DNA of 64,000 nucleotides from Candidatus Heimdallarchaeota archaeon (GTDB lineage: Archaea > Asgardarchaeota > Heimdallarchaeia > Hodarchaeales > Hodarchaeaceae), in NCBI GenBank assembly GCA_011364965.1, contig RDOB01000004.1, positions 197,003-261,002 on the forward strand, written 5' to 3'. The notes beneath the pieces were generated by a model that did not search any database, was not told the origin of the DNA, and saw only the letters and a list, made by a program, of their open reading frames with translations. Each line of letters begins with the position of its first letter. Within the stretch, counting starts at the first letter, position 1. Position numbers and translations under genes: made by a program. Shown piece after piece: positions 1 through 64,000 of this stretch.

Positions 1-7
1 GCAACTT

Positions 8-634
8 ATGGATCCTGTAGTTACCAATATTTCAAAAGAAAGAAAAGATCCATTTCGAATCTTAATTGCAACCATTCTTAGTCTCAGAACTAAGGATGAA
101 GCGACCTATAAGGCGAGTATAGAGCTTTTTGAACATGCTGATACTCCTCAGAAGATATTGGCGCTTCCTCAAAAGAAACTAGAAGAGATTATCTATCCAG
201 TTGGATTTTATAAGAGAAAAAGTGAGACAATTAGAAACATTTGTCAGCGATTGATAGATGAGTTTGATGGAATAGTACCTGATTCCCTCAATGAATTATT
301 AAGCTTTAAAGGAGTCGGAAGAAAAACAGCAAACCTTGTTATAACGATGGGGTATGGTAAACCTGGAATTTGTGTTGATGTACATGTAATGAGAATTACA
401 CAAAGAATCGGAATTGTCCCAATAAAGGGTATAAAGGATAACAAAGCTGTATTCCGAGATGCTGATAACGTAGAAATGATATTAAGAGAAATTTTACCTA
501 AAAAATGGTGGATTCCTATTAATGACATTCTTGTACGCTGGGGTCAAAACATTTGCTCTCCTATTAGTCCCAAATGTAGTCAGTGTGTGATTAATGATTC
601 ATGTAATCAGGTGAGCGTTGTTAAACACCGCTAA
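8..634 (+). CDS. nth: Endonuclease III (HhH-GPD DNA glycosylase/AP lyase with 4Fe-4S motif)
   Basis: HhH motif LLSFKGVGRKTANLV, VDVHV motif, C-terminal C-X6-C-X2-C-X5-C (CSPISPKCSQCVINDSC); the true start may lie upstream of the window edge. Confidence 0.93.
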   Translation: MDPVVTNISKERKDPFRILIATILSLRTKDEATYKASIELFEHADTPQKILALPQKKLEEIIYPVGFYKRKSETIRNICQRLIDEFDGIVPDSLNELLSFKGVGRKTANLVITMGYGKPGICVDVHVMRITQRIGIVPIKGIKDNKAVFRDADNVEMILREILPKKWWIPINDILVRWGQNICSPISPKCSQCVINDSCNQVSVVKHR

Positions 635-659
635 ATCATATATTACGAAATAAATTTTA

Positions 660-1808
660 TTAATATTGCATTTTGGATTGTCTTATGGTCTTAAAGGAGC
701 CTGATACATATTTTTCTGTTTCTTGTCCCCCTCGGAAGGTGTTGGTATTGAATCCACAAGTTTTCGCTAGCGAATATGAAATAAATTCCACAGGGATTGT
801 AAACACTAATGGCGAGAGCACCTGAGTTGAAGGGAGAGGGAGGGGTATTGAGTTTGTGATTTCCTCTTTAGATAATTCTTCATTCATCAGGATAAGAGTT
901 TTTGTTTCAATTAACTCTCTTAGAACTGGTTCGATTTCTAAACTTCGAGATAAAGATACTGAATCAGGAGCAATGAATATTACAGAGGATTTCTTATTTG
1001 TAATAAAGTACTTTGTGTGACAGTATTCTTCTATATCCGCATAATATCCATCTATAGTAAATTCGAACATTTTATAGGCTCCAAATAAACTAGTAGGCCT
1101 ATTTGCACCTGAGGACACAAATATAACGCGATCAGCAGCCTTTACCATTTCTTTTCCTGCATTAAGAAAATTTTCTTTTTGTGCTATAACTTTAGGAATG
1201 ATTTCAAAGGCTTTTGTAATATCTTCCATCAGTACGTCAGTATTAGGGGAAATGTGAGCCATAAGAATGCTTAAAGCAGCAATATTGCCTAAATATGTTT
1301 TCGTTTGAGCAACATCATGATGATAACCGGTATAGTTTTTTGCATCTTCAGTTTCATATGAGGAAATTTGCAGGGCTTCAATAGGAGAAGTTGAGAGAAA
1401 AACTGCTTTATCTGATTCTTGTGCAACTTTTCCCTTTGGATTATCAGTAAAGCTAATTGTTTTTAGTCCCTGCTTTTTGGCATACCGAAGAGCCTCCAGA
1501 ACACGCAAAGTTCCCCCAGATACTGAAATTCCAAGGAGTGCAGCGTTTTTTTGATTGGATTGGGTATAATTTACATATTCAAATGGAGCATAATGAGAAA
1601 TTTGAAGTTTGGGACATACTTCGTTTCCTAGAATTGAACCATACCAAGCTGCACAATAGCTGTCACCTGAACCTGTCAGAATTAAGTGTTCTATATCTTC
1701 TTCTTGTAAGAAATTAGCTAATGCTTCAATTTGAGGGTTCGCTAAAATCCTTCTCAGCACATCTGGCTGTTCTAGCATCTCTGACATCATATAGTCGTCT
1801 AAAGTCAC
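660..1808 (-). CDS. Double-SIS-domain protein (GlmS isomerase-like / sugar-phosphate deaminase family, no glutaminase domain)
   Basis: MMSEMLEQP, LTGSGDSY, ISVSGGT, AQTKTY, EEYCH motifs typical of SIS-SIS proteins. Confidence 0.85.
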   Translation of the reverse strand: MTLDDYMMSEMLEQPDVLRRILANPQIEALANFLQEEDIEHLILTGSGDSYCAAWYGSILGNEVCPKLQISHYAPFEYVNYTQSNQKNAALLGISVSGGTLRVLEALRYAKKQGLKTISFTDNPKGKVAQESDKAVFLSTSPIEALQISSYETEDAKNYTGYHHDVAQTKTYLGNIAALSILMAHISPNTDVLMEDITKAFEIIPKVIAQKENFLNAGKEMVKAADRVIFVSSGANRPTSLFGAYKMFEFTIDGYYADIEEYCHTKYFITNKKSSVIFIAPDSVSLSRSLEIEPVLRELIETKTLILMNEELSKEEITNSIPLPLPSTQVLSPLVFTIPVEFISYSLAKTCGFNTNTFRGGQETEKYVSGSFKTIRQSKMQY

Positions 1809-1876
1809 ATAAATCGCCTTTTTGATGAATCTAACTGCCCTAATTGTGGTATTCGATATCTTTAAGCAAATTTGTA

Positions 1877-1901
1877 GTCGTCAAATCTTTGTTGTCGATA
1901 A
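1877..1901. repeat. Imperfect palindromic repeat, copy 1 (GTCGTCAAATctttGTTGTCGATAA)
   Basis: Aligns with 4300-4320 GTCGTCAAATGTTGACGACAA in the same orientation. Confidence 0.45.
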
Positions 1902-2284
1902 CCTAAGCTGTACATTTTTTTCAAAAAATTTTATGTAATAGAGGATTTATGAGTAGCGCTGGTCTTATGTCTGCTGGTCACTTTTTTCTCTCCTCTACTG
2001 TTCTTCCAATACTGTTTATCCTCTCCACTGATGTGTAATAGTTTTTTTAAATTACTCTTCCTTATAGTTCTGAATAGAGTAGTTCGGGATTGTGGCCAAC
2101 TCAAATTTTCCAAAGAGTATTATCTTGGAGTTTATTAAATGAAGCAAGTTCCAACAAGGATTAAATGCCATTGAAGAATATTTACCGAAGGTTAACCAAT
2201 CTCAATGCGATTTGAACATGGGATACATCCACAAAAGCCACTAGAATAGAACTAACTATAGTATCACACAATGGTGATCAAATA

Positions 2285-3766
2285 ATGAAAATCTCATTTG
2301 TCGATGGAACAAGAGGAATGTTTAACAAAATAGTTGTGGTGATTCCTGAGACCGATCGCGATATAATCGAAAGAAAAATCCAGAGTTTCGTGCCCCCTAC
2401 GTGGATTCATTCGATCGGTTTTCAAATTGTGAATGTTACCTATCTATTTGATCCAGAAGGATACGGGACAAATCAAGCGGAACTCTTTAACGAGAGAATT
2501 AATGACATCTATTATTATCGTTTTATTGGTGGATTAGTTAGTTTTGATTATCAGAAGCTTGAAAGAGACTATGGTACTGGTTCGATCTATCCATTAGGTG
2601 AAAATGAACTTCCCTATAATTTTGGTACCTATTTCAACTGGATTTCTCAAGATTGGGCTTTTATGTTAATGGATGGAAAATTCGTTTTATATAGTACAAG
2701 CATACCAATCGAAAAAAGATTGATCACTAGACAACAATTGGAAGAAGGATTAATTAAACAAATTCAAGCTATAAAACCAGTATTTGGAGGAGATCCTTAT
2801 CCCTTATCTTATGATATTAGAGTGACTTTCAAGCATATAGAACGTTACGATGAAGAGAATTACTTCTTATCTCATACTGCCTACACGGATATCCGTCCGA
2901 TTGTTAATCAATATGAAAGGTGTTTTTTTCCAGATCCTACACGTGGGGAAGAATTCCCTCCTCCTATAAAAAAATGGGAAATAGGACTTACACAAAATGA
3001 GAAAAAGCGTTTTTTACGAAGATCGATACAGAGGATCCCAACCAAAGATAAAGAATTAAGTATTTTACCACCATTCAAGTTTAAAGAATTAGAAAAATTT
3101 TTAGAGAAGGAGTCGACTTTATTTCGGAAAATTCATGATGAATTCCTTAATTCAGGTGGGAATCTCTCATTGGATATAACAGAATTTTCAGAGCATTTTG
3201 GGAGTGAAAAAAAGCTCACTGATTCAATAGTGGAGAAATTGTGTAACACTGGTTTTTATGAACTCTCTGGCAGTCCTGATACCATTTCGAGTCAAGAAAA
3301 AAAACGAGTCCAAGTTCATTCAAGATTTCGGGCCAATTTTTGGCTTTTTTCAGTTCTCACAGAGATAGAAGCCAAGGCACTTCTCGAACTGGGGGCTTTA
3401 CTGAAAACCCCATTCAATAAAAGTATTAGAAATCTAGAGATTTCTGATCTGCATCTTAGAAGATTAACTATTCAATCTGAACCGATAACGTCTCTCCCTG
3501 AGTCAATTGGGGATTTCGAGTATCTCGAGCGATTGAAAATTCAAAGCTGTTTGCTTAAGACCATTCCAGACACCATCGGAAACCTGAAAAATCTCACTTT
3601 GCTTGATCTTGATTACAATGAATTAACCTCCCTTCCTGAGACCCTTGGAAACCTAGAGAACCTTCAAGAATTATGGGTCCGTCAAAATATGCTAAAATCT
3701 CTACCTGCGTCCCTGAATAATTTAAAAAAGCTCCAAACGCTCTCTACGGATTTTAATCTCTTCTAG
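2285..3766 (+). CDS. Protein with unknown N-terminal domain and C-terminal leucine-rich repeats
   Basis: Repeats LPESIGDFEYLERLKI, IPDTIGNLKNLTLLDLDYNELTSLPETLGNLENLQELWVRQNMLKSLP. Confidence 0.85.
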   Translation: MKISFVDGTRGMFNKIVVVIPETDRDIIERKIQSFVPPTWIHSIGFQIVNVTYLFDPEGYGTNQAELFNERINDIYYYRFIGGLVSFDYQKLERDYGTGSIYPLGENELPYNFGTYFNWISQDWAFMLMDGKFVLYSTSIPIEKRLITRQQLEEGLIKQIQAIKPVFGGDPYPLSYDIRVTFKHIERYDEENYFLSHTAYTDIRPIVNQYERCFFPDPTRGEEFPPPIKKWEIGLTQNEKKRFLRRSIQRIPTKDKELSILPPFKFKELEKFLEKESTLFRKIHDEFLNSGGNLSLDITEFSEHFGSEKKLTDSIVEKLCNTGFYELSGSPDTISSQEKKRVQVHSRFRANFWLFSVLTEIEAKALLELGALLKTPFNKSIRNLEISDLHLRRLTIQSEPITSLPESIGDFEYLERLKIQSCLLKTIPDTIGNLKNLTLLDLDYNELTSLPETLGNLENLQELWVRQNMLKSLPASLNNLKKLQTLSTDFNLF

Positions 3767-3916
3767 AACCATCGTATTCGTGAATTAAGTTTAAGAGAGA
3801 TCTAGTGTGTGATGTTCAGATAGCTCTCACTAATCGCACAAGGGCTAACCGTGTGGAAATTAGCGTGTCCTCTCGTTAGATAGCTTTAAGGAGTTGTGAA
3901 AAATGTGTTGACTTGA

Positions 3917-4198
3917 GTTACTGAATATACAAAAAAAACAGGATGGGATGAATCCGATCCAAAATTTTATTTTATTGCTAAAAAAATAAGCGAAGAAATA
4001 ATGGTTTCCATTAGAAATCAAATGTTGATTGAGGAACAATCTTTCTCTCAAATAATAAACAAGAAGTTAAAGATCTCAATAGAAAATATCAATATCAGTC
4101 ATCGTACACATCTAAAAATATATCGGATTTTTCGTAATCTTTTACAATATTCTCCAGTTGAATTAAAACAGTGGATAGATTCTAACCTGCAAAACTAG
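3917..4198 (+). pseudogene. Probable 5'-truncated gene fragment
   Basis: Frame is open from about 3917 (VTEYTKKTGWDESDPKFYF...) through the 65-aa ORF at 4001, with no proper start. Confidence 0.3.
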
Positions 4199-4299
4199 GT
4201 TATTTTTTGTCACAATAGATTACTTGAATAAAATTTTAACACCTTTTTACTACTTTAATTCTTATTTCCCTCCTTTTTCAAAATTACCTATTTGATTAC

Positions 4300-4320
4300 G
4301 TCGTCAAATGTTGACGACAA
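4300..4320. repeat. Palindromic repeat, copy 2 (GTCGTCAA-ATG-TTGACGAC)
   Basis: Perfect 8-bp arms with 3-nt loop just downstream of the hel308 stop; matches 1877-1901. Confidence 0.5.
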
Positions 4321-4339
4321 AATACAGATTTTTACTCCA

Positions 4340-7300
4340 TTAATATAACAGATCTGTAAATTCTCTAGGCAAGGATACTGGACTCTTTTTAATTTCTTTG
4401 GCTTCAAGGAGAATATTTCTTGCCAATTCTTCTCCAAATCCAGGTATTTTTTGTAAGTCACTTTCTTTTAGAGACACAAGATTAGAAATATCACGAATGC
4501 CATACTTAAGTAAAATACGCGCTCTTTTTCTTCCAATACCTCTTATATGAGTTAAACTGATCGCATCGGATTTAATTCCATATTCAACTCTCTCACTTAA
4601 GACCGAGGCTGTTTTGGAATACAATTTAAATTTATTATTTGTCCTTGATTGAAGTTCGGAAATCTCTGACATAGCAGAAATAAGCCAAGTTGCTGTTTCT
4701 ACTATTCGTCGAATATCACCTGAACCAATTTTATATCTAGTAACAATTTTTTCTAACGGAAGTTCTTTGATCCAATCCCAGAGGAATAGAACGGTCCGGA
4801 AATCACGTAATCGAAACTCATATTCTATATCTAAATTATTAGGAACATCCCGAATCAGTTTTTTCGACAGTTTTTGGAATCGTTTCTCCGTATTTGTCCA
4901 ATCACTCTTTCTAAAGTTAATTGAAACCATATCTGGAGTTCCAGCAATCAAATCTAATAATCCAACAGGATAGATTTTGGGTTTCGAAAGGGAGACCCCC
5001 TTTTCTAGTCCCTCTAAAATTGCTGCTGCTGTCTCTGGATCTAAATACAGCTGACTTACCCGTTTACCATAGCTTGTTGCAATTAATCTTTCATTTGCAT
5101 CTAGTGGGTGGATCATACCCCAACCAATAAATAGATCGAGAACCTCTCGTATTTTGTTTTCTAAGAAAATTGCTTCGAATTGGTACCCATAAAATGTCTT
5201 ATCAAAGAATTCAAGTAATTCATATACTGTAGAGACTACCTCGGAAGAAATCAAACCAAGGATGCATCGTCTCAACGCAGGTTTTGCAGCTAGCTTGGAA
5301 TACACAGCTTCAGGTTCATTATTAATATAACGCTCCATTAGCCAGCTAACAGCGTTTTGTTGTTTCGCTAAAAGAATAGATTCTCCTTGTTTGTCAAATT
5401 GTGGTCTTCCTGCTCTTCCCACCATCTGTTTGTACTCTAAAGTCTTTATCGGATGGGATCCCTCTTCCACAGAGTACCGATAAACACTAGGAATGACTAC
5501 GCGTTTTGCGGGGAGGTTAACTCCTGCAGAATTATGAACTATGATGCCATTAGCAACGAACATATGGTCATTAGCAGGATCATCAGGAAGAACTAAATCA
5601 TAAACAGTCGTTAATTGGTTCAGTGGTTTTATAAATCTTATATTATCCCAAAAGATATCCCCATCAAAATCACTATCTCTCCATCCCTTTTTCACATTGT
5701 AATATAATTTTTTCCTACATATGGGACACTCTATTAATGAAAAAACATCATCATATGTCTTATTACCATTTTTTATGAGCTCTTCATAAATCCATAGACC
5801 AATGGAGTTTAAACTCCAAAACCATTCATTCTTGCTAATCTTCCCTATTTTTCTTTTTTTGATCAACTCATAATGATGATTCAGTCTTCTCTCATCTTTC
5901 TTCGGTTCAAACTGGAGGAGCTCTTTAATTTTTCTTGAACCTAACTCACCTCTCTCTCCGAGAAGTGTAATAACTGCTAATTTTTTTTGACCCCAATCTT
6001 TTTGTGATTCCGTACGGCCAGTAAACAAATCCTTATAGAGTTTAAACTGGCAATTTGAACATGAAAGATAGTAAATATTAGATTTAATTTGAGTAACTAA
6101 GCTTGTTAACCCTGTTTGTTTTCTTTCTAAATTAAACCCAATCGATTCATAAAAACGTAAAATGGATTTTTTCTGAGAGATTAGTAATTCATAATAGCTT
6201 TTAGTTTTATATATCTTATGATTAAACTCAATCACAGATTTCTTTCGTTTACGTAGTCTACATACAATTCCAAAAACTAAAAGTAACTTTTGAGTTTGCT
6301 TAACTAATCTTTTAGATGTATTTGAAAATCCTATTACTCTATCCTGATTGATATAACCATCAGAATCGAATAACCCTTTTAAGAGACATGAAATATTCTT
6401 GCTTTCCATCTCCAGTAATTCTTTAGAGATAAATTTGCGATCCCCCTTTTCGACCCCGCACCGAACTAATAATTCCCTAAACCACTTATTTTTACCTAGA
6501 ATTAACTCTGAGATCCCATATACATTTTTCCTTTTTCTGGTTGCAATATTTAATATTCTGCATATTTTTTCACATTGTACTAAGATCTCCTCATCATTAT
6601 TTACAATAGAGGGAGAACCTTTGTAAGTGAGACTTGAATCAATCTTGGTTTCTCCTCCTGAATACCCATCACCTAGCATAAGGCCAATAAAATATGAAAG
6701 ATCACCGTTAATTTTCAGATTCTTAATAGGTAGCTCATTTTCTCTAATAAAATCCTTTAAAAAGCATTGTTTTTCTCGTCTATTTTTTATTATCCCAATA
6801 GTAGCAATTTTGTCCTGTTTGTTTATTGTATAAGCAGGTAAAACGAGTTTCTCTTGCCCTCTTTTTATCAATATTCTATGGTTTGAAGTTACCGTAATTT
6901 TGTAACCAGATACTGTAGAAAATTCAATTAAATGATTTGTATTGCCATTGTTAATGATTTCTTGAAGTTTAAGAGGATTTAACTTATTTCCTGTCAACAC
7001 ATAAACTGTTTGATTCAAAGAAAGGTCTTCAACGGAAGTTTCAGACAAACCATGCCATATTTTCGTGTTTTTTGCAACACAAAGCGTAGGGGTAGCACAT
7101 AGAACTTTTATTGCCCCTTTTTTAAATGCAAGCTCTACCAATTCCCTTTGTTCAGAATTTAAACCCGCGTGATGGAAAGTAACACCGTTCTTGATCGTTT
7201 CTGATAATTTTCTAGTGAGGGGATCTGTTAGATTAGTGGAAATCGATTTTGAAAGTTCATTTAGATATTGCTGATCTTGCGATTCTAATCTTGGTTTTAC

Positions 7301-8110
7301 CCCTTTCCCAATTTTTTCCGCTGTAGATACCGCAAGTCGTCGAGAGGGAGTAAAGATCAACGTCTGTTCATCAGAATATACCGAATCTAGCGCAATATTC
7401 ACAAGGGGATCATTATGGTGATATTGAACTGGCAGAGTGGAAAAATCATCAAAAATAATCTCATTTTTGAAATATACTCCCTCTTTGAGGGGAACTGGTC
7501 GCCATTCACTTTTTACTAGCTCTGCTCCCAACCAATCTGCTATTTCTATTGCATTCCCAATTGTTGCACTTAATGCAACAATTTGTGCTTTGGAATTCTC
7601 TATTAATAATCGTGCTAACAATGTTTCCAGTGTTGGCCCACGATGCTGATCATTTAACAAATGACATTCATCGATGATCACTAAGGTCACAGATTCTGCA
7701 ATCCAGCTCGCTTGATGTCTAAGAAGAGCATCCATTTTTTCATTGGTTGAAACTATAATGTCAAAGCGAGGTAGATATTCATCTGTTGAATCAAAGTCAC
7801 CAGAAGTAATTGTTGTTCGAACTCCAAGCTGTTTGAAGCGTTGAAATTCTTTATACTTTTCACTGGCTAATGCACGTAACGGGCAAAGATAAATTACTTT
7901 TCCATCATTCTCAGTAATGTGTTTTAACGCGGATAATTCTGCTAAAAGAGTTTTCCCTGCAGCAGTAGGGATAGAAATTACTAAATTTTTACCAGCTAAT
8001 AACCCTTTCTCTATTGCTTGTTCTTGAGGAGGATAGAGTTCAATTATTTTGTCATTCTCTATAATTAACCTTTTAACTTCATTTTTAAGCGGTAAAGACT
8101 GGATTAACAT
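4340..8110 (-). CDS. hel308: Hel308/Ski2-like SF2 DNA helicase, interrupted by an intein
   Basis: Q motif LYPPQ, Walker A PTAAGKT, DECH, FHHAGL, ATPTL|SAGVNLPA, QMVGRAGRP, C-terminal HhH (IRGIGRKRA, IPGFG). Confidence 0.95.
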   Translation of the reverse strand: MLIQSLPLKNEVKRLIIENDKIIELYPPQEQAIEKGLLAGKNLVISIPTAAGKTLLAELSALKHITENDGKVIYLCPLRALASEKYKEFQRFKQLGVRTTITSGDFDSTDEYLPRFDIIVSTNEKMDALLRHQASWIAESVTLVIIDECHLLNDQHRGPTLETLLARLLIENSKAQIVALSATIGNAIEIADWLGAELVKSEWRPVPLKEGVYFKNEIIFDDFSTLPVQYHHNDPLVNIALDSVYSDEQTLIFTPSRRLAVSTAEKIGKGVKPRLESQDQQYLNELSKSISTNLTDPLTRKLSETIKNGVTFHHAGLNSEQRELVELAFKKGAIKVLCATPTLCVAKNTKIWHGLSETSVEDLSLNQTVYVLTGNKLNPLKLQEIINNGNTNHLIEFSTVSGYKITVTSNHRILIKRGQEKLVLPAYTINKQDKIATIGIIKNRREKQCFLKDFIRENELPIKNLKINGDLSYFIGLMLGDGYSGGETKIDSSLTYKGSPSIVNNDEEILVQCEKICRILNIATRKRKNVYGISELILGKNKWFRELLVRCGVEKGDRKFISKELLEMESKNISCLLKGLFDSDGYINQDRVIGFSNTSKRLVKQTQKLLLVFGIVCRLRKRKKSVIEFNHKIYKTKSYYELLISQKKSILRFYESIGFNLERKQTGLTSLVTQIKSNIYYLSCSNCQFKLYKDLFTGRTESQKDWGQKKLAVITLLGERGELGSRKIKELLQFEPKKDERRLNHHYELIKKRKIGKISKNEWFWSLNSIGLWIYEELIKNGNKTYDDVFSLIECPICRKKLYYNVKKGWRDSDFDGDIFWDNIRFIKPLNQLTTVYDLVLPDDPANDHMFVANGIIVHNSAGVNLPAKRVVIPSVYRYSVEEGSHPIKTLEYKQMVGRAGRPQFDKQGESILLAKQQNAVSWLMERYINNEPEAVYSKLAAKPALRRCILGLISSEVVSTVYELLEFFDKTFYGYQFEAIFLENKIREVLDLFIGWGMIHPLDANERLIATSYGKRVSQLYLDPETAAAILEGLEKGVSLSKPKIYPVGLLDLIAGTPDMVSINFRKSDWTNTEKRFQKLSKKLIRDVPNNLDIEYEFRLRDFRTVLFLWDWIKELPLEKIVTRYKIGSGDIRRIVETATWLISAMSEISELQSRTNNKFKLYSKTASVLSERVEYGIKSDAISLTHIRGIGRKRARILLKYGIRDISNLVSLKESDLQKIPGFGEELARNILLEAKEIKKSPVSLPREFTDLLY
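5531..7081 (-). mobile_element. Intein (517 aa) with LAGLIDADG homing endonuclease in hel308 motif V
   Basis: Starts CVAKNT after ATPTL and ends FVANGIIVHN before Ser; block B VTSNHRIL; LAGLIDADG blocks FIGLMLGDG and LLKGLFDSDG; block F VYDL. Confidence 0.95.
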
Positions 8111-8128
8111 TTCAGAATGCTCTGTTTC

Positions 8129-10189
8129 TCATGGACGTTTAACGTGGCCAGTTGTGGGTTCAAATAATACTCCTCGCCGGGTCATTTCATCAATAGCCTT
8201 CACGACTTGAGCTTTATCAAGTCCCTCTTCGACTGCTTTATCAACAATATCCTTGATTGCAACAGGTTCATCATCAGCTTGTTCCAGAATTCTATCAATT
8301 ACCGCGTCTATCTGGTCTAATTTTCGTCTGGACCGTGCACTTATTCCAGAGGAAACCATATCGATATCTAATTTTCCAGTTTCCGTATCTTTAGCCAATT
8401 TCTCCAATGTTGCATTCATCAAGTTGACAGCACCAGATGCATCTTCGAATGTTACCTCATCACTCAAACGCATTTTTGCACGTGCCTCAGATAGACGAAC
8501 TAATGACTCAAGCTGGCGGGGGGTTATTGCGATTGGATCAGGCCCTTTCTCATCAACCTTCCCACTAACCTGCCGCAATTCTTTGTAGTATTCTAGTAAA
8601 CGATCCCTAGCTTCGTCTGATAGGCGAGGATGAACCTCGCGTCGAGCGTAAGCTATGTATTTGCGTAATAATTCCTGTTCAATTGGAGGTTCTACTGGCA
8701 ATGTTTGAGATTGATGGATATTCAGGATATGTGAAGCCTTCTCGTGGTCTTCTTGAGGGTGAGGTTTATCTTCAAGAACAAATAATAAATCAAACCTTGA
8801 AAGTAATGTTGGTGGAAGATTAAGGTTATCTGCAGGATCCTTATAAGGGTTCCACCTTCCCCGTCTTGGATTTGCTGCAGCAAGGATTGAAGTTCGGGCA
8901 TTCAATGTTGCTACGATACCAGCTTTAGCTATTGAAATCGTGTGTTGTTCCATCGCTTCATGGATCGCTACTCGGTCATCTGCCCGCATTTTATCAAATT
9001 CATCGACCATGGCAATACCCTGATCTGCTAACACAAGAGCACCTGCTTCTAGAGTTATCTCTCCAGTATCTTGATCGCGAATGACAGCTGCGGTTAATCC
9101 AGCAGCTGTAGAGCCTTTACCTGTCGTGTAGATCGCCCGTGGTGCCAATCTCTGCACAAATTTCAAGATCTGACTTTTTCCCACCCCAGGATCTCCGATC
9201 AACAGGATATTAGATTCCCCCCGCAGTTTCATTCCATCTGGTGTCTCTTTTGCTGTTCCTCCAAAGAGTAAGGTAGCAATTGCTTCTTTCACTAAATCGT
9301 GGCCGTAAATTGAGGGAGCTAATGACTCGCGGATCTTCTGGATGATCAGGGGGGATTTTGATAAATCGATGATCTTCTGTTCATCTTCTTCGGAAATTTC
9401 AATATCTATATATTCTGCTTTTTCTTTATCAATAGAATTACCTTGGAAAAATTTATTATAGGTTGCTAATGTCCCTCTTTTTAATAACCGGGTTGCTCTA
9501 GCTTTTAAGGTTCCGACAATTTCAATTCTGTCTCCCGGTCGAGCTCGATCAACAAGATCATCTAAAATATGAATCATGATACTCTGGGGTAATTGGCCTG
9601 GTGGCAGTTCTTCTGGTTTTTCCTGTATCGTGATTTTTTGCCAATCAATAAATGTGCATTTCTCCAACTGAACGAGTAGTGATCCTTTTCTCTGACACTG
9701 CTCATTTCTACATTGATATGGGGGTGAATATATTCCCTCTGGAAAGTCCACCATTTGGTTCCCCTCTCCACACACCGCACACTTGAATACTCCCCTAATC
9801 ATTAAGGGTTTAGCTTCAGTAACACCTATAACTATGCCTTCAAAGCATGCGAGAAGCCCTAGATGTTCGGTTTTTAACGCTCGTAGAAGTACTTTGTCAG
9901 TTAAATCATGAATTCGTATATGAAATAGGTTAACCTTTTCTAAATATGTAGGACTTATCTGGGAGATCATTGAACGAAGTACTTCTTCTCCGATAGTTAT
10001 GGATTCTTCAGGATTTAAGCGAATTTCCTCAGCTAAAGCAGGATCATGTCTTAAGATGTCATTATAAGAGATATGAAGACTTCTTGATCCCTGCTGTTCC
10101 ATTGACCTGATTTTATCCATATATATTAATTGTCCGTCTTCATCCTCACATTCTTCTATAAATGATTGAAATCGCCCCAATATATCCAT
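8129..10189 (-). CDS. mcm: MCM replicative helicase
   Basis: Zn finger CAVC...CRNEQC, Walker A GDPGVGKS, DEFDKM, arginine finger LLSRFD, TPRQLESLVRL; start placed at ATG 10189 to avoid overlap with gins. Confidence 0.97.
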   Translation of the reverse strand: MDILGRFQSFIEECEDEDGQLIYMDKIRSMEQQGSRSLHISYNDILRHDPALAEEIRLNPEESITIGEEVLRSMISQISPTYLEKVNLFHIRIHDLTDKVLLRALKTEHLGLLACFEGIVIGVTEAKPLMIRGVFKCAVCGEGNQMVDFPEGIYSPPYQCRNEQCQRKGSLLVQLEKCTFIDWQKITIQEKPEELPPGQLPQSIMIHILDDLVDRARPGDRIEIVGTLKARATRLLKRGTLATYNKFFQGNSIDKEKAEYIDIEISEEDEQKIIDLSKSPLIIQKIRESLAPSIYGHDLVKEAIATLLFGGTAKETPDGMKLRGESNILLIGDPGVGKSQILKFVQRLAPRAIYTTGKGSTAAGLTAAVIRDQDTGEITLEAGALVLADQGIAMVDEFDKMRADDRVAIHEAMEQHTISIAKAGIVATLNARTSILAAANPRRGRWNPYKDPADNLNLPPTLLSRFDLLFVLEDKPHPQEDHEKASHILNIHQSQTLPVEPPIEQELLRKYIAYARREVHPRLSDEARDRLLEYYKELRQVSGKVDEKGPDPIAITPRQLESLVRLSEARAKMRLSDEVTFEDASGAVNLMNATLEKLAKDTETGKLDIDMVSSGISARSRRKLDQIDAVIDRILEQADDEPVAIKDIVDKAVEEGLDKAQVVKAIDEMTRRGVLFEPTTGHVKRP

Positions 10190-10202
10190 GGTTAATCCTT
10201 TC

Positions 10203-10757
10203 TTATCTTTTAATATATACATTCTTCCAACATTGAACCCAATTCGCTATTTTTTGAAAAAGAATCCTTTCAGACGCAGTTAGATCGGTTCGCTTCTTAC
10301 TCAAGAGATTCTTATTATCTGCCATCTTAACCAATTTCGAGAGTCTTTCTTTGGTTAGCTGATAAAATTTTGCTCTTTGACGTTTTAACTCTAGTTCGCT
10401 ATAACTAGATTCGATTTGTAATTCTGAAAGTAAGTATTCTTTCGCTAAAAGGTGCAAATATGGATGGATTTGTTGCAAATCCCCGGATCGAATCTCATTC
10501 CGAACTGCATTTGTCAGACTTTGTAAAGAAAGAGGATACTCTTCTGTAAAATCTTCGATTATATCTTTTTCAGCTAGATAAATGGCGATGAAATGTGGTA
10601 TGCTAATTCTGCTACCACGAGGAGTTAAGGGGATTTTTATCCCTTCAAACGAGAATCCAGAGAATTCTTGAATGAATTTAACTGAGATTGGCTCATGTGA
10701 CATCTGAAATGCTAATCTTGTCATCTCCTCATCAAGCTCTGTTTCGTAACCATCCAT
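10203..10757 (-). CDS. GINS subunit (Gins23 / Psf2-Psf3-like, B-A domain order)
   Basis: N-terminal beta domain (ISIPHFIAIYL), ERLSKLVKMA...LTASERILF; directly upstream of mcm, the conserved gins23-mcm arrangement. Confidence 0.8.
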   Translation of the reverse strand: MDGYETELDEEMTRLAFQMSHEPISVKFIQEFSGFSFEGIKIPLTPRGSRISIPHFIAIYLAEKDIIEDFTEEYPLSLQSLTNAVRNEIRSGDLQQIHPYLHLLAKEYLLSELQIESSYSELELKRQRAKFYQLTKERLSKLVKMADNKNLLSKKRTDLTASERILFQKIANWVQCWKNVYIKR

Positions 10758-11170
10758 TTTGGCATTTCCTCATTTGGAAGTTTGATTTAGAACCCTTACT
10801 GTCTAATATATGTCCATTCATTGGTCTGTTTAACGAACCCACTTAATACCTAACAATATTTTCAATCTTACAAGTGCTTTATTGTACTTTTCTATACCTA
10901 GAATAGGTTGAAAGGTCCCTGTATCGTCTTATTTCAGGATGTACTAGAAATCTTAGAATATAAGAACTCCCCTCAGTATAAATAAAAGAAAATTCTTCTT
11001 ATTCCAGAGTTCAGGGAAATTTTGAACATAGAAATAAGAAAAAAGCTCTTGTACTATAATGAGAAGATTTTCTATAGGGGATAGAAGATTTAAATATACT
11101 CCAGTACGAAAAAATTTTGTCTTTTCCGATTTATAATTATTTTGAATGAGAGGAAAATAGGAAATATGAT
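10758..11170. other. AT-rich intergenic region, candidate replication origin
   Basis: 413 bp non-coding between cdc6 and gins-mcm; weak mini-ORB-like words TTCCAGAG (about 11002) and CTCCAGTACGAAA (about 11099). Confidence 0.3.
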
Positions 11171-12391
11171 CTATTCTTTCTCAAACCTTTTTGAAATAAA
11201 AACTTCAATCCGCTCTATCAAAACTGCTGCTGGAACGTCATGAATGGTTAATCTCGCACGTACGCCCTTTCGACCTTTAACTCCTTTTGTAACTTTTCCT
11301 AAAATCCCTATTGTTTCTAAGGTTGCCAGATAGTTACGAAATGCAGCTTCTCCATTTGGTCGGACATTCCATTCTTCACATATAATTCTATAATTTTTAA
11401 AAGAATGCTCAATTGTCGTTGCGGTGATACCTTTATGATGTAATCTTCTTGCAATACTTAATGCTGCAAAAAGCTCATGAGTGTTTAGCTCTTCTAAAAT
11501 ATCAGCCCTCATTTCGGGAAATACATCATTTTTCGCTCTGCGAATAAGCTCTGGTGTTAATTCATCCATTCTTCTTTGATCTGCTGCTCGTCCTGCCCGA
11601 TAGAGTGTTTCTATCCCATGACGAAGGTTTTTTGTTTGATCAGATATCTCTGCAACCATATCAATAATATCTTCTGAGATGGCTGAACTCTTAAATGCTA
11701 AACTAGAACGATAATTGAATATCTCACGTGTTTCATCATAAGAATAAGGATGAAATTGTAGAACATCAGCTATTCTCTGGGATACCATTGAGGAAAGAGT
11801 TACTTTCCATTCGGTTGGTCGACTAATCATAATCAAGGATATCCTGTGTTCAGACCCGAATTCTTCAGGGAGATGAATAAATCCCCGAATGTCCTTCTGG
11901 GGTAACACACTTACTTCATCCAAAATTAATATCAAATAGGCCTGTTCAGAATTCAATCTACGAATTAATATGTCTGTAGATTCCTCATCACTGAAACCTC
12001 GACTCGCTACTCCAAACTGATCCCGTAAAAAACTTCGTAATATTGAGGTTTTAGTTCTAGCAGTCCAGCAATTCTTATAATCAGTATATAACTTAATATG
12101 ATATTTCATAGCCATGGATTGAAGATGTTCTACAGTATATCTAGCTGTGACTGTTTTACCTACTCCTGCAGGACCAGTAAGGGCAATATTAGTAGAAAAA
12201 CCTTCAGTTCCTCCTTTCTCTGATAAAAATAGAGGGCGAAAATTTTGAGATATTCTTCTAATTACATCCTCTCTATATTTTAAATTTTCGGGAATATAGA
12301 ATTGATTGAGAGTTCTTTCTCCTCCATGTTTGAAAACGGAGGATGAAAATAGGGCATCTTGAATAATATCCTCAGAATTCCTTTCACTCAT
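11171..12391 (-). CDS. cdc6: Orc1/Cdc6 family replication initiator
   Basis: Walker A GPAGVGKT, Walker B ILDEV, YIPENLKYRE, C-terminal winged helix (YLATLETIGIL...GRKG). Confidence 0.93.
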   Translation of the reverse strand: MSERNSEDIIQDALFSSSVFKHGGERTLNQFYIPENLKYREDVIRRISQNFRPLFLSEKGGTEGFSTNIALTGPAGVGKTVTARYTVEHLQSMAMKYHIKLYTDYKNCWTARTKTSILRSFLRDQFGVASRGFSDEESTDILIRRLNSEQAYLILILDEVSVLPQKDIRGFIHLPEEFGSEHRISLIMISRPTEWKVTLSSMVSQRIADVLQFHPYSYDETREIFNYRSSLAFKSSAISEDIIDMVAEISDQTKNLRHGIETLYRAGRAADQRRMDELTPELIRRAKNDVFPEMRADILEELNTHELFAALSIARRLHHKGITATTIEHSFKNYRIICEEWNVRPNGEAAFRNYLATLETIGILGKVTKGVKGRKGVRARLTIHDVPAAVLIERIEVFISKRFEKE

Positions 12392-12536
12392 GCTTTATTA
12401 TCCCTCAAGGTGAGAGAGTTTAGCTCTAGGGAGCTAACACAATTTAACCGATAAGTTAAACACGAAAATATATTTACTAACTACTTCTAGGGTTACTTTT
12501 AAAGTCGTTAGTTAGGTCAAATAAATTAATTAATAA

Positions 12537-13727
12537 TTAATCACTATAGAATTGCTTGCAATTAGCCCAAACTCCTGTATCCCGTAATTCTTCTTTTAAT
12601 ATTTGTAAGTATTGTCTATTTGCTTCCTCCACTAGGGTATGCTGATCAATTTTTTTAGGATCAATAGGTTGATCTTTTATTTTCGCACTCACTCTAGTAT
12701 TAAATTTGTCTTTACAGTATTTAATCCATTCTAAGGGAGCATCGTCAGGTAAATCAAAACCAGCGACTCCAGCTAATGATGCTAACCAAACACGTGCAAC
12801 TGAATCTGGATTATAACCCCCCCCACCAAGCATTAATAATTTACCCCTTGCAGAGCAGTTATTCGTGAGTTCCTTAATTCTTTGGCCAAGATAGTTATAT
12901 AATTCAGTCGATAAAGCAAGATTCCCAAGAAGATCACGAAAATGACCATCAGCCCCACATTGCCAAACAACAAACTGAGGATCAAATTCCTTCCATAAAC
13001 AGGGTACGATTTCTTCAAATATCTCAATATAGAGTTTATCCCATGTTCCTGGAAATAGAGGAATATTAACACTATAGCCTATCCCTTCACCTTCTCCAAT
13101 CTCGTTGGAGAATCCTGTACCTGGAAAAATAAACTGAGGAGATTCATGAATCGAAATTCCAAGAACTCCTCTTTCTCTATAAAACGCATCTAATACTCCA
13201 TCTCCTGCATGCACATCAGTGTCTATATAGAGGATTCTTTCAATATTATATTCTTGTTGAAGATATTTTATCCCAATCACAACATCATTATAGTAACAAA
13301 AACCAGCAGCACGTTCTGGAAACGCATGATGAAGTCCAGCCATCATTGAAAAAGCATGATCAACATCTCCATCTAAAATTCGTTTTGCTCCTTCTAATGT
13401 TCCACCTACAATCAGTTGAGACGATTCATGCATTCTGGGGAAAACGGGGCAGTCTCCTCCTCCTAATCCTAATCTCGGACGAGAACCATCTCCAATTATA
13501 GACAATGCTTTCATTGCTTCAAGGTATAAGGGAGTATGAAAGCGCAAAATATCAGAATCAGATGCGGGAGAAGGAATAAACTCTTGAAGATTTGGGAAAT
13601 CTAAGCTTTTTAGCAGCTTGTAGGGGATTAGTAATCTTCGTGGGTTCATTGGATGCTCATCCCCTAAATTATATTCTGCGTATTCATCGCTCCAAATAAT
13701 TCCAGTTTTCACCATTTCTTTTACCAC
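12537..13727 (-). CDS. Histone deacetylase / AcuC family Zn-dependent deacetylase
   Basis: HPMNPRR, GLHHA, GFCYYND, DTDVHAGDG, FPGTG, GADGH, LGGGGY. Confidence 0.93.
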   Translation of the reverse strand: MVKEMVKTGIIWSDEYAEYNLGDEHPMNPRRLLIPYKLLKSLDFPNLQEFIPSPASDSDILRFHTPLYLEAMKALSIIGDGSRPRLGLGGGDCPVFPRMHESSQLIVGGTLEGAKRILDGDVDHAFSMMAGLHHAFPERAAGFCYYNDVVIGIKYLQQEYNIERILYIDTDVHAGDGVLDAFYRERGVLGISIHESPQFIFPGTGFSNEIGEGEGIGYSVNIPLFPGTWDKLYIEIFEEIVPCLWKEFDPQFVVWQCGADGHFRDLLGNLALSTELYNYLGQRIKELTNNCSARGKLLMLGGGGYNPDSVARVWLASLAGVAGFDLPDDAPLEWIKYCKDKFNTRVSAKIKDQPIDPKKIDQHTLVEEANRQYLQILKEELRDTGVWANCKQFYSD

Positions 13728-13926
13728 TTTAAGATTTAGAAAGCCCGGAGATGTCTTAAGATTCTGCGAATTCTCTCAATACGGTCCCCGTTAACAGCTT
13801 AATATCTGTTCTATTTCGAGAATCAGGAATTAACAAATAATGAGTTAATCTTTTAAATCGCTACAATCATAAATATAATTCGAGAATATTCAATACTAGC
13901 AATAAAATTAAGGGAATTTCATAATC

Positions 13927-14511
13927 ATGTCGAAAAAGAATGCAAAAATTAGTGTTTTAGGCTTAGATAGAGCAGGCAAAACCACTATGTTACAAAGGTT
14001 AAAAACTGGCAGATGGATACCTGACACGACTCCTACTATTGGGATGAATGCAGAAACTATTCAGATTGGTGATGTGACTTTCTCTGCTTGGGATCTTGGG
14101 GGACAACTTCAATTTAGAAGAGCTCTATGGGAGATGTATACTAAAAATTCAGCAGGATTGATCTATGTTGTTGATGTGAGCGATGCCAGTCGTTACCCAG
14201 AGGCTAGGAATAATTTATGGCGCATGTTACGAATGAATCATCTTAAGGATATACCTCTTGCGATTTTTGCTAATAAAGTGGATTTAGTTGATTGTACAGA
14301 AGAAGATTTAGCTAATTTTATGGGTATTAACAAAAAAATGAGTCGAGTTCTTAATATCTTTAAAACAAGTGCTAAAACTGGTGAAGGAATTCGTAAGGGA
14401 ATATATTGGTTAGCTGACGCGATCGAGGAAGGAAAACAAACGAAGATGGACATGTACCAGACCAAATTACTATTTGGTAGGACCTCGACTATTATAGGTC
14501 TAGAAATCTAG
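13927..14511 (+). CDS. Arf-family small GTPase
   Basis: G1 GLDRAGKTT, switch I TPTIG, G3 WDLGGQ, G4 NKVD, G5 SAK. Confidence 0.93.
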   Translation: MSKKNAKISVLGLDRAGKTTMLQRLKTGRWIPDTTPTIGMNAETIQIGDVTFSAWDLGGQLQFRRALWEMYTKNSAGLIYVVDVSDASRYPEARNNLWRMLRMNHLKDIPLAIFANKVDLVDCTEEDLANFMGINKKMSRVLNIFKTSAKTGEGIRKGIYWLADAIEEGKQTKMDMYQTKLLFGRTSTIIGLEI

Positions 14512-15267
14512 CTATATCCCAACTTTTATTCTTGTAATGTTGATCGCATGTTCGATCAACTCTTTGTCTTCTTTATAGAAGTGTTCTTCATCTTTTCGGA
14601 GCCATTTTTCAGCTTGGATCGCAAAAGACGCGTTCTTTACTAAATATGCTTTTAATAGTAATTTAGTTCCTTGAAAAATGAAGCTTTCAGTAATAGATTT
14701 AGGAAGCATCCCTGCTAATTCTGCCATCAAATGCGAAGCCTCAAAAACATCATTCCCTAAAAATCTACATAAAATCGCGCAGGAATAATTCAATGAAGCG
14801 TTAATTAGGAAATTCATCTCTAAATGTTTCTCGCCTGCAGCAAGATAATCTTTGCAGGCATTCTGGTACTGCTCAGTTATCTCTTTCATGGTCTCTTTTG
14901 GAGGATGTGGTTCCTTGGGGACAGCTTCAAGAAACGCAGATCCAAAATCAGAGTTCCGTAGCTCTTCAAGAATTTCAGAGGTTATATTTTCTTTGTATAA
15001 ATAAGAATTATCACTGAATGGGGATTTGAGGGGACTCTCAGGAATGGGAGGGCGTACTAATAGATTTTCAGGAAAGGCAGGGGGCGGAGATGGAAGAACT
15101 GGTGGCAAATTTGAATTTTTTTCTGTATTAGTTTCTCCTGTACGAGGAGGGGAAGAGGAGGAGAAAAAATTAGGTCTACGAAGATCAGATTTTGATATAT
15201 CGTCAAGAGAGGGAGGAACTGGGAGATTAGAAATTTCCTCTTTCTTTTTCTGTTTTGTTGGGGGCAT
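14512..15267 (-). CDS. Hypothetical protein with proline-rich N-terminus and helical (TPR/SNAP-like) C-terminus
   Basis: LPPVLPSPPPAFP and RPPIP tracts; C-terminal ACKDYLAAGEKHL...ASLNYSCAILC helical pairs. Confidence 0.7.
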   Translation of the reverse strand: MPPTKQKKKEEISNLPVPPSLDDISKSDLRRPNFFSSSSPPRTGETNTEKNSNLPPVLPSPPPAFPENLLVRPPIPESPLKSPFSDNSYLYKENITSEILEELRNSDFGSAFLEAVPKEPHPPKETMKEITEQYQNACKDYLAAGEKHLEMNFLINASLNYSCAILCRFLGNDVFEASHLMAELAGMLPKSITESFIFQGTKLLLKAYLVKNASFAIQAEKWLRKDEEHFYKEDKELIEHAINITRIKVGI

Positions 15268-15400
15268 CTTTATCTATCCCTCTAAAAAGAGAAAATGATC
15301 CAGCACAGTCAACTAGAATTCATACTCAATGGAGTTTAAAAAGACTTTCAAGTTGATCAATTTTATCCCTTATTCTAAAAGGGGATTGATGATGAGCTAG

Positions 15401-15976
15401 ATGGAAGTCGAAATAAAGATCCCTCTCAAAGAGTATTTTCTGACGTACTCAGATGCGGTTTTTTATTTTACAGAAACCCTCGGTTCTCCATCAGAAGATC
15501 TGTATCAAAAAGATACATATTTTCAAAGCCCTATACATAATTTTTGGCAAACAGATGAAGCTTTTAGGTTAAGAGAAACCCAAGTTAGCTCAGGGTCAGA
15601 AAAAATTGAAATGACTTATAAAGGAGCAAAAATAGGGCAATCAATGAAGATAAGAGAAGAAACCACTGTTTTAATCTCAAATGCCAAGGATTTGAAAACA
15701 ATTCTGCACAAACTTGGTTTTACTTCCCATATTGTGGTTGAGAAGCAGCGGATAAACTGGGTAAGAGATAATTTCACTCTATCGTTAGATCAAGTGAAGG
15801 ATCTAGGTATCTTTTTAGAATTAGAAGCCACTATTCCAAAAGAAGAAATAGATGAAAGAATAACAGATATCTTTCAGAAAAAAGTTCAAGAAATATTACC
15901 TTCATGGAATGGTAATGAAGACCGAAAGTCATATTTAGAACTGTTGATTACCAAAGAAGAGATTGATGAAGGATAG
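15401..15976 (+). CDS. cyaB: CYTH-domain protein (class IV adenylate cyclase CyaB-like)
   Basis: MEVEIK, QKDTYF, FRLR, TYKG, LGIFLELE, RKSYLEL. Confidence 0.9.
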   Translation: MEVEIKIPLKEYFLTYSDAVFYFTETLGSPSEDLYQKDTYFQSPIHNFWQTDEAFRLRETQVSSGSEKIEMTYKGAKIGQSMKIREETTVLISNAKDLKTILHKLGFTSHIVVEKQRINWVRDNFTLSLDQVKDLGIFLELEATIPKEEIDERITDIFQKKVQEILPSWNGNEDRKSYLELLITKEEIDEG

Positions 15977-16898
15977 AACCCAATTGGTCAACGGATCTAT
16001 GAATAAAGCATTTGTTGAAAGATGGGAGAAAATATACGGAGTTGAGCAGACAAAATTAATTATTAAGAGATTAAAAGGATCCGATCCAAAGATAATAACG
16101 CCTAATAAGTTGAAAATTAGCTTAATTGAGCTAAAAAATAGATTAATGCCAAGAGGATTTAAGTTCAAAGCTCTTCCGCAATGGAATTCTTTGATTGTAA
16201 GATATGAGCCCTTTAGCATTGTCTCGAGTCTGGAATATTTATCAGGATTATTCAGTATTCAAGCTCTAACTAGTCTGATTCCGCCACTGGTATTAGCTCC
16301 CAAGAGTAATTCTGTCGTTGGGGATCTCTCTGCGGCCCCAGGAATAAAAACTTGTTTACTTGCTCAAGAAATGGAGAACACAGGGATCTTGATAGCTATA
16401 GAGAAATCGAAACACCGACTGTCTGCTTTGAAATCTAATATTACTCGAATGGGGGTACTAAACTCCATAATTCTGCATTATGACTCAACCAGATTAAGTA
16501 AATTGTCACTAAAATTTGATCACATCTTACTTGATGCCCCTTGTTCTGGAACTGGATTAAAACTAAGTAAAGATAAACGAATGTCTCCTAAAACAATTAA
16601 GGATATAGGAAAACATACTAGGATTCAAAATACATTACTAGAGAACGCATGGATGACCTTAAAAGATGAAGGTACCCTTGTATACTCAGTATGTAGCTTA
16701 GAGCCAGAGGAGGGAGAAATTCAGGTCGATAAATTCCTAGATCAACATCCAGAAGCTAAAATTCTTGCTTTACCCATCGAGGAAGGAGAATCTAGAGAAG
16801 GATTAGCTGATATTAAACCTGATCTTAGGAATACTCGCAGGTTTTTTCCACAACCAGGTTATGATGGGTTTTTCCTTGCTTTATTACAGAAGGGCTGA
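15963..16898 (+). CDS. Nop2/NOL1/RsmB family RNA m5C methyltransferase
   Basis: DLSAAPGIKT, ILLDAPCSGTG, LVYSVCSLEPEEGE, DGFF. Confidence 0.93.
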   Translation: MMKDRTQLVNGSMNKAFVERWEKIYGVEQTKLIIKRLKGSDPKIITPNKLKISLIELKNRLMPRGFKFKALPQWNSLIVRYEPFSIVSSLEYLSGLFSIQALTSLIPPLVLAPKSNSVVGDLSAAPGIKTCLLAQEMENTGILIAIEKSKHRLSALKSNITRMGVLNSIILHYDSTRLSKLSLKFDHILLDAPCSGTGLKLSKDKRMSPKTIKDIGKHTRIQNTLLENAWMTLKDEGTLVYSVCSLEPEEGEIQVDKFLDQHPEAKILALPIEEGESREGLADIKPDLRNTRRFFPQPGYDGFFLALLQKG

Positions 16899-16901
16899 CC
16901 T

Positions 16902-17450
16902 TTGAGGATAGGATTACTTACTAAATTAGAGATTGAGGAGGTAACAAATACTATAAACAAAGTAGCAGGACTAGAAATAATGGAAAATCTTTTAAGAACA
17001 GGAATTTTAGTTAAATTATCCAAACAAAGGCAGGGGGTTTTTTTGCTTGATTCAGGGAAACAGGAAATCTGGGAACATCTTAACTCTTTTTTAGAAAAAG
17101 GTGAGGGAGAAGCAGTTCATGTGGGATTGAAACTAGGATTCATCATTTCTGGGAAATTTCGGATTGGAATAGAATCATTGGCTTTTCTAGCTCCATTAAT
17201 AAGCAGAAAACTGATTTTAGATGAAAATCAAACGCAAAAATATATTTATGGAAGAAATCTCATTCCATCAAGTGAAAATCTAAGGAGCCAAGTTATAAAA
17301 CTGCATCAAGAATATCCAGTAGTTATGGTATTCTCACAAGAAGGCATTCCTATCGGATACGCAAGAATAATCTGGAAAAATAGAGTGTTCGTTATTCAGA
17401 ATCTGGTGGATATCGGAATTTTTCTCCGCTCAGAAAAAAGTGCATTTTAA
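16902..17450 (+). CDS. Nip7-like PUA-domain protein
   Basis: GLKLG, KYIYGRNL, PIGYA, NLVDIGIFLRSE (Nip7-type C-terminal DxGxxLR); follows nop2. Confidence 0.75.
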   Translation: MRIGLLTKLEIEEVTNTINKVAGLEIMENLLRTGILVKLSKQRQGVFLLDSGKQEIWEHLNSFLEKGEGEAVHVGLKLGFIISGKFRIGIESLAFLAPLISRKLILDENQTQKYIYGRNLIPSSENLRSQVIKLHQEYPVVMVFSQEGIPIGYARIIWKNRVFVIQNLVDIGIFLRSEKSAF

Positions 17451-17484
17451 TGCCAGAAAAAGATTAAAAATTGTAATAGAAATT

Positions 17485-17860
17485 AGGGCATTGCTCCAGA
17501 GAGTAATCCAGCTTCTGTTCGCAGTTTAAGGGTTACCCCAGTGACTGTTTCTGACATCAATCTAAGCGCTGTCTCCATTGTCTAATAAAAGACAATATTC
17601 TAGCTTGCATTCACTGAGGATGCTCGTTTCATCGTTCCCTTGTTCGTCCTCTGATGATTAACTCATCAACTGTTACCAGTGATTTCACATCGTCATTGCC
17701 ATATAAACAAGGACGTTTCGTTTCTGTAGCAGGGCCCAACCTCTCGATTGACAACAAGATAAATCGATGACGATTTAATTTGTTGTTCAGCTTTAATGAA
17801 TGGCCGGAATTTCCTCAGGTTCTATAAAGAACCCGTAGTCAGACTTCTGGGACAAGCCCA
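17485..17860 (-). ncRNA. rnpB: RNase P RNA
   Basis: Minus strand has CUGAGGAAAUUCCGGCC near the 5' end and GAACAGAAGCUGGAUUAC near the 3' end, forming P4 with the bulged U; 5' GGGCUUGUCCCAGA pairs with 3' UCUGGAGCAAUGCCC (P1). Confidence 0.9.
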
Positions 17861-17880
17861 TGTTTTTTAGGTTGCTGGAA

Positions 17881-17894
17881 TATTTAAACTTTTT
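17881..17894 (-). promoter_or_regulatory. BRE/TATA promoter of the RNase P RNA
   Basis: AAAAAGTTTAAATA about 21-34 nt upstream of the predicted 5' end. Confidence 0.6.
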
Positions 17895-18358
17895 CAGAAG
17901 CTATGATTTCTGAAAAGCAATCCTTTGAATAGTCAATCAATACAGAATAACTTGTTCTAAACTTTCCATTGCGTGTCGATTATCACTCTTATTTCAGTCT
18001 TATTTGAATAGATGATGATCTTTTCTACAACAGGAAATGAATAGTTTATTCAAAAGTTCGGAACAGTCCCCAACCTAACTTTATATTGGTAGGACTCATG
18101 TTTTGTGGTGTAATTAGCTTAATTGTTATCATTCTCATTATTGATAAAAAACAATGAAGCAATTTTCCTGAACCAAACTTTAAAGCATCTCATTATGCTT
18201 GTTATATTTATAGAAACCTAATTCTGGAGAAAAACTTGTACTATCAATAATTGGTATAATATTAAGGTTGGATTAGTTATGAATAAGTTGTCTTAAGGTT
18301 TTTAATCAAAACTGTTTTCCTCGTATTTGCGTTAAATCGTGTGGAGTCTCTTGTAAAA

Positions 18359-20197
18359 ATGCGAATAGTTGTCTTGAATAAGGATAAATGCAAACCTAAA
18401 AAGTGTGTCAAAGAATGCAGAGGATCATGTCCTGTGGTGCGCTCAGGTACGGAAATGTTTGAATTTGAAACCTCTGAGTCCCAACCAATTATCCATGAAA
18501 ATTTTTGTACGGGTTGTGGTATTTGTCCTAGGATATGTCGATTTCATGCTTTAACTATCATCAATACTCCAGAAAGATTGGATCAGGAGTTGACTCATAG
18601 CTTTGGGAGGAATAGTTTTCATTTATTCCGTTTACCATTGGTTAAACCAGGCAGTGTAAATGGATTTGTAGGACAAAACGGCATTGGAAAATCCACCGCT
18701 CTTAAAATCCTTTCAGGAGATTTAATCCCGAACTTTGGCGATCATGATGTTCCAGCTTCTTGGAATCGTGTTCGAGAATATTATAAAGGCACTGAACTGC
18801 AAAATTACTTTCAAAAAATGATGGATGAAGATATTAAATGTGTTAGAAAGCCTCAATATATAGACAACATTCCAAGGCTTGTTAAAGGATCAGTGCAGGA
18901 AGTTATAACCAAATTTGATGAACGCGGAGTAGCCACTGACCTAAAGGAGGAGCTTGCTCTTACAAAAATTTGGACACGAAATATCGATGTTTTATCAGGA
19001 GGGGAGTTACAAAAAGTAGCTATCGGGGTAGCAATGGCTAGAGAAGCAGATATTTATCTTTTTGACGAACCTTCATCTTTCCTAGATATCAACGAGCGTT
19101 TACGAACAGGAAAAGCCATTAGGCAACTAATAGAGAATAAAAAAACTGTAATTGTTGTAGAACATGATCTTGCGGTTCTTGATTACCTTTCTGATTATGT
19201 AACTATGTTTTATGGAGATCCGGGATCGTATGGAATAGTTTCACAAATCTATTCTGAGAAAGAAGGAATAAATGTGTTCCTAGATGGTTATATTCCTTCT
19301 GAAAATATGCGATTCCGAGATTATTCCATTTCTATAGAAAAATCAGCAGCTCGTGAAAAAAGAATTTCCTCTGACCCCATTCTAGAGTACAATGAATTAA
19401 CAAAAGTATTTCAGGAAGGGGATTTTTCTCTGAGTGTTCGAAGCGGAGTAATTCATCAGAATGAAATCATAGGCATTCTGGGGCCAAATGGTATAGGGAA
19501 AACAACCTTTATTAAAATGTTAGCAGGATTGGAACTTCCAACCAAAGGTACCGTTACTCATATAGAAAAAACTTCGAAAGATGAGACTGAAGAGGTCAAG
19601 GAGGAAACTAAAAAGCAGCTAAAAATCGCATATAAACCTCAATATATAGCAATTGATTCTGATTTAACAGTGGAAAATTATTTATTGAAGGAAGGAGGAG
19701 CGATTACAGCTATTCCTCAATTTAGAAGCGAAATTGTCCGTCCTTTCGGCATTGAAGGATTATTCGATCAACCTGTTAATAGATTAAGCGGAGGTGAACT
19801 TCAGAAAGTGGCAATAGTTGTAACTTTGGCCAAAGAGGCGGATTTATACTTATTTGATGAACCTTCAGCTTTCTTATCGATAGAAGACAGACTTAATGCA
19901 GCCAAATCCATTAGAAAAACTATTCAAAACAGAAATGCGGCTGCATTTGTTGTTGAACATGATATTGTAACTCAAGACTATGCAAGTGATCGAATTATAG
20001 TCTTTTTGGGAGATCCAGGTAAATTTGGAAGAGCTTATGCCCCCTCTGCCGTACGTACTGGAATGAATCGATTCCTTGGAAATATAAAAATCACTTTTCG
20101 TCGAGATCCCCGATCTGGTAGACCTCGTGTTAATAAATTAGACTCGAAACTTGATCGTCAACAAAAAAGTCAGGGCGAATATTACTATGAGAAATAA
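18359..20197 (+). CDS. rli: ABCE1/RLI1 ribosome-recycling ATPase
   Basis: N-terminal FeS domain CKPKKC...CPV...CTGCGIC; two ABC cassettes (GQNGIGKS, GPNGIGKT, LSGGELQ); GRPRVNK; ATG at 18359. Confidence 0.97.
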   Translation: MRIVVLNKDKCKPKKCVKECRGSCPVVRSGTEMFEFETSESQPIIHENFCTGCGICPRICRFHALTIINTPERLDQELTHSFGRNSFHLFRLPLVKPGSVNGFVGQNGIGKSTALKILSGDLIPNFGDHDVPASWNRVREYYKGTELQNYFQKMMDEDIKCVRKPQYIDNIPRLVKGSVQEVITKFDERGVATDLKEELALTKIWTRNIDVLSGGELQKVAIGVAMAREADIYLFDEPSSFLDINERLRTGKAIRQLIENKKTVIVVEHDLAVLDYLSDYVTMFYGDPGSYGIVSQIYSEKEGINVFLDGYIPSENMRFRDYSISIEKSAAREKRISSDPILEYNELTKVFQEGDFSLSVRSGVIHQNEIIGILGPNGIGKTTFIKMLAGLELPTKGTVTHIEKTSKDETEEVKEETKKQLKIAYKPQYIAIDSDLTVENYLLKEGGAITAIPQFRSEIVRPFGIEGLFDQPVNRLSGGELQKVAIVVTLAKEADLYLFDEPSAFLSIEDRLNAAKSIRKTIQNRNAAAFVVEHDIVTQDYASDRIIVFLGDPGKFGRAYAPSAVRTGMNRFLGNIKITFRRDPRSGRPRVNKLDSKLDRQQKSQGEYYYEK

Positions 20198-20762
20198 GCC
20201 CCGTACAAAACCAAAAGTTATAATTTTCCATGCAAACCAATGTGATCGAAGAAAATGCACAGGGATAAAACTGTATCATTTCTTTACCCAAGGAAGATTC
20301 AAGACTATAAAGTCTCTTCGATTAGTTAAAAATTTTTCTCAAGTTCCCCGTTACTCTTTAATATTAAACCCTCTTTCCTCAACAATCCTTTCCTATATGG
20401 ATTTGCCAATTTATAATCAATCAGGTTTAACTGTATTAGATTGTTCGTGGAATCAAGCTGAAACGATTTTTGCTAAATCATTTCCCAACATGAGACGATT
20501 ACCAACCCTAGTGGCCGCTAATCCAGTAAATTATGGAAAAATCGGTAAATTATCCACTATAGAAGCACTTTCTGCTTCATTTTGGATTATGAGAGAGAAT
20601 GATATTGCAAGAGAGATATTGGAGGTATTTAGCTGGGGTGTACAATTTTTTGCCCTTAATATGGAATTATTAGAGGAGTATTCAGCTTCTAATACCAGCG
20701 ATGAAATCTTGATGAGGGAATCTGAATATTTTAATAGAGAAGCAGAAGTCAGATTTGACTAA
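20187..20762 (+). CDS. tsr3: Tsr3 rRNA aminocarboxypropyltransferase
   Basis: QCDRRKCTG, LDCSW, RRLPTLVAANPVNYGK, LSTIEA, FSWG. Confidence 0.93.
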   Translation: MRNKPRTKPKVIIFHANQCDRRKCTGIKLYHFFTQGRFKTIKSLRLVKNFSQVPRYSLILNPLSSTILSYMDLPIYNQSGLTVLDCSWNQAETIFAKSFPNMRRLPTLVAANPVNYGKIGKLSTIEALSASFWIMRENDIAREILEVFSWGVQFFALNMELLEEYSASNTSDEILMRESEYFNREAEVRFD

Positions 20763-20845
20763 AGAAACTATTAAGTTCAATATTCTATTCCCCTCCTGTT
20801 AGCCTAATACCTCGAGATAAAGTACATGATTGGAGTAATTTCCTG

Positions 20846-21313
20846 ATGACTGAAGATAAGCTGTTGAAAGTGACATTACTTGGTGTAAAACAGTCAGTTA
20901 AAGGAAATAAGTTTATTTTCATGGGAGAAACCGAAGAATGTCCTTCCTGCCGATTACAAGGAGCTTGTTTAAAATTAGAAAAAAATCGAGTTTATGAAGT
21001 AGCTAGTGTTCGGGATACAATACACTCCTGTGCTGTGTTTGAAGAGGGAGTTAGAACGGTGGAAATTTTTGAACCGATGTATATAATCTCCACGGGAGCA
21101 AAACTAGCTGTTGAAAGTGCAATATTTACATTTACTCCACGAGAATGTGATTTGATGGATTGTCCTCATTTTAACCATCATTGTCTTCCACCTTATCTGA
21201 AAGAGGGAGAAAAATTCAAAATTATTCAAGTTTTTGATACACAGGTCGAGTGCCAACAGGGATACAAATTAAAACTAGTAGAAGCTGAACGTACGAACAA
21301 TAATAATATATAA
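20846..21313 (+). CDS. UPF0179 family protein
   Basis: VTLLG...FIFMG..ECPSCRLQGAC..LEKNRVYEV...HSCAVFE pattern. Confidence 0.85.
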   Translation: MTEDKLLKVTLLGVKQSVKGNKFIFMGETEECPSCRLQGACLKLEKNRVYEVASVRDTIHSCAVFEEGVRTVEIFEPMYIISTGAKLAVESAIFTFTPRECDLMDCPHFNHHCLPPYLKEGEKFKIIQVFDTQVECQQGYKLKLVEAERTNNNNI

Positions 21314-21331
21314 ACTCTTTGAGGGAATAAT

Positions 21332-22069
21332 ATGCCGATAACAGAAAATGATTGGATTAAGATAAATTATACAGGCCGATTAAAAGAGAATAATAAAGTG
21401 TTTGATACAACATATGAAGAAGTGGCCCGTGCTGAACAGATTTATGATGAAAAACGAGTATATTCTCCATTGCTTTGTCGTGCAGGAGATGAAAAATTCC
21501 TCATCCCAGGTTTAGCTAAAAAACTTGTGGGGATGGAACTGGAAACACCTCAAACCTTTAACATCCCAACCTTAGAAGCATATGGAGTAAGGGATAGTCG
21601 AAAGATAGAAATGGTTCCCACTAAAAGATTACGTAAGGCAAATATCGATCCACGAATAGGAATGCGAGTACAAATTTCAGGACGAAGTGGGACCATTATT
21701 CAAGTTGGTGGAGGTAGATCCCGAGTTGATTTCAATCACCCCCTCGCAGGGAAAGATCTTATCTTCGAAGTCACTATTCAAGAGCAAATAGAAGATGTAG
21801 CAACAATTCGAAAAGAAATCATATCTAGGAGACTCCCTGGAGTGAACATGGAAGAAGTGAAAATAGATGTGTCTGAGGATGAGCAAAAGATCTCTATATT
21901 GTTGCCAAACTATTTAATATTCATGGAAGGTCTTGCAATCGCAAAATATTCATTAGCTACAGAACTGCGTGATCTACTAGATTATAAAATCGTAGAATAT
22001 ATTGATCGTTTTGATTACACAGAAAAGGAAGAACCAGAAAAGAAAGAGATCGCAGAAGAGGAAGAGTAG
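21332..22069 (+). CDS. Long-type FKBP peptidyl-prolyl isomerase (SlyD-like)
   Basis: YTGRL, VFDTT, EAYGVRD, VDFNHPLAGKDL. Confidence 0.92.
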   Translation: MPITENDWIKINYTGRLKENNKVFDTTYEEVARAEQIYDEKRVYSPLLCRAGDEKFLIPGLAKKLVGMELETPQTFNIPTLEAYGVRDSRKIEMVPTKRLRKANIDPRIGMRVQISGRSGTIIQVGGGRSRVDFNHPLAGKDLIFEVTIQEQIEDVATIRKEIISRRLPGVNMEEVKIDVSEDEQKISILLPNYLIFMEGLAIAKYSLATELRDLLDYKIVEYIDRFDYTEKEEPEKKEIAEEEE

Positions 22070-22167
22070 GTTAATTAATTTCCTTTTTTTCGTTTAATAA
22101 TATCAAAATAGGAGAGTTTTGAGTCCTTTTTTGGACTCGAACATTATAGTTGTGAATATTGTGCAGT

Positions 22168-22371
22168 TCAAGTAACTTTGATTTTAGGTTCGTATTTCTT
22201 AGTCCACTTGAATTTTCGGGGATCACGTTTGAAATCAATTAAGGAACGTTTGCATTTACGACTACAAAGCCTAATTACTTGACCATTTTTCCGTACAAAG
22301 GAAAAACCAGTCCCTGGTTCAATATCATGGGCACAGAACGCACATTGGAATATTCTTACCATTGGATTCAC
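22168..22371 (-). CDS. rpl24e: 50S ribosomal protein L24e
   Basis: CAFC..DIEPGTG, CSRKC, PRKFKWT. Confidence 0.95.
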   Translation of the reverse strand: MNPMVRIFQCAFCAHDIEPGTGFSFVRKNGQVIRLCSRKCKRSLIDFKRDPRKFKWTKKYEPKIKVT

Positions 22372-22381
22372 CTTTTTATTA

Positions 22382-22597
22382 TTATGGACGCTTCAAGTTT
22401 CGAGCTTCTCGCTCTGTTTCTCGGAGCATTAGGACATCACCTTGTCTTATTGGCCCCTTTACATTACGAACAATAATTCGTCCTCTATCTCTGCCTTCTA
22501 GGACTCGAACTCGAACCTGTGTGATTTCTCCTGTGACACCAGTTCGACCGATGATTTGTAATACTTCCGATGGTATGGAGATATCTTCCTCACTCAT
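22382..22597 (-). CDS. rps28e: 30S ribosomal protein S28e
   Basis: [34 protein letters not shown]. Confidence 0.97.
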
Positions 22598-22616
22598 TTA
22601 ACAATCACCGAAGTCT

Positions 22617-22994
22617 TCAAATTCCCGCCAACTCTTTTATTCGAGTTGCTAAATTATCTATTTTAGCTTTTGCTTCGCCTTCCTTGACTATTGAGCAGCT
22701 AGCAGTCTTTACACCAAGATTACAGGCTTTTCCGAGTGAATCCTTGCTTTCCACAAATAGGTAAGGTATTTTTTTGTCCTTACACAGAAGGGGTAAATGA
22801 GCAACAATTTCTGGAGGATCCACGTCCATTGCAATGAATACTAATCGTGCATCTCCACGTTCGATACTTTTTGTAGTCTCATTTGTACCTTTACGAATAT
22901 TTTCAGGATCTGTACTTACAGTTTCCAGCACAGTTAAGGCATCATTTTCTAGGCCATCAGGTTGATCATAATTTACAAAAAATGGTTTACTCAT
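22617..22994 (-). CDS. rpl7ae: 50S ribosomal protein L7Ae
   Basis: IRKGTNETTKSIERG, DVDPPEIVAHLPLLC. Confidence 0.97.
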   Translation of the reverse strand: MSKPFFVNYDQPDGLENDALTVLETVSTDPENIRKGTNETTKSIERGDARLVFIAMDVDPPEIVAHLPLLCKDKKIPYLFVESKDSLGKACNLGVKTASCSIVKEGEAKAKIDNLATRIKELAGI

Positions 22995-23136
22995 ATGATT
23001 GCGACCTCCAGGGTCTTATTTCGAATTGAATAGTCATACCCAATCCTTGGTCGGGCATTTTAAACGCTCTACTCGTAATAATAAAAAGGTTCGTTAAGAC
23101 CTATCAGAAAAAGAATGTGTTTTTTCAATTATATTT

Positions 23137-24276
23137 TCATTTCTTCTCTCGCTGAAGGTATTCCTTTGGATTAATGCCATAATAATGCAAAATTTCAGCC
23201 GTTTTTCCTGTAATCACAAGCGGTGCGTGTTTCAATTCATTAATTGACTGACAACCTGTTAAAAAACATGTTAATCGAATTTGATATTCAATTTCCTTGA
23301 TCAGCGCGATTACGGCATCTGTAGAATGAGATTGAGTAGCAAAAAGGAATGGGATTGCCATCCCAGCTGCATCAGCTCCAAGAGCAATTAATTTTGCGAC
23401 ATCCAATCCATTTCTTACTCCTCCTGACCCAATTATTACACCTTCAAAATTTTTTGTCGATAAAATAGTACTAATTGCTGTGGGAATTCCCCAATCCCAG
23501 AAGATTTCTCCAGCTTTCTTTAGTAGAGGAGTGTTGGCACGAATTGATTCTACTCCAGCCCATGAAGTTCCACCAACACCTTGAATATCTATCGCAGAGA
23601 ATCCCATCTCTTTGATTGATTTTATATCTTTGAGGCTAAATCCTGATCCGACTTCTTTGGCAATAACAGGAACTTTGCTACTTTTAATTATTCTTGTGGT
23701 TTTAGCTATCAATTCTTTAAGATCAGTATCGCCTTCAGGTTGGATAGCTTCTTGTAATGGATTGAAATGGATAGCAACTGCTGTTGCTGAAATCATATCT
23801 GCAATTTCATTAAACTCATCCCCTGATAATCCAAGTGCTATCTGTCCCGCTCCAATATTTCCTATGATCAGAGAATCAGGTGCTTGTTCTCTGACAATCT
23901 TAAATGTCTCTCTGAGATCTTTATCTTCTAAAGCTGCCCGTTGACTTCCTACACCCATTCCGATACCTAATTTATTAGCTGCTTTAGATAAAAAATGATT
24001 TAATTTGTAAGCAAAATCATGCCCTCCAGTCATCCCAGATATTACCAAAGGTATATTTAGTTTCTTGCCAAATATTTCAGTAGATATATCAATTTCGTTT
24101 AAAGAAAGCTGAGTTGTAGCTCGATGGATAAAAGAAATGTCATCTAAGCCAGTTGTTACTGTTTGAGCTTGAACATCGTGTTCTAAACATATCTGAAGAT
24201 GAGCTAATTTTCTATCTGAAGTGATAGATTCTTTTTCGTCCGCTTGATCTTTCGATTTTGTATATTGAATTTCCAT
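23137..24276 (-). CDS. fni: Type 2 isopentenyl-diphosphate delta-isomerase
   Basis: RKLAHL, ISGMTGG, GVGSQR, NPLQEAIQPEGD, KEVGSG, GGTSW, DWGIPT. Confidence 0.95.
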   Translation of the reverse strand: MEIQYTKSKDQADEKESITSDRKLAHLQICLEHDVQAQTVTTGLDDISFIHRATTQLSLNEIDISTEIFGKKLNIPLVISGMTGGHDFAYKLNHFLSKAANKLGIGMGVGSQRAALEDKDLRETFKIVREQAPDSLIIGNIGAGQIALGLSGDEFNEIADMISATAVAIHFNPLQEAIQPEGDTDLKELIAKTTRIIKSSKVPVIAKEVGSGFSLKDIKSIKEMGFSAIDIQGVGGTSWAGVESIRANTPLLKKAGEIFWDWGIPTAISTILSTKNFEGVIIGSGGVRNGLDVAKLIALGADAAGMAIPFLFATQSHSTDAVIALIKEIEYQIRLTCFLTGCQSINELKHAPLVITGKTAEILHYYGINPKEYLQREKK

Positions 24277-24308
24277 TCACCATTCGCTCGCTATTCACAT
24301 ATTTTTCT

Positions 24309-24896
24309 TCACTCTGATTTTTTTCTTTCATTCCAACGTTTAAAACTAGTATTAGGGATATTCAAGCAATCTAATACTTTACCTGTGATGAAATTGTACA
24401 AATCCTGAAGTGATTGAGGATTATGATAAAATCCGGGAGCTAGGGGGAGAATAGTTGCACCATAGGTGGCTAATTTTGCTAGGTTGTGAAGGCATGCAGG
24501 GCTTACTGGGGTTTCACGGAATGCTACAATCAGAGATTTACGCATTTTTAGCATATTATCTGCAGCACGAGAGATTAAATCTCCTGTATACCCATTTGCA
24601 ATGTTACTCACGGATTTCACTGTAGCAGGAATGACTATCATACCATCAACAAGGAATGAACTACTTGATATTGATGCACTCATATTTTTATTATCATAGA
24701 GATAGTTTACGAGACTCTCAAGGTCTGAGAGCTTTAGTTCTGTTTCATCAGCTAACACATAATTTGCCCACTCACTTGTAATAACATGAACTTCTATTCC
24801 ATTTGCTTTAAGAGCTTTAATAACCTCTATACCGTAGATAATCCCAGAAGCTCCAGTCAAGCCTACAATAATTCTTTTAGACTCCAAATCACACAC
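24309..24896 (-). CDS. ubiX: UbiX flavin prenyltransferase
   Basis: GLTGASG..YG, ISSSSF, LISRAAD, RETP, PGFYHNP. Confidence 0.93.
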   Translation of the reverse strand: MCDLESKRIIVGLTGASGIIYGIEVIKALKANGIEVHVITSEWANYVLADETELKLSDLESLVNYLYDNKNMSASISSSSFLVDGMIVIPATVKSVSNIANGYTGDLISRAADNMLKMRKSLIVAFRETPVSPACLHNLAKLATYGATILPLAPGFYHNPQSLQDLYNFITGKVLDCLNIPNTSFKRWNERKKSE

Positions 24897-25007
24897 TCAC
24901 CAGATGAGAATGGAATATCTGTTTCAAATTCTGAAAGTTTGAGGGGTAATTAATAATTGTGTCCTACTTTGAGGAAATAATAAAATTATTATTATTTTAT
25001 TTCAATC

Positions 25008-25178
25008 TTACTCCTTTTCTAGCTTAATCCCTTCTTGTGTAATTCCAATGTCAATAAGCATTATACCATGATCTTTCCATTCTTGAATAACCATTTCAGA
25101 AGCTCTTTTACTAAAAGCTACTCCAATACTACATCACCCCCTTCGACACCTGAAAATTTTGCAACAGCTCCATTTCAT
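25008..25178 (-). pseudogene. Remnant of a GHMP kinase C-terminus, phosphomevalonate kinase-like
   Basis: AGGAG RBS plus ATG, then GAVAKFSGVEGGD-[1-nt deletion]-SIGVAFSKRASEMVIQEWKDHGIMLIDIGITQEGIKLEKE*, a decayed AKxSGAGGGDC motif. Confidence 0.7.
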
Positions 25179-25345
25179 TAGTATCTTCTCCTATTTGAAA
25201 GCTCGTTTGAATTTATTATGTTCTATGTAAATCAACCCTTAATTAAGCTCCTCGTTGAGAAAAGCAAAAATAAAATATTAGAAAAAAAGAAGTTTTTATG
25301 GTCTCAGGAACGGAGAATAGAGAAAGAAAGGGGAGAAAGAATGAT

Positions 25346-25735
25346 TTATTGGACTTGAACTGTTGCATTATTCGCATCGATTGAAAGTTTCATACCAGTA
25401 GAAATTTGGGAAATATCAATCTGATCTACACAAGGAATCTCCCCGATAATACATCCAACTGCAACAATGGCTTCGCAATCTTTAAGAATAAGCCCCTTCG
25501 GACCCTTACCAGTTTTAGCCATTTGATAGAGAACATAGGATCCAACAGTAGATCCTTTACCTGAGGGAAAGACCAAAATTTTGTCCACGATGCTTTGGCC
25601 TTCTAATTCATGGCCTTTTTCAACTACAATACCATTTTCTGGATCAACACCACCGTAAAAAGAAATACTTTGAGTGGTAACCAAAGCTTCTCCTTCAGTT
25701 TTACCTTTGTAGATTCTTCTACCTGTTAATTTCAT
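25346..25735 (-). CDS. Phosphomevalonate dehydratase small subunit (AcnX swiveling domain, DUF126)
   Basis: ISFYGGVDP, GKGSTVGSYVLY; follows the AcnX large subunit. Confidence 0.9.
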   Translation of the reverse strand: MKLTGRRIYKGKTEGEALVTTQSISFYGGVDPENGIVVEKGHELEGQSIVDKILVFPSGKGSTVGSYVLYQMAKTGKGPKGLILKDCEAIVAVGCIIGEIPCVDQIDISQISTGMKLSIDANNATVQVQ

Positions 25736-26916
25736 TATTCCATAGCCTCCTCTAAACATTTATCCATCGACATTAGCTTCACAGAAAATTTATTCCGACC
25801 CGATCCATAATAACACATCTTAGCTGAATCGGATGCTAATCCATGGAAACGACCCTTTATAGGAGCGACAACACAGCAGGTATCAGCAGCAATTTTCGCA
25901 CCAGAGTCCTCAATCATCTTTGTGAACCCCATACGATCTGCAATCTGTTTTGTTGGACGAGCAGTTGTAATCCAAACTTCTTTCTTGGGATTGATTTTCT
26001 TCCCTTCAAGTTTCTTGGCAATATATTCTAATTCAGATAATGAAGCATGGGGACAGCCAAGACTGATGAAATCTATTTCAGTGTCATCATCTAACTCGCT
26101 GAAGGCTTTTTTCATATCAGCATCAGTAACATCTATGCTTTCATCAGGAATTTTCTTGACTCTATCAGGAGTAATTCCTTCCATGTGGAAAAGTGCCACA
26201 CCGCCATATGTAGCATAAGAGGCACAGAACGATTTAAGCTCTTCAACAGTTGCTTTAGGAATACCAGTAATGTAGGTTATTTTATCACCTAAACGGTCCC
26301 CTAAAACCTTTCCCAAAGCACCGAACTGGTAAGTACCTTTAACCTGTGTTTTAACATTAATACGAATTTCGGGTTGACGATTCTCCTCAAGATGAAATCC
26401 GTATTCGGGGGTTTTACCAACAAGAGCAGCACTCAGAGCACTAGGTCCGCCTTCACGATTCGTACGCGCACCTAAAACAGAGTTAGCGTAACAAACTGCA
26501 CTACTTTCCGACCAAGCAATGTGTTGACCATAATGAGGCAGATTTCCATATAAATAGGGGGTACAGGAACATGTAGTAATAATTCCCATCCTTCCAAAGG
26601 CATCAACAACTCGCTGTTGATTCCTAGCAAACTCTTCATTAATAGCAAGTTTTCTCCATTCTTCTAGATCCATTCCTGCGGGATTCAGGGTGGTAAAAAC
26701 TCGCACTCTGCCATCGTTGGCCATATCTGCTAGCCAATCAAGGCCTGGTTCATTTAAATTAGCATAGCTGACACCTGCTACTTGAACAGATGTTATTTCA
26801 ATTAAACGCTTTGCGCCGTAAATTTCACCTAAAGTTATCAAAATTTCCATTGCTTTTCTAGTAGCTTCTCCATATTTCCCTTCAGCCATTTCTTGTTCTT
26901 CAGTAGTAAGTTCCAT
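25735..26916 (-). CDS. Phosphomevalonate dehydratase large subunit (aconitase X, DUF521)
   Basis: GVSY, TTLNP, TCSCTPY, AWSESSAVCYANSVLGARTNREGG, LGCPHAS, DTCCVVAP, DSAK. Confidence 0.92.
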   Translation of the reverse strand: MELTTEEQEMAEGKYGEATRKAMEILITLGEIYGAKRLIEITSVQVAGVSYANLNEPGLDWLADMANDGRVRVFTTLNPAGMDLEEWRKLAINEEFARNQQRVVDAFGRMGIITTCSCTPYLYGNLPHYGQHIAWSESSAVCYANSVLGARTNREGGPSALSAALVGKTPEYGFHLEENRQPEIRINVKTQVKGTYQFGALGKVLGDRLGDKITYITGIPKATVEELKSFCASYATYGGVALFHMEGITPDRVKKIPDESIDVTDADMKKAFSELDDDTEIDFISLGCPHASLSELEYIAKKLEGKKINPKKEVWITTARPTKQIADRMGFTKMIEDSGAKIAADTCCVVAPIKGRFHGLASDSAKMCYYGSGRNKFSVKLMSMDKCLEEAME

Positions 26917-26930
26917 TTTCTTTAACCTCA

Positions 26931-28238
26931 TTATTCAATATAATCTCTCAAATCCACCTTGGGAAATTCTGCTTTAGCAAATCCCTTACCCTTGGTAACT
27001 AGGGGAGCTGTAAAATCGAATCCCACTTTATTAGTGATCTTTGTTCCAGGTTCAGCGCTTGGATCAAGGCTTGACCCAGGTTCTTTCCCTATATCTACAA
27101 GACCACTTTCAGCTTGGAATCGTGTCGCCATAGACCATTCTACTTCAAGCGGGTCATAAATATTAATGTCTTTATCTACTACAAAGACATGTTTACAACT
27201 ACGATGCCCCTGAAACGCGGCGTGAATCGCTTTCTTTCCATCATCCTCATTTTGTTTATCAATTTTTACAATAGCATGTAACCAAGATGATCCCCCAGGG
27301 TTCACGTTGACATCCAGGCATTTCACACCTGCTTCATTCACCGCTTTGTAAATTGTAGGTTCACGAGGCATTCCCATTAGGACTTTATGCTCTAAAGCGC
27401 CGGGTAAGAGGGCCTGCCAAATCGGGTTTTTGCGATGAGTGATTCTCCTAACCTCAAAGACAGGTTCTTCGCGAACTATATCATAGGTTTCAGTCAGATC
27501 TATGAATGGCCCTTCATTTGAGCGATCATTCATAAATACTCTTCCTTCAAGTACAAACTCGCATCCTGCAGGAATAATTAGATCAAGAGTAGTCGCTTTT
27601 GTAACTTCCATTGGAGAAAGAGCATTAGCTATTTCCAATTCATTTATCCCTGTTTTCACCGAGGTTGCTGCGGCGACCAATACATTAGGAGTATTCCCAA
27701 CACAATAAGCTGCATCTACTTCCCCATTTTTCTCAAGGAATTTATAAAAGTCCCGTCCTTTGATTATACGGGTACTCATTCGATTCGCAGAGAATTGCAT
27801 CGCACGATGAAAGTCAAGATTCTGCCCAAATTCTGAATCTTTGGTTACCACAACTGCAGAAGAGATATATCGTCCGCCATCACTTTCATTATGTTTTAAA
27901 ATGGGCAATTTGTCAAGATTGACGCCATTCATGACGACCTCCTGACAGGGAGCGTTGGTTATTACCTCTGGTGGGCTTCGTTTATCAATTGCTTCCGTAA
28001 GTCTCGGAATCAACTGGGATGTTGTAATTCCGAAATAATCTGCGATACTAGTTTTTGTACAAAAAACATTCCCAGCCACACGAAAATTAGGATATCCTTT
28101 GACATTTTCAAATAGTAGAGGGGTAGGTTCTGCTGTTTTTAGGACAGCAGCTGCTTCAATATCTATACTAACTTCTTTTTTAATTTTCGTGATGGAACTA
28201 TTTTTATCAAGTTTTTCTATATACTCTCTAAAATGCAT
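26931..28238 (-). CDS. UbiD-family decarboxylase (anhydromevalonate phosphate decarboxylase)
   Basis: DGGRY, EFVLEG, EGPFIDLTETYD, EHKVLMGMPREP, VEWSMATR, GSSLDPS; located in the MVA operon. Confidence 0.9.
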   Translation of the reverse strand: MHFREYIEKLDKNSSITKIKKEVSIDIEAAAVLKTAEPTPLLFENVKGYPNFRVAGNVFCTKTSIADYFGITTSQLIPRLTEAIDKRSPPEVITNAPCQEVVMNGVNLDKLPILKHNESDGGRYISSAVVVTKDSEFGQNLDFHRAMQFSANRMSTRIIKGRDFYKFLEKNGEVDAAYCVGNTPNVLVAAATSVKTGINELEIANALSPMEVTKATTLDLIIPAGCEFVLEGRVFMNDRSNEGPFIDLTETYDIVREEPVFEVRRITHRKNPIWQALLPGALEHKVLMGMPREPTIYKAVNEAGVKCLDVNVNPGGSSWLHAIVKIDKQNEDDGKKAIHAAFQGHRSCKHVFVVDKDINIYDPLEVEWSMATRFQAESGLVDIGKEPGSSLDPSAEPGTKITNKVGFDFTAPLVTKGKGFAKAEFPKVDLRDYIE

Positions 28239-28273
28239 TTTTTATCACCAAATAATGTTTTATTTCATAAAAT

Positions 28274-29212
28274 TCAGACTCCAATTTTTGTTTTCCATGC
28301 AGGGAATCCTGCATTTGTAAGTGATTTGTAGACTTTATCTTGAAGTTCAGCTCCAGGGGTTAAGCAGTTAATATTTCCCCCACGACCGGTACCAGTTACT
28401 TTAGCCCCGAGAGCACCCGCTTTTCTAGCAATCTTAACCATTTTATCTAACTTCTCATTGGAAACGGTTATTTGCTGAAGTAAACCATGATTTTTATTCA
28501 TTAATTGACCAACTCGTTCTAAATCCATTTCATCAAGAGCTTGTCGAGCTTCCTTCATAACATCTTGATACTCTTTTATTATCTTATCAAACCAATCAGG
28601 ATTTTCTTCTTTCTTTTTCCGAACATCAGCTACGACCACACTCGTATTAGCTGTCATACCTGAGCTTGCAATTACCATCTCCACTGGTTTTGCAACTTTG
28701 ATTGTTTCCATGGTGTTTGACCCACCTTCTAGATTTTTCACAAAATATACTAGTCCTCCGAAGGTGGATGCCGTATTATCGATTCCACTTGGCGTACCAT
28801 GATATCCTTTCTCTCCCTCATATGCAGCTTCGTTTATTTTGTGATCATCCCATCCTAGATTTAATTCATCGTTTATAGCACGAGCTAAGGCAACACAACT
28901 GGCTGCAGAGGCCCCAACACCACTTGCACAAGTTAAATTTCCTCCAAGAGTGATATCGAGATGCTTTCGTTCCAAATCTACGCCCATATAATCTATTATA
29001 TTTTTTATTGATATTTTTTGTTCATCAAATTTTTTCTCTTTATAACCAGGCACTTCTGGCCTGTCATCTATGAGGTTGTACCCTCGTCCTTCAGTTATCT
29101 TTACCTCTGCATCAGTAGAATCCCCAATTGCAGAAGCAAGAGCGGGTAAACCATACACAACGAAATGTTCACCAAAAAGGATCGTTTTACCGAATCCAGA
29201 ACCTTTTCCCAT
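28274..29212 (-). CDS. mvk: Mevalonate kinase
   Basis: GKTILFGEHFVVYG, SGVGASAA, HGTPSGIDN, GAKVTGTGRGG. Confidence 0.93.
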   Translation of the reverse strand: MGKGSGFGKTILFGEHFVVYGLPALASAIGDSTDAEVKITEGRGYNLIDDRPEVPGYKEKKFDEQKISIKNIIDYMGVDLERKHLDITLGGNLTCASGVGASAASCVALARAINDELNLGWDDHKINEAAYEGEKGYHGTPSGIDNTASTFGGLVYFVKNLEGGSNTMETIKVAKPVEMVIASSGMTANTSVVVADVRKKKEENPDWFDKIIKEYQDVMKEARQALDEMDLERVGQLMNKNHGLLQQITVSNEKLDKMVKIARKAGALGAKVTGTGRGGNINCLTPGAELQDKVYKSLTNAGFPAWKTKIGV

Positions 29213-29470
29213 TATTAAGTTCTCCTATATTAAAAACTAAATCTCTAATGAGATCTATAATTACTTTTAGTGTTATTTTATCACTAATCTAAAAATCTTC
29301 TACTGTAATTATTATCTTCAAATTGCCACTATGGATTGAAGTTGACACTTAAAGCTATTTTTTTTTCTTGATAGAGAGTAGGGTTGGTTTATTCATCTCA
29401 AGAATTGGAAGTTGTCCATTATATGGTGGGAAAGAAAAATTGAAATAGCTGTTCTTGATAGCTTCCTATC

Positions 29471-30664
29471 ATGAGGACTCTGACAGATGTACAGTTGGAG
29501 GGAAAAGTCTGCTTAACTCGTGTTGATCTAAACTGTCCCCTTGATGAGAATTTGAATCTTTTAGATATAACTCGAATAAAAGCTCATGCAGAGACTATCA
29601 AATTCATCTCTGACAGAAAGGGGAAGGTTGTAGTTATTGCACACCAAGGACGTCCAGGAAGCTCGGATTTTAGTAGTTTAAAGCTCCACGCGGAAAGCTT
29701 GGGAAAAATTCTTGGTGCCAAATATACTGTGGTTTTTATTGCCAAAACTCATGGTCCCGAAGTGGAAAATAGAATTAGAAAAATGAAATTGGGGGAGATA
29801 CTGGTACTAGAAAATGTGAGAATGGTTGAAAATGAAACTAAAGAGAAACCTGCAACTGAACACGCACAAGACATTTATATTCAGAGTCTTGCTAAAGTGG
29901 GAGATATCTTCGTGAATGATGCCTTTTCAGCTGCACATCGTTCACATGCAAGTTTAGTGGGCTTCACTCCTTTAATGCCCTCAGTTGCAGGATTAATAAT
30001 GGCCAAGGAAGTCCAAAGTCTCCAACGTGTAGTTGAAAACCCTGAAAAACCCTGTGTATTTATTCTTGGAGGAATTAAACCTGAAGATTCATTTAAAGTA
30101 GCTGAACATGTACTTACAAATGATATAGCTGATTATATATTAACAGGAGGTGCTGTGTCTCAAATACTACTTGTTGCAACAGGAAAATCTCTTGGGACTC
30201 CCTCAATGGACTTTCTAAAGAAAAAGAATTTATTAAAATTCATTGATATCGCTAAATCGCAAATGGATCGTTTTGGTGGTAAAATTAAATTTCAATCTGA
30301 TTTTGCCATTAATGATGGGGGCCGTAGGATTGTAACTTTGAAAGATCTCCCTCTGAACTTTCCAATTTTGGACATAGGGAACAAAACTATAGAAGAATTC
30401 AAAGAAATCATTAAAAAATCTTCTACCTGTGTTTTAAACGGACCTATGGGAAAATTTGAAGACGAAGGATTTGATGTTGGTACTGTAGAAGTATTTAAAG
30501 CAATGGAAGAATCAAAAGGATTTTCATTGGCTGGTGGGGGGCATAGTGTATCAGTTCTTGACAAATATCAAATTAATCTTTCCTATGTAAGTACTGCGGG
30601 TGGTGCAATGATTCAATTTCTTATGGGGAAGCCTTTACCCGCAATTATGGCCCTAAATTCCTAA
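29471..30664 (+). CDS. pgk: Phosphoglycerate kinase
   Basis: RVDLNCP, AHQGRPG, LENVR, NDAFSAAHRSHAS, NGPMGKFE, STAGGA. Confidence 0.96.
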   Translation: MRTLTDVQLEGKVCLTRVDLNCPLDENLNLLDITRIKAHAETIKFISDRKGKVVVIAHQGRPGSSDFSSLKLHAESLGKILGAKYTVVFIAKTHGPEVENRIRKMKLGEILVLENVRMVENETKEKPATEHAQDIYIQSLAKVGDIFVNDAFSAAHRSHASLVGFTPLMPSVAGLIMAKEVQSLQRVVENPEKPCVFILGGIKPEDSFKVAEHVLTNDIADYILTGGAVSQILLVATGKSLGTPSMDFLKKKNLLKFIDIAKSQMDRFGGKIKFQSDFAINDGGRRIVTLKDLPLNFPILDIGNKTIEEFKEIIKKSSTCVLNGPMGKFEDEGFDVGTVEVFKAMEESKGFSLAGGGHSVSVLDKYQINLSYVSTAGGAMIQFLMGKPLPAIMALNS

Positions 30665-30799
30665 TATATTGAGGAATATTTGAAAGTATGTCAATATTTC
30701 ATTGGTCCAATAAAAAAATTTGATATCCAAATAAGCGAATAAATAAAAGAATCATAAGAGAAGTAAGCTACATGACTAGTTTATCAAGAGGAATGACCC

Positions 30800-31327
30800 T
30801 TGGATCCAAAAGAAATCGAACAACTGAGAGCAGATTTAGATCTGCTTACCAAAACTGCCCATGTTCTCGCTTCCAAATTGGAGAAAGTATCTCAGAAGGT
30901 TGATGAAATCCTTGCAACAACAGTGGGGGCAGAAGCAGCCCCTTCAGCAGTTAAAACTCCGCCAACACAACCCTCAGCTCCGGTAGCCCCCACACAAGCA
31001 GCTACTGTTAAAACCTCAGCTCCAACACCTAAAATAACAACGAGTTCTGCAGATTTTGCTGGTGATTCGTCTTCTAAAGCGGGACGCCTTCTTGATGCGT
31101 TTCTTGGTCAAGCTCAAACCATGACGAAGGGAAAGGATATCGCAGCTGCTCTTTCGAGATTAAGAGATCAGGTTATGCAAACGCCTGGCATGGCTTTTCA
31201 TCCCGCATTTCACGAGATGGGTAGATACGCTACCCAGATGAAGAGTATTAATCAAATATCAGCAGAAGAAAAAGAAGCCCTCTTTGAAAAAATCTATGAT
31301 TGGAAAGCCCGTCTTACAACTACCTAA
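30800..31327 (+). CDS. Hypothetical protein (N-terminal coiled coil, Pro/Thr/Ala linker, helical C-terminal domain)
   Basis: Long ORF with upstream GAGG; composition suggests a coiled coil and a disordered linker. Confidence 0.75.
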   Translation: MDPKEIEQLRADLDLLTKTAHVLASKLEKVSQKVDEILATTVGAEAAPSAVKTPPTQPSAPVAPTQAATVKTSAPTPKITTSSADFAGDSSSKAGRLLDAFLGQAQTMTKGKDIAAALSRLRDQVMQTPGMAFHPAFHEMGRYATQMKSINQISAEEKEALFEKIYDWKARLTTT

Positions 31328-31371
31328 TTTTTAGATTCTTTATTTGATTAATATAATAATTTTACTTAACA

Positions 31372-31884
31372 TCAACCCGATCTAACATGATTTCCGCATT
31401 TATTACAAAAAAATGCATTAGTAGGAAGACTAGCTCCACAAGAAGGACACTTTTTTCTGGAATCCATAAAATTGGTCTCATTAACAAAGAACTTTTCTTT
31501 CTCTCGTTCATTAAAGGAAGTTAGAGGAGAAGAGGTTTTGAAAGGGGAAAAGGAGGAATTAGAGGATTTAGAAGGGCCAAAATCAAAATTATTTGCATAT
31601 TGACTTTTGTTTTGTTGAACCTCTAATTTGGAAGAGAGATCATTTAATTGAGCGTTAATCTTGCTAATAGAATCAATGAGAGGACAAACGCTTGAATCAA
31701 ATCCACCACCCAACCCCAATATTTCAGATTCAGGGCTAATTAACTTAAATCCAATTTTTAATCCCTCAGTACTCTCTGATATGGCAATCCCTTGTTCCAA
31801 TAATCCACGAATGATTTCTTTAGCCGAATATCCGCGACCTTTGATGATAACTTGCCCCCGAATCTGATCCAATGGATTATTCAT
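31372..31884 (-). CDS. Hypothetical protein with C-terminal zinc ribbon
   Basis: CPSCGASLPTNAFFCNKCG. Confidence 0.75.
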   Translation of the reverse strand: MNNPLDQIRGQVIIKGRGYSAKEIIRGLLEQGIAISESTEGLKIGFKLISPESEILGLGGGFDSSVCPLIDSISKINAQLNDLSSKLEVQQNKSQYANNFDFGPSKSSNSSFSPFKTSSPLTSFNEREKEKFFVNETNFMDSRKKCPSCGASLPTNAFFCNKCGNHVRSG

Positions 31885-32308
31885 GCTAAAGAGTCCTCAG
31901 CTAATTATGCGCAGAAGGGAATTATAAGCAAAATAACATTGACGTAATACATCTTAAGAAATCCCTCTTCAATCTCAACTCTCCGTTCTTTTTGATTGAA
32001 GTGGGGCTTTTAATAACCACTTTTTTCGTGTTTCTTGCAAATTCTCTCGTTTCATCCGAATTTCATATTTAATATTGATAAAATTGATGTCTGAAACAGA
32101 TTACTATAATACTAAAAAAAAAGCACATAATTTTTTTACTTTTATCCAAGAAACCCTCCCCAATGTATCTATCAAAATAATCTTGATAGATCAATTATGG
32201 TGGGGGTGGAGGAAAGGTGGGGCGCATATAGGCCACCAGTGTTAGTATAATTAGCCATCCAACCCATAAAATAAGGGTTTTAAATAGTTTTCTTTCTTTT
32301 AAAAGGGT

Positions 32309-32842
32309 TTATGGCAGTTTAAGATGCCAGATACCACACCAGTTGGCTAATCATAAGAAAATTAACCAGTATTCAACTAATAAGTCCATCATAGAGATGT
32401 AAGGCATGGGTGTATCCAAGTTCAAGGATGGAAAAAGGAGTAGAACTATGATTACAAGGGTAAAAGTAGGAAGAAAACTTCCCAAATAAGGCAAAATTGA
32501 GCGCTGCTTGTGAGCGATTTTGATTTTCTGATGTGCTTTTATTGTGATATAAAGCCAGATTAATGGTCATATATTAAGATAGGAAAATAGAGGAGGTAAA
32601 GAGACAACTCATTAACTAAAAAGGGAATAGAATAAAGGAAAATATGTTAAAAATAACCAAAATTCCCAATTAACTAATATAGTTGAAATTTGATGCTCTA
32701 ATTCCTTTGGTATTCTGATGCTTTTAAAAAGATAGGATGTATAACAAAGCAGATGGACTCCTATCCCGCTTAACAGGATAATTACCCATTTTAGTCCGAG
32801 TTTGATCCTCTTCCCAACAGGTCTTTCATTCTGCAATTTCAT
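32309..32842 (-). pseudogene. Decayed membrane-protein gene
   Basis: The hydrophobic frame of the 76-aa ORF continues in the same phase through several in-frame stops (VVSLPPLFSYLNI*PLIWLYIT...LVIIVLLLFP...YWLIFL*LANW). Confidence 0.4.
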
Positions 32843-32912
32843 CGCCTCCAGCGTTAATTCCCAAAAGATTTTTGATACTAGTTGGTAGAGAGAGTATCAG
32901 AATATTTTAAAT

Positions 32913-32991
32913 ATACCATCTACAATACCATCACAATATATATTACAATACCATCTACAAATAAGCCATATCAACCTTTAAATCAACCTTT
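32913..32991. repeat. Short tandem repeats (ATACCATC(T)ACA x3 plus one degenerate unit; ATCAACCTTT x2)
   Basis: ataccatctacaataccatcacaatatatattacaataccatctacaa followed by atcaacctttaaatcaaccttt. Confidence 0.65.
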
Positions 32992-33182
32992 TTAGTTTTC
33001 ACACCAACTTTGAAGTCTAACCAACGAAATAGCTGCCCTTGACTTCCTATTGCTATAAAATAGAATTTATTTTTTGGATGGCCTGTGAAAACAAAAGCAT
33101 AAGCTTTTATAAATGTGAAAAGTAAGGATGATATTAGTGACTTAAACTACTCATAGGTCATACCCTGAGGTGAAAAATCAAA

Positions 33183-33425
33183 ATGCCGGCAGCTTTTGTA
33201 TTAGTAAACGCTGAGATTGGATCAGAAGATGAAGTATTAGAAGATTTGAAGGGCACTAAAGGTGTCGTTGGCGCTTGGATTGTATATGGTGTTTATGACA
33301 TTGTAGCTAAGATCGAAGCCGATACAATGGATGAACTCAAGGAGATCATCACCACAAATATTCGTGGGCTTGAAAATGTTCGCTCAACCTTGACTATGAT
33401 CGTTGTTGAAGGAGCTACAGAGTAA
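33183..33425 (+). CDS. Stand-alone Lrp/AsnC ligand-binding (RAM) domain protein
   Basis: AFVLVN, VYGVYDIVAKIE, VRSTLTMIV; RBS GAGGTGA. Confidence 0.9.
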   Translation: MPAAFVLVNAEIGSEDEVLEDLKGTKGVVGAWIVYGVYDIVAKIEADTMDELKEIITTNIRGLENVRSTLTMIVVEGATE

Positions 33426-33599
33426 TATTCTTGGTTTATTTCTTCTAGCTGGATTCTACAGAGAGTTCTGACTCTATTAGGCCCAGACTTTATTTCTCCC
33501 TTTTTTCGTTTAACATATCAGGCTAACTTATTCCAGGTCCCAAATCTATAAATTCTATGGAGAAAAAAAGGATCTAATTCAATAATTAGAGGATTTTTT

Positions 33600-34304
33600 A
33601 TGAAACAAATAGTTGAAGGAATCTATTGGTTTCTAGGCCAAGGAATGGATAGCAACGTATATCTTATTGAGTCTGATGGAGAGAGATTACTCATTGATTC
33701 AGGACTTTGTAGTATCGTTAATTTTGGGTATGGAGCCAATACTAGCAGTTTGGATGAGCTTGAGAGAATTATTACAGAAAAGATACTCAAACAGGTTTAT
33801 CTAACACACGGACATATAGATCATGTTGGGGGAGTAATGGCTTTGCAATCAAAACATAATTTAGAGATAACAACATTCGATAGTGAGGCAAATCAGTTAG
33901 AAAGAGGAAATTCTTCCTATATAGAACCTTTTACTCGCTCAAAATGCCAACCTATTCTAGTCAAAACCCGAGTAAATCATGGAGATACAGTCAATGTAGG
34001 GAGGTATAACTTTCAGATTCTACATACTCCTGGTCATACCGAAGGATCCACCTCACTCTGGGAACCTGACGCACATATATTAGTAAGCGGAGATACAGTA
34101 TTTCCTGAAGGTTCTTTTGGGAGAACTGACTTACCATCTGGAAATAGTAAACAATTATTAACTTCTTTGAAAAACCTCTCTAAACTTGAGGTCCATATCT
34201 TATTACCTGGACATATGCCACCAGTTATATCAGATTCGGGTTTTCCTATTACCTCAGTCAATAAATCCTATCAGAACGCTAGGATCATGTTGTCTTATTA
34301 TTGA
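33600..34304 (+). CDS. MBL-fold metallo-hydrolase
   Basis: THGHIDHVGG, TPGHTEGS, SGDT, GRTDL, PGH. Confidence 0.92.
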   Translation: MKQIVEGIYWFLGQGMDSNVYLIESDGERLLIDSGLCSIVNFGYGANTSSLDELERIITEKILKQVYLTHGHIDHVGGVMALQSKHNLEITTFDSEANQLERGNSSYIEPFTRSKCQPILVKTRVNHGDTVNVGRYNFQILHTPGHTEGSTSLWEPDAHILVSGDTVFPEGSFGRTDLPSGNSKQLLTSLKNLSKLEVHILLPGHMPPVISDSGFPITSVNKSYQNARIMLSYY

Positions 34305-34796
34305 AATAACTTCATCACAGGTTTCATTTAATCGACAATCATTATTCTGAACCTCAAAAATCATATTTTCTGGGAAAAACTCGATAGCATCGTAATACAG
34401 GATATTCATGATTTCTGCTTCAATATTTTCTTCAATTTTGTTTGTATTATAATTCCGTGCTTCTAATCGCTTGCGCAAGTTAGGTATATGAGTACGCAAG
34501 ATGATAATCAGCGATATATGTTTTGAAAGGGGAATTAAAGGCCCAACTAAACAGTTTCTGCTACTTAATTTTAATAAACCTTCTAGGTGAGGAATCAAGA
34601 GTTCCTCATCAATTATTACCGAGTCTCTAGTGATATCATAACCATAATAGAATCCTTGTTCTAATACTTCAGTATTTATTTCCAGATAGTGCATTTTCAA
34701 GCGTTTTACGAGCTCTTTAGCCACTGTGGTTTTTCCAGTTCCGGGAATACCTGTAATATAAAGTGTAAAATCTGAAGTATTTTGCATAGGTTTCAC
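34254..34796 (-). CDS. Adenylate kinase, AK6/Fap7 type
   Basis: ITGIPGTGKTT, LRKRLEARNY...KIEENIEAE. Confidence 0.85.
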   Translation of the reverse strand: MKPMQNTSDFTLYITGIPGTGKTTVAKELVKRLKMHYLEINTEVLEQGFYYGYDITRDSVIIDEELLIPHLEGLLKLSSRNCLVGPLIPLSKHISLIIILRTHIPNLRKRLEARNYNTNKIEENIEAEIMNILYYDAIEFFPENMIFEVQNNDCRLNETCDEVISIIRQHDPSVLIGFID

Positions 34797-34902
34797 TAGT
34801 GACGAGTTAAATGATGATTTGAATTTCTAAGTCTTTAAAACTTTCTTTCCAATAGAAGCATTTGAAAGCATTTAAACAAGTAATTTGGTCAGGGTTTTTA
34901 TC

Positions 34903-37380
34903 GTGGGTGCAACGATTTCTATAATAGCAGAGAAACCATCTATTGCAAGATCAATAGTCCGTGCGTTCTCTATTACATTTAAATTAAAGTTCAAAGGCCA
35001 CAAATCGAAATCTAGATTCAATTATGTCTATGAATCTGAAATTGACACACAAAAAATTGCTTTCACTATTGAGAAAGACAAATATCGGTTGGGTAAGAGT
35101 GATGTTATTATCATTTCAAGTGTTACTGGTCATGTTCTTAATTTTGATTATCCCCCACCCTTTGATAAAGAAACGAATTGGCAAAATTCTGATCCTTTGG
35201 ATCTGATTGAGCTAGATCCAATTGAAGTGCCTATTCAGGAAAACATGATAGAACATATTCAGGATATTGGCTATAAAACTGATGTAATCATCGTAGCTAC
35301 GGATTGGGATGGGCATGGGGAAGCAATCGGACGCCAAATTGTAGAATTAATGACAAAAGTGAACAAGAAGATTCGTCATGGACGTATGCATTTCACTAGT
35401 ACTAGCCCGAATGCTTTAAAGAACGCATTTGAGACTCAAACCAAGCTAAATTGGGATTGGATTAAACAGGTTGATTCCTTAAGAAAACAGGATCTTCGAA
35501 TGGGATCATCTCTTACTCGTTTTCTAACTGTTGGGATTCAGGATAAAGGAATTAGAAACCGAATTATTTCTTATGGGCCTTGTCAAACTAGTGTTTTATG
35601 GTTAATTGCCAATCGTTATCAAGAAAATCAGGCTTTTCATCCCTCTAAATTCTGGAAAATGTCTATTAAGTTGAATATATCTGATAATCCATTATTCTTG
35701 TACTGGAAAGGAAATCCTTCTGAAGATGAAGAAATTGTTGATTCTCTTATCAAAAAGATTGAAGATAATCCTAAAGGAATAATTAGTGACTATAATGAGG
35801 AAAATGGATTTATTAAGAGGCCTATTCCTCTTGATACAGATACCCTTGAATCAGAATGTTCTCAGATTTTTAGAATAAGTCCCAAATTAGTAGCTGATAT
35901 TGCAGAGAAATTGTATAATAATGGATTTATCACATACCCTAGAACTGAGAGCTCTTATTATCTTGAGAAAGATTTAACAAAATTAACTGAAAAATTTCTT
36001 AATCATGAGGTATTTGGAAAGGTTGCTGAAGAATGTATTACATTAGGTGGGGTTAAAGATCCTTCTAAAGGGAGGTTTTCTAAAGACCATGAACCTATTA
36101 AGCCTGTAAAGGCGATTTCTCTTAGTGACGTTGAAAAAACCTTTTTCAAAACACCAAGAATTATCACTAATGCTTGGAATATATATTCTTATATTGTTTG
36201 GCGATTTTTGGCAACAGTACACGTAAATGCGTCAATTGTGAACCAATATATTATGCTTAACGTAGTCTCGGAAGAATTCAATTCTGAAGGGAGGAAGATT
36301 ATCGATCTAGGATTTTTTAAATTCTACCCATATAGAGAACTCAAGGTTGAAAGTATTCCTTACTTAAAGAAAGGTACTGAGCTGGTAGTTGAAGTCTTTA
36401 AGCATCATGGATATACCATCCCGCCTCCTCTTCTCTCTGAATCCGATCTAATTCGTGTGATGGCTGACCTCAATCTCGGTACTGATGCTACGCGATCCAC
36501 TCATATAGATACTGTTCAAAAGAGGAACTACACCTCAATTCAAGGTCCGAAACGAGTACTTGTACCCACAGCTTTGGGTTCAGCTTTATTTGAAGTATTA
36601 ACCCAAAATGCAGAAGATCTTATTCTCCCTGAAATACGGGGAAAAGTAGAGGCCTGGACACAACAGATTAGAGATCACGAGAAAACTCCTGAAGATGTCG
36701 ACAAACTGGTTATTGAGTTAACTACGCGGGGACTTCAAAAACTAAAGAGTAATAGGGATGAGGTTTTCGACACACTTGTATCAAGCATTAAATCCATGAC
36801 TGGAGTTGGAAATTATTACGGAAGATGTCCAGATTGTGAAGGAGAATTAGAATTACATCAAGGAAAAGAGGATTCAAGATTTCTAAAATGCACTAATCCA
36901 TTATGTGATGCCAGCTTTCCACTTCCTAAGCGTGGCGCACTTTCTGTACTAGATCAGGAGTACCATTGCCGAATATGCGCAAGCTCAACTCTCTTGGTTC
37001 AATCAAAAAGAGTTTATTGGTTTCTTTGTCCAGTGTGTTGGACACGAGAAGGAACAAAAGAAACACCTTGGTTTTGTAGTGATTGCAATAGATCTGAATG
37101 CCCATTATCTGGATCTTGGAAACCCAGTACTTCCATTTGTAATCTTGGTGAATGTCCAGATTGTAAAGGGCCATTAACTCTTAATTATGAAGAAGAAAAT
37201 ACCCAAATCTTCTGTCAAAGTTGTAAACGAACTTGGAGAAGCCCTAATATTCGCCAAGGAGGATCAATTACTCCTTCTATTGAGTGTTCAACCTGTGGCC
37301 GAAAAACATTGTCCGTTATCAAGCGAGGAAAAAAACCTTATCGACTTTGCGTATTTTGTTCTGTTTTTTTCTTTGATTAA
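34903..37380 (+). CDS. Type IA DNA topoisomerase (Top3-like) with multiple C-terminal Zn ribbons
   Basis: IAEKPSIA, TOPRIM DWDGHGE, SYGPCQ, catalytic GFITYPRTES, LGTDATR, many CxxC pairs; start placed at GTG 34903. Confidence 0.93.
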   Translation: MGATISIIAEKPSIARSIVRAFSITFKLKFKGHKSKSRFNYVYESEIDTQKIAFTIEKDKYRLGKSDVIIISSVTGHVLNFDYPPPFDKETNWQNSDPLDLIELDPIEVPIQENMIEHIQDIGYKTDVIIVATDWDGHGEAIGRQIVELMTKVNKKIRHGRMHFTSTSPNALKNAFETQTKLNWDWIKQVDSLRKQDLRMGSSLTRFLTVGIQDKGIRNRIISYGPCQTSVLWLIANRYQENQAFHPSKFWKMSIKLNISDNPLFLYWKGNPSEDEEIVDSLIKKIEDNPKGIISDYNEENGFIKRPIPLDTDTLESECSQIFRISPKLVADIAEKLYNNGFITYPRTESSYYLEKDLTKLTEKFLNHEVFGKVAEECITLGGVKDPSKGRFSKDHEPIKPVKAISLSDVEKTFFKTPRIITNAWNIYSYIVWRFLATVHVNASIVNQYIMLNVVSEEFNSEGRKIIDLGFFKFYPYRELKVESIPYLKKGTELVVEVFKHHGYTIPPPLLSESDLIRVMADLNLGTDATRSTHIDTVQKRNYTSIQGPKRVLVPTALGSALFEVLTQNAEDLILPEIRGKVEAWTQQIRDHEKTPEDVDKLVIELTTRGLQKLKSNRDEVFDTLVSSIKSMTGVGNYYGRCPDCEGELELHQGKEDSRFLKCTNPLCDASFPLPKRGALSVLDQEYHCRICASSTLLVQSKRVYWFLCPVCWTREGTKETPWFCSDCNRSECPLSGSWKPSTSICNLGECPDCKGPLTLNYEEENTQIFCQSCKRTWRSPNIRQGGSITPSIECSTCGRKTLSVIKRGKKPYRLCVFCSVFFFD

Positions 37381-37542
37381 TCCAAAAAAATAGAGTTATG
37401 TATAAGAGAGGGTGGTACTTATGATTCTCAAGCTTTTTTAATGCGAATAGTCAACTTAATACCCAAAATTCATATAAGTTATTACGAATAGTATAAAACG
37501 TTAAGATTAGCTTATGCTAACTATTGTGTTCTCATTGTCTTT

Positions 37543-39876
37543 TTGGTTATTTACTCGGTGAAAAAAGTGAGTGTGCAGAATAAACTAGGTAAAGACCCTG
37601 CTCCAAGTGCAGTACGCTACCTAGTATTAACTAGTGGCTTTACATCTTTATTAATGGCCATATCCTTCATTCCTGTTGTTCTTGGGACAAGTACCTTAAG
37701 TACAGAAGAATTAGATTTCTATCAAAATGCTATTCCTGCATTCTTCTTAATTTCTCTCTTCACTTTTGTTGAATGGTTTTTTTTAAGACGATCTCGCAAA
37801 ATAACAGGTCCATATGGCTTTGCGATAGTTCTTGAAATTTTGAAGACCCTTTTATTTAACTTTGGATCCATTCAATATACTGAAAGTGTCCCAAACGCTT
37901 CTTCATCATCATTCTTCTTGTTGCAGATCACTTCTTATGCTATTTTATTCTCGTTAGTATTAACTAAGGTTGCGAGAACCCAAATTGATCAAATTGCTCG
38001 ACATGATTTAAGCAGGCAAGCATTAAACTTGCTTCCAACCTTTCTTGTCTTAGCTCTATTTTTAGGAACGTATGTTACAGAAATTACTGGATTAGGAATA
38101 CCTCGACAAAGAAATACTTTTCCTGAAGAATATGAGCAGAAGGATATTAACTGGGATATGTTCAACACTCCTACTTGGGATGCAACTTATTTATTAGAAA
38201 ATCTTCTTGATCAATTTACAGCAGGTCTTAGTGCACCTGATATACCCCTCTTTTATGTCACAAGTGGTCAAAATCCGAATCCGTTTGCTTACTGGAGGTT
38301 AGGAAGTTTAGAATTATATAAATACACTGGAAAAGCCCCTTATTCTACTGATTGGGATCCTACTGATTCAACAAAGAGAGTTCTTACTCCTTACCAAACT
38401 GGTACTCCTTATTCTGAACCTTTACCAGAAGATTTACGAACAGCTCAATTTAATGTTCGTGTACCCTTAAACTATGAAGATTCGATTGCTGAAATCACTA
38501 TTCATCCGAATTTTCCGAATTATTTGCCAGTAACTTGGAACGGGATGTACGGTTCCTATGTTGATACAGATTCTTTTGCACTTAAAAGCGATGAAATGTC
38601 AACTGCACCATTCAGTGGTACAAACATCGCTACAACGACAAAAGAAACGAGAGAGGTTTTTCCAAATGCTTTCGCATCTGATCTTCTGGGAGTGGATGCC
38701 AATATTCGGGTAAGTCAGACATCAAATACTTCTGGAACCTTACAATACACTGTTGATTATCAATTCCCTCAATATTCTGCAGCTGCAACTTTCTCATTAA
38801 ATCGAACAGACAATGATTACCGGCAATGTGTGGATTCAGCAACTTGGTCTGCAATCAAGTCCATTTACCTTCAATTACCAAATAAAACTGGTCAGCTTCC
38901 AAATCCATGTACGGTCTGGGGAGTGACTGGGATTGCGAATGATAATAATGATTACAGCGTTTGGGCTCCTTCTGTTTATGGAAATGCAACAGCCTGGAAT
39001 GATCCCTCTCAAGATGTATTTGGTCAAGCTTTTGCCAACATGATGCAATTTCAAACACTGGGAGTAGAATTTGACCAAGAAATGTGGCTAGGGCAACAAG
39101 TTGGAGTTATGGATCATCCAGCAGAATATGAAGATTATAATGAATGGTTCTTCAGGCGAGGTGAGGGAACCTTGAAAGGTGTGTCTCTTCACTTTGCATC
39201 TTCTTACACAACAATTTGCCGTTTGCAGGGTATTCCTAGTAGAGTGGTAATTGGGTATGCAGGGGGAAATGATAGTTATTTCCCGTATAATATGATTTCA
39301 TCCCGGTATTTACATGCGTGGTCGGAAGTCCTCATACCTGTTAAAGCGTATTATGATCCAGTTACTGACGATTTTGTACCTAACCATGTAGAATGGATTC
39401 CTTTTGACCCTCTTGTACCTCTTCCTGTTACTTTCATCCGAGGTGATTATGACCTTGAATCAGAGGGATTTGCACAAGCTTATCTAGAAGAACAACTCAA
39501 TCCAGGATCAGTGCTGAGGCGTTGTGTTGTGAATAATAGCGCATTTGGAGAAGGCGCAACTATTACTAATAATACTCGGATAAATGTCTCCGTCCGACTT
39601 ATCTCCGTTATTCCTCCGGATCTTTGGATACCTATTCAGGGACAACAAATATCTTTTTATGTTGGAACAGATGCTGAGAACATAACAGGAAATATATGGG
39701 AAACAGGTACATGGATTGGAAATGTTTCTACAAATTCAAGAGGAATTGCAACGCTTAATATGACAGTAAATGTCTTTCAGCTGGGGATACGTCCTGTAAA
39801 ATTTTGGGCTGTTACAACGTATGCTGGACAGGTAAAATTAGCAGAATCCCTTACATATAATTTGAGTCTATTTTAA
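37543..39876 (+). CDS. Membrane-anchored transglutaminase-like (TgpA-type) protein
   Basis: About 5 N-terminal TM segments, YWR motif, GVSLHFASS...RLQGIPSRVVIGY, HAWSEV, WIPFDP, C-terminal Ig-like region. Confidence 0.85.
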   Translation: MVIYSVKKVSVQNKLGKDPAPSAVRYLVLTSGFTSLLMAISFIPVVLGTSTLSTEELDFYQNAIPAFFLISLFTFVEWFFLRRSRKITGPYGFAIVLEILKTLLFNFGSIQYTESVPNASSSSFFLLQITSYAILFSLVLTKVARTQIDQIARHDLSRQALNLLPTFLVLALFLGTYVTEITGLGIPRQRNTFPEEYEQKDINWDMFNTPTWDATYLLENLLDQFTAGLSAPDIPLFYVTSGQNPNPFAYWRLGSLELYKYTGKAPYSTDWDPTDSTKRVLTPYQTGTPYSEPLPEDLRTAQFNVRVPLNYEDSIAEITIHPNFPNYLPVTWNGMYGSYVDTDSFALKSDEMSTAPFSGTNIATTTKETREVFPNAFASDLLGVDANIRVSQTSNTSGTLQYTVDYQFPQYSAAATFSLNRTDNDYRQCVDSATWSAIKSIYLQLPNKTGQLPNPCTVWGVTGIANDNNDYSVWAPSVYGNATAWNDPSQDVFGQAFANMMQFQTLGVEFDQEMWLGQQVGVMDHPAEYEDYNEWFFRRGEGTLKGVSLHFASSYTTICRLQGIPSRVVIGYAGGNDSYFPYNMISSRYLHAWSEVLIPVKAYYDPVTDDFVPNHVEWIPFDPLVPLPVTFIRGDYDLESEGFAQAYLEEQLNPGSVLRRCVVNNSAFGEGATITNNTRINVSVRLISVIPPDLWIPIQGQQISFYVGTDAENITGNIWETGTWIGNVSTNSRGIATLNMTVNVFQLGIRPVKFWAVTTYAGQVKLAESLTYNLSLF

Positions 39877-40211
39877 GGGGAGACTCCGTCTCCCATTCAA
39901 TGAAATCTTCTCTCATCTGAAATGTATAAGCTAATAAATAGCATGGTTAACCTAATTTTTCTTTCAATTCTGCTTCAAAGGTCTTTCTCGTCCGAAATCT
40001 CACACAAAATGCCCTCTCTTAAGATAATTAACATATGACTCATCTCGTTCAAAATTTTTCCAAAAACTCAATAAAAATTGGGTGACAGAATTGAAGTCAT
40101 AGATATAAAAGGAAAATTAAAGTGACTTTTTCACCAAATACTCAATTAATACTTCGTTTAAAATGCTGTACGATAACGAATTGAGTGTAAAAATCGGAGT
40201 ATGAAGAAATA

Positions 40212-40529
40212 ATGTCAAAAGATAAAATTTATGGATATGGGATTTTTATTGTAACGATTATCTTCTTGATTCTATACACAATTTATTTGCCTATTCAACA
40301 ATACTTTGGTGCTGAACTAGCAGATTTAATTTCATTATTGAATCCTTTGAAAGTTACTCCAATGGATGCAGTATTATGGCCTGTTTACCTTGCTACACTT
40401 ATGATAGGTTTCATAATTGCTTGGATTGGGATAACTATGGCAACAACTCCTCCTCCAGAGCCAATTGACTTAGATGATTTAAATCTTGATGAAGAAGATC
40501 TAGATGATGACAAGGATGACGATGATTAA
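40212..40529 (+). CDS. Small 2-TM membrane protein with acidic tail (DPM2-like pattern)
   Basis: MSKDKIYG-TM1-YT, AVLWP-TM2, WIGITMATTPPPEPI, Asp-rich tail. Confidence 0.75.
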   Translation: MSKDKIYGYGIFIVTIIFLILYTIYLPIQQYFGAELADLISLLNPLKVTPMDAVLWPVYLATLMIGFIIAWIGITMATTPPPEPIDLDDLNLDEEDLDDDKDDDD

Positions 40530-40576
40530 ATTGTCATGAGTAAAACTTTTACTCATTCTTCTTTTTATTATTTTAT

Positions 40577-41596
40577 CTATAATCTAGGGTCGGGAATCCC
40601 TATTAAGTTATCAAGAAAGTTGGGATAGTAAATAGCTAAGAAGAATAATATCCCAATTATTGTTCCAGCCAAAATTATTTGTTTATCGAGAAATATTCTT
40701 TCAGCTCTTCTACTAGTTGCACTGTCGCTTGATACTAGAAATAAATATCTGAATATAATGAAAGAAAATAAAGGTAAGGCTAGTACAATAAAAACAGTCT
40801 CATATTTATGTCTCTCGACAAGGTAAATGAACACCGCGATGAGTTCAATAGCTGCAATCGTTGCTAAACTTTGATTTAATAACTCAGAGGAGTACATCTG
40901 AAAGACTTCTTTATGCAGATGTGCATTTTCACCCAAAACAGCTAAGTCGCCCTTTCTTTTAGCTATAGATAGAAGCATTGCAGTAGTAAAACAGAGTATT
41001 ATCAACCATGGAGAGACAGAAACATTTATCAGAACAGCTCCAGCGATTGCTCTCCAAACATAATTTACTGAGATTGCAATAATATCCGCAAATACGATTT
41101 TTTTCAATAATAATGAGTAAACCTGACTAGTAACGAATAAACCTCCTAAAACAAGGAAGAAAGCGGTTTTGGAAGGAATAGTAATATTTGCAACCTCTAA
41201 TATATCGCTAGTATAGTTGAGAAAATAAATTTCTGTGGTATTAATAGGAATAAGAAAAGTAAGCAATATTACGCTAATAAACAAGAAGAAGGCTAATAAT
41301 AATGCCTCAATTATAGATATTTTCCCGGAAGGCAGTGGACGTGTTTTTTTTTCTGGATGAAGTTTATCCCTCTCTATATCTCTTAAATCGTTGATGAAAT
41401 AATTCAAAGATGAAACAAGGCATAATATTATGAATGCGACAATGATTGGTAGCCAGAGATCCATCCTTAACATATTTTTCGAGAAAAACAATCCAAAAAA
41501 AACTAATACATTTTTATAATATTGATGAGGCCTCATAAGAGAAATTATAGCCTTTACGCGAGTAGTTAAAGTATAATCAAGTGATTCTGAGTCCAT
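40577..41596 (-). CDS. UbiA prenyltransferase family (polyprenyl-phosphate phosphoribosyltransferase-like)
   Basis: MRPHQYYKNVLVF, YFINDLRDIERDKLHPEKKTRPLPSG, YSLLLK, RAIAG, AKRKGD. Confidence 0.88.
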   Translation of the reverse strand: MDSESLDYTLTTRVKAIISLMRPHQYYKNVLVFFGLFFSKNMLRMDLWLPIIVAFIILCLVSSLNYFINDLRDIERDKLHPEKKTRPLPSGKISIIEALLLAFFLFISVILLTFLIPINTTEIYFLNYTSDILEVANITIPSKTAFFLVLGGLFVTSQVYSLLLKKIVFADIIAISVNYVWRAIAGAVLINVSVSPWLIILCFTTAMLLSIAKRKGDLAVLGENAHLHKEVFQMYSSELLNQSLATIAAIELIAVFIYLVERHKYETVFIVLALPLFSFIIFRYLFLVSSDSATSRRAERIFLDKQIILAGTIIGILFFLAIYYPNFLDNLIGIPDPRL

Positions 41597-41635
41597 TGAA
41601 AATCTTCATCCTTTGAAGTAATATAATTTAATGAC

Positions 41636-42016
41636 TTAGGAATTAAATTTCAACATTTCAAATAATACAATTCCAGGATCTAAATCGTCACCAATAGCGG
41701 CAAGAGTATTATTTAAATCCATTCTCAAAGCAACAAGATACCTGTTAGCTTTCCCTTCCTTAGCCACTAATCCGCGATTATTTTTTAGGACCATTTCATA
41801 TATTTCATCATTTGCCAGTCTTATAGGCATAGCTATGTCGGATTGAATAACAGCGAGTAAATTGGATTTGATCAACGCATTCAGAAGGGTTTCACTACCA
41901 AGAGAGTCAATAACACATTGATCTTGCCCAAAATGAATTAAAGCGGTTAAATGAAGCTCATCTTGCATAGCTTTCAGAGGATATGACTTTTTATGAGTCA
42001 TTATTATCAAGGTCAT
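41636..42016 (-). CDS. Roadblock/LC7-like protein
   Basis: About 120 aa; alpha-beta-beta-alpha-beta-beta-beta-alpha pattern ending LAAIGDDLDPGIVLFEM. Confidence 0.5.
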   Translation of the reverse strand: MTLIIMTHKKSYPLKAMQDELHLTALIHFGQDQCVIDSLGSETLLNALIKSNLLAVIQSDIAMPIRLANDEIYEMVLKNNRGLVAKEGKANRYLVALRMDLNNTLAAIGDDLDPGIVLFEMLKFNS

Positions 42017-42105
42017 GTTATTTAAAAATCAAATAAGAAATTTTGTATATGATGACATTGGTTTAGAATTTATTTTGAAACCAATTTATTAGGATCTGAT
42101 CTTGA

Positions 42106-42522
42106 TTGGATAGAATTACAGGTTTTCAGCTATTTGAGTTAATCGCTATTCCTATTACAATTTTAGCAAGTGTATTATTTATGTTCGTAATTGGAGCCAG
42201 TTTTATTGGAGATAACTTTTGGAATATAATGGGATTTCCAACCATAATAGGGACATTATTTAGCTTATTTATCCTTGTGATATTAGTACAAAAAGGTCAG
42301 ATAAAGAAATTCTCTCAGATTGAGACGATTTTCCGTCTACTAGCAATAGGGGGAGGAGGATTGCTAATCCCTGTCATTTTCTTACAACTAAATGGAAGGC
42401 TTGATGGATTTCTATTAATTTCAATATTAGCTTTGGTATTTAGTATAATCGGAGGACTCATGGCCTTAATTAGCCTTCGATTTCTTTGGCAAATCTATTT
42501 CATTCAGCAGTCTTCAGAATAA
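42106..42522 (+). CDS. Hypothetical 4-TM membrane protein
   Basis: Four hydrophobic stretches; TTG start. Confidence 0.65.
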   Translation: MDRITGFQLFELIAIPITILASVLFMFVIGASFIGDNFWNIMGFPTIIGTLFSLFILVILVQKGQIKKFSQIETIFRLLAIGGGGLLIPVIFLQLNGRLDGFLLISILALVFSIIGGLMALISLRFLWQIYFIQQSSE

Positions 42523-43207
42523 TACGCGCATCGACCACAACAGCACCTTTTTCTGATGCAAACACAGGATTAAGATCAAGCTCTTCAATTTCAGTATGGT
42601 TAACAATAAATTCAGAGGTCAATAATAATAAATCTATCAATGCCTTCTTATTAATAGGAGGTTGTCCACGTATACCATCTAGAATTTTTGCAGCTTTAAT
42701 CTCAGAAATCATTTCTGTAGCATCTTCACGTTCTATCGGAATTAAACGAAATACAACATCTTTCAAAACTTCAACATATATTCCTCCAAGACCAAAAGCA
42801 AGAATTGGTCCAAACATAGGGTCATAGGTAGAACCAACTAATAGTTCAACTCCTGATTCCTCTTTTTCGACAATATATCCTTCTATTTTTGCATTAGGCA
42901 TTTTTCTTTTTATTGTATCTTCCATTATTTTGAATTGATTTTCAAGATCATGACTGCTACGTATTCCAGTAACTACTCCGCCAACATCAGATTTGTGGAC
43001 TATATCTTCGGAGCTTACTTTGATAACTACAGGATAACCGATTTTCTCTGCTTCTGATAGAATCTCACCTAGGTTTCTTCCAAATCCAGTCGGATTTACG
43101 GGAAATCCTTCCTGTTGTAAAATTTGTTTGGATTCTTGAACTGTTAGGACCTTCCGTTTTTTCTCGATTGCCTTTTTGAACATTTTTTGAGTTTCAGACA
43201 AATTCAA
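42500..43207 (-). CDS. ADP-forming acetate/acyl-CoA ligase, beta (ATP-grasp) subunit
   Basis: GYPVVIKVSS, HKSDVGGV, DPMFGP, GLGGIYVE, ELDLNPV, VVDARI. Confidence 0.92.
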   Translation of the reverse strand: MNLSETQKMFKKAIEKKRKVLTVQESKQILQQEGFPVNPTGFGRNLGEILSEAEKIGYPVVIKVSSEDIVHKSDVGGVVTGIRSSHDLENQFKIMEDTIKRKMPNAKIEGYIVEKEESGVELLVGSTYDPMFGPILAFGLGGIYVEVLKDVVFRLIPIEREDATEMISEIKAAKILDGIRGQPPINKKALIDLLLLTSEFIVNHTEIEELDLNPVFASEKGAVVVDARIILKTAE

Positions 43208-43300
43208 TCATTCCTAAATTACAAAAGATTGTAAAACGCGTCGAAGAGCAGATCTGTATCTTCAGAAAAAAGATCATTTATCCATCACTTAAATATTCCA

Positions 43301-44209
43301 TTATCCTCTGGAATAAGAAACAGAAGTAATTTTCTTCACGCTTTTAATCCGTTCTTGAGAATTAATTTCACCTATTATCACAGATGCAAATTCAGTTTCT
43401 TGTTCAATTACATCTAGACTGTCTGTTACAATTGCATGAATAGCAGCTTGAGTTCCAAGACTGCGTACTCCTGCTAATATTAATATCCAATAATTACTTC
43501 GGTTAGGATTTCGCATTAGCGCAATAATCCCATGGTTAGATAATGAATAGATTTCTTCCCCAAATTTGATTTGATTCTCTACAAAATAAATGTTAAATTT
43601 CTTTTGAAGTGTTTTATTATACTGAGCTGTAAGAATATTTGTAATATGGCCTCCAATGAGAATTAAATTCGTTTTCATCTTATTTGGCTGTTTCTGATAT
43701 GAGATATCAGTCGTAACAAAATAGGGAAGATATGATGGCTTATGAGTAGAAAGATGAGCTCCTAGATACCAGCAGAGCTCTCCTGCTAAATAACCGTCCC
43801 TCGATACTGCATCATAACGTCCATGAGGTTCAGCACTACCTACCACAATACTACCTCTGAATTTACCGTTATTCGTAAATTTCTCTTTAATTATATGTTG
43901 GTACATCGTATTATGCTCAGATGAAACATCTGGGGTCAATGAAACAAAAAATTGATTTGCAACTGGTTTGAAAATTTTAGCACGACCCCTTTTTATGGAA
44001 CGAACTCCAGTTTGGTGAATCAATCCTGCATTTCTAAGCAAAGAAAGGTGATAATGAATTTTCTGTTCTGTTAGACCTAAGGTTTCAGCAATCTGCTTTG
44101 CATAAATAGAATCCTCGGTTGCAAGCAAATTCATTATTTTCCAACGTATTTCATGGCTTAAAATCCGAATTTCTTCCGAGGAAATACGACAAAGTGCTTC
44201 ATCCTGCAT
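43301..44209 (-). CDS. ArsR-type HTH transcriptional regulator with C-terminal domain
   Basis: IRWKIMNLL, QKIHYHLSLLRNAGLI, RGRAKIF; IVVGSAEPHG, NLILIGG, AGVRSLGTQAAI; divergent from glmS. Confidence 0.85.
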   Translation of the reverse strand: MQDEALCRISSEEIRILSHEIRWKIMNLLATEDSIYAKQIAETLGLTEQKIHYHLSLLRNAGLIHQTGVRSIKRGRAKIFKPVANQFFVSLTPDVSSEHNTMYQHIIKEKFTNNGKFRGSIVVGSAEPHGRYDAVSRDGYLAGELCWYLGAHLSTHKPSYLPYFVTTDISYQKQPNKMKTNLILIGGHITNILTAQYNKTLQKKFNIYFVENQIKFGEEIYSLSNHGIIALMRNPNRSNYWILILAGVRSLGTQAAIHAIVTDSLDVIEQETEFASVIIGEINSQERIKSVKKITSVSYSRG

Positions 44210-44292
44210 TTAAGACATCACATCATTAATTTTTAACCGCTAAAGGTGCTTTTCTTTTGTATAAACGTTTCACTACTACAAAATTAACTAGA

Positions 44293-44318
44293 TTAGTAGA
44301 ATTTAAACTTTCTGCTAA
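44293..44318. promoter_or_regulatory. Candidate operator palindrome between the regulator and glmS
   Basis: TTAGTAGAA-N8-TTCTGCTAA (8/9 inverted match). Confidence 0.35.
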
Positions 44319-44549
44319 AAGGATTTTATGTATATTTCCTAAATTAAATAATCTTTATTCTTTAAATCTACTGATAAAATTTGATTAAAATGGGAATTTC
44401 GGAGTTTAATTTGTTAGGACTGTCCTCTACTTCAAGATATCCAAAAGCTAAAAAATAAAAATAATCTAATAAGATTTTTTTTTTAATCTGTTTTACGATT
44501 CAAATATGAACACTCACCTATCAGTGAATTCAAGGTTGACGAAGAAAAA

Positions 44550-46379
44550 ATGTGTGGAATTATTGCGATTACGACTCAATCTAAGAAAAATGTTTCAAAA
44601 ATGATTACAACAGGACTAAAACGTCTTGAATATCGGGGATACGACAGTGTGGGGATTGCTACTATTAATAATGGCAAAATTCACACATTGAAGGATAAGG
44701 GAACGATTGAAAAAGTAGATAATGCATTAAATCTTGAACAACTCGAGGGTACGATAGGTATTGGGCACACCCGATGGGCTACACATGGACCCCCCAACCG
44801 AGAAAATGCACATCCACATGGGGATTGTACTGGAGAAATAACGGTAGTTCATAATGGAATAATAGAAAATTATCTGAAATTAAAACAAAAACTAAGAGAA
44901 TCAGGGCATTCTTTTATTTCAGAAACAGATACAGAAGTTTTAGCACATTTAGTAGAAGAAGAGCTAAAACACCCTGAACTGGCGCCTACAGTAAAAGAGG
45001 CCTTTAGAAGAGTTATTTCTCAAATCGAGGGTTCCTATGCCATCACATTGATTCATGCAAAAGAACCAGAAACAATATTCTTGGCACGGAAGGATAGTCC
45101 TTTAGTTATTGGAATTCAAGACGATACAAAATTCGCTGCGAGCGATATTCCTGCTTTTTTAGAATATACGAAAAAAGTGATTGTCCTTAAAGATGGCGAA
45201 ATCGCAACATTAACTCCAAAATCGGTTTATATTGAGAAAAACGGTTATAGAGTGCAACCGAAACCTTTTATTGTATCTTGGACTGCAGAAAGTGCTCAAA
45301 AAAGCGGTTATCCTCATTTTATGTTAAAAGAAATTCATGAGCAACCGATTGCATTACGAAATACTCTAACTATTAATTCAGAATCAGTTCATTCAGCTGT
45401 CACAAAAATATTAGAAGCTGAAAGAATCATCATCCTTGCCTGTGGAACAAGCTACCATGCAGGATTAACTGGTTATCACCAATTTCAACGTATATTAAAT
45501 AAAAAACCTGTTTATCCGGTAATTGCGTCAGAATACGATTCTTATTCGCACCTAATTGATAATGAAACAGCCATTATAGCAGTAAGTCAATCAGGGGAAA
45601 CATTAGATGTGATGAAAGCTTTATCCCCAGCAAAAAAGGATGGCGCTTCGATAATAGCCATAACAAATGTCGTGGATTCTTCAATTCCCCGATTAAGTAA
45701 TATCCCCTTGTATACACGAGCTGGACCTGAGATTGGTGTAGCAGCAACGAAAACGCATACTGCTCAAGTAGCCCTCCTTGCACGAATAGCCCTCCAATTA
45801 CAGCATGAGATAGGGACATTAGATAAAAGTGAATTCGATTCAATGCTTCAAATATTGAACGAAGAAACACCCTCAATCACACGTAAAATTATCCAACAAA
45901 ATGAATTTAAGGCGAAACGATTGGCTGAAAGAATCTCCTCCCGAAAAAGTGCTTATTTTCTTGCACGAGGACCAAATTTGCCAATTGCACTAGAAGGGGC
46001 CTTAAAAATCAAAGAAATTTCATATATACACGCAGAAGCTTTCCCTGCTGGAGAAAGTAAGCATGGTCCGATTGCTATTGTAGAACCAAGTTTTCCGATA
46101 ATTATGATAGCCCCAAACGACGCCACAGCCAAAAAATTATTAAATAATGCTGAAGAAATGAAGGCAAGAGGAGGGTATATCATTTCTGTGACTGAAAAAG
46201 ATCATAGTATTATCCAAAGATCTGATAGCGCTTTCATATTGCCTACATCTCCCTTACACCTCATCAATCCAATCTCCTACATCCTACCCCTTCAAATGTT
46301 GGCATACTATGCAGCTGTAACACGAGGAGTGGATCCGGACAAGCCGAAAAATCTAGCGAAAACGGTCACAGTAGAATAA
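44550..46379 (+). CDS. glmS: Glutamine--fructose-6-phosphate transaminase (isomerizing)
   Basis: MCGI, LEYRGYDS, GHTRWATHG, HNGIIEN, SQSGET, GVAATKT, EGALKIKE, NLAKTVTVE. Confidence 0.97.
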   Translation: MCGIIAITTQSKKNVSKMITTGLKRLEYRGYDSVGIATINNGKIHTLKDKGTIEKVDNALNLEQLEGTIGIGHTRWATHGPPNRENAHPHGDCTGEITVVHNGIIENYLKLKQKLRESGHSFISETDTEVLAHLVEEELKHPELAPTVKEAFRRVISQIEGSYAITLIHAKEPETIFLARKDSPLVIGIQDDTKFAASDIPAFLEYTKKVIVLKDGEIATLTPKSVYIEKNGYRVQPKPFIVSWTAESAQKSGYPHFMLKEIHEQPIALRNTLTINSESVHSAVTKILEAERIIILACGTSYHAGLTGYHQFQRILNKKPVYPVIASEYDSYSHLIDNETAIIAVSQSGETLDVMKALSPAKKDGASIIAITNVVDSSIPRLSNIPLYTRAGPEIGVAATKTHTAQVALLARIALQLQHEIGTLDKSEFDSMLQILNEETPSITRKIIQQNEFKAKRLAERISSRKSAYFLARGPNLPIALEGALKIKEISYIHAEAFPAGESKHGPIAIVEPSFPIIMIAPNDATAKKLLNNAEEMKARGGYIISVTEKDHSIIQRSDSAFILPTSPLHLINPISYILPLQMLAYYAAVTRGVDPDKPKNLAKTVTVE

Positions 46380-46386
46380 TTAAAGA

Positions 46387-46719
46387 TTAAAGCAATAAGA
46401 GCTTTTCAACATACCTTGGAAACCTTTCTCCTTCCTCTTTTTCCTCATTCTTGCTATTCGTATTATTCTTTTCAATTCGATAGAATTTACTTTCATTACC
46501 AACCTGAACACAAATCGCCCCTGGAAGATTTTGCCGGGGATCAAGAGTTTCTGAAAAATCGTGGAAATGCCTTAAAATCTCATCTCGAGTTTCAGATACA
46601 GCCATAACTTTGCTACCATAAAGTAAAATCCACTTCCCCCGACAAATAGCCTTTCTTAGAAGGGCTTGCATGCTCCAGTATGATTGTTCCTCTTTAAGAA
46701 AATAATCTAATAATGTCAA
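46387..46719 (-). CDS. Hypothetical protein (DUF5678-like pattern)
   Basis: GKWILLYGSKVMAVSETRDE motif. Confidence 0.5.
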   Translation of the reverse strand: MTLLDYFLKEEQSYWSMQALLRKAICRGKWILLYGSKVMAVSETRDEILRHFHDFSETLDPRQNLPGAICVQVGNESKFYRIEKNNTNSKNEEKEEGERFPRYVEKLLLL

Positions 46720-46967
46720 ATAATTTCTTCCTTACATCTCTTTAGATGGTTAGGATAGGAAAAAATTCAGGTGAACATAAGATTATAGGATTAAAAACCT
46801 TCTGGTGAACATATTAGAACACGAGTATTCGTGAAATAAAGAGCGAGGGGACTTCAAAAAAAAGGAAAATCACCGAATCTTCTTATAATAATCCGCTATA
46901 TTACAAAATGACCTTATAAGTAGAACCCCTGGTAAGAATAGAATTTTCAGAGTGGATAAAGACAATT

Positions 46968-47447
46968 TTATATAGGTCCAAAAAGAATCCAATAATGTAG
47001 AGCTAAACCTAGGAATATACTCATTATCACTAAGCGAATAGCAGATCCAATGATTCTTTCGCGGATTGTACGCTCTTTACTAGTCTCTACAAAGAATACA
47101 AGCCAAATAGAAGAAAAAATTCCGAGGAGGGAAAAGATTAAGGCAAAAGGATAATAAAGATTATCATCAACAAAAGGATTTTTCCATTCGGGGAATTCAA
47201 CAGTAGTAGTGGTATTAGTTTCGTCAGTATCAGACTCAGTGGTCGTTGTAGTATTATCAGGAACAGTAGTATCATTTTGAGAAATTAAAAAAGTAATTTT
47301 AAGGAATTCATTCTCATAGGATTCGTTATTGATATTTGTGTCCTCGATTAGTTGTGTAGAACTAGCCAAGGGATTTGTTAATAGGTTAAGTAGGATAGTT
47401 ATTGTTGCGAAACTGATAAGCACATGTCGGAAGCTCTTTGTAGACAT
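46968..47447 (-). CDS. Hypothetical membrane protein with signal peptide and Thr-rich linker
   Basis: N-terminal hydrophobic segment, NTTTTT sequons/linker, two C-terminal TMs. Confidence 0.7.
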   Translation of the reverse strand: MSTKSFRHVLISFATITILLNLLTNPLASSTQLIEDTNINNESYENEFLKITFLISQNDTTVPDNTTTTTESDTDETNTTTTVEFPEWKNPFVDDNLYYPFALIFSLLGIFSSIWLVFFVETSKERTIRERIIGSAIRLVIMSIFLGLALHYWILFGPI

Positions 47448-47777
47448 TATTAATCATTACTCCAGCAATCAGGCATGAAATGATGCCCATTTCGTCGAAT
47501 CTTGCTTAAAGAGGGAAAGTCTAAAAAAGTTCCTTTGTATGTCCAAAAAACACAGATGAAATGCAAAATTGAAGCACCCTGAAATCTACCACAAAAAGAA
47601 TATAGAGGAAGAAGAAAAACAGAATTACAGCAAAAAGACCAGTATATATATGAGAAAATTAGAAAGGAGGGAGTTTAAGAGGGAGATCTGTATGAAAATA
47701 ATTAGAAACTGAAGGGAAAGGGAAATAAGACCCTATTCTGCTTAGAAATCATATATGATCGCAAAGTAGTAAGAAAT

Positions 47778-47863
47778 ATGCGCCGACCGGGAATATCAAT
47801 AAAATACGCCATAGGTATTTTATTTTTGAACCCGGCTTACCAGCTTGGAAGGCTGGAGTCCTA
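47778..47863. repeat. 86-bp perfect inverted repeat, left copy (within tRNA-Gly)
   Basis: Reverse complement is identical to 50295-50380. Confidence 0.95.
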
Positions 47864-47884
47864 ACCAGGCTAGACTATCGGCGC
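47779..47884 (-). tRNA. tRNA-Gly(TCC) with a 32-nt intron at position 59/60 (47793-47824)
   Basis: Acceptor GCGCCGA/UCGGCGC, anticodon arm CCAGC-CUUCCAA-GCUGG, T arm CCGGG-UUCAAA|U-CCCGG after removing a relaxed-BHB intron with a 9-bp hairpin. Confidence 0.92.
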
Positions 47885-48012
47885 GACACGTCATCTATTC
47901 GGATATTCATTGCTTAATCGAGTGTTTTCCCGTCTTTAAGCAGCTTTTGTGTCTTCTCTTCGTTTTTTGTTTTGTGTACGCTCCCTGTTCTCCCTTTCTC
48001 TTAGTCCCTTTT

Positions 48013-48753
48013 TTATGTTTTTGGTCTAAAAATCGTGTACTCTTCTCGCCATGTTTCATCTTTGGTGTAGAAGTCTTTATCGTACTCGACGAAACTCTTT
48101 TTGCTTGTCCATACTTCCAGATTTGTCGCGTAGTTGTCTTTGGGGGCGGGTAGAATGACCTGTTTGATGTAACTTGTCTGCAATGTTAATAGGAGGGGGT
48201 GAGGATTGGGGATTGCCCCCACTTGCCCTATATCAATATGTTGGATCTTCGGACACTCCAATACGGGGGTTAAATCCACTTTTTCTAGAGGATTTTGGCC
48301 CATATAAAGTGACTTCAAATTTTGACAGTGCCTCAGTGGCGTTAAATCGACTGAGGTCAGGCGGTTACTCCTAATATCTATCCGGGTTATGTTTGGCCAG
48401 CCTTTGGCCCAGGTCAGATCGACTTCTGGTAACAGATTGACACGAAGTGTCAGTGTATGTAGTGGCGTGCACTTTCTCAAGACGCGAGTCTCAAATGCCT
48501 GTAATTCGTTTCCACTTAAGGAGAATACCTCTATTGCGTTACAGTTCTCTAAGCTTTCACTGTGTTGAATCTCTTTAAGGCCCGCGAAGATAATTTCTAT
48601 ACTACTCAGATCTGGGTATGCTTCCAACGGCTTGAAATCTAGTGTTGGATATCGAGTATATGGTGGGTCGCCCCCGTTATAGCTTACAACGTACGATCCA
48701 GAAAAGCCCTTTTTGATGAACGCTTCAGGTAATTTAATTTGTAACCACTCCAC
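48013..48753 (-). CDS. Leucine-rich repeat protein (copy A, intact)
   Basis: LxLxxNxL repeats: FSLSGNELQ, LTLRVNLLPEVDL, IDIRSNRLTSVDLTPL, LYMGQNPLEKVDL. Confidence 0.88.
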   Translation of the reverse strand: MEWLQIKLPEAFIKKGFSGSYVVSYNGGDPPYTRYPTLDFKPLEAYPDLSSIEIIFAGLKEIQHSESLENCNAIEVFSLSGNELQAFETRVLRKCTPLHTLTLRVNLLPEVDLTWAKGWPNITRIDIRSNRLTSVDLTPLRHCQNLKSLYMGQNPLEKVDLTPVLECPKIQHIDIGQVGAIPNPHPLLLTLQTSYIKQVILPAPKDNYATNLEVWTSKKSFVEYDKDFYTKDETWREEYTIFRPKT

Positions 48754-48834
48754 GATTTAATACTTTATGCATATATTAACGTTTTTCTGGTTTATAAACC
48801 TTTGTTTTTACGGAATTATTACGAAATAGAGCTT

Positions 48835-49617
48835 TTAGTCGGGTTTCCAGCAATAATTGACCGTATCATATGATTGACCAGGCAGGATCAGGCGGGCGAT
48901 ATTGCAATCCCAGTCAAACACCCAATCATAGACTAAACGGAAGTATTTGTTCGTACAGTAGGCTTCAGAATGGCCGAGATATCCAAATTCCCCAAAGAAA
49001 AGCAGTTCTGCCGTCATTATACTAATAACTGCTACATCAATCCAGCCTACAATGACATTTACTCCTGGAATCATGGAGGCAACCACATTCACGAAGATAA
49101 TCAATATCATCAACGCGATGAATGATAATACTGCGAGGATTTGTTCTAGGATCGACCCTGCAGGACGGTTGAAATCGATATAAGCGGGAAGACTGGTGCC
49201 AACACTCACTGCTGAGTTAAAATTAAAGTTATACCGTAAGGATGAATTTACGGGATCTTGATGTGATACCCCTACTAGAATATTAATCACTCCATTCTGG
49301 CGAGGACGGCTATAATACTCACCATTGTAAAAAACATCATCCCCATTGTCAAAGAAATATCCAGGAGATTGATTCGAATCGAACTCCAGCGTTCGGGCAA
49401 TCACTTCAGTCTCGCTACTCGCATAGAGGGTTGAGATCTGACTGGAGCCCCAAGAGTATGCATTTACCTCGGAGAGAACAGGAGCTGAACTATGACTTTG
49501 AGGTGCCGCGAAACTCCACACCTCAACCTGTAGCTGAGTAGCACTGATACCAGGTACTGGAATATATAAGGGAGGGGAACTGGCAGCATAATCCCTCCAG
49601 AAGAACCAGGTTTTCTC
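48835..49617 (-). pseudogene. 5'-truncated gene for a membrane/surface protein
   Basis: Frame is open from 49617 (EKTWFFWRDY...) without a plausible start; two C-terminal hydrophobic segments. Confidence 0.55.
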
Positions 49618-49621
49618 TCAG

Positions 49622-49885
49622 GTTATCAAGCTCCCCTTGTCACAGGTGAAAGTCCTTCTCTATTATGGTTTCTTGGGGAAGCTGCCCCTCATCACGATGG
49701 ATATCGAGAAAACCCTCCTCCAGCTAAATGTTTCCTATGATTTCAAACGGACGGGGATGTTATTGAAGGAACTCGCCACTGAAGAGCTTATTGAGATGGA
49801 AGAACGTGTCTCCAAGAATAATCGCACCTATCGCCTATGGAAGTTCCCACCTGTGGCGTCATTTACCCCTAGTAATGAATTATAG
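49622..49885 (+). pseudogene. Winged-helix-like gene fragment
   Basis: DIEKTL...KRTGMLLKELATEELIEMEERVSKNNRTYRLWK; abuts the divergent truncated ORF with no promoter space. Confidence 0.45.
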
Positions 49886-50264
49886 GGAACTTCTTACCAA
49901 AAGTACAATCATTAAATTTAATTGCAGACAAAATCCCTCTAATTTGGAGAACGAATTCAGGATTTCTCTTAGCTCTTGTATCCATTGAGGCAATCTGTAT
50001 ATGCTGAATTTAAATGGCCAGAAGCTTACTATACCAGTAATTGATAATGATGTAAACAAAATAGAATTTTATCTATCTATCCACCCTAATTTGGACATAT
50101 AGAAATGCAAGAATGAAAAACAACAGCTAATGTAATCCGCCAAGGAGGAAATACTTACTTCTCTTATGCGTTTTAAAGAATTAATTTATGCTATTGAAGA
50201 TAAATTTGTGGTTTTCTTATACTCAAAAATAGCACAGAATGGCATTAAACAAAATAACATTGGC

Positions 50265-50286
50265 TATATCAAACATCCTTGATATA
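50265..50286. other. 8-6-8 palindrome next to the tRNA fragment
   Basis: TATATCAA-ACATCC-TTGATATA. Confidence 0.55.
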
Positions 50287-50294
50287 ATCGGAGC

Positions 50295-50380
50295 TAGGAC
50301 TCCAGCCTTCCAAGCTGGTAAGCCGGGTTCAAAAATAAAATACCTATGGCGTATTTTATTGATATTCCCGGTCGGCGCAT
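50295..50380 (+). repeat. 3' fragment of tRNA-Gly(TCC) including its intron; right copy of the 86-bp inverted repeat (att-like)
   Basis: Identical to the tRNA from the 3' side of the D loop to just past the discriminator; lacks the 5' acceptor strand and most of the D arm. Confidence 0.93.
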
Positions 50381-50386
50381 TTTCCA

Positions 50387-50679
50387 TTATTTTTCTTCAG
50401 ACAGGTCAAATCCTTTACCGTAAAAATCAGCGACTTCAAAGTAGATCTTTTTCATTGCTATTATTTGCGAGCTTAATCTCAATGATATCGAATATTCTTG
50501 ATTCATGCTCGGCCAGGCTTTGCTGGATAAATTTCCAGTCTAATCCCTTTTGGCCAAACTGCTTTGTGAGGTACACATATTCACTATCAATCCCTTGATA
50601 ATGATCCTCGGCTTCTAAAATTATTATCGCGTGACCAAACGATTCTCTTGTATCCCCAACAATCTTTACGATTCTTCAT
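50387..50679 (-). pseudogene. Frameshifted small conserved hypothetical gene
   Basis: IVGDTRESFGHAIII...GIDSEYVYLTKQFGQKGLDWKFIQQSL...FDIIEI, then frameshift to KKIYFEVADFYGK*; the ATG at 50679 is out of frame with the body. Confidence 0.55.
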
Positions 50680-50693
50680 CCCTTCTTACAGAT

Positions 50694-51938
50694 CTAATGC
50701 TCTATCTCATAACGTAATATAGCACAAATGCCTCCAAAACTCTGAATTTGTCTACCTTCTTCTGTTGTGTCACTGATAATTTCAGTTCTTGCCCCAGTCT
50801 CTTCAGCTAAATATCCCAGATTCAAAATTAAATCTTTCTTTTCAATGTCCCATTTAAGAGTATTACACTTCGGACAGGAGGTTTTTTGAATTTCAGATAT
50901 ATAATTACTTTCTTCTTCAAATTTAATCGTTGCTTCTTGGAGGAAAGAGCAATTTAAACATGTACTTTTCATCCGTAATAGATTCAAACCCTTTGATACA
51001 AGTAATGTATCGACCGCTCCCATTTTAAGATTCTCTCGAACCTCTTTTTCACCATAATTTGCTTTATTTGCCATCATAGCATCAAGAAATTGACGAACCA
51101 ATTTCTTCTCTTCCATAATTGAAACTCCTTCTAATAAATCTTGAGATTCTGAGACTAATTCACGGATCCCACTTTGATCTCCTCCATATCCTAAATCCTT
51201 TATCCCAATCAGTTTGTCTTTTAGGCGCTTATCAAAGTATTCAATCACTTGTTCTTTTATTTGACCAGGTCCTCCAACGATAATTCCTTTTAAATTCTTA
51301 TCAGGGGCTTCAATAAAGAAATTTTTTAATTCATCAGCAACTCTTTTCATAAATCGAGCTACAGCTTCCTCTCTTAATCTAGCAAATCGAACGCTACTCT
51401 GGCCACCTTTTCTGTGTTTTTTAGCTGCTCCACTTCTTGTAGATTTAATGATTTCAATATTTCCTCCCTTTAATGTAGCAATAGTAGCTTTAGCTGAATC
51501 AATAGCAAGCAATGCATATAATTCCTTTTCAACCATCCGATCTAAAAGGTGTTCAACATGAAAACGGTTATCACAAACGTAAAGTTTTCGTGAAACTGGT
51601 TCTGGAGGTTCAAAAACATAGGATTCGATTTTAAAATCCTTATGACCTGAATCAGATGTGGCACCAGCGAAAAAAACAATTCCAGTTGAAGGAGATTTAT
51701 TACCATATAGTTTCAACTTGCCAATGACTGTGCGGAGTGCGCTAACAACATTTTTCTGAGTGAATTTACTACGAATGTTAGTTGCTGTACCTATCTCTTC
51801 GGTCAGCTCTTGAACAAAAGCAGCGATGGCACGATCAGGAGGAACATAGAGAGAGATAAGACATGTACTCCCATCTGGAGATTCCTTTTTTTGGAGATCT
51901 GTCAATTCTTTCTCATATTTATATTGTTTAAAGCTCAT
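50694..51938 (-). CDS. prf1: Peptide chain release factor aRF1
   Basis: LISLYVPP, TATNIRS (NIKS variant), YVCDNRF, KGGQS, YGEKEV, GGICAILRY. Confidence 0.96.
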   Translation of the reverse strand: MSFKQYKYEKELTDLQKKESPDGSTCLISLYVPPDRAIAAFVQELTEEIGTATNIRSKFTQKNVVSALRTVIGKLKLYGNKSPSTGIVFFAGATSDSGHKDFKIESYVFEPPEPVSRKLYVCDNRFHVEHLLDRMVEKELYALLAIDSAKATIATLKGGNIEIIKSTRSGAAKKHRKGGQSSVRFARLREEAVARFMKRVADELKNFFIEAPDKNLKGIIVGGPGQIKEQVIEYFDKRLKDKLIGIKDLGYGGDQSGIRELVSESQDLLEGVSIMEEKKLVRQFLDAMMANKANYGEKEVRENLKMGAVDTLLVSKGLNLLRMKSTCLNCSFLQEATIKFEEESNYISEIQKTSCPKCNTLKWDIEKKDLILNLGYLAEETGARTEIISDTTEEGRQIQSFGGICAILRYEIEH

Positions 51939-51999
51939 TTTGCATTCCTAATTCCATATATCGTCTGGATTGCCCAGTATTTCTTCTTTAACAGCGATG

Positions 52000-52989
52000 T
52001 TAAAAAGACCCGGGATTTAACAAAGCGCTTTCAATCGCTTTATAGAAGGTGGAAAAGCTATTAATGAATTCATTAAATGTTATTTGCTTCCAATCAGTGA
52101 GAGGAGAATATTCAACGAAGTCTAATCGCAATATTTTCGCTGAACATCGATTACAAATCATTGAGAGTATTTTTAATGTTTCTCTTATTTCTTTGGATTG
52201 GGTTTCAACACTTTTTATTTTCTGTAATCTAAAAGATTCAAGATCAGTGAAGTAGCCAAGAATTTCTCCCAGTTGAACGTTTGAATCCGAGTTCAACTCT
52301 TTATATTCCTCTAATTGTTGTTCAAGATTCATAGAATGTCCGATTATTAGGTCTCTATGCCAAAAATTTGCATAACCCATGAATGGATTCCGAGAGATCT
52401 GATAAAAATCTAGATCTATCGTTACATAAATATATTTCTCCTCAAGCCATTTAATAAACCCCTGATTCTGAATCAATCTAGATAGCTGATATTCTGAAAA
52501 TGCAAAATTTGAGAGATTATTTAATTCATTTGAAGAATCTCCCCAAAGTCCTATTACGACTGTTCTACTGGCTAGATTTTTAGTAATCCATGCATTGTGT
52601 ATATTATGGTTGTCTCGAAAGTCAAGATGGGCATCTAGAGTGATAATCCCAAAATTTTCGTCAAAATGCTTTAAATAATCTCCAGCAATGAATTTAGCAG
52701 GAGCGTGAGAGGGTGAAACATTGAGTAATTTTGGGGTTTCATTCCAAATATTAAAAGGGAGGTCATTATAGGATCGTGAGTTTAATACTTGATTGTGGGG
52801 ATGCTTCTTAAGGTAATTATGTAACTTTAGATAAAAATCGGGGGCAATGATGCCCTCAAACTCAAGGTTAGGATATTTATTTTTCAGGAATCTTATTTTT
52901 TCGAAAGCCCAGTATTCTTCAGCCCAGAAGTTAATAACTCCATATGTATTGGGAGGAAAAGCAGGAAAAACCCTATTTTTAGATGGCAT
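52000..52989 (-). CDS. Divergent arginase/ureohydrolase-fold protein
   Basis: LDAHLDFRD, YVTIDLDF, DFVEYSPLTD; start placed at ATG 52989 just after the pyrH stop. Confidence 0.6.
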   Translation of the reverse strand: MPSKNRVFPAFPPNTYGVINFWAEEYWAFEKIRFLKNKYPNLEFEGIIAPDFYLKLHNYLKKHPHNQVLNSRSYNDLPFNIWNETPKLLNVSPSHAPAKFIAGDYLKHFDENFGIITLDAHLDFRDNHNIHNAWITKNLASRTVVIGLWGDSSNELNNLSNFAFSEYQLSRLIQNQGFIKWLEEKYIYVTIDLDFYQISRNPFMGYANFWHRDLIIGHSMNLEQQLEEYKELNSDSNVQLGEILGYFTDLESFRLQKIKSVETQSKEIRETLKILSMICNRCSAKILRLDFVEYSPLTDWKQITFNEFINSFSTFYKAIESALLNPGSF

Positions 52990-52996
52990 TGTAGGG

Positions 52997-53677
52997 TCAT
53001 CGATTTTGAATGATTGTACCCACATTCTTCCCCTGAATCGCATCCTTAATTTTATCTACATTATTTGAACAAATAATGATTTTTATATTAGATCGTTCGC
53101 AAATCTTGGCAGCTATTAATGTAAATGGAGCATTTGATCCTGCTTCTAATGATAATGGTGAAACAACCTCATAAAATTCATAATAGGATAGCTGGTCAAA
53201 TTTTTTTGCTTTAGGATGCTTTTTGGGATCTTTCTCATATATTCCATCAACATTTGTTATATTAATCAACATAGGACTCCCAAAAAGATCAGCAAGTATT
53301 GCTGCATCCTCATCAGTCTTGATAGCAGGAAGAAAGCCACCTGATAAGCCGATATCGTGTTGTTGAAGCTGTTCTTGTAATTCTTTTTCAGTAGAAGGTA
53401 ATAGAGGGGAGCAATGACCCTTAAAGTAGAAAGAAAGCAACCGTGCGTTTACCCAAGTGGCTGCAATCCCCATGTAATCCCGCTCGCCCTCAGTTAAGCC
53501 ATCTGGTAATGCTTGAATATACTGACGAGCTACGATCCCTCCACCGCAAACAATCATAAACCTAAATTTGGGAAGTAACGCAATAATAGCATCTGCAAAT
53601 GATTGTAAGAAATTCTTATCAATTTCACCTGGGTTGATAATACTTCCACCTAAAGAGATAGTTATTGTTGGTTTCAT
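52997..53677 (-). CDS. pyrH: UMP kinase
   Basis: ISLGGS, VCGGGIVARQYI, DYMGIAAT, GGFLP, TNVDGIYEKDP. Confidence 0.92.
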   Translation of the reverse strand: MKPTITISLGGSIINPGEIDKNFLQSFADAIIALLPKFRFMIVCGGGIVARQYIQALPDGLTEGERDYMGIAATWVNARLLSFYFKGHCSPLLPSTEKELQEQLQQHDIGLSGGFLPAIKTDEDAAILADLFGSPMLINITNVDGIYEKDPKKHPKAKKFDQLSYYEFYEVVSPLSLEAGSNAPFTLIAAKICERSNIKIIICSNNVDKIKDAIQGKNVGTIIQNR

Positions 53678-53841
53678 GGAAATAGGCTCCAATTCTAATA
53701 ATAGGATGAATTAAGATTTCAAGAAAATCACTTTCGATTTATATCTAAAAAAGATGTCCTCTCTTCAGCTCTTTTCTAAGGGGATATTAAAACTGAGGCA
53801 TTTTAAAAGCAACTTGAAAAATATTGAATTAGAGAGAGAAA

Positions 53842-54001
53842 TGCCGCGGGTGCGAATTTCAGGTACTGAGGTTACCTCAATTTACCATTTGAACGCACGG
53901 CAACTGGATATCCAATCCTAGGATCACCCTAGATCTTCAGTCCAGCGCTTACGGGTCGCTACCGTCATAACGGTGCATCTCCCGGGCTAAGCTACCGCGG
54001 C
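53842..54001 (-). tRNA. tRNA-Phe(GAA) with three introns (22/23: 53950-53978; 37/38: 53910-53934; 59/60: 53856-53887)
   Basis: Removing three BHB-bounded inserts gives a 74-nt cloverleaf GCCGCGGUAGCUUAGCCCGGGAGAGCGCUGGACUGAAGAUCCAGUUGCCGUGCGUUCAAAUCGCACCCGCGGCA. Confidence 0.88.
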
Positions 54002-54194
54002 TTGGTGTTATAAACATTCATGAGTTTTCTTTAATCTCTCAGCCTGGCCTTTAACCAGCTTTTACTCAGCAGCTCATGAAATTTATTTTAATTTTTCCTT
54101 TGCATACCTATTTTTTTACTTTTGTGATATTCTAAAAACAGACTGCTAATATCTCTAGGTGCTTAATACTTCTATAATTTTTGTGGGATTGTTT

Positions 54195-54383
54195 CTAATC
54201 AATCCTACGTCGATTATTAAAATTCTTGGTTTGCCAAGAATACCGTCGAAGTTTCGGAGCGGGAAATCCACAATAGGCACATTGACCTTTTCGTTTATGG
54301 TAACTTCGATTTCCACATCGACGACATTGCATATGTGTTCGTTGGGAGGTGCGTTTTCCGCGTGCTGCTGTTCCTTTAGTCAT
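54195..54383 (-). CDS. rpl37e: 50S ribosomal protein L37e
   Basis: MTKGT, CRRCG, CAYCGFP, RRYSW. Confidence 0.96.
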   Translation of the reverse strand: MTKGTAARGKRTSQRTHMQCRRCGNRSYHKRKGQCAYCGFPAPKLRRYSWQTKNFNNRRRID

Positions 54384-54424
54384 TATTTACACCATTTTTT
54401 CATTATTAATTAAAATATAGAGAA

Positions 54425-54661
54425 TTATGGAGGGGAAATCAGAATAACATTATCTCCACGAAGGATAATATTTCCTAAAGCTTCCACTTTTTGCTCCTCC
54501 TCATCTTCTTGAGGGGGATAGATCATTTCAGCGTCTTCCAGATAAAGATTAAGATGGGGATCATAGCTACGTAAAATCCCGCGGACTTCTCGCTGACCAC
54601 GCACCTTCAAAATGACCATTTTGCTAAGTGCACCATTTAATACATCTAAGGGTCTGCTCAT
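54425..54661 (-). CDS. Sm-like (Lsm/SmAP) protein
   Basis: RPLDVL, GILRSYDPHLNLYL, LRGDNV; upstream of rpl37e as is usual in archaea. Confidence 0.95.
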   Translation of the reverse strand: MSRPLDVLNGALSKMVILKVRGQREVRGILRSYDPHLNLYLEDAEMIYPPQEDEEEQKVEALGNIILRGDNVILISPP

Positions 54662-54715
54662 AGTTAATCACTAAGTCGTGTTTGTATTCTTGGGAAAGAT
54701 CTCCAGAGCGAATAA

Positions 54716-54898
54716 TGCTCCGATCGGGATTTTCAGAAAGGAGAACACATCTCGATTCCTTTGAACCCGAGTCCTACCGCTGGTGGTCTTCTTCTGGAAT
54801 TTCCAGCAAAATCCGACCAGTGTCAGGGCGAAAGCCTGAAATGATTGGCCGAATGCCTCACATGGCGCCATTCTTGGGCCAAGCTACACCATCGGAGC
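54716..54898 (-). tRNA. tRNA-Glu(TTC) with three non-canonical introns (21/22: 54845-54874; 44/45: 54774-54821; 59/60: 54730-54759)
   Basis: Spliced 75-nt cloverleaf: acceptor GCUCCGA/UCGGAGC, anticodon arm UCAGG-CUUUCGC-CCUGA, variable CGAC, T arm UCGGG-UUCAAAU-CCCGA; BHB cores GGCC/GGCC, CCUG/CGGU (relaxed), UUCA/UGAA. Confidence 0.85.
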
Positions 54899-55134
54899 CC
54901 TCTTTGGGACACAGTATTCCAACAGAGTTTGTTTCAACTTTCTCATGTGGAATCAGGTACTCCTTGCGCTAATTCTGGCAATATCACCCGCCTTGTTTCA
55001 GATTAAAAAGGTTTATTGCAGTCTATTAAATCTGGTTCAACTTATTGTTAAAACTCAGATTTAAGTCAATTTTCGATGGTTTTTCTAAGGGAAAGAAGGG
55101 CTTTTATTAACTGTAATTCTTGGGTTCTTCTTGA

Positions 55135-55524
55135 ATGGTCTCTGTATTATGGACGTTGAATCTATTGGTTTCCTTAAAAGCACGCAGAAGACAGCAAAGA
55201 TCGAAAGATAAAAAGCAAAATCTGTTGATCGGTCGTGAAGCGACCAATTTTCTCTTGAATGAAAGTTTAAAATTGCGTGTAGTGGATCCAGAACGAAGCA
55301 AGCAATTATATTCAGATGCAAGGAAACTAGCTGAACGGGGACGATTCCATCTTTCAAAACGGCATAGAATACTATTTTGTAAAACTTGTAAAACACCATT
55401 CAGTAATCAAACAGTAAAAGTGCGTTTAAATTCACAAAAAAAACAAATTCATTATCGGTGCTTAATTTGCAAATCAGAAAAGCGCTTTGGGTATAGCAGT
55501 CGGAAAATTATTGGTGAAAAATAA
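55135..55524 (+). CDS. rnp4: RNase P protein component 4 (Rpp21)
   Basis: FCKTCKTP...VKVRL...YRCLICKSEKRFGY; start uncertain. Confidence 0.85.
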   Translation: MVSVLWTLNLLVSLKARRRQQRSKDKKQNLLIGREATNFLLNESLKLRVVDPERSKQLYSDARKLAERGRFHLSKRHRILFCKTCKTPFSNQTVKVRLNSQKKQIHYRCLICKSEKRFGYSSRKIIGEK

Positions 55525-55844
55525 TGTTTGTTGCAATTTATTCAACTTTTGAATCGATGAAGGAAGCCAAATCCTTGGCTAGATATTTGGTTGAAGAAAA
55601 ACTTCTCGCGTGTGCAAATTTAATATCTAATGTTGTTTCAATTTATTCTTGGGAAGGTAAAGTCGAAGAGAGTACTGAGATCGTCTTATGGGGCAAAACT
55701 CAAGATCATCTGATTGATAGAATTAAAAAAATTATTGAAGAGAGACATTCCTACTCTCTACCAGCATTAAGCGTTTATCCGATTACGACAGGTAGTGAAG
55801 CGTATTTGAAATGGATCAAATCAGAAACTTTGATTAAGACCTAG
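55524..55844 (+). CDS. cutA: Divalent-cation tolerance protein CutA
   Basis: LLACANL, SIYSWEG, HSYSLP, YLKWI. Confidence 0.92.
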   Translation: MFVAIYSTFESMKEAKSLARYLVEEKLLACANLISNVVSIYSWEGKVEESTEIVLWGKTQDHLIDRIKKIIEERHSYSLPALSVYPITTGSEAYLKWIKSETLIKT

Positions 55845-56875
55845 ATATCAATTGTTACCAGAAAATTGTGTTCCTGTTTGTAAGTCTCAATAGATACATC
55901 GAAAAATCTTTGAATTATACTGATATTTGTTTTTAAATGATTAGATATATATGGAGTGCAAAATACGCTTGAAGATGTCGCTAGAGCTAGTATTGGAGTA
56001 ATCTGATCTGCTAATAACGGATCAACGGCAGCTTGTGCATCCAACGTATTAATATACCGCTTTACTGCACCCTCTCCAACTTTCTCTGCAGGAAATCTCT
56101 TTTCACCCACAAAATCTCCAGCTAGTGAGGTTTTGCCTATTTGCGAATAAATTAGAACTCCTGAACCTGGATTATTTGCTTCAACATAATAATTTGTAGC
56201 TGATACATCAATTCCCCTTTCATTTAGGACATGTGTAATTGAAGAAGTTTGCCTATCAGCAACTCGTGCTTTTCTAAGACTATTTGAAGCATAAGATGCA
56301 ATAACAGCACTTTTCGGATTATTAAAATGAGATAAATCAATGCCTGTCAATGAAGAGGGGGGATGAAAAGTCGCTTTTATCATCGCACCTCCCCTAGGAT
56401 AAAATCCATGCCTTTCAACGGTCATTTCTATATGGTAATTCAATTGTCTAAAAATATACCAGGTAACAAGGTCAATATAAGGAATGCTTGGAGCCCATTT
56501 ACCAAATGTAGCGCCACCATGACAATTCACCTCAAGCTGGTGGGATGAGGCTCCTAAAGCAGCTAATTGGATTGATTGAAGAACTAAACCCAGGCTCCCT
56601 GCAGTAGAAATGGTCAGATTTAGCTCGGATTTCCAATTATCCCCAGGAATAAAAGTAATCGATTCAGATCCAATAACTGCATCTTTTAATTGCCCTCCAC
56701 AGAAATCTGCAAGAGCATTAAGTCCAATAAGATGTTGTGTTTTGAGGCCAGGGGTTGGTCTTTTTTTACGTATATTTATTATTCTAACAGGTTCTTTTGA
56801 AATAATTGCAAAAGCAGTTGCTAAGCGAAGGATTGCCCCTCCACCTTCTCCTTCACTTCCATCGAATTCCTGCAT
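55841..56875 (-). CDS. rtcA: RNA 3'-terminal phosphate cyclase
   Basis: DGSEGEGGGAILR, RPTPGLKTQH, GFYPRGG, LADQ, SNHLKTN. Confidence 0.93.
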   Translation of the reverse strand: MQEFDGSEGEGGGAILRLATAFAIISKEPVRIINIRKKRPTPGLKTQHLIGLNALADFCGGQLKDAVIGSESITFIPGDNWKSELNLTISTAGSLGLVLQSIQLAALGASSHQLEVNCHGGATFGKWAPSIPYIDLVTWYIFRQLNYHIEMTVERHGFYPRGGAMIKATFHPPSSLTGIDLSHFNNPKSAVIASYASNSLRKARVADRQTSSITHVLNERGIDVSATNYYVEANNPGSGVLIYSQIGKTSLAGDFVGEKRFPAEKVGEGAVKRYINTLDAQAAVDPLLADQITPILALATSSSVFCTPYISNHLKTNISIIQRFFDVSIETYKQEHNFLVTIDI

Positions 56876-56995
56876 TTTTTCACCACTCAGCTAGAGGGGA
56901 TTTGTTTATAGAAGATAAGATCTCAAATAAATAAAATAAATTCCTACACGTACATGAACAAAAAAACATCAGGGTTGAGTAACCATGTTTTAAGT

Positions 56996-57157
56996 TTATC
57001 CCGCTCGTTCTTTCCGTTTGGGTCTTAAGCGTTTTGAACGACATATACGGCACTTTGTAGCTTTTGGAGGATTTCGTGCATAGCACTTTCTACAAATCAT
57101 CATGTCTAATAATTGGGCACGAACGATCTCTCGCTTCTCTGGGTCGGTGATTGGCAT
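56996..57157 (-). CDS. rpl40e: 50S ribosomal protein L40e (absent from the ORF track)
   Basis: Manual translation MPITDPEKREIVRAQLLDMMICRKCYARNPPKATKCRICRSKRLRPKRKERAG. Confidence 0.95.
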   Translation of the reverse strand: MPITDPEKREIVRAQLLDMMICRKCYARNPPKATKCRICRSKRLRPKRKERAG

Positions 57158-57792
57158 CGTAATACGGTCCTCTTTACTCGTTCATTTAGAACACTAAAGT
57201 TAGATACTGGATTTAAACACAAAGGTTGAAATCTGACTATTGGGAGAGTATTTTATGAAATTTAAATTCTTTCTTAGTGACTCTATTGGTGAGTACCACT
57301 TGAGAGAGATATCATTAATCTGTTGATATTTGCTTTTATAGAATTTAACACGATTTCCTTTCGTACTCCGTACCTTTTTCGTATTATAGGGATGAAATAT
57401 TGAATTTAACTGGAGAAAGGTGAATTTTTTCTCCAAACTTGCCGACTCAATTCCCGTTTTCGATCTCATAATATAAGCTGTCCTAAAAACCAAGTTCCCC
57501 AAGCTTAGAATTCATTTTTCTGAAAAATAGGTGAATATATTTAGAAAATATACATCTAAGTATTTTAATGCCGAAAATAACGAATAATCATAATAAATGA
57601 GATTTTGGTCGGGTTTTTAGCCCCCCACCATTTCGAGTCGATAATATTCGATTTAACGACAAAAAAAAAGAATGAGTTCAGAACAGACAACTATAGGTAT
57701 GTTAGTCGGTCCTTACTATTTCCAGAAAATCTTAATATATAAGTGAAAACAAGAGGTAACATAGATCAGAAATTCAGAAAAGGTGTAGCCCC

Positions 57793-58081
57793 TATGCAGT
57801 ATTACATGAGTGTCTCAGAAATCCAAGATCGTGTAAAAACATTAATTGGCCATTTAACAGGAAGCTATAACGCCAAATCACCATTCTTTAACCCCAAACT
57901 CGCCACAGCACTCCAGAAAATGGTTGATCCTAACTTACTTAATAACGAAAAAGTTGTTGATGAAATTATTACGGCGTTTTTAAATTCAATTATTTTAGCA
58001 GGGCAACTGGGTATTGATATCGAAACGAAAATCAACGAATACCTTATTCAATTAGAGAGAGAAGCATTATTTGCTATGTAA
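57793..58081 (+). CDS. Hypothetical helical protein, possibly a degenerate MazG-like fold
   Basis: EIITAFLNSIILAGQLGIDIE resembles the MazG C-terminal helix; acidic metal-binding motif not evident. Confidence 0.6.
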
Positions 58082-58150
58082 GCCATTATAAAATAAGAAA
58101 TGTAATTTTATCTCTGAATTTCATTCTGATTTTTATAAGACGACTTTTAA

Positions 58151-59251
58151 TCAAAAGAATAGAGCAACAACTGATTCTAGGTTCGTAATACCCAAAATTA
58201 AGATGCTTAACACCCCCAATGTAAGGAATAGTAAGCCTCCAAAAATCGGAAGAGGTAACCCCGGTAAAGCCCGTTCTTTCTGAAGTAACTTAAAAGTTGC
58301 AAATACACCAATAAAGAGTCCAATGAGTGCTGTTATTAAGGGAAAGGGATTGGCTAGCTCATATCCGATTACTACCGCTGCGCTGATTAACATACTAAAG
58401 AAAGCAAAATCACCCAAACCAATATTGATCAAAGGGGTTGAATATACAGGTAGTGCAGGTAATAAGGGAACTTTTTCGTATTTCACACCTGATTCAGATT
58501 CTGCTTCTATCATCTCCATAGATGCTTCTGCAGATTCTCTTCCATGATCGATAATACCCTTTAAGGGGCCTCGAAAGACAGCATATATGTCATAAAGAGA
58601 AAGGCCAATTAGAATAAGAAATGCAGTCAAAAGTCCCAAATGAATAGCCATCATTGATCCAATCATAGCTCCAAAGAACATCATCATAATGTTTCGAATC
58701 CAGATGCGATCGAAAGTTTGAATAGCAAATGAAAATGTTCCCAGAATGGCCAAAAGAAGTGCAAAACCATATAAAAATATTTCTACTACATAAACTGGCT
58801 GTGAATCAATCGTTATGGACCATTCAAAGAAATTGTTGATAGCTGATTGAAGGAAAGAAGGTAAAATGTTCCATATTAAATTTATACTTTCAATTAGAAG
58901 GATACTACCATAAAATAATCCAAAGACAAACCAAGAGAATCCCATCAAAGCAGCAAAGAAATATACCAAGAATTGCATGAATCCTTTCTTAATAATGAGT
59001 AAAACAACAAGTCCTCCAAGAAACGCTAGCCCAACATAAAATAACATATTAAGTAGAGCTCCTTGGGCAATTCCGCCCGGATCAGAGGGATTTTCGGGAA
59101 TTGGGGATATATCTGGTGGTTGTTCATCGATAGCTTGATAAAAACTTAAAGTAAACATGGAGAGAACGATCGCAATTAGAATAACAATGATTATGGGCTG
59201 AATAAAGGCTCGAAAACGTCCGTCACTCTCTGAAGCTGTTGTGTTACTCAT
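58151..59251 (-). CDS. Presenilin-family intramembrane aspartyl protease
   Basis: LSLYDIYAV..GPL, PALPVYS, IGLGDFAFFS, LPGLPLPI; about 9 TMs. Confidence 0.92.
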   Translation of the reverse strand: MSNTTASESDGRFRAFIQPIIIVILIAIVLSMFTLSFYQAIDEQPPDISPIPENPSDPGGIAQGALLNMLFYVGLAFLGGLVVLLIIKKGFMQFLVYFFAALMGFSWFVFGLFYGSILLIESINLIWNILPSFLQSAINNFFEWSITIDSQPVYVVEIFLYGFALLLAILGTFSFAIQTFDRIWIRNIMMMFFGAMIGSMMAIHLGLLTAFLILIGLSLYDIYAVFRGPLKGIIDHGRESAEASMEMIEAESESGVKYEKVPLLPALPVYSTPLINIGLGDFAFFSMLISAAVVIGYELANPFPLITALIGLFIGVFATFKLLQKERALPGLPLPIFGGLLFLTLGVLSILILGITNLESVVALFF

Positions 59252-59329
59252 TTTTCTGTCAAGAGGGTTTTTTACAGTTATGTATTAAATTAGATGTTGA
59301 AACGGAAACGAATTGGGATTGGAATATAG

Positions 59330-60316
59330 TTGACATCGCTTAAATCAATAGGAGAATTGGAAATTATTCACCTGCTACAACCTTTTTTAGACCACATGGT
59401 CCATTTAGATAATAATGAGGACGCATATGTGATAAATGATATCCCCCCATATATTCTCATGAATGTAGATTCGATGTCTAGAGCATCTGACTTCCTACCT
59501 CATCAAACATGGAAACAAATTGGCAAAAAACTAATAACAAGTACTTTTTCAGATATCGCGGCAAAGGGGGGGCTTCCCACCTGTTTTCTTTCCTCCTTGG
59601 TTTTGGAAAAAGATATGAAAAAAGCTGATTTTATAGATCTTATAAAAGGCATAAAAAGTGCTTTAAAACGGTATAACGCGAAATATTTTGGGGGAGATTT
59701 AGGAACTGCAGGAGAATCGACATTAACGGGGATCGGAGTAGGTATCGTTGAGAAAGGAACAATTTTAGCTCGTAAGAATGCAAGAAAAGGAGATCTAGTT
59801 TGTGTAACAGGTGAGTTTGGATTAACTTCTCTAGGGTTTAAACTACTGTTAGAGGGAGAAGAAAAAAGTATTTATCCAGAATTTTTAACAAAAAAAGCAC
59901 TTCAACAGCTGTATGAGCCTGAACCCAGAATTCAAGAGGGACTTATATTAAGTAATACGCATTTCAACCATGCATGCATAGACAGCTCAGACGGATTAGC
60001 CATATCTTTACATTGGTTGACTCAAGCGTCAAATGTAGGTATTTTGGTAAATCAACTACCCCTAAATAAAGACCTAACTGAAATTTTCACATCACCACAA
60101 GAGCGGATTGAATTAACGATGTACGGAGGGGAGGAGTATGAGTTAATATTCACTATTCCAGAAAAATGCGTTCAAAAAGTCAAATCTTCATTTGAGGAAA
60201 AGGGATGCATATTTACTGTGATTGGAAAATGCATAGATAAACCTGGTGTCTATTTCAAAGAAGGAGATAAAAAAATCTCCATAGAAAAACGAGGGTGGGA
60301 CACATTTAGATACTGA
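59330..60316 (+). CDS. thiL: Thiamine-monophosphate kinase
   Basis: IGELEII, SDIAAKGG, GGDL, VCVTG, IDSSDGL, GGEEYELIFT, GWDTF. Confidence 0.93.
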   Translation: MTSLKSIGELEIIHLLQPFLDHMVHLDNNEDAYVINDIPPYILMNVDSMSRASDFLPHQTWKQIGKKLITSTFSDIAAKGGLPTCFLSSLVLEKDMKKADFIDLIKGIKSALKRYNAKYFGGDLGTAGESTLTGIGVGIVEKGTILARKNARKGDLVCVTGEFGLTSLGFKLLLEGEEKSIYPEFLTKKALQQLYEPEPRIQEGLILSNTHFNHACIDSSDGLAISLHWLTQASNVGILVNQLPLNKDLTEIFTSPQERIELTMYGGEEYELIFTIPEKCVQKVKSSFEEKGCIFTVIGKCIDKPGVYFKEGDKKISIEKRGWDTFRY

Positions 60317-60347
60317 AAATATAATAACAGAAAGAAAATAAGAAGAA

Positions 60348-60420
60348 TGCGCCGACCGGGATTTGAACCCAGGTCACCTGTGTGGCAGACAGGAGTCTTA
60401 CCAGACTGGACTATCGGCGC
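60348..60420 (-). tRNA. tRNA-Gly(GCC), intronless
   Basis: GCGCCGAUAGUCCAGUCUGGUAAGACUCCUGUCUGCCACACAGGUGACCUGGGUUCAAAUCCCGGUCGGCGCA. Confidence 0.93.
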
Positions 60421-60565
60421 TCGATGAAAAGAAGACCTTTCTGCCATTTATTCGCCTCTTTCATGCTTATTCTGTCGTTTCTTCGACTTCAATCGGTCTT
60501 TATATCTTCTCATTGGTTTTTGTTCTGTGTGCGCTCCCTATTCTCGCTTTCTCTTGGTACCTTTT

Positions 60566-61317
60566 TTATGTTTTTGGTCTATAGATGGTGTATTCTTCCC
60601 GCTATGTTTCATCTTTTACGTAGAAGTCCTCATTGTATTCTACTGTGCTCTTTTTATCTGTCCACACTTCCAGATCTGCCGCGTATTCTTTTTTTGGTGC
60701 TGGTAGGACGGCCTGCTTGATGTAACTTGTCTCCAATGTTGCTATGAGCGGGTGATTCCTTGGGATTGTTCCCTCTCTTTTCGTATCTATATACTGTATA
60801 TTCGGACACTCCAATAATGGCGTTTAATCCACTTTTTCTATTGGATTTCCTCCTATACTTAACAATTCCAATTTTCTGCAGTTTCTAAGTGGATTTAAAT
60901 CTACTGATGTTATGTAGTTATTCTTAATATATACCTGGGTTAATTTTGACCAATATTTCACCCATTCGAGATCGATTTCTGTCAATATATTAACATCTAG
61001 TACCAACGTGTGCAGAGGTTTACAATTTTTCAGTACATGGGTGTTGAATGCTTTTAATTCGTTTACACTTAAGGAGAATACCCGTATCGCTTCACATTTC
61101 TCTAAGCTTTCATTGTTTTGAATCTCTTAACGCCCGCATATATAATTTCTATTGCGCTTAGTTCTGGGTAAGTTTCCAACGGCTTTATTTCTAGTATTGG
61201 ATATTGTGTATATGGCGAGTCGCCCCCGTTATAGATTACAATTCGCGGCCAGTGTGTGAAGTGCCTCAAGCACTCTACATCTGTTTCGAGTAATAGTCTG
61301 ATCTTTAACCGATCCAT
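60566..61317 (-). pseudogene. Leucine-rich repeat gene copy B (paralog of 48013-48753), inactivated
   Basis: Colinear with copy A (YNGGDSPYTQYP, TSYIKQ, PAPK, KDET, RPKT*) but with a 1-nt deletion near 61128, TTA>TAA at 60824-60826 and TGG>TAG at 60602-60604. Confidence 0.9.
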
Positions 61318-61566
61318 CAAGACGGAAATCTGTCCCATTTTAGGATGAGATGCCAAAGATACTTACAAATTCACCCTCAATGATATAAAACAACCACAAT
61401 AAATTGTTGCCAATAAGTAAAAATTCCAAATATTTTTCTAAAAGCATATTGGAATCTAGACTCATGCTGATGACTGTTATATTAATATTAAAGCTCTCAA
61501 TCTAATCAAATCTATAATACAATTGCGAGTAAATAGGTTTTAAAGCTCTTATTGAAATAAAAGGAA

Positions 61567-62616
61567 GTGGTGGAATTCTTGAATGAAGAACAACAGAAAC
61601 ACGATTTTTTAACACGAACTACAAAATATGGCCGGAAGGGTTACTTAGTCGCAATCTTTCTCTTAACAGGGCTCAGTAATCTTATTTTCTTCATTCATCA
61701 TCAAGTAGTTGGTTTAGCTCCTGGTTGGACATGGGAGCAAGAGATTTTTCAACAAATTTTCATTCTCATTGTCAACTCTTTGGTGGTTTTATTCACTGAT
61801 TTATCATCTGACATGAGTTTCAATCTATTTAAGAAATTAGAAGAAGAGCAAGTTATTCCACGAGAAAATGTGGAACAGATTAATGGTTTTTTATGGGATA
61901 AAAAAGTCTATGCTATTACTATAATTATTTTTCTCATCTCTGTTCTATTTGGATTAATGAATATTATTATGGGTTTTGAACCTCTAGAATATGTGTTCAG
62001 TTTAGAGTTTCTTGCTGCTTTGATTGGTCAACCTGTTTTCGCCTTAATCTTTTCCGAATTAATCTGGATCATTTTCTCTACCACTGTTACAATACTTCTA
62101 CTTCCTTTCAGAAACTGGAAAGTGTCTCTTAATGTTTTTAGTGGAGACAAAGCTGGGGGAATACATTCTATCTCGACCTATTTATTACGAATATCCTTAA
62201 TGATAACATTATTATGTACTACTTATTTATACTGGGTATTAGGACCAGCCACTTCAATATATCCCCTTGAATGGCGGATTGTAGCACTATTCGGGGTGCT
62301 CTCTCTTCCATTGTTGTATTTTATAGTGCCAACGATAGGATTAAATCGAATTATGAAGAAAGAGAAGAATACTGTTCTACGTGAGCTCTCAGTAAGGCTG
62401 AATCACGCTTATTCGACTCTCACAACTGATTCCTCTAAGATAGATTCAACGATACTTGAACAGGTACAATTGGTAGAGCTCTTACATACTAAAGCTACCC
62501 AGATGAGGGAATGGCCATTCAGTCTTTCAGGATTGAGGAATTTACTTACCTCTTTTATTCTCCCTATAGGTTTATTTTTCCTTACTAACCTTCAAGACAT
62601 TTTATCCTTGTTTTAG
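61567..62616 (+). CDS. Hypothetical multi-pass membrane protein
   Basis: About 7 hydrophobic segments; DKAGG and EWPF motifs. Confidence 0.75.
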   Translation: MVEFLNEEQQKHDFLTRTTKYGRKGYLVAIFLLTGLSNLIFFIHHQVVGLAPGWTWEQEIFQQIFILIVNSLVVLFTDLSSDMSFNLFKKLEEEQVIPRENVEQINGFLWDKKVYAITIIIFLISVLFGLMNIIMGFEPLEYVFSLEFLAALIGQPVFALIFSELIWIIFSTTVTILLLPFRNWKVSLNVFSGDKAGGIHSISTYLLRISLMITLLCTTYLYWVLGPATSIYPLEWRIVALFGVLSLPLLYFIVPTIGLNRIMKKEKNTVLRELSVRLNHAYSTLTTDSSKIDSTILEQVQLVELLHTKATQMREWPFSLSGLRNLLTSFILPIGLFFLTNLQDILSLF

Positions 62617-62885
62617 TTACAATGACGTTAATTCCTCCTTCTTGGAGCTAGCTTATTCAAACGCGTGAATAAAGTGAAAATATTGCTGATAGTGCATTTA
62701 GAGAACTCCTGAAGGTCGAAATAGTAAAAGCAAGAGAGATCTCTTTAGTACAAAATCCAACAGAGCCCTTTTCTAAGACTTGTTTAAATTCAAACCAGCA
62801 TATGTGATATTGTTTTAGTAAGAATACTTATCATTAAAGTTCCACAATTATACAATTAAATTTTAAGCTTCTCGGATGTTAAAGA

Positions 62886-63668
62886 TTAGGAATTTTCTTC
62901 ACGCAAATTGATATCAAACCACTTAAATACTCCCATGAGGGTAGTGATTTCGCGGCCAGTGACATATCCCCGCGATAGTATATTAGAAAATGCCTGCAGT
63001 GCCACATGCTGTTTTTCCATATGATAAGAAGTTGTTTCAAGGAGTTTCTGGAAGTAATTCTCCAAAGTTACCCTTTCATGATGTGTAGCGAGCCGATGTT
63101 TTGTAGAATGCTCCTGGGATTCACTGATATACTCTACCTGCTTCTTGAATAAAGAATATAGAATGATGGTGGCAGCATGGGAAAGATTCATTACGGGATA
63201 GAGAGGAGAAGTGGGAATGGATAAAAGAACATCACAGAGCTCTATTTCTGCATTGGATAATCCAAACTGCTCTCTACCAAACACAATAGCAACTTTAGAG
63301 GCATAAAATTCCTCTAGCTGGAGTTGATCTGGAGGAAGGGCAACTCGTGATAGTTTATAATCCCCCCCAGTACGAGCTGAAGTTCCAATGAGTAATTGAT
63401 GTTGTTCACGAATTGCGCTAAATTCTGGGACGATTTGCGCCCGATGTACTAGATTTATGGCCTTACGAGCAACTATTTCGATTTCAGGATCCGCAAGATT
63501 AACTTGAGGATTCACTAAAACGAGATTTGTGTATCCAAAATTTAACATAACACGTGCGATACTTCCCAAGTTCTGTGGTTTGCTAGGTTCAACCATTACT
63601 ACTGAGAAGGAGGATATATCCGAAAAAAAGGAAGAAGAGTCATTAGAGGAAGGAGGAGGCACAATCAA
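62886..63668 (-). CDS. TrmJ/LasT family SPOUT RNA methyltransferase
   Basis: VEPSKPQNLGSIARVMLNFG, GTSAR, VFGREQFGL, YPVMNLSHA. Confidence 0.92.
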   Translation of the reverse strand: MIVPPPSSNDSSSFFSDISSFSVVMVEPSKPQNLGSIARVMLNFGYTNLVLVNPQVNLADPEIEIVARKAINLVHRAQIVPEFSAIREQHQLLIGTSARTGGDYKLSRVALPPDQLQLEEFYASKVAIVFGREQFGLSNAEIELCDVLLSIPTSPLYPVMNLSHAATIILYSLFKKQVEYISESQEHSTKHRLATHHERVTLENYFQKLLETTSYHMEKQHVALQAFSNILSRGYVTGREITTLMGVFKWFDINLREENS

Positions 63669-64000
63669 TCACCTGAACATTCATAAGGACAGCAATGCAA
63701 TTCACAATTTTAATCGATCTCCTCCCCTTCGTGTAGTCTCTTCTATAAACTAATACTTAATGTCTAATAAAAAAGATAAATATCTTTTCATTTTCATCAC
63801 CAGTTCCTTAAGTGACTCTTTTACGCTTATACCACCAAAAATACCCGCCAAGTAGACCAAGCAGGCCAAGACTGCCACTAACCACCAGTAATGGGAAAAA
63901 AAGCTCTATTCCAGAAGAAAGACCATGTCCCAGTACTCCAACCCACCCTAAAGTGACAGTTCCAGCAATAATTTCTTTATCAGCTGACCCTAAGACATCC

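Follow-up and report, generated by a model that had tools for sequence, protein, structure and literature searches.

In bacterial invertons and shufflons (Hin, Gin, FimB/E, Rci) the recombinase is encoded within or beside the segment, and inversion switches a promoter or a coding end. Integrative elements that target tRNA genes repeat the 3' part of the tRNA in direct orientation at their far end, downstream of the gene, which gives attL and attR sites (Williams 2002; She et al., on archaeal gene capture). In Thermococcales, the pTN3 integrase inverts stretches of chromosome between oppositely oriented tRNA genes (Cossu et al. 2017, PMC5495485); the homology-type reaction of this SSV-family enzyme was shown down to 104 bp, and in a plasmid test the full and partial tRNA copies were inverted and ~0.9 kb apart (PMC5495485). 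In Caldiarchaeum subterraneum, tRNA-Thr(GGU) occurs as several alleles with intron differences, and ~1.8 kb separates the full gene from a tRNA fragment (Sugahara et al. 2012, PMC3293823).

Here we describe a locus of an uncultured Asgard archaeon that shares features with each of these systems. In the window, by which we mean the whole 64-kb stretch of DNA analysed, two 86-nt arms (R1 and R2; Table 1) are exact reverse complements at 100% identity, according to both a repeat search and BLAST of an independent contig, which confirms the exact inverted duplication, 32-nt intron included, that the earlier note had reported. A wider match (47775-47863 against 50295-50383) spans 89 nt at 99%. A perfect 86-mer repeat in 64 kb cannot be a product of chance, and in a self-comparison of the 2.97-Mb assembly (28-nt seed) this was the sole within-contig inverted repeat with at least 95% identity. 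The genome-wide search for more copies of the fragment that the note had suggested revealed no further copy, no other inverted repeat of this kind and no similar module elsewhere in the genome. The repeat extends from nt 22 of the tRNA, in the D-loop, to one base beyond the discriminator; it does contain the tRNA 3' end, as had been stated, but that end is at 47779 and the repeat holds one base more.

Like invertons and shufflons, the locus has inverted repeats that bracket a short segment, which two independent assemblies show in opposite orientations and which therefore apparently occurs in both. Unlike them, it has no dedicated recombinase in or next to the segment, and the expression of no gene is visibly orientation-dependent: to judge from the sequence, the promoter, the tRNA 5' part and the cassette genes would all move together. 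Its resemblance to the scars of tRNA-targeting elements lies in the partial 3' copy ending at the tRNA 3' end, the apparently foreign cargo and the conspecific empty site, whereas the copy is inverted instead of direct, the cargo adjoins the first tRNA base from the 5' side, and there is no integrase or integrase remnant. The Thermococcales inversions, too, are archaeal and have their endpoints within tRNA sequences of opposite orientation, some of them tRNA-Gly pairs, and the pTN3 plasmid test had nearly the same layout as the window locus (PMC5495485). The Thermococcales cases differ in having two complete genes, large inversions and an integrase (PMC5495485), where we see a beheaded copy, 2.4 kb and 86-bp arms; an SSV/pTN3-family integrase was not found in our 87%-complete assembly, in a search that very divergent integrases could escape. 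With Caldiarchaeum the locus shares a natural archaeal population, multiple alleles at one tRNA locus and inserted DNA between fragment and gene, but there the fragment is 5' and direct and the insert encodes a recombinase and repeats in the genome (PMC3293823), while here the fragment is 3' and inverted and the insert is single-copy and without a recombinase.

Table 1. Features of the tRNA-Gly(TCC) locus and of the related unit at tRNA-Gly(GCC), in window coordinates.
Feature	Position	Strand	Description
Native upstream region of the ancestral tRNA site	47422-47644		Homology to the empty-site allele runs to ~47644
Z'	47645-47777		~133 nt of cassette-side DNA adjoining the 3' end of the full tRNA
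Arm R1	47778-47863	-	tRNA nt 22-73 plus 1 base, intron 47793-47824 included
Complete tRNA-Gly(TCC)	47779-47884	-	Exon 1 47884-47825, intron 47824-47793, exon 2 47792-47779
'up' spacer	47885-48012	-	Separates the tRNA 5' end from the LRR stop
LRR protein gene	48013-48753	-	246 aa, intact, PF13855 at 7e-16, GC 0.437
Orphan ORF p228	48835-49521	-	C-terminal hydrophobic stretches; frame open to 49617
Beheaded ORF p82	49592-49885	+	C-terminal 97 aa (about the C-terminal third) of a 200-290-aa family
AT-rich non-coding stretch	49886-50294		GC 0.31; adjoins the inner side of R2
Arm R2	50295-50380	+	5'-truncated tRNA copy, nt 22-73 plus 1 base; intron copy 50334-50365
Y	50381-50693	-	Frameshifted ORF fragments without a start; lie between the eRF1 stop and the tRNA site
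Paralogous unit	60348-61356	-	tRNA-Gly(GCC) (60348-60420), spacer, LRR pseudogene (3 stops)

We found no second full copy of the tRNA-Gly(TCC) gene in the assembly, and no direct tRNA copy or 5' fragment in 47400-50750 or in the genome. ARAGORN and Rfam overlook the unspliced gene because its intron sits in the T-loop; once the 32-nt intron at 59/60 is removed, the 74-nt product folds into a perfect tRNA-Gly(TCC) cloverleaf (ARAGORN). In a 4-bp helix, next to which the splice sites lie in bulges, the exon motif UCAA pairs with UUGA of the intron, beside a hairpin whose 10-bp arms, AATAAAATAC and GTATTTTATT, surround a 7-nt spacer, a BHB-like arrangement with the features of archaeal introns at non-canonical sites. 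Related 59/60 introns occur in other tRNAs of the host genome and in tRNA-Gly(CCC) of the genus.

Comparison with related genomes, as the earlier note advised, shows which copy stands in the original place. The gene order o46968(-), tRNA-Gly(TCC)(+), 20-33 nt, eRF1(-) is found in 17 genomes (species) of the genus; since these relatives have the order in common, R2 occupies the ancestral position and orientation and it is the full gene that has been inverted. The block 47422-47537 is kept in the genus, ~132 nt from the tRNA 5' end in the 17 relatives (BLASTN). The contig with the empty site (L073) aligns up to 47644, and Logan contigs branch at 47613, where contigs break in three runs besides run X13. 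Z' is missing from the empty-site allele, as seen by comparing the window with L073, and has no second copy in the genome. The fragment Y is missing from other species of the genus, yet the empty-site allele has it, and Y is for this reason native to the host species.

The cassette measures ~2.6 kb in all, ~2.4 kb of it between the arms, and its content was described correctly in the note: the 5' 21 nt and upstream region of the tRNA, an LRR gene and two truncated ORFs, p228 being probably truncated at the N-terminus. Its genes have a foreign composition (GC of 0.44-0.46, against 0.34-0.36 in the flanks and ~0.35 in host coding DNA), and on sequence grounds the DNA between the arms appears to be foreign. 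We could not find a close homologue of the LRR gene among 21 genomes of the genus (best 30%), and p228 had self-hits alone among 5.8 billion proteins and no Pfam or PHROG match. p82 is 74% identical to residues 142-237 of the 237-aa protein P0004 (phmmer), and the missing N-terminal 140 aa of its family were found nowhere in the genome. The p228/p82 junction at ~49591 is constant in all samples and is spanned by four contigs (L082-L085). Re-joining the cassette pieces in every plausible ancestral order restored no gene, and neither arrangement of the segment completes an ORF. The patterns of Z' and of the inner flank of R2, like the LRR and p82 proteins, had no match in viral contigs.

At its tRNA end the cassette runs right up to the first tRNA base, in place of the 24 nt upstream of the gene. 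The same abutment is seen in an LRR unit at tRNA-Gly(GCC), 12.5 kb away, which sits in a 2.25-kb insert specific to the host genome: the 'up'/LRR region is 73.6% identical to 60362-61241 over 886 nt, and the 'up' spacer has its paralogue in the spacer that precedes tRNA-Gly(GCC).

Three alleles are present in same-species assemblies: the empty site, the cassette as in the window and the cassette flipped. The empty-site allele, contig L073 of the Asgard MAG GCA_016839295.1, has flanks 99.4% identical to ours, the near identity of the flanks between empty-site and cassette alleles extends over ~20 kb, and the site is also empty in the 17 species of the genus. By these comparisons the cassette seems to be a very recent, still polymorphic insertion. 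The perfect identity of the arms had been taken to mean very recent origin or ongoing exchange; the empty-site allele and the near-identical flanks support recency, and because the insertion would be so recent and is still polymorphic, exchange need not be invoked.

The flipped allele is represented by contig L072 (Mai Po metagenome, IMG 3300009509), which is 8.4 kb long and 99.8% identical. It consists of the reverse complement of window 50295-53000 and, after that, window 47864-49540 (6 mismatches over 4383 nt), and so joins eRF1, Y and the repeat to the tRNA 5' part, its upstream region, the LRR gene and p228, opposite to the window. A complete tRNA is present in both orientations, and the geometry foreseen in the note, in which recombination rebuilds the tRNA either way, holds. 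L072 was assembled with IDBA (k 65-145, 150-nt reads), so that the maximum k exceeds the 86-nt repeat, and it is the one contig with the flipped link at k > 86; its end at 49540 comes short of the place where the distal repeat and left junction of the flipped allele would be. The window orientation is carried by one 525-kb contig of its own assembly, which runs through both arms. In run X4 the 86-nt repeat unitig has a depth of 103.7, against 47-57 around the repeat, and the cells therefore hold two repeat copies; in run X13 (repeat unitig depth 12.9) the doubling is less clear. The latter run also has a 136-nt contig, at about half the flank depth, in which the plus-oriented tRNA 5' end is linked to native upstream DNA; the Logan runs are k=31 contigs, at which k the orientation across an 86-nt repeat is indistinguishable. 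Logan contigs from four runs and a protein look-up break at the repeat, which is crossed only where alternative junctions are unsampled (contig L079). Runs that contain the locus come from the 'organism A' enrichment series and from mangrove, estuary and marine-sediment sets.

We propose, with a probability of roughly 0.55, that the locus is a recent, polymorphic ~2.6-kb foreign insertion at tRNA-Gly(TCC) whose 86-bp arms permit inversion and which has probably undergone it. A foreign cassette, comprising an LRR gene, an orphan ORF and a gene fragment, would have been inserted at the tRNA gene; in the window state it would lie between the complete minus-strand tRNA and a plus-strand copy without the first 21 nt. 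Recombination of one arm with the other would invert 2.4 kb and move the tRNA 5' part to the opposite arm, and an intact tRNA would always be present because the tRNA promoter and first 21 nt are inside the segment and the arms are identical. The two orientations could interconvert in this way. Formally, the flipped state would equal attB (native tRNA with native downstream DNA) plus an inverted attP-like site, and the window state attL plus attR. The cassette has probably flipped, and the claim of an invertible segment is strengthened by the opposite orientation in L072 and by the archaeal precedent for inversion at inverted tRNA sequences (PMC5495485), while nothing shows ongoing or regulated switching. 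General homologous recombination is the likeliest agent, a tyrosine recombinase acting in trans a less likely one, and we infer that flipping is an occasional, essentially neutral event instead of a regulated switch.

It is also possible, though we regard it as unlikely, that the cassette and inverted arm, though real, form a fixed scar that exists in cells in a single arrangement, the other being an assembler mis-join across the 86-nt repeat in either the window contig or L072. Segments bounded by inverted repeats are a classic source of assembly ambiguity, L072 ends at a coverage gap (49540), and the flipped link also appears in the k=31 contig L079 from a low-depth run whose alternative junctions are unsampled, an illustration of how such chimeras arise. 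The assembly of L072, however, used a minimum k of 65 and a maximum of 145 on 150-nt reads, and 8.4 kb at k of at least 65 implies a depth at which both alternative junctions would rarely stay unsampled; the window contig, for its part, crosses both arms within 525 kb.

A single inversion with duplication and no flip-flop, in which a staggered break or a replication template switch made the window allele and the inverted 86-nt duplicate together, seems improbable to us. The L072 allele would then be an intermediate, with the cassette upstream of the tRNA in native orientation and no second arm; L072 indeed falls short of the expected place of the distal arm, and we found no inverted arm at the paralogous LRR unit of tRNA-Gly(GCC). 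Some inversions in Drosophila are reported to have inverted duplications at their ends that stem from staggered breaks (Ranz et al. 2007). Against such an origin, the duplicate ends exactly one base beyond the tRNA 3' end, which is unexpected for a random staggered break; no allele lacking the second arm was seen among the same-species assemblies, and the repeat unitig looks double, clearly in X4 and less clearly in X13.

We searched the genome for tyrosine and serine recombinases, as had been recommended. Two tyrosine recombinases are present in the assembly, XerA (276 bits against NF040815) and one Xer-like protein on contig C1, both away from the locus; PF00589 matches fall on contigs C9 and C1 only. 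No serine recombinase was detected in the 87%-complete assembly, and no recombinase of any kind within 20 kb of the locus. None of the ORFs or fragments of 47645-50693 matched a recombinase family in Pfam or PHROGs, and an NCBIfam scan, which covered only the LRR protein and p82, agreed, in keeping with the earlier statement that the segment encodes none. These results bear on a further, very doubtful reading, namely a programmed site-specific inversion module that flips frequently with a regulatory outcome, served by a recombinase encoded elsewhere (the Xer-like protein or a mobile-element integrase) and with its core site in the repeat, the intron hairpin being the candidate. Both orientations apparently exist, the arm-spacer-arm layout of the intron is like a tyrosine-recombinase core, the formal attB plus attP and attL plus attR states would suit such a module, and the genome has a second tyrosine recombinase besides XerA. 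But there is no adjacent recombinase and no other copy of the site in the genome; the hairpin is a requirement of a BHB intron, and similar 59/60 introns are found in unrelated tRNAs here; flipping changes no gene's promoter or coding end; and arm-type repeats around the attP-like reconstruction and in 49886-50294 do not rise above chance. The most far-fetched version, a cis attB/attP module in which a trans-acting tyrosine recombinase crosses over at the T-loop hairpin and the spliceable intron doubles as recombination site, would, if true, pass an essential tRNA's promoter and 5' part back and forth between two 3' halves and be a living intermediate toward split or permuted tRNA genes. A simple integration scar with an inverted att site does not match the locus, there being no integrase remnant and the cassette abutting the first tRNA base.

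On our preferred reading of an invertible foreign insertion, an essential tRNA gene was dismantled and rebuilt by rearrangement with its function kept, in a natural population of Asgard archaea where the empty site persists alongside the insert, apparently in both of its orientations. The locus would add Asgard archaea to the Thermococcales, in which tRNA-anchored inversions have so far been documented, and may offer a concrete, testable case for models that derive tRNA fragments, non-canonical introns and split tRNA genes from mobile DNA and from recombination at tRNA genes. Those who annotate and assemble genomes should also take note, for the gene escapes standard tRNA finders and assemblies built with short k do not settle which way the segment lies.

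Several candidate traces were set aside. We considered Y as an integrase remnant, but its sole match, to a PHROG of unknown function, is weak (E 0.002), and it is native to the species. A D-loop base swap between the two tRNA-Gly genes is uninformative as a trace of recombination, the empty-site allele sharing these bases. A 119-aa ORF spanning R2, for which no relative was found, is unusable as an orientation-specific protein marker. The 27-nt word of the intron hairpin is carried by L072 and had no match in the metagenome and viral contigs scanned, a set evidently without the JGI record of L072. A third look-alike of the repeat, at C12:268314-268368 outside the window, is merely another tRNA with a related 59/60 intron, and ~80% matches with a T-loop intron in relatives are orthologues of tRNA-Gly(CCC), not of tRNA-Gly(TCC).

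A repeat search of the window recovered the inverted repeat as an 89-nt match of 99% identity (47775-47863 and 50295-50383), and its exact 86-nt core (47778-47863 and 50295-50380) was confirmed a second time by BLAST with an independent contig; the perfect inverted duplication described in the earlier note is real. The repeat runs from nucleotide 22 of the tRNA through the discriminator, plus one base. In run X4 it forms a separate unitig with a depth of 103.7, compared with 47-57 in its surroundings, indicating two copies per genome. Self-comparison of the whole 2.97-Mb assembly (within contigs, at least 95% identity, 28-nt seed) yielded no other inverted repeat. At three places the assembly also has pairs of direct repeats, each 77-78 nt long, perfect and nearly in tandem, with 10-11 nt between them (C11:272852-273016, C12:180282-180446 and C13:251940-252103), and an array of 57-nt period (C9:149171-149377).

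The complete tRNA-Gly(TCC) gene was called by neither ARAGORN nor Rfam because its intron sits in the T-loop. Once 32 nt are removed at position 59/60, the remaining 74-nt sequence folds in ARAGORN as a perfect tRNA-Gly(TCC). The intron UUGA pairs with the exon UCAA, adjoining a 10-bp hairpin, which fits the requirement of a BHB-type splice site.

Features of the tRNA-Gly(TCC) locus, from left to right (window coordinates)
Feature	Position or extent	Strand	Basis or remark
Native upstream DNA	to ~47644		leftmost part of locus
Segment Z'	~133 nt, between native upstream DNA and full tRNA		locus map
Complete tRNA-Gly(TCC)	47779-47884	-	ARAGORN cloverleaf after intron removal
'up' spacer	128 nt, between full tRNA and LRR gene		locus map
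LRR gene, intact	right of 'up' spacer		PF13855
p228, orphan ORF	between LRR gene and ~49591 junction		sole matches are itself, among 5.8 billion proteins
Back-to-back junction p228/p82	~49591		
p82, C-terminal fragment (97 residues) from a 200-290-aa family	49592-49885		protein comparison
AT-rich non-coding DNA	409 nt, between p82 and the truncated tRNA copy		
Truncated tRNA copy (arm R2)	50295-50380	+	native tRNA position and direction
Y, frameshifted ORF fragments	50381-50693 (313 nt)		between the truncated tRNA copy and eRF1

Ten genomes of the same genus with wide flanks share the order glmS - o46387 - o46968(-) - tRNA-Gly(TCC)(+) - 20-33 nt - eRF1(-), onward to tRNA-Gly(GCC)(-). The order o46968 - tRNA - eRF1 recurs in six of 7 additional loci, the seventh (L014) covering the tRNA and eRF1 only. 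Judged by this gene order, it is the truncated plus-strand copy that holds the native position and direction, and the full tRNA-Gly(TCC) gene is inverted with respect to the ancestral state. In the other species of the genus (loci L036-L045 and L011-L021) this tRNA has a canonical 37/38 intron of 19-30 nt (10 species) or no intron (7), and the 59/60 intron in it is peculiar to the window's species. Elsewhere, T-loop introns are found in tRNA-Gly(CCC) throughout the genus and, in the window's genome, in several further tRNAs. Both of two neighbouring tRNA genes 7 kb past the window end (C12:268050-268370) have an intron at 59/60. The one with acceptor GCTCCGA, the second of the pair, is also interrupted in the anticodon region, and the intron in its T-loop is similar to the tRNA-Gly(TCC) one.

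Other assemblies of the locus were found by exact protein-sequence look-up. A 96-kb contig (L073) of the Asgard archaeon MAG GCA_016839295.1 (PMC13700489), in which eRF1 and Y are 99.4% identical to the window, is free of the cassette: native upstream DNA is followed by 24 nt, tRNA-Gly(TCC)(+), Y and eRF1. Its tRNA departs from the window's at nucleotide 21 and has a related yet distinct T-loop intron of 30 nt. In these two strains, whose flanks are 99.4% identical, the T-loop introns differ in length by 2 nt and in sequence at ~10 positions. The start-less Y fragments, which separate the tRNA site from the eRF1 stop, occur in the empty allele as well as in the cassette alleles and are absent from all other species of the genus; their lone match is weak, to a PHROG of undescribed function.

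Polymorphism is also visible in the Logan contigs. The left flank in run X13 (depth 9.6) forks into a window-like branch (6.6) and a 136-nt contig (5.8) in which native upstream DNA runs into the 5' end of a plus-oriented tRNA, and Logan contigs in three more runs likewise stop at 47613. On these contigs, the cassette is polymorphic even inside single samples. The flanks of the empty and cassette alleles are nearly identical across ~20 kb, by which measure the insertion is very recent. The earlier note had read the identity of the arms as very recent origin or ongoing exchange; recency stands, and exchange is not needed, since a very recent insertion alone explains identical arms.

The window's orientation of the cassette is carried by a 525-kb contig (C12). 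The opposite orientation is found in an 8.4-kb contig (L072) from Mai Po mangrove sediment (IMG metagenome 3300009509), which joins the reverse complement of 50295-53000 to 47864-49540 (6 mismatches over 4383 nt), giving the order eRF1 - Y - repeat - tRNA 5' part - up - LRR - p228. The IDBA assembly of this sample used 150-nt paired reads and k 65-145 (PMC6461988), so actual reads could carry the assembler across the 86-nt repeat. The contig ends at 49540, short of where the flipped allele would have its distal arm and left-hand junction. The sequencing runs were all used as k=31 contigs, which are silent on orientation because inversion between perfect 86-nt arms leaves the set of 31-mers unchanged; one Logan contig with a flipped link across the repeat (L079) was discounted, as its run is of low depth and the alternative junctions were unsampled. 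We consider it probable (about 70%) that both orientations truly exist in nature. The locus would then have three alleles in one species (empty, as in the window, and flipped, the last as in L072). The invertible segment proposed earlier is partly supported, by one independent assembly of opposite orientation and by synteny; a programmed or regulated switch is unproven.

The promoter region, the first 21 tRNA nucleotides and the entire cargo lie between identical copies of tRNA nucleotides 22-73, intron included. A crossover between the arms would flip the segment and join the 5' part to the other 3' copy. It follows directly from this geometry that either state would contain a complete gene, as the earlier note had recognized, and beside it a beheaded copy. 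Compared with the empty site, the simpler of the two would be the flipped state: a single insertion of ~2.6 kb in place of the 24 nt that precede the tRNA, with tRNA, Y and eRF1 otherwise left intact. The window's state would be one inversion away from it. Viewed as attachment sites, with R for either arm and xr for the DNA on the inner side of the truncated copy, the flipped state would correspond to attB (5' part-R-Y) together with an attP-like site in inverted orientation (xr-R-rc(Z')), and the window's to attL plus attR.

General homologous recombination over 86 bp is the default explanation for such a crossover. No recombinase was found in or near the segment, bearing out what had been noted of its interior. 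The suggested genome-wide search of the assembly (87% complete) gave tyrosine recombinases, namely XerA on C9 (276 bits, above the NF040815 cut-off) and a Xer-like protein of 329 aa on C1, and no serine recombinase. The Xer-like protein is possibly a mobile-element integrase. It scores 118 bits against the XerA model, under its cut-off, and lies at a contig end beside a small GTPase gene (L047, C1:230-1873). The intron hairpin (10-bp arms, 7-nt spacer) resembles a recombinase core site, but a BHB intron demands the same structure, and similar introns occur in unrelated tRNAs.

The closest known system is that of Thermococcales, where the pTN3 integrase drives inversion between inverted tRNA sequences and where the substrate tested in vitro paired a complete tRNA copy with a partial one in inverted orientation, nearly the layout of the present locus (PMC5495485); no such integrase was found here, and the arms of 86 bp are shorter than the 104 bp demonstrated for pTN3. 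The tRNA-Thr locus of Caldiarchaeum shows a similar population heterogeneity (PMC3293823). Unlike an inverton, our locus has neither an adjacent recombinase nor a visibly orientation-dependent gene. It does not match a classical att scar either: classical integration would yield direct repeats and an integrase, and here the repeats are inverted and no integrase is present. Inversion through a random staggered break would hardly be expected to leave a duplicate that stops precisely one base beyond the tRNA 3' end.

The three coding pieces of the cassette have a GC content of 0.44-0.46, compared with 0.34-0.36 in flanking genes. Neither p228 nor p82 is restored by any re-joining of the pieces. 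Among 21 genomes of the genus, the LRR gene finds no relative that exceeds 30% identity. The best match of p82 is P0004 (237 aa), with 74% identity across residues 142-237; the missing N-terminal 140 aa are absent from the whole genome assembly. Run X4 contains a 2.8-kb contig (depth 19) in which the p82 fragment (49688-49792) recurs at 93% identity before the contig diverges, suggesting that a fuller copy of the gene or element lives in the same community.

A related unit lies at the second tRNA-Gly gene: 47825-48689 (tRNA 5' part, spacer and LRR gene) is 73.6% identical to 60362-61241. There an LRR pseudogene is placed likewise upstream of tRNA-Gly(GCC), within a 2.25-kb insert without counterpart in relatives, and at both loci foreign DNA reaches the first base of the tRNA gene. 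No inverted tRNA fragment was found beside this insert (region 60348-62885). The two LRR units suggest that the 5' part of tRNA-Gly genes is either targeted or the place of recombination. The insert is genome-specific, relatives having just 216 nt immediately upstream of tRNA-Gly(GCC). Its pseudogene has three stops and 63% amino-acid identity to the intact copy, and it also holds a 349-aa multi-pass membrane ORF without family (61567-62616).

Follow-up and report, generated by a model that had tools for sequence, protein, structure and literature searches.

tRNA genes are well-known landing sites of mobile DNA where, in the usual picture, an integrase targets the 3' half of the gene. [quoted passage not shown] Both are co-oriented with the tRNA, as an earlier note on this DNA had described. 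How did the same gene come to lie in front of two different tRNA-Gly genes?

Copy A (48013-48753, minus strand) is an intact open reading frame of 246 amino acids, the repeats of which match the Pfam profiles LRR_8 (7e-16, 58.1 bits, cut-off 27) and LRR_4 (41.6 bits, cut-off 27) above the curated cut-offs and thus identify the product as a leucine-rich repeat protein; its single-sequence AlphaFold model is poor (mean pLDDT 56). The gene is under purifying selection (dN/dS of 0.13-0.21 against the sister-species copies), and a TATA-like motif (GGTTTATAAA, ~48791-48800) located 5' of it is conserved at the sister-species locus L034. Copy B (60566-61241, minus strand) is a dead, 5'-truncated pseudogene, missing the promoter and the first ~22 codons and carrying one frameshift (a 1-nt deletion near 61129) and two stop codons (TTA to TAA near 60825 and TGG to TAG near 60603). 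It had been taken to extend to 61317 as a paralog of A; the paralogy holds, but the homology stops at 61241. Copy B is 99.9% identical in the conspecific assembly GCA_016839295.1, and the presence of copy A is variable within the species, as it is absent from the TCC site of this assembly.

The two loci are 12.5 kb apart and have ~740 nt in common, with homology (71-82% identity) spanning only 48689/61241 to 47954/60501. This stretch includes a purine-rich 3' flank of ~60 nt (47954-48012 behind A and 60501-60565 behind B, both minus strand), which is common to A, B and a further copy at locus L035 and marks the 3' border of the shared unit. The flanks of A and B align with a score of 73 versus 17.5 +/- 3 for shuffled sequences (0/2000 shuffles reach the score), in support of the conservation reported earlier, and are ~85% identical, compared with 72% for the gene body. 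The adjoining 69 nt (A) and 80 nt (B) next to the tRNAs show no significant likeness to each other (217/2000 shuffles reach the score). The spacer at A (47885-47953, minus strand), located between the conserved flank and tRNA-Gly(TCC), has no significant similarity to the B spacer or to the upstream regions of relatives, and neither tRNA-adjoining spacer matches anything.

Proximity and the ~740 shared nucleotides might suggest one segmental duplication of an LRR-tRNA block with a later anticodon change, or chance co-location. However, the homology ends ~70-80 nt before the tRNAs, both of which are ancestral at their own positions in eleven congeners. A and B are the only copies of this LRR gene in the whole 2.97-Mb assembly, and copy B groups with the L035 copy rather than with A (support 98-100%); A and B are thus not sister copies, which excludes a single segmental duplication. 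In addition, the conspecific assembly has B without A, and in another species the LRR gene is linked to a third isoacceptor. By our own arithmetic, a gene placed at random would lie co-oriented and no more than 200 nt upstream of any of the three tRNA-Gly genes with a probability of ~1e-4. Duplication and chance, which we consider scarcely credible, were therefore rejected, and with them the larger segmental duplication that the earlier note had named as an outcome that would undo its proposal.

Gene order in the congeners shows that A and B are both insertions. Eleven congeners keep the order GlmS-o110-o159-tRNA(TCC)-aRF1...ThiL-tRNA(GCC)-SpoU without the LRR gene or the open reading frames o228, o82 and o349. 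The intronless tRNA-Gly(GCC) (60348-60420, minus strand, Rfam 62 bits), the only such gene found, is ancestral: most congeners have it with 99% identity and unchanged gene order. The distance from the SpoU stop codon to this tRNA is 77-260 nt in the congeners; here, an insertion of ~2.4 kb (60421-62846), comprising LRR copy B and o349 (61567-62616, plus strand), lies between the tRNA and its old promoter. The left border of this insertion was set by a 36-nt match of 62847-62882 to the sister-species promoter. This relic promoter (minus strand), now 2.4 kb from the tRNA, contains the motif CCGAGAAGCTTAAAA at 62861-62875, which occurs once in the genome and has an equally placed counterpart before tRNA-Gly(GCC) in both G021 and the sister species (L042).

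In the conspecific assembly GCA_016839295.1 (L070) and in the sister species (L079), the TCC site is empty: o159, an upstream region, tRNA-Gly(TCC) on the plus strand and aRF1 follow each other with nothing between. Here, an insertion of 2,681 nt (47614-50294) replaces 55 nt of leader and nt 1-21 of the tRNA of the empty allele. Homology to L070 ends at 47613, and three Logan contigs stop at ~47613, 166 nt upstream of the start of o159. Besides the LRR gene, the insertion encodes o228 (48835-49521, minus strand), a hydrophobic upstream partner of the LRR gene without a match in Pfam, PHROG or NCBIfam, and o82 (49637-49885, plus strand), a fragment belonging to a family with members of 150-230 amino acids in congeners. 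Furthermore, the insertion carries the sole complete tRNA-Gly(TCC) (47779-47884, minus strand), which was missed by ARAGORN and Rfam because of a 32-nt intron in the T-loop (47793-47824) and is called tRNA-Gly(tcc) by ARAGORN once this intron is removed. The putative non-canonical intron (position 59/60) folds into a 10-bp hairpin with 6-nt single strands on either side within the T-stem, at most a candidate for a strict bulge-helix-bulge motif. The earlier claim that the two tRNAs differ in intron content is thereby borne out, with an intron in TCC and none in GCC.

An 89-nt inverted tRNA repeat delimits the block around copy A, which was assembled in both orientations. The left arm of the repeat (47775-47863, minus strand) consists of tRNA nt 22-106 plus 4 nt and is 99% complementary to the right arm (50295-50383, plus strand), a 5'-truncated copy of tRNA-Gly(TCC) without nt 1-21 in ancestral position and orientation; in eleven congeners, tRNA-Gly(TCC) is located on this strand and adjoins aRF1. 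Logan contig L082, which continues past the start of o159 for another 360 nt of upstream sequence, confirms the junction of 47774 with the left arm, of which it covers 33 nt (to ~47807). A partial copy of the same tRNA gene also occurs in G005, as a direct 5' copy located ~480 nt upstream of the full gene. The introns of tRNA-Gly(TCC) in this genome and in the empty allele differ in length (32 versus 30 nt) and by several substitutions, whereas the surrounding DNA is 99.9% identical. Past the tRNA, five mismatches to the empty allele fall in the first 140 nt and ten in the next 7.4 kb; the A allele comes with a diverged tRNA of its own and ~130 nt beyond it.

A third LRR copy was identified in the sister species (L034), 114 nt upstream of tRNA-Gly(CCC) and co-oriented with it; the CCC locus of the present genome is the empty site for this insertion. 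Empty sites, which the earlier note had proposed to seek in relatives, thus exist for the TCC, GCC and CCC insertions. The spacer between this LRR gene and the tRNA contains 72 nt that are ~86% identical to the promoter and leader of the sister species' own tRNA-Gly(GCC) (alignment score 99 versus 18 +/- 2.7 for shuffled sequences, 0/2000 shuffles). This GCC-derived stretch ends 13 nt before tRNA-Gly(CCC), and a crossover inside the tRNA is therefore not proven. The last ~60 codons of o228 also lie upstream of the LRR gene in L034. The 5' extent of the inserted unit hence varies, from whole o228 in A through these ~60 codons in L034 to the loss of the first 22 LRR codons in B, while the end facing the tRNA is fixed. 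The far junctions lie at non-homologous points (47613, -23 in L034 and 62846), in all cases 3' of the old TATA box.

At each site the insert lies between the tRNA and its former promoter, and transcription of the tRNAs must accordingly start inside the insert; the 47885-47953 spacer, by this reasoning, must hold the promoter of tRNA-Gly(TCC). Together with the co-orientation and narrow spacing (114-145 nt) of all three copies adjacent to tRNA-Gly genes and the better preservation of the 3' flank than of the body in dead copy B (~85% versus 72% identity to A), this could point to selection holding the LRR gene upstream of tRNA-Gly through shared transcription or processing, for example by read-through from the LRR promoter or with the tRNA acting as a 3' processing signal. 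However, the only tRNA-Gly(GCC) found sits behind copy B, which no longer has a promoter or an intact reading frame, and two other LRR copies are not co-oriented tRNA neighbours, so that we consider such a functional linkage improbable.

An explanation to which we give about even chances is that LRR cassettes spread by tRNA-anchored exchange, in which one end is homologous and the other illegitimate. The cassette, a small accessory unit that encodes no recombinase, has a promoter of its own, comprises the partner o228, the LRR gene and the ~60-nt 3' flank, and is positioned in the short gap between promoter and tRNA 5' end. Among the three tRNA-Gly genes, 19-20 of the 21 nt at the 5' end agree, as do all of the last 23 nt, and given these shared ends and the near-identical tRNA-Gly(GCC), DNA of the type LRR-spacer-tRNA-Gly could recombine at any tRNA-Gly gene. 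Host recombination would move the cassette with the tRNA gene as the homology anchor: a crossover within or shortly beyond any of the tRNA-Gly genes, be it in a different strain or at a paralogous locus, would be followed by joining of the far end without homology, as in homology-facilitated illegitimate recombination. The resident leader would be replaced and the tRNA severed from its old promoter, so the incoming spacer would have to supply a new one. We infer the recombination mechanism, the direction of transfer and the working spacer promoters from sequence comparison. This exchange does not account for the 89-nt inverted repeat, and tRNA-Gly homology leaves two of the LRR copies, at tRNA-Arg(GCG) and in the SpoU/tRNA-Leu region, unaccounted for. 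The earlier suggestion that an LRR-tRNA unit had duplicated and recombined through the tRNA is upheld in part, by the GCC leader at the CCC locus and the diverged A haplotype; its form as a single duplication is not. If correct, tRNA-anchored recombination would provide a simple route for accessory genes between diverged genomes, since tRNA genes are among the few near-identical stretches, and would account for reshuffled tRNA promoters, introns and gene fragments in archaea.

Alternatively, the LRR copies could be leftover cargo of tRNA-targeting mobile elements (with a tyrosine or serine integrase, Tn7-like or HeimM2-like), the recombinase and ends of which were deleted or act in trans. Precedents exist in Heimdallarchaeum, where HeimV1 adjoins tRNA-Gly(CCC), aloposons integrate at a range of tRNAs, and HeimM2, an 8-kb element with a gene for an internalin-like LRR protein, adjoins tRNA-Arg(TCT) (Wu et al., 2022, PMC8813620), and among Tn7-like elements of archaea, tRNA genes serve as attachment sites (bioRxiv 10.1101/2025.07.27.667033). 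The present insertions beside tRNA genes, for which relatives have empty sites, are also typical of integrase-type elements, the copies in the tRNA-Arg and tRNA-Leu regions fit general tRNA targeting better than tRNA-Gly homology, and the direct partial 5' copy in G005 likewise speaks for such elements. In contrast, no recombinase or transposase family was detected in the open reading frames of the inserts A, B, L034 and L042 (Pfam, PHROGs, NCBIfam) or beside any insert. Local alignment of the three tRNA-Gly genes with all inserts scored no higher than shuffles and revealed no att-like partial tRNA direct repeats (attL/attR), the sole partial tRNA copy at the inserts being inverted. Terminal inverted repeats and target duplications were absent from the insert borders, and the inserts contain none of the Tn7-like signs sought (TnsA/B/C, TniQ, terminal repeats, 5-bp target duplication). 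The inserts are just 1.1-2.7 kb in size, and a tRNA-Gly(GCC) leader copied in front of tRNA-Gly(CCC) is not a product of site-specific integration. We therefore regard mobile-element cargo as unlikely, though the least unlikely of the alternatives. Compared with the Heimdallarchaeum elements, the loci share the Asgard host, accessory DNA by tRNAs (one element with an LRR gene and one at tRNA-Gly(CCC)) and the occurrence of one element at different tRNA sites in sister species, but differ by description in lacking the size (8-44 kb or larger) and the integrases, homing-endonuclease-like or giant genes of those elements.

A non-homologous junction without an element-encoded recombinase is what homology-facilitated illegitimate recombination (de Vries and Wackernagel type) leaves, as in the flexible genomic islets reportedly reviewed for E. 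coli (PMC3240628). Features shared with these islets are one non-homologous and one putatively homologous end, no dedicated recombinase, strain-variable presence and a diverged haplotype linked to the insert. Unlike in flexible islets, the anchor would be a tRNA gene at three paralogous loci, allowing movement between loci within a genome, and the cassette lands between promoter and tRNA with a replacement leader, in one case carrying the promoter of a paralog along. A small host-interaction-type gene thus appears to move among all three tRNA-Gly loci and between strains without a recombinase of its own. Population variants of tRNA-Thr(GGU) in Caldiarchaeum subterraneum are similar in their 1.8-kb insertion upstream of the tRNA, leftover tRNA fragment and insertion-borne tRNA with different introns; that insertion encodes a DNA recombinase, recurs six times in the genome and has a 5' tRNA piece (Sugahara et al., 2012, PMC3293823), whereas the inserts described here have no recombinase, an inverted 3' piece and an LRR gene as cargo.

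The earlier note had also considered repeated delivery of an LRR cassette ahead of tRNA-Gly genes, by analogy with eukaryotic retroelements. The pattern stands, with three insertions (TCC, GCC and CCC), each with an empty site, but signs of a retroelement or a dedicated recombinase were not found: the inserts have no reverse transcriptase or integrase open reading frames, poly(A) tail or target duplication. The retrotransposons Ty3 and Dictyostelium TRE5-A are aimed at RNA polymerase III genes and insert directly in front of tRNA genes; only one RNA polymerase exists in archaea. Insertion just upstream of the tRNA near the transcription start and the variable 5' extent of copies are shared with Ty3 and TRE5-A, a likeness of position only. 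It seems quite improbable that the cassette is a non-autonomous element delivered by trans-acting machinery into the gap between TATA box and tRNA 5' end, near the transcription start, as seen at Gly-TCC, Gly-GCC and Gly-CCC and possibly at Arg-GCG and Leu-TAA; this would give archaea a parallel to the way in which eukaryotic retrotransposons target tRNA upstream regions.

The copy at L035 borders, in the opposite orientation, on the region upstream of tRNA-Arg(GCG), and the second copy of the sister species is found between SpoU and tRNA-Leu, on the upstream side of SpoU. The possibility raised earlier that homologs are scattered without tRNA association is thus weakly reflected in these two copies off tRNA-Gly, yet each of them is within or adjacent to the upstream region of a tRNA gene. 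As a way for LRR genes to spread through Asgard archaea, the proposed route is consistent with the five loci found so far, all in one (Hodarchaeales-type) species cluster, to which the claim is confined at present. Between copy A and the sister-species copy, dS is 0.67, compared with at least 1.03 for eight flanking orthologs, which suggests transfer between lineages.

The assembly carrying the window (C12:197003-261002) comprises 2.97 Mb in 16 contigs with a G+C content of ~35% and contains only two copies of the LRR gene, A and B, each located upstream of a different tRNA-Gly gene. Copy A, on the minus strand at 48013-48753, has an undisrupted reading frame of 246 aa in which Pfam LRR_8 and LRR_4 domains are recognised. 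The downstream tRNA-Gly(TCC) (47779-47884), 128 nt away, contains a 32-nt T-loop intron. Copy B, located 145 nt upstream of tRNA-Gly(GCC) (60348-60420; Rfam score 62 bits), is a pseudogene: its promoter and ~22 initial codons are gone, one nucleotide has been deleted, and the reading frame is interrupted by two stop codons. The paralogous placement described in the earlier note is confirmed. The alignment of both copies spans 48689/61241 to 47954/60501 at 71-82% identity, and the ~60 nt of non-coding 3' flank previously noted as shared is significantly conserved (score reached by 0 of 2000 shuffles). The tRNA-adjacent 69 nt (A) and 80 nt (B) show no significant likeness, and homology reaching the tRNA itself, an impression from global alignment, was rejected by the shuffle test (217 of 2000 scored as well). 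The possibility that the spacer between 3' flank and tRNA at either locus is a native tRNA-Gly(GCC) leader was also rejected: an nhmmer profile of nine congeners matched neither locus, and pairwise tests of both spacers against the tRNA-Gly(GCC) leader of the sister species (GCA_016839505.1) were not significant. A single-sequence structure model of the LRR protein was of too poor quality for use.

ARAGORN and Rfam overlook tRNA-Gly(TCC) because of its T-loop intron, and the intron-free sequence is called tRNA-Gly(tcc) by ARAGORN. Genome-wide, ARAGORN found only 35 tRNA genes, several with implausible introns of >1 kb. Many of the tRNAs in this genome have non-canonical introns and are missed by standard finders.

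The ancestral gene order in eleven congeners is GlmS, o110, o159 (ORFs named by length in aa), tRNA-Gly(TCC)(+), aRF1, ~9 kb of housekeeping genes, ThiL, tRNA-Gly(GCC)(-) and SpoU. The LRR gene, its upstream partner ORF o228, o82 and o349 are absent from these positions in all eleven, and loci A and B are insertions into ancestral tRNA loci. The site at locus A is also empty in the conspecific GCA_016839295.1 (contig L070) and in the sister species (L079). Homology to L070 stops at 47613, which places insertion A at 47614-50294, where it replaces 55 nt of leader and tRNA nt 1-21. Compared with the empty allele, the tRNA-Gly(TCC) intron differs in length (32 vs 30 nt) and by several substitutions, and beyond the tRNA, 5 of the first 140 nt differ, followed by 10 differences in 7.4 kb. 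The changed intron and the clustered differences indicate that a diverged form of the tRNA, 3' flank included, came in with insertion A.

The block carrying copy A is bounded by an inverted repeat, the two arms of which (47775-47863 and 50295-50383) are 99% complementary and each contain tRNA nt 22-106 together with 4 further nt; the right arm occupies the position of the complete tRNA-Gly(TCC) of the congeners. The block has the opposite orientation in two independent assemblies (JGI 3300009509, L036/L069; Logan SRR11241200, L076), whose sequences match the window at 99.8-99.9% identity and in which o228, the LRR gene, spacer and complete tRNA adjoin aRF1. Other Logan contigs end 33 nt into either arm, as expected of a true two-copy repeat. 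The block may flip via recombination between the arms or may have undergone a single inversion that duplicated the 3' part of the tRNA. An exact-protein look-up of o82 yielded no match, and homologs of o228 and o82 in congeners provided no functional lead. In one congener (G005:C377:8-1041), an o82 homolog and a fragment of a generic LRR gene lie side by side in divergent orientation, resembling the arrangement in insertion A.

At locus B, CCGAGAAGCTTAAAA, a motif unique in the genome, follows ≤10 nt after the SpoU stop codon; the TATA-box region 5' of tRNA-Gly(GCC) matches it in both the sister species and the relative G021. Insertion B (60421-62846, ~2.4 kb), which comprises o349 and LRR copy B with its flank, now lies between this relic promoter and tRNA-Gly(GCC), and is also carried by the conspecific at 99.9% identity. 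The hydrophobic o349 (61567-62616) has no family match and a 34% identical paralog on the same contig (C12:462685-463695). The sister species harbours a different insertion at this locus, a 192-aa ORF between the SpoU stop codon and the tRNA-Gly(GCC) promoter (L042:1908-2486), which matches no family and lacks a homolog in the genome studied here. On the other side of SpoU, a 480-aa ORF (C12:260810-262252; from window position 63808 onward, extending past the window end) has been inserted, separating SpoU from a multi-intron tRNA-Leu(TAA) (~C12:262610-262775, miscalled 'tRNA-Asp(atc)' by ARAGORN); in the ten congeners compared, this interval is only 370-570 nt long. This ORF has no family match; the 482-aa conspecific copy has weak or faint beta-propeller matches.

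Only two other close homologs of at least 135 residues were found among 5.8 billion proteins. In the sister species, one copy (L034) is found in the order F420 ligase, o228 3' fragment, LRR gene, 114-nt spacer, tRNA-Gly(CCC) with a T-loop intron, Urm1 and OTCase. The corresponding locus of the genome studied here (C13:190861-190974) has the same neighbours with a ligase-tRNA gap of just 79 nt and represents an empty site; the left border of the L034 insertion is at about -23. Within the L034 spacer, 72 nt are a copy of the promoter and leader that the sister species has at its own tRNA-Gly(GCC) (~86% identity; 0 of 2000 shuffles). This LRR copy has a TGG>TAG change at codon 3 (L034:8517-8525); because the next 39 codons contain no stop and remain conserved (dN/dS 0.29), either the true start lies downstream, giving the 205 aa of the gene call, or the gene was recently disabled. 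The second sister-species copy (L042) is located 158 nt upstream of the SpoU start, in an intergenic region that in this genus is shared with the tRNA-Leu(TAA) gene. A further, frameshifted copy on a 972-nt contig (L035) retains the 60-nt flank, and no tRNA is present in the 249 nt that follow its stop codon. The final 44 nt of L035 correspond, in reverse orientation, to upstream positions -18 to -61 of tRNA-Arg(GCG) in the genome studied here; congeners do not conserve this upstream region, which consequently does not polarise the context of L035. Contig scans covering metagenomes and genomes yielded no additional family members, 40 genomes of relatives showed only generic LRR similarity (≤30%), and the small LRR genes of the relative G001 have no tRNA nearby.

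In phylogenetic analysis, copy B groups with L035 (98-100% support) and copy A with the sister-species copies, which means that A and B did not arise by one recent duplication. The dN/dS between copy A and the sister-species copies is 0.13-0.21 and shows that these genes are functional or were so until recently. The dS between copy A and L034 (0.67) is below that of all eight flanking orthologs (1.03 to saturated), and this low value suggests that the LRR gene was transferred after the split of the two species. The proposal in the earlier note holds in part: insertions are present upstream of three tRNA-Gly isoacceptors (TCC, GCC and CCC), with empty sites in relatives at TCC (L070, L079 and eleven congeners), GCC (eleven congeners) and CCC (this genome), and a single segmental duplication as the source of A and B is excluded.

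By our own arithmetic, the chance of one co-oriented placement ≤200 nt upstream of a tRNA-Gly gene is ~1e-4, and the placement of the LRR genes is far from random. The sequence comparisons are best fitted by a model in which the tRNA gene would anchor recombination and the far end would be joined illegitimately. The main rival is that the LRR copies are the decayed cargo of elements that target tRNA genes; Heimdallarchaeum is known to have such elements, one of them with an LRR gene (PMC8813620). This rival would account better for the tRNA-Arg and tRNA-Leu contexts. No ORF of any insert matched a recombinase, transposase or reverse transcriptase, and neither partial tRNA direct repeats nor terminal repeats or target duplications were found at the inserts. 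Recombination anchored at the tRNA is favoured because these element signatures are absent, a tRNA-Gly(GCC) leader copy precedes tRNA-Gly(CCC), a diverged tRNA haplotype is linked to insertion A, and the 5' extent of the inserts varies while the tRNA-side end is fixed. Among described systems, the Caldiarchaeum tRNA-Thr locus (PMC3293823) offers the closest parallel at the population level but includes a recombinase, in contrast to the LRR inserts.

The position of the tRNA-Gly(TCC) intron varies across the genus (L021-L031, L070, L079; window 47793-47824). The T-loop (59/60) intron is present in the genome studied here, its conspecific and the sister species, and differs in length (32 vs 30 nt) and sequence between the two conspecific alleles. 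In six relatives (G007, G010, G003, G011, G008 and G005) the intron lies at 37/38 and is 19 nt long; it is longer in G015, and the gene is intronless in G002, G021, G019 and G006. Furthermore, in G005 (contig C194, L030) the complete tRNA-Gly(TCC) gene is preceded, ~480 nt upstream, by a partial copy of itself in direct orientation (nt 1 to ~47); this copy is broken by 31 extra nt in the D-loop and resembles the scar left by a further insertion at the same tRNA.
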